Positions 1-4,574 of a stretch of 4,574 nucleotides of DNA are shown here, one piece after another (the stretch's first letter is position 1; every line of letters starts with the position of its first letter). Made by a program: the position numbers and the translations under genes. The stretch lies in the IMG/VR virus record IMGVR_UViG_2734482772_000001; one strand, given 5' to 3'. The notes beneath the pieces are model-generated. The model had not been told where the DNA came from, did no database searches, and was given only the letters and a program-made list of their open reading frames with translations. The DNA is from a virus. Its lineage: Duplodnaviria > Heunggongvirae > Uroviricota > Caudoviricetes.

Positions 1-29
1 CTGATTTATTCAACAAAGCCTGTTTTACC

Positions 30-605
30 CTACGGCAGTGCTGGCCATTCAATATCCTGTGCAGTTGACGTATCAACACGGTTCAGCAATACCCGATACT
101 TTTTCCATGCTTCCAGCAACGAGATTTCTTCCTCCGTTGCAATTTCCAGATCTGCAGCATCCTGAAGCGGCGCAATATGCTCACTGGCTACCTGCATCAG
201 GCTGTTTTTTGTTTCTTCCGCCTCTCGGATCCGGAACAGTTTTTCTGCTTCTGCATCTTTCACCCAGGCTGTGCCGTTCCACTTCTGAAACTCCCCTTCC
301 GGCGATAACCAGGTAACATTTTCCGGTAACGGACCGAGTTCAGAAATAAATAACGCGTCCCCTGACGCTACGTCATAAACCGTTTTACCCCGATGGTCTT
401 CAACGAGATGCCACGATGCCTTATCACTGTTGAAAACAGCCACAAAGCCAGCAGGAATATCTGGTGGTGCAATATCGGTACTGTTTGCTGGCAGACCTGT
501 ATGAGGCGGAATATATGCGTCACCTTCACCAATAAATTCATTAGTTCCGGCCAGCAGATTATAAATTTTTATGGTCCGTGGTTGTTCACTCATTCTGAAT
601 GCCAT
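30..605 (-). CDS. tfa: Tail fibre assembly protein Tfa (chaperone for Stf)
   Basis: 191-aa ORF with ATG at 605..603 overlapping the stf stop (TAATG) and a GTGAGG Shine-Dalgarno about 8 nt upstream. N-terminus [61 protein letters not shown]... matches my recollection of lambda Tfa. Stop TAG at 32..30. Confidence 0.92.
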
Positions 606-3565
606 TATGCAAGCCTCACAATATAGTTAAATGCGATGTTTTTGACGGTGTTTTCCGCGTTACCAGCAGCGTTAACGGTGATGGTGTGTCCATGTGAACC
701 AATCGCAACGGAGTGCGTATGAGCACCAATACCGACAGTATGCGCGTGTGCACCTGCAGATGCTGCTGTGCCGGACAGTGAATGGCTATGATTACCATCT
801 GTACTGGTATTCGCTAACCACCCCGTAGACATACCTACTGAGCCTTGTACACCCCAGGTATTTTGACCTGAGCTTGTATAACCATATTGATAAGTATCTT
901 TAAAAACACTGGGGTTAAATCGACGGCCATCTCTATGGCTGTGATTACCAGCTGCATTCGTGCTGCCACTTAAACTATGGGTATGCGCACCAGTGTTATT
1001 CGTGGATTTAGTGCCGTAATCAAACGACGATGTGGTTTTCGTCCCCAAATCCGTACTGGATGCGCTGGCGCTGTGGGTATGCGATTTAATGCCGTCCTGT
1101 TCCTGAGACAATACGGCCCGACCACTGGCAGGTTTGCCCTTAATCGTCCAGCCACGCATATCAGGGATCACGCCTGACGGATAAGCGGCTGCAAGTTTCG
1201 GGTATGCAGATTTGTCAAAAGTCTGCCCCTGCATCAGGGCATAGCCAGACGGAACGGTATCTGATGGCCACGGGATTGGTGCGCCAGGCGGATAAAACTG
1301 CTCTGATGGCGTATAGAGTGAATAAACTGTACCGTCCGTTAACCCTTCCGGCTTATTAGCAGAATATGCTGGTGACGTATGAATCGTCACGCTGGCATTA
1401 CTGGTATAATCCCATTGAATATTTACACCAGTCGCATAATTTCCGATTGCAACGTAAATATCGTAAGTATCACCAGATGTATTGACCCAGGCAAAATTTG
1501 TAAACCCTGTCGATGTGCGCTGCCATAAAGCACCAGTAATCCCCTTCGGATTACCATTACCTGCACGTAAAACAAGTTCAGATATACCTGCCTGTTGAGG
1601 TGACCCCACGTTAAATCCAGCGCCACCAATCAACGTAATTGAAACAACAGAACTCGCCTGTGGCATGGTTACCGTTGCTAATTTGAACCAACCAGCACCA
1701 CCGCTGAATGACATTGTTGTTGAGTTAAGCGTACCAATATCTTTCGGCGTCAGTGTTATATCCGCTGAAAGCGCCTTACCATTCACCTTACGGGCAGAAG
1801 GTACCCGACCATTCGCATTGTCATTAGCTGCTTTCACTGCTTTCGGTGTCGCAGCAAGCGTTTCAGATGTGCTGTTGGTTGCACTACTGAGCTGGACAAT
1901 TCCTTTTTGTGCTGTCGTAGCGTCCTGTGCGGTGTATTTCCCGTTAGCCAGGTCATACGCGGCCTTAACGGCTTTTGGCGTTACCGCCTGTGACTCGGAA
2001 GTGCTGTTAGTCGCACTGCTGAGCTGAACTATCCCTTTCTGTGCTATCGTTGCATCCTGTGCGGTGTATTTCCCGTTAGCCAGGTCATACGCGGCCTTAA
2101 CGGCTTTTGGCGTTGCCGCCTGTGACTCGGAAGTGCTGTTGGTCGCACTGCTGAGCTGTACTATCCCCTTTTTCGTCGTGCTCGCATCCTCAAGCGCCAC
2201 GGCGGATGCAATATCCTCTGCCCGTTTTGCTGCTGTCTCGGCGCGCGTTGCCGCGGATTCCGCCGTACTTTTGCTCTGTGCTGCCGCTGCCGCACTGCCA
2301 GCAGCCTCTGTCGCCTTCGTGGATGCCGTCGTGGCGCTGCCCCTCGCTGCTGACGCCTGTCTGGTCGCCTCATCTTTTGAAGCAGACGCAGATGATGCCG
2401 ATGACGCCGCCGAACTGGCGGACGATGCGGCAGCCGTTTTTGAGGATTCTGCGCTGGTTTCCGACGCTTTCGCGTTCGTTTCGGATGTCTTCGCTGCGGA
2501 AGCAGACCTCGCTGCTGCGCTGGCCTGTTCAGTGGCTTCGCCAGCCTTCGTTGTGGCTGTTGAAGCAGACGATGCGGCACTTTCTGCCGACTTTCCGGCA
2601 GCGGTGGCACTGGCTGAGGCCTGCCCGGCACTTGTTGACGCGGCGCTGGCAGATGATGCAGCCGCTGTTTTTGAGCCTGCCGCAGCCGAGGCGCTCTGTC
2701 CCGCTGCCGTTTCAGAAGACCTGGCGTTCGTCTCGGACGTTTTTGCCGCCTTCGCGGAATTTCCTGCCGCCGTTGCCGAGGAAGCGGCACTACTGGCGCT
2801 TGATGATGCGTTCGTTTCTGATGATTTTGCCGCCTCTTTTGAAGCCGACGCATCCCGTGCTGAAGTGGCTGCTTCTGACGCTTTCGTAGTCGCGGTGGAT
2901 GCAGAAGTGGCTGCTGATTGTTGTGACGCTGCCGCATTCGTTTCTGACGTTTTCGCCGCACCGGCACTGGTAGCCGCCGCGCTTTTTGAGGACTCTGCAG
3001 CGGCAGCACTTTTTAATGCTTCAGTGGCCTTTGTTGATGCCGTTCCTGCGCTGGAAGACGCTGACTGAGCCGACGAAGCAGCCTGTCCGGCTGACGTGCT
3101 GGCTGCGCGTGCTGAGCCTGCAGCATCAGTCGCATGGGTTGCCGCCTCACGGGCTGATGTGCTGGCATCGCTGGCTGACTTCTTCGCGGCTGCCGTGTTC
3201 TGTGCCACCGCGGACGCGTTACGCGCCACCTCTTCCACCATCAGTTCAAAACGGCGCAGTGCCTCAGGACGGGCATCATCCTCCGTCATGGCACCGAGAA
3301 AATCATTCAGCGTACCGGGTCGGGAATCTTCATACACGGTGATGGTCCCGGCATGTGACGGCGGGAATCCTTCCACCAACAGAATAACGCTGTACTGACC
3401 GTACTCAACGTCCATGCTGTAACGCCCGGCTTCATCCGGATTTTCTGAGGCCAGCGTGTTCACCACCACCGTGGTACTGTTACGTTTTGCTTTCAGCTGG
3501 ATTGTGCAGTTCTGTACCGGTTTTCCTGTGCCGTCTTTCAGTACACCTGAAATCTTTACTGCCAT
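605..3565 (-). CDS. stf: Side tail fibre protein Stf (lambda Stf-like, long form)
   Basis: Long ORF; I place the start at ATG 3565..3563, which has a GGGG(TG) Shine-Dalgarno at 3569..3574, giving [24 protein letters not shown]..., which matches my recollection of the lambda Stf N-terminus. The GTG at 3571 used by the ORF track has no ribosome-binding site because it abuts the terminator U-tract. Contains an Ala/Ser/Thr-rich shaft, 44-aa tandem repeats, a His-rich HxH cluster and a conserved C-terminus ...[25 protein letters not shown]. Stop TAA at 607..605 overlaps the tfa start. Confidence 0.9.
683..1090 (-). other. His-rich HxH motif cluster in the Stf C-terminal (distal) region
   Basis: Motifs read directly from the translation: [61 protein letters not shown]. 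Repeated HxH in phage long tail fibre tips is known to form metal-coordinating sites (e.g. T4 gp37). Confidence 0.6.
1850..2187 (-). repeat. In-frame 132-bp tandem repeats inside stf: two near-identical copies plus a degenerate third, each encoding a 44-aa unit
   Basis: Plus-strand copies 1924..2055 and 2056..2187 are identical over the first ~110 bp apart from three substitutions (A/G at 1984 vs 2116, A/G at 2009 vs 2141, A/T at 2027 vs 2159) and diverge in the last ~20 bp. A degenerate copy lies at about 1850..1923. Protein unit: [18 protein letters not shown](A/V)[22 protein letters not shown](I/T)AQ, followed by the divergent [33 protein letters not shown]. Confidence 0.9.
2198..3223 (-). 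other. GC-rich low-complexity Ala/Ser/Thr-rich shaft segment of stf (about residues 117-458)
   Basis: Translation is dominated by A, S and T with recurring motifs such as [22 protein letters not shown] and TKA(S/G)EA. The DNA is visibly GC-rich (GCN/TCN/ACN codons) and lacks stop codons in several frames on both strands. Confidence 0.85.
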
Positions 3566-3574
3566 ATTCACCCC

Positions 3575-3603
3575 ACAAAAAAGCCCGCCTGAACCGGCGG
3601 GCT
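3575..3603 (-). terminator. Putative rho-independent terminator downstream of lom, immediately upstream of stf
   Basis: Minus-strand reading 5'-AGCCCGCC GGTTCA GGCGGGCT TTTTTGTGGGG-3': an 8-bp GC-rich stem (plus 3582..3589 pairs with 3596..3603), a 6-nt loop and a U-tract (plus A-tract 3577..3582). It starts about 27 nt after the lom stop codon. Confidence 0.65.
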
Positions 3604-3629
3604 GTCATAACACTGTGTTACCTGGCTAA

Positions 3630-4229
3630 TCAGAATTTATAACCGACACCCACGATGAAACCGTCAGTGCGCCAGTCGCCACTGCCGGAACCTTCATAAG
3701 CGACATCAACGGCCACGGATTCGGTCGGGTTAAACTGCACGCCAGCCCCCCACGCCAGAGACGTGTTGCTGTGGCGACCGTCATCACTTCCGATCAGCAC
3801 ATCGTGCGTTTTCCCCGTATTGTCGGTCACCTGCAGATAATCCCCGGAGAAAGTCGACACACGGCTGTAAGCCACACCCGCCATCGCATACGCGCTGAAC
3901 CATTCATTCACGCGCACAGACGGCCCCGCCATCACGCTGAACCAGCGGTTACGCACGGAATCTTCATGCCAGCGGGTATCGCTGTAATGCGTTTTTTGCT
4001 CATCTTCAGCGTTGGCATAACTGAATGACGTAATCAGCCCCAGCGTGTCCGTAAACTCATAATGGTATTTCACGTTAATCCCGTTCAGATTATCGCTGCC
4101 GGGAGCGTTCGTACGGGCATGAAGATACCCTGCGCTCAGTGTGGCCTGCTGCTCAGACGCCCATGCAGGCGCACCGGATACGGCCAGACAGATGGCTGCG
4201 GACAAAATGGCTGCACAAACTTTACGCAT
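3630..4229 (-). CDS. lom: Lom outer-membrane protein (Ail/Lom/PagC family 8-strand beta-barrel), lambda Lom-like
   Basis: 199-aa ORF with ATG at 4229..4227 preceded by a GAGAGG Shine-Dalgarno (plus 4235..4240) and ending at TGA. N-terminal signal peptide [24 protein letters not shown] with an AWA/SE cleavage-type site. C-terminus ...[20 protein letters not shown] ends in an aromatic Phe, typical of OMP beta-barrels and matching my recollection of lambda Lom. Position between J and stf matches lambda. Confidence 0.92.
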
Positions 4230-4234
4230 AATTA

Positions 4235-4240
4235 CCTCTC
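4235..4240 (-). promoter_or_regulatory. Shine-Dalgarno sequence for lom
   Basis: Minus-strand GAGAGG, 5 nt upstream of the lom ATG. Confidence 0.6.
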
Positions 4241-4250
4241 GCTTTTCTGC

Positions 4251-4278
4251 AATAAAAAAGGCGCCATTTCTGGCGCCC
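4251..4278 (-). terminator. Putative rho-independent terminator between the J-like gene and lom
   Basis: Minus-strand reading 5'-GGCGCCA GAAA TGGCGCC TTTTTTATT-3': a perfect 7-bp GC-rich stem (plus 4260..4266 pairs with 4271..4277), a GNRA-type GAAA tetraloop and a 6-U tract (plus A-tract 4254..4259). It begins about 19 nt after the J-like stop codon. Confidence 0.5.
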
Positions 4279-4296
4279 GTATATGGGTTATAAAAT

Positions 4297-4574
4297 TCAG
4301 CTGATACTGATGCCTGCGGTGGCTTTCTTCATCACCACAACCAGCAAATCGCTGATACTTGCTGTGGGATACCAGTCATTTACCAGCCATGCTGACACCG
4401 AAAACTCCAGCGTCATGTGGCCGTGACCAGCTGGCATATCAATAACACCACTGTAAATCAGCGTATTATCCAGCGCGGTACGGTTATAAATTTCAGCACC
4501 ATTTTTCTTCACTATCAGGCGGCATGACGAATAAATATCGTTATTCTCCCGCTCATGCGTATTTTCATGAAAGG
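4297..4574 (-). CDS. C-terminal end of a host-specificity / tail-tip fibre protein (likely lambda J homolog); 5' partial, continues beyond the window
   Basis: The minus-strand frame ending at TGA (4297..4299) stays open with no stop through 4572, so the 71-aa ORF in the track (GTG at 4510..4512) is only the tail of a longer gene. Extended translation ends ...[31 protein letters not shown]...[14 protein letters not shown]. It sits directly upstream of lom on the same strand, as J does in lambda. Assignment is by synteny; I cannot verify the sequence against J from memory. Confidence 0.6.

What the first reader, a model, noticed from the sequence alone, without database searches (positions are those of the whole stretch)
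1850..2187. Near-identical 132-bp in-frame tandem repeats in the stf shaft
Two copies are almost identical at the DNA level, which suggests recent duplication or ongoing homogenisation. Such repeats are substrates for RecA-dependent or slipped-strand expansion and contraction in 44-aa steps, which would change fibre length without breaking the reading frame. The repeat resembles the short repeated motif common in phage tail fibre shafts.
Basis: seen in the sequence. Interest (0 to 1): 0.45.

Follow-up and report, generated by a model that had tools for sequence, protein, structure and literature searches.

The report
Copy-variable 44-residue repeat in prophage tail fibre
The side tail fibre gene of an E. 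coli lambda-like prophage has three in-frame 132-bp copies of a known fibre repeat, two of them recently homogenised; near-identical prophages carry two or four copies, which is a real but ordinary kind of variation.

Summary
The stf gene (window 605-3571, minus strand) has three tandem in-frame 132-bp (44-aa) units: copy 1 at 2048-2179, copy 2 at 1916-2047, copy 3 at 1784-1915. Copies 1 and 2 are 91% identical overall and differ at 1 of 86 bases in their core. Copy 3 is about 60% identical at DNA level. The unit is Pfam PF03406 (Phage_fiber_2), known from lambda Stf, K-12 StfR, P2 gpH and Mu S.

In related alleles (O157, MB07011) the middle unit is only 77-80% identical to copy 1. In the window lineage its core has been overwritten by copy 1, including a lineage-specific Leu-to-Gln codon, so this is gene conversion.

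The predicted one-unit deletion product exists at 100.0% identity in five complete E. coli genomes. The reciprocal four-unit product exists at 99.6% in two. Their junction units are the chimeras expected from unequal exchange in the identical tract. Two near-clonal isolates (GF47, GF50) differ over 41 kb by this 132-bp indel plus 7 SNPs.

More distant relatives carry 1-4 units. The last unit is the mosaic junction to interchangeable distal domains.

This is a known family and a known kind of dynamics, so interest is low. The unit's 3D structure and any effect on fibre length or adsorption were not tested.

The parts
605..3571 (-). stf, the side tail fibre gene. The ORF is 988 aa from GTG. RefSeq relatives are annotated from the ATG at 3565, giving 986 aa.
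   Evidence: ORF list. Pfam PF08400 N-terminal domain E = 1.3e-71, PF03406 in three stretches, PF07484 collar. PHROG 295 tail fibre. Gene order J-lom-stf-tfa in SE11.
2048..2179 (-). Repeat copy 1 (aa 465-508, [44 protein letters not shown])
   Evidence: Identical in SE11, GF50 and AR_0081.
1916..2047 (-). Repeat copy 2 (aa 509-552). It has a 'middle-type' 5' end (unit nt 0-38), a core copied from copy 1 (nt 39-124) and a middle-type 3' end. It carries two private nonsynonymous SNPs, at window 2046 (T509I) and 1983 (A530V).
1784..1915 (-). Repeat copy 3, the terminal unit (aa 553-596). It is about 60% identical to copies 1 and 2 at DNA level. Its last third diverges into the distal domain, and it is the mosaic junction to interchangeable C-terminal parts.
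   Evidence: Homology with PhiR42_1, mEp460 and many E. coli alleles ends at query position 316, which is window 1815.
1923..2008 (-). Homogenised core of copy 2. It matches window 2055-2140 in copy 1 at 85 of 86 nt and is the substrate for unequal exchange.
   Evidence: 60-nt exact match at 1923-1982 and 2055-2114.
2055..2140 (-). Homogenised core of copy 1, the donor of the conversion tract.
2186..3166 (-). Ala/Ser-rich heptad-repeat shaft (aa 136-462) immediately upstream of the repeat array.
   Evidence: Residue autocorrelation peaks at lags 7, 14, 21 and 28. Length varies in multiples of 7 aa among relatives. This is the 'PCoil' of PMC3368898.
3164..3565 (-). Prophage tail fibre N-terminal domain (PF08400).
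   Evidence: aa 3-136.
605..1783 (-). Distal, presumed receptor-binding, part of Stf, including the collar domain (aa 763-810, window 1142-1285). It is also found on a P2-like myovirus fibre.
   Evidence: It shares 91% DNA identity with the gpH-like gene of a P2-like prophage in strain WP7-S18-ESBL-09 (L012).
30..605 (-). tfa, the tail fibre assembly protein gene.
   Evidence: PF02413 E = 2.1e-43. PHROG 105.

Best explanation
[quoted passage not shown] In its closest fully examined relatives (SE11, GF47/GF50) this prophage sits at the DLP12/ompT locus. The array lies between the heptad-repeat shaft and the distal receptor-binding part.

Shown: in this lineage the core of the middle unit was overwritten by the first unit (gene conversion, tract about 72-86 nt), leaving an 86-nt near-perfect direct repeat spaced 132 bp apart. 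Unequal exchange within that tract has since produced both reciprocal products in nature. One is a two-unit allele whose first unit joins the 5' end of copy 1 to the 3' end of copy 2. The other is a four-unit allele with a new unit joining the 5' end of copy 2 to the 3' end of copy 1. Every product keeps the reading frame.

Inferred: the events arise by template switching in post-replication gaps, by sister-chromatid unequal crossing-over, or by phage Red-mediated recombination. Each unit behaves as a self-contained segment of the trimeric fibre, so adding or removing one changes the spacing between shaft and tip without disturbing the folding of the distal domain.

The conserved first two-thirds of the last unit also serve as the homology anchor through which different distal domains are swapped among lambdoid, P2-like and Mu-like fibres.
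For: Identity of the unit: Pfam PF03406, three stretches, 177.8 bits against a cut-off of 22. One unit is present in Mu fibre protein S, chain residues 114-156 of PDB 5YVQ, 9KI1 and 8JU3.

Conversion: copy 1 versus copy 2 in the core (codons covering unit nt 39-125) shows 1 synonymous and 1 nonsynonymous difference in the window, 1 and 0 in SE11, 11 and 5 in MB07011, and 12 and 6 in O157. Window versus MB07011 shows 3, 20 and 3 differences for copies 1, 2 and 3.

Copy-number change in near-identical alleles: the synthetic one-unit deletion of the window matches five complete genomes at 100.0% over 869 nt in one piece, and five more at 99.7-99.9%. The synthetic four-unit version matches AR_0081 and QA-1986 83 at 99.6%, and H10 and NCTC9088 at 98.9%, each in one piece. 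The unit-by-unit chimeric patterns match the reciprocal products. The stf CDSs are intact at 2829, 2961 and 3093 nt.

Recent event: GF47 (2 units) and GF50 (3 units) differ over 41 kb only by the 132-bp indel and 7 SNPs.

Other lineages show independent chimeras. BH100 has a crossover at unit nt 99-112, PA45B unit 3 joins a terminal-unit 5' end to a middle-unit 3' end, and the single FORC29 unit joins a copy-1 5' end to a terminal-unit 3' end. Copy number ranges from 1 to 4 across 13 loci.

Viable phages carry 1 unit (lambda), 2 units (P2, PhiR42_1) or at least 3 units (many peduoviruses).

Literature: direct repeats shorter than 200 bp that lie close together undergo prominent RecA-independent deletion, accompanied by crossovers and expansions (PMC7145654). 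An engineered lambda-P2 Stf chimera, joined inside this unit, is functional. The junction position rests on the published fusion coordinates (lambda 1-393 plus P2 H from residue 251; PMC11338833) combined with my unit coordinates.
Against: Copy number is not hypervariable. All 40 of the best three-unit matches have three units. Only about 10 two-unit and 4 four-unit near-identical alleles were seen, against up to 252 records in the >=99% identity band of the three-unit search, a band that also counts partial matches. No five-unit allele of this type was among the 12 best hits to a synthetic five-unit query.

Individual cases such as GF47 could be assembly collapse of a 132-bp repeat.

The direction of each change (expansion or contraction) is inferred from chimeric patterns, not from a rooted phylogeny.

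No structure of the unit could be obtained. Two AlphaFold2 monomer models had pLDDT of 43 and 41. The claims that the unit is modular and that it changes fibre length therefore remain inference. Whether this prophage still makes particles is unknown.
Confidence: 0.85

Rival explanations
1. The DNA similarity of copies 1 and 2 only reflects strong protein-level constraint on an ancient repeat. There is no recent exchange and no ongoing copy-number dynamics.
For: The motif [25 protein letters not shown] is almost invariant in protein across lambda, K-12 StfR, P2 H and Mu S. Most close relatives have three units.
Against: Protein constraint does not fix synonymous sites. In MB07011 and O157 the same two units encode nearly the same peptide yet differ at 11-12 positions in synonymous codons in the core, against 1 in the window and SE11. 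Two- and four-unit alleles identical in their flanks exist.
Confidence: 0.04
2. The copy-number differences among databank genomes are assembly artefacts (collapse or expansion of a 132-bp repeat), not biology.
For: This repeat clearly troubles short-read assembly. Dozens of PF03406-only 'partial' proteins sit on contigs of 250-690 bp. GF47 differs from its near-clones only by the indel and 7 SNPs, which is what a collapse would look like.
Against: The whole array is about 400 bp, well within long reads and spanned by paired reads. Two-unit alleles occur in at least 10 and four-unit alleles in 4 'complete' genomes from unrelated studies and hosts. More divergent alleles with 1, 2 and 4 units carry their own private substitutions and different crossover points. 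Isolated phages also differ in unit number.
Confidence: 0.07
3. The variants arose by recombination between different prophages or phages, that is by import of a fibre segment with another unit number, and not by intramolecular slippage or unequal sister exchange within one array.
For: E. coli genomes hold a median of 2 and up to 8 places matching this segment. Fibre genes are mosaic, with breakpoints inside the units. Lambda recombines with the Rac and Qin stf genes in the laboratory (PMC3945230). GF47 and GF50 also differ by a 6-SNP patch in the tail protein V gene, which suggests inter-prophage conversion.
Against: The two- and four-unit alleles are 99.6-100% identical to the window allele on both sides and are composed only of its own unit sequences. 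That is most simply explained by exchange within the array. For the more divergent alleles (5270, PA45B) inter-element exchange cannot be excluded.
Confidence: 0.15

Closest known systems
Pfam PF03406 (Phage_fiber_2; 'Pf2') repeat of lambda Stf, K-12 StfR, P2 gpH and Mu S
   Same: The sequence motif and the 44-aa spacing are the same. The position is the same, just upstream of the variable distal part of the fibre. The neighbourhood (J-lom-stf-tfa, with PF08400 at the N-terminus) is the same.
   Different: Lambda and StfR have one unit and P2 H has two. This allele has three, two of them homogenised at DNA level.
EPclB-type prophage fibre proteins of EHEC (PfN-PCoil-Col-Pf2-Col-PfC; Ghosh et al. 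2012, PMC3368898)
   Same: They share the PfN domain, a heptad PCoil region that varies in multiples of seven residues, and Pf2 units. [quoted passage not shown]
   Different: This protein has no collagen-like (Gly-X-Y) domains, and its C-terminal part is a collar-domain type, not PfC.
Tandem-repeat deletion and expansion by template switching or unequal sister exchange in E. coli (101-bp tetA repeat assays from the Lovett and Cox laboratories; PMC7145654)
   Same: The repeats are direct, shorter than 200 bp and adjacent. Both deletions and expansions are recovered, and the products are in register.
   Different: Here the events are inferred from natural isolates, not measured. The rate and the genetic requirements (RecA, Red, RadD/Uup) are unknown.
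Variable in-frame tandem repeats in bacterial surface proteins, for example the alpha C protein of group B streptococci and staphylococcal SD-repeat proteins (from general knowledge; PMC3324548 was only listed and not read)
   Same: Long in-frame units whose number varies among close isolates, in a protein that contacts another organism's surface.
   Different: No phenotype such as adsorption, host range or immune escape has been linked to unit number here. The range seen (2-4) is narrow.
Mosaic tail-fibre genes exchanged among unrelated phages (Haggard-Ljungquist et al. 1992, cited in PMC3945230; Sandmeier 1994, recalled from memory)
   Same: The same distal domain occurs on a lambdoid Stf and on a P2-like gpH, joined through these units.
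   Different: Nothing new here. This locus is one more example.

Membership tests
Pfam PF03406 Phage_fiber_2 repeat | Score above the Pfam gathering threshold (22 bits) for the family HMM | tested here: met
   177.8 bits, E = 2.6e-53, three stretches, the best covering profile positions 1-41 of 42.
Pfam PF03406 Phage_fiber_2 repeat | Occurs in a phage tail fibre protein | tested here: met
   PF08400 and PF07484 in the same protein; PHROG 295 tail fibre; tfa immediately downstream; lom and J upstream.
Lambda-type side tail fibre (Stf) | N-terminal PF08400 domain and the gene order J-lom-stf-tfa in a lambda-like late operon | tested here: met
   PF08400 E = 1.3e-71. The SE11 relative shows the full lambda-like head and tail gene set.
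Lambda-type side tail fibre (Stf) | Forms trimeric fibres attached to the tail tip that speed adsorption | not testable with these tools
   No virion data. AlphaFold2 monomer models are uninformative (pLDDT 43 and 41).
Concerted evolution (gene conversion) between tandem paralogous units | Paralogous units within a lineage are more alike than orthologous units between lineages, including at synonymous sites | tested here: met
   Window copy 2 versus MB07011 copy 2 shows 20 differences. Window copy 2 versus window copy 1 shows 2 differences in the core. Copies 1 and 3 differ from their orthologues at 3 sites each. A derived Gln codon is shared by both copies.
Copy-number-variable tandem repeat (VNTR-like locus) | Unit number differs among otherwise near-identical alleles | tested here: met
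   Two-unit alleles at 99.7-100%, three-unit at 99.8-99.9% and four-unit at 98.9-99.6% identity. GF47 versus GF50.
Copy-number-variable tandem repeat (VNTR-like locus) | Junction units are the chimeras expected from in-register exchange | tested here: met
   The two-unit allele joins a copy-1 5' end to a copy-2 3' end. The four-unit allele has an extra unit joining a copy-2 5' end to a copy-1 3' end.
Contingency (phase-variable) locus | High-frequency, reversible switching within a clonal population, with a selectable phenotype | not testable with these tools
   This needs population sequencing or fluctuation assays. The databank frequencies (roughly 5% non-three-unit alleles in this allele family) argue against very high rates.

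The most novel reading that the evidence does not exclude
The number of PF03406 units may be a selected, rapidly adjustable spacer or hinge length that tunes how far the receptor-binding tip of the side fibre reaches through O-antigen or capsule layers of differing thickness. On this reading the array is a contingency locus for phage adsorption, and the DNA-level homogenisation of units is maintained because it keeps the dial mobile.
Probability: 0.08. Interest if true: 0.5.

Novelty: already known. Interest (0 to 1): 0.2.

Why it matters
This is a clean natural example of gene conversion followed by both reciprocal products of unequal exchange in a phage receptor-binding fibre. It has three practical consequences. 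The repeat breaks short-read assemblies and can be mis-sized. Stf lengths that differ by 44 aa should be read as unit-number variants of one allele, not as different genes. The unit is also a proven tolerant joint for engineering chimeric fibres. It opens no new question about phage biology unless unit number turns out to affect host range.

Tried and rejected
(1) An exact-sequence look-up of the 986-aa Stf in the protein collection found nothing.

(2) The full-length protein search was dominated by the low-complexity Ala/Ser shaft. It was still useful for a unit census: among 120 cluster representatives, 87 have 1 unit, 26 have 2 and 7 have 3.

(3) The search with the three-unit peptide returned only short partial proteins. 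It did not reveal arrays longer than about 5 mixed units.

(4) Two AlphaFold2 monomer predictions, one from a single sequence and one from a 30-sequence alignment, gave pLDDT of 43 and 41. No fold search was run because the models are unreliable. The only reproducible feature is a short helix over [11 protein letters not shown] in each unit.

(5) PDB sequence searches found only Mu fibre protein S. Whether its residues 114-156 are ordered in the coordinates could not be determined here.

(6) A synthetic five-unit query gave no one-piece match among the 12 best hits listed.

(7) Alternative-frame and antisense ORFs over the repeat and the shaft have no family support. They were rejected as genes.

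(8) Simple duplication of copy 1 from a two-unit ancestor was rejected as the origin of copy 2. The 5' 38 nt of copy 2 are of the 'middle-unit' type found in O157 and MB07011, which is absent from two-unit arrays.
Full report
WHAT IS IN THE WINDOW. All the genes lie on the minus strand. They are the 3' end of a J-type tail tip gene (from 4297), lom (3630-4229; PF06316, E = 2.9e-124), stf (605-3571; 988 aa from GTG, 986 aa from the ATG used in RefSeq relatives) and tfa (30-605; PF02413). The closest complete relatives are lambda-like prophages. In E. coli SE11, GF47 and GF50 the prophage sits next to ompT, envY and nfrA (the DLP12 locus), with a full lambda-like head and tail gene set. Strain MS1665 is closer still, with only four single-base differences between window 169 and 4391.

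Stf has four parts. They are a PF08400 N-terminal domain (aa 3-136), an Ala/Ser-rich region with strict heptad periodicity (aa 136-462; autocorrelation 0.39-0.43 at lags 7, 14, 21 and 28 against 0.15-0.25 elsewhere), the repeat array (aa 465-596), and a distal part with a collar domain (PF07484, aa 763-810).

CHECK OF THE OBSERVATION. Tandem Repeats Finder gives a period-132 array at 1869-2173 with 91% matches, no indels and score 517. In the reading frame there are three units of exactly 44 codons: copy 1 at 2048-2179, copy 2 at 1916-2047 and copy 3 at 1784-1915.

Copies 1 and 2 differ at 12 of 132 nt. Eight of these lie in the first 21 nt, and unit nt 39-124 differ at one base only. Copy 3 is about 60% identical to either at DNA level, although its first 30 residues are nearly the same peptide. 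The longest exact direct repeat in the window is 60 nt, against a maximum of 15 in 100 shuffles.

The array simply extends one further, diverged unit to 1784.

WHAT THE UNIT IS. The three units match Pfam PF03406 (Phage_fiber_2) at 177.8 bits, against a cut-off of 22. The same unit occurs once in lambda Stf and K-12 StfR, twice in P2 gpH, and once in Mu fibre protein S, the only PDB sequence with it (chain residues 114-156 of 5YVQ, 9KI1 and 8JU3). Ghosh et al. 2012 call it 'Pf2' and state that little is known of its structure and function (PMC3368898). Two AlphaFold2 monomer models were unusable (pLDDT 43 and 41), so I cannot describe the fold.

HOMOGENISATION. I extracted every unit from 13 related loci and later from 6 more. 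In the O157 and MB07011 alleles, which have the same distal domain and are 95-97% identical to the window over 1 kb, the middle unit is a distinct type (…SEMLAATPKSVK…) that is only 77-80% identical to copy 1.

In the window and in SE11, the middle unit keeps that type's first 38 nt and last 7 nt. Its core, however, is identical to its own copy 1, including a CAG (Gln) codon seen here only in the window, SE11 and their two- and four-unit derivatives, including strain 5270.

The counts make the point. Window versus MB07011 shows 3, 20 and 3 differences for copies 1, 2 and 3. Core differences between copies 1 and 2 in synonymous codons number 1 in the window and SE11, against 11-12 in MB07011 and O157. 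Protein constraint cannot explain identical synonymous sites. This is a gene-conversion tract of roughly 72-86 nt running from copy 1 into copy 2.

The middle-unit type is also present in PA45B and in a P2-like fibre. It is therefore the older state, and the window type is derived.

EXPANSION AND CONTRACTION. I built the sequence expected if one unit were lost by exchange inside the identical tract (window 1500-1967 joined to 2100-2500) and searched all complete E. coli genomes with it. It matches five genomes at 100.0% over all 869 nt in a single piece (A2, A38, GF47, Z1322HEC0002, LR-51) and five more at 99.7-99.9%. The reciprocal four-unit construct matches AR_0081 and QA-1986 83 at 99.6%, and H10 and NCTC9088 at 98.9%, again in one piece. 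A five-unit construct had no one-piece match among the 12 best hits listed.

Unit by unit, the two-unit alleles read [copy 1 5' end…copy 2 3' end][copy 3]. The four-unit AR_0081 allele reads [copy 1][copy 2 5' end…copy 1 3' end][copy 2][copy 3]. These are exactly the two reciprocal products of an unequal exchange between copies 1 and 2. All are annotated as intact CDSs of 2829, 2961 and 3093 nt.

GF47 (two units) and GF50 (three units) are both from Swiss chicken meat, and GF54 (three units) is a third isolate of the same kind. Over 41 kb of prophage and flank, GF47 and GF50 differ only by the 132-bp indel, six clustered SNPs in the tail protein V gene and one further SNP. At least one event is therefore very recent, unless it is an assembly collapse.

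More divergent alleles show further independent chimeras:
- BH100: crossover at unit nt 99-112.
- PA45B unit 3: terminal-unit 5' end joined to a middle-unit 3' end.
- FORC29 single unit: copy-1 5' end joined to a terminal-unit 3' end.

In an evenly spaced sample of the 1 kb search, the 18 rows that share the window's distal domain comprised 15 three-unit, 2 two-unit and 1 one-unit allele. Among 120 Stf-like cluster representatives, 87 have one unit, 26 have two and 7 have three. Isolated, viable phages carry one unit (lambda), two (P2, PhiR42_1) or at least three (many peduoviruses).

MOSAIC JUNCTION. Homology with many relatives stops inside the last unit, at about unit nt 95-100, just after …TPKAVKxx. 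Beyond that point the distal domains differ (query positions 316 and 585; alignment). The window's own distal domain, together with units 3 and 2 and most of unit 1, is shared at 91% DNA identity with a gpH-like gene that sits beside baseplate genes I and J of a P2-like prophage. The published lambda-P2 Stf chimera (lambda 1-393 plus P2 H from residue 251) is joined inside this unit and works (PMC11338833; my coordinates).

MECHANISM. Three things are shown: the conversion, the reciprocal products, and preservation of the reading frame. Three things are inferred.

(a) The pathway. For adjacent direct repeats under 200 bp, RecA-independent template switching that yields both deletions and expansions is prominent in E. 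coli (PMC7145654). RecA- or Red-dependent unequal exchange is also possible with 86 nt of identity.

(b) Modularity. Each unit is assumed to be a self-contained segment of the trimer, so that unit number sets the distance or flexibility between the coiled-coil shaft and the tip.

(c) Selection. Whether the variation is selected or neutral is unknown. It is not hypervariable, since about 95% of this allele family has three units.

RIVALS. The protein-constraint-only reading is contradicted by the synonymous sites. Assembly artefact may explain single cases but not the whole pattern. Inter-prophage recombination may well contribute to the divergent alleles, but it is unnecessary for the near-identical ones.

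VERDICT. The observation and the interpretation both hold. The feature is a member of a catalogued repeat family behaving as tandem in-frame repeats are expected to behave. It is already known in kind and of low interest, although the natural reciprocal products are a tidy illustration.

Noticed in passing
window 2186-3166 (minus strand; Stf aa 136-462): The Ala/Ser-rich shaft is a strict heptad array, with autocorrelation peaks at lags 7, 14, 21 and 28. Its length differs among relatives in multiples of 7 aa: the first PF03406 unit starts at aa 313, 320, 327, 355, 362, 369 or 467. This is a second, independent length-variable module in the same fibre (compare PCoil in PMC3368898).
   Followed up: partly
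window 1983 and 2046: Between window 169 and 2566 the window differs from SE11 at only two bases. Both lie inside repeat copy 2 and both are nonsynonymous (A530V, T509I). MS1665 shares only the 2046 change. Two of two differences falling in 132 of about 2400 nt is unlikely by chance (about 0.003) and may mark error-prone repair or conversion at the repeat.
   Followed up: partly
window 1-20, 2567-4314 and 4314-4574: There are mosaic boundaries relative to SE11. The 20 nt just past the tfa stop differ from all relatives examined. The shaft, N-terminal domain and lom are 3-5% diverged. The J 3' end is unrelated to SE11's J, but the window matches MS1665 exactly from 2676 to 4391, past SE11's breakpoint.
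   Followed up: partly
window 3582-3603 and 4259-4278 (minus strand): Two strong intrinsic-terminator-like hairpins (8 pairs, 6-7 G-C, followed by a T run) bracket lom, one between J and lom and one between lom and stf.
   Followed up: no
L001 15715-18433; L019 344-933 (just beyond the window's left end): Relatives carry a Pin-type recombinase gene (pinQ, frameshifted in MS1665) and a fragment of a second tfa immediately beyond tfa. This looks like the remnant of an invertible fibre-tip segment like Mu G or e14 P.
   Followed up: no
window 2064-3068 (+), 2161-3009 (-), 2206-2889 (+): Long alternative-frame and antisense ORFs (227-334 aa) run through the GC-rich Ala-codon region and have no family support. 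Lambda's historical 'orf206b' is the same kind of antisense ORF opposite orf-401.
   Followed up: yes
L014 32325-32460 versus L015 (tail protein V gene): The near-clonal strains GF47 and GF50 differ by six SNPs clustered in 136 nt of the major tail protein gene. This suggests a short conversion patch from another prophage.
   Followed up: no
proteins P0121-P0240: Many PF03406-only 'partial' proteins lie on contigs of 250-690 bp, and some clusters have hundreds of members. The repeat is a common break point of short-read E. coli assemblies. In P2-like fibres the units alternate between 44-aa and 56-aa spacing (…AGKAPSSHTHPWNQITGVP…).
   Followed up: partly
L009 1951-2085 (lambda orf-401 3' end): The frameshift of lambda PaPa that truncates Stf lies immediately after its single PF03406 unit (…TPKAVKVVMDETNRKAHWTVRH*), which is at the same junction where distal domains are exchanged.
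   Followed up: no

Follow-up and report, generated by a model that had tools for sequence, protein, structure and literature searches.

The window, by which we mean the whole stretch of 4,574 nucleotides analysed here, appears to cover the distal part of the late (tail) operon in a lambda-type Escherichia coli prophage, with the genes J, lom, stf and tfa. Every gene is encoded on the minus strand, on which the order is the 3' end of J, a spacer of 67 nt (4296..4230), lom, a spacer of 64 nt, stf and tfa (Table 1), and these two spacers are the operon's only intergenic ones within the window. The J-like gene carries the annotation gpJ in E. coli genomes matching it at 100%. The start of stf was set by homology to stf of lambda at the ATG at 3565 (MAVKISG...), while the ORF lister gives a GTG at 3571. 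The lom allele is of the 434 type, as present in lambda h434, and the alignment of its product with lambda Lom gave an identity of 46%.

Table 1. Positions of genes and other features in the window, listed in the direction of transcription.
Feature	Position	Strand	Basis or description
J-like tail tip / host specificity gene, 3' end	4297..4574	-	Pfam Ig_GpJ_C (E=1.1e-20); stop TGA 4299..4297; continues beyond the window
Hairpin A	4259..4278	-	GGGCGCCAGAAATGGCGCCT then TTTTTATTGC; 8 pairs, 6 G-C; GAAA loop (4 nt)
T-tract of hairpin A (TTTTTT then ATT)	4251..4259	-	Sequence
lom insert	3578..4250	-	673 bp: 21-nt leader, lom, 26-nt 3' UTR, hairpin B, 5 T
lom leader	4230..4250	-	GCAGAAAAGCGAGAGGTAATT; Shine-Dalgarno GAGAGG 4240..4235
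lom, Ail/Lom family outer-membrane beta-barrel protein, 199 aa	3630..4229	-	Pfam PF06316 Ail_Lom (E=2.9e-124), full length
Hairpin B	3582..3603	-	AGCCCGCCGGTTCAGGCGGGCT then TTTTTGTGGG; 8 pairs, 7 G-C; 6-nt loop
T-tract of hairpin B (TTTTTT)	3577..3582	-	Sequence
stf, side tail fibre gene	605..3565	-	Pfam phage_tail_N, Phage_fiber_2, Collar
tfa, tail fibre assembly gene	30..605	-	Pfam Caudo_TAP (E=2.1e-43); start overlaps stf stop (ATAATG)

Several complete E. coli genomes have prophages that match the window at 100% identity over the 791 bases around lom, and in one matching genome the gene order L, K, I, J, lom, stf, tfaQ gives the context of a lambdoid tail operon. Of 5426 complete E. coli genomes, 4798 contain related copies of the lom arrangement, at a median of two places in each. 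The locus corresponds to the textbook lom region known from lambdoid prophages and carries a very common allele; as such it is already known. A scan of genome contigs for more distant lom loci returned mostly copies of the same cassette from Escherichia/Shigella, together with contaminating lambda DNA. Assemblies labelled Neobacillus, Kitasatospora, Leeuwenhoekiella, Bradyrhizobium, Pseudomonas, Shewanella and Oceanobacillus, among others (L187-L198, L200), contained DNA 99.4-100% identical to lambda, and several of the matching contigs are ~48.4-48.5 kb in length, pointing to contamination of those assemblies with lambda. With respect to base composition, the G+C content is 55.8% for lom, 55.5% for the N-terminal part of stf, 46.4% for the 3' end of J and 47.7% for tfa, and GC3 is 61.8% for lom vs 51.6% for J and 47.8% for stf. 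As a sign of a foreign origin of lom, base composition is not distinctive, the G+C content of lom being close to that of the N-terminal part of stf.

A number of other features were observed within the tail fibre genes. The Rfam family IS009 (RF02111) has a full-length match at 64..262 on the minus strand, scoring 221 bits where the gathering score is 117; this match lies wholly inside tfa, so the candidate 'sRNA' family coincides with tail-fibre-assembly gene sequence. Within stf there is a 132-nt tandem repeat of 2.3 copies (1869..2173) encoding a repeated 15-residue motif, and also a long Ala/Ser-rich stretch which creates long antisense ORFs, e.g., one of 334 aa at 2064..3068 on the plus strand. 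These resemble the annotated orf206b of lambda and are probably artefacts.

Each of the two spacers holds a hairpin followed by a T-run, designated hairpin A (distal to J) and hairpin B (distal to lom). A preliminary description of this DNA had placed such structures on either side of lom on the minus strand, with the lom-distal one the stronger and the J-lom spacer 67 nt long; all three points were borne out, as the consensus scan recovered both hairpins (4278..4259 and 3603..3582), folding in isolation gave -15.1 kcal/mol for A and -17.6 kcal/mol for B, and the spacer was confirmed at that length. The stem of hairpin A includes one A-U closing pair and one terminal G-U pair, and when folded in the context of its spacer it reached a z of -2.9 relative to shuffles. 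Hairpin A begins 18 nt past the stop codon of J and hairpin B 26 nt past that of lom, with T6 following both stems on the minus strand only, their reverse complements having no T-run.

The consensus scan of the window returned five further hits, all of them weak (5-9 pairs, 3-4 G-C) and at the chance level of shuffles. A stricter terminator pattern (>=7 pairs, >=5 G-C and >=5 T in 8) was then applied to dinucleotide shuffles of the window (n=300, both strands), which gave a mean of 0.31 hits, with at least two hits in 13 of the 300. The unshuffled window contains two such hits and no more, located on the coding strand with one in each intergenic spacer, and across the 11.8-kb tail region of a matching genome A and B were the sole strong sense-strand hits. 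The Rfam search of the window returned, at the hairpins, just a sub-threshold Trp_leader match over B (E=0.49), which was taken as a generic resemblance to terminators. Both A and B possess the features of intrinsic terminators, namely a G+C-rich stem-loop (~5-12 bp with a short loop), a 3' T-run and an intergenic position past a stop codon. They are putative canonical factor-independent terminators on the late strand, and from their sequence we infer that they would terminate transcription in vivo.

Conservation of hairpin A was assessed in 80 IMG/VR loci with lom and 86 IMG/VR contigs without it, in addition to species representatives. Among 17 distinct variants, 136 of 136 cells of the stem are paired and none is broken. 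Compensatory changes occur at two pairs (three variants have A-U in place of G-C, and two have U-A in place of C-G) and three pairs change to G-U only, a covariation which, coming from a small sample of close relatives, counts as supporting evidence and not as proof. Almost every variant conserves the T-runs of A and B, a few copies differing in length by one T, and the TTTTTTATT tail after hairpin A is invariant both where lom is present and where it is absent. The variants of hairpin B are mostly G-U wobbles with two single mismatches and include no compensatory changes; for its predicted structure the support consists of conservation and positional equivalents.

Two variations on this pattern were observed. 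In seven IMG/VR loci (including L010, L018, L020, L022 and L030) the loop of hairpin A reads ATTTCT, not AGAAAT (window 4270..4265); the inverted loop sits between palindromic GGCGCC arms and the structure is preserved. In approximately 20 of the 80 IMG/VR loci the 3' end of lom differs and is followed by a spacer of 150 nt (L069 3098..3254), in which an imperfect long hairpin is followed by a distinct terminator-like hairpin, AGCCCGTGGCGTCACTGCTGCGGGCT, with T7 directly before stf.

The origin of the two hairpins could be addressed by comparison with relatives that have no lom, namely phage 21 (OL657228), Tritos (OV696610) and 1H12 (LR595850), in which stf begins ~60 nt after J. Their spacer consists of the J stop, ATTTTATAACCCAGATAC, GGGCGCCAGAAATGGCGCC, TTTTTTATT and then TGTGGAGTGAATATG-stf. 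It equals the J-lom spacer of the window up to TTTTTTATT, and past this point it equals the window sequence downstream of hairpin B. The same lom-less junction is found in the 86 IMG/VR contigs, where hairpin B is absent, and identical variants of hairpin A occur before lom and before stf. In addition, the phage 21 record annotates a hairpin at the position of hairpin A as a terminator. Because the same hairpin directly precedes stf in the lom-less phages, hairpin A is assigned to the end of J; it is, as far as these comparisons indicate, the resident J-distal terminator, outside the lom cassette and present with or without lom. Hairpin B is the one that appears to travel with lom, the two being gained or lost together.

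Where the lom-less sequence joins GGCGCCTTTTTTATT to TGTGGAGTGAATATG, the window reads TTTTTTATT followed by GCAG... at one end of the insert and GGGCTTTTT followed by TGTGGGGTGAATATG at the other. The left junction falls after 4251 and the right junction between 3578 and 3577, both in or beside T-runs; they were read by eye, MAFFT having put the large gap a few bases off. Such junctions may be the product of an insertion of lom or of its precise deletion alike. A lom-less junction carrying the J-distal hairpin of lambda (hairpin A') was also searched for, and only lambda-like loci with lom were found. The lom leader is nearly invariant, showing single-base variants only, across the 80 IMG/VR loci and genomes of Escherichia/Shigella. 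The preliminary description had regarded lom as a self-contained cassette bracketed by two hairpins, a view that the position of A directly upstream of stf in lom-less phages does not support. Its comparison of the locus to a moron stands in part: lom is optionally inserted between J and stf, which are neighbours in related phages, and appears to bring its own 3' terminator, but a 5' promoter of its own was not found and the leader measures 21 nt.

The search for a promoter was extended beyond the insert. The consensus scan of the whole window detected no promoter-like site on the minus strand, and so none between hairpin A and tfa. In the 3' end of J together with the spacer, the best sigma-70 PWM score was 8.1, whereas shuffles reached a median best score of 8.5, and the same PWM scan of lambda gave nothing better than the window. 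No sense-strand promoter match of 9/12 was present in 2.4 kb of J at a near-identical locus. Taken over the window, lambda and this locus, the promoter searches yielded no site that exceeded shuffles. The consensus and PWM scans therefore agree with the preliminary description that the J-lom spacer has no convincing sigma-70 pair, and they lend no support to its further suggestion that a lom promoter may lie within the 3' end of J. Within the insert there is no room for a promoter because the leader is just 21 nt. In lambda a TATTAT hexamer directly follows the weaker hairpin A', where the window has TTTATTGC, and this hexamer might serve as a -10 element. A promoter that is weak, activator-dependent or non-canonical may be missed by consensus scans of this kind. 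Any expression of this lom in a lysogen would have to come from a start upstream of A with leakage through the hairpin or from a non-canonical promoter, and in the sequence there is no positive sign of either.

In lambdoid phages, Q-modified polymerase from pR' reads through terminators; for the present operon the Q gene, pR' and the qut site fall beyond the 4.6-kb window. The account we consider likely for the window is that hairpin A is resident at the end of J, that hairpin B belongs with lom in an optional unit without a promoter, and that Q read-through carries transcription across both. It builds on the observed geometry of the spacers, the conserved structures and the presence/absence polymorphism with its junctions. 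The optional unit would comprise a ribosome-binding site, lom and a terminator, joined to the phage backbone inside T-runs. Only 21 nt separate the tail of A from the lom ATG, the ATG of stf lies 11 nt past the T-run of B, and tfa overlaps stf. Because of this 11-nt gap and the stf/tfa overlap, a polymerase has to cross both hairpins before it arrives at stf and tfa, as the preliminary description had also concluded; in lom-less phages stf is likewise reachable only past hairpin A. During lytic growth, Q-modified polymerase from pR' would override A and B and so yield late Lom, stf and tfa, this read-through being the sole visible route by which the three genes could be transcribed. When Q is not present, A would halt polymerases arriving from within J and B would keep lom transcripts out of stf and tfa. 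Late production of Lom by Q read-through agrees with a statement in PMC9836094 (citing Liu et al. 2013) that Lom is strongly expressed in the lytic cycle.

It could alternatively be proposed that lom is a complete moron, autonomous in the lysogen, with a promoter in the 3' end of J or overlapping hairpin A and with the two hairpins as insulators. Morons are by definition equipped with a promoter and a terminator of their own (Cumby et al. 2012, PMC3594210), and reviews and array studies list lom, along with bor, cI and rexAB, among the genes expressed in lambda lysogens, that is, from the repressed prophage (PMC7067206, PMC1151598). Expression of lambda lom in the lysogen implies a promoter somewhere, though the present scans found none. 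The TATTAT directly after hairpin A' of lambda (-9.0 kcal/mol), absent from the window, would suit this proposal, as would lom of VT2-Sakai and the lom-like gene of Fels-1, which with their long AT-rich upstream regions and own terminators look complete. However, the leader at the present locus is too short, and the spacer upstream of it is filled by a terminator that exists also without lom; a promoter placed further upstream would meet a hairpin of -15 kcal/mol and U6. The J 3' end variants are common to phages with and without lom, the best sigma-70 score falls short of the shuffle median, and J yields no 9/12 match. One array study of lysogens left lom RNA undetected and remarked that little is known about the lom promoter (PMC2147009). 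The literature documents independent expression in lysogens only for the lom allele of lambda itself (PMC7067206, PMC1151598), with PMC2147009 not seeing it, and our literature search found no mapped lom promoter or start site, nor any mapping of both terminators or of this allele. For the window we consider an autonomous lom unlikely.

Other roles for the hairpins can be envisaged at the level of RNA or DNA. As Q-modified polymerase ignores terminators, an effect of the hairpins in lytic growth could only be post-transcriptional, and they might act as 3' stabilisers or processing boundaries that give J, Lom and Stf/Tfa message different abundances within the long late transcript. The conserved and compensated structure, and the presence of a hairpin before stf in every arrangement seen, are in keeping with this, but the conserved uninterrupted T6 is unneeded by a stability hairpin and is what defines an intrinsic terminator, and we regard such a role as quite improbable. 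We attach a very small probability to a more elaborate scheme, in which A and the 21-nt leader form a conditional attenuator (with a cryptic or activator-dependent start in or upstream of J and regulated read-through), or in which the conserved lom 3' UTR with B is released as an Hfq-binding small RNA. If either were true, a terminator predating the insert would have become a control element of a lysogenic-conversion gene. It is also conceivable that the hairpins have no role in RNA and are conserved linkers at module borders favouring recombination of mosaic lambdoid genomes, given that one and the same hairpin A follows J 3' ends of different kinds, that the lom junctions lie in T-runs and that the inverted loop of A in some loci is a DNA-level event. 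The compensatory changes in the stem, however, suggest selection on structure and not on sequence identity, and so does the presence, at these positions in both lambda and the second lom type, of unrelated hairpins with T-runs, leaving the linker proposal extremely improbable.

The account of a resident terminator A followed by a promoter-less lom with terminator B matters chiefly for how such loci are annotated. The lom gene is a classic phage-borne gene benefiting the bacterial host, and most E. coli genomes contain it in this arrangement. The refinement offered here is that the mobile piece would have a terminator and no promoter and would sit behind a terminator already at the end of J. 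Because the promoter-less insert lies behind this resident terminator, the sequence alone does not explain production of Lom in a lysogen. It is unsafe to annotate such inserts as independently expressed without transcript mapping; otherwise current understanding is unchanged.

When compared to known systems, the closest similarity is to the J-lom-stf region of lambda (NC_001416 18903-19650), which has the same gene order and in both spacers a hairpin with a T-run. Hairpin B, the 3' end of lom and the start of stf are nearly identical in lambda and the window. The J-distal hairpin A' differs, being an unrelated sequence, CGTCCGGGAACGGGCG with the tail TTTTATTAT, that is weaker at -9.0 kcal/mol, and Lom is 46% identical. 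A mosaic joint was observed inside lom (window ~3700..3545 vs L001 1190..1380): with Lom at this identity to lambda overall, the last ~100 nt of lom, the lom-stf spacer and the start of stf are nearly identical between the two. Luk and Szybalski (Mol Gen Genet 1983) reportedly mapped tandem terminators (t'J) distal to J in the lambda late operon. These t'J sites are likewise intrinsic terminators downstream of J, at the end of the Q-antiterminated late transcript, and may correspond to A and B or to other sites.

Phage 21, Tritos and 1H12 are identical to the window in the J end, the spacer, hairpin A, the TTTTTTATT tail and the ribosome-binding site and start of stf, and differ in being without the 673-bp lom insert and hairpin B. 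With morons (Juhala et al. 2000; Cumby et al. 2012) the locus shares an extra gene between genes adjacent in relatives, a 3' terminator and a product useful to the host and not to the virion; it differs in that no promoter can be placed in the lom insert, given the 21-nt leader, and in that its base composition is not distinctive.

The lom gene of VT2-Sakai and the lom-like gene of Fels-1 are Ail/Lom-family genes in the late/tail region that likewise have strong intrinsic terminators downstream; they occupy other insertion sites, and their proteins are 30-42% identical. Upstream of lom in VT2-Sakai there are 90 nt of AT-rich sequence with no strong terminator hairpin, and the gene has its own terminator. 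This terminator (L231 2301..2330) is followed by TTTTTTATTGC, the same 11 bases as are found after hairpin A (window 4259..4248), which may be chance. The Fels-1 gene has 126 nt of AT-rich sequence upstream, with just a weak 5-pair hit at chance level, and two terminators. In this Salmonella phage (L232 1633..2408) it lies between the tail genes M and L and not after J, which indicates that the Lom family entered tail operons at more than one site. The AT-rich upstream regions of both genes could hold a promoter, and compared with them the J-lom-stf cassette is, to judge from its organisation, of a less self-contained kind.
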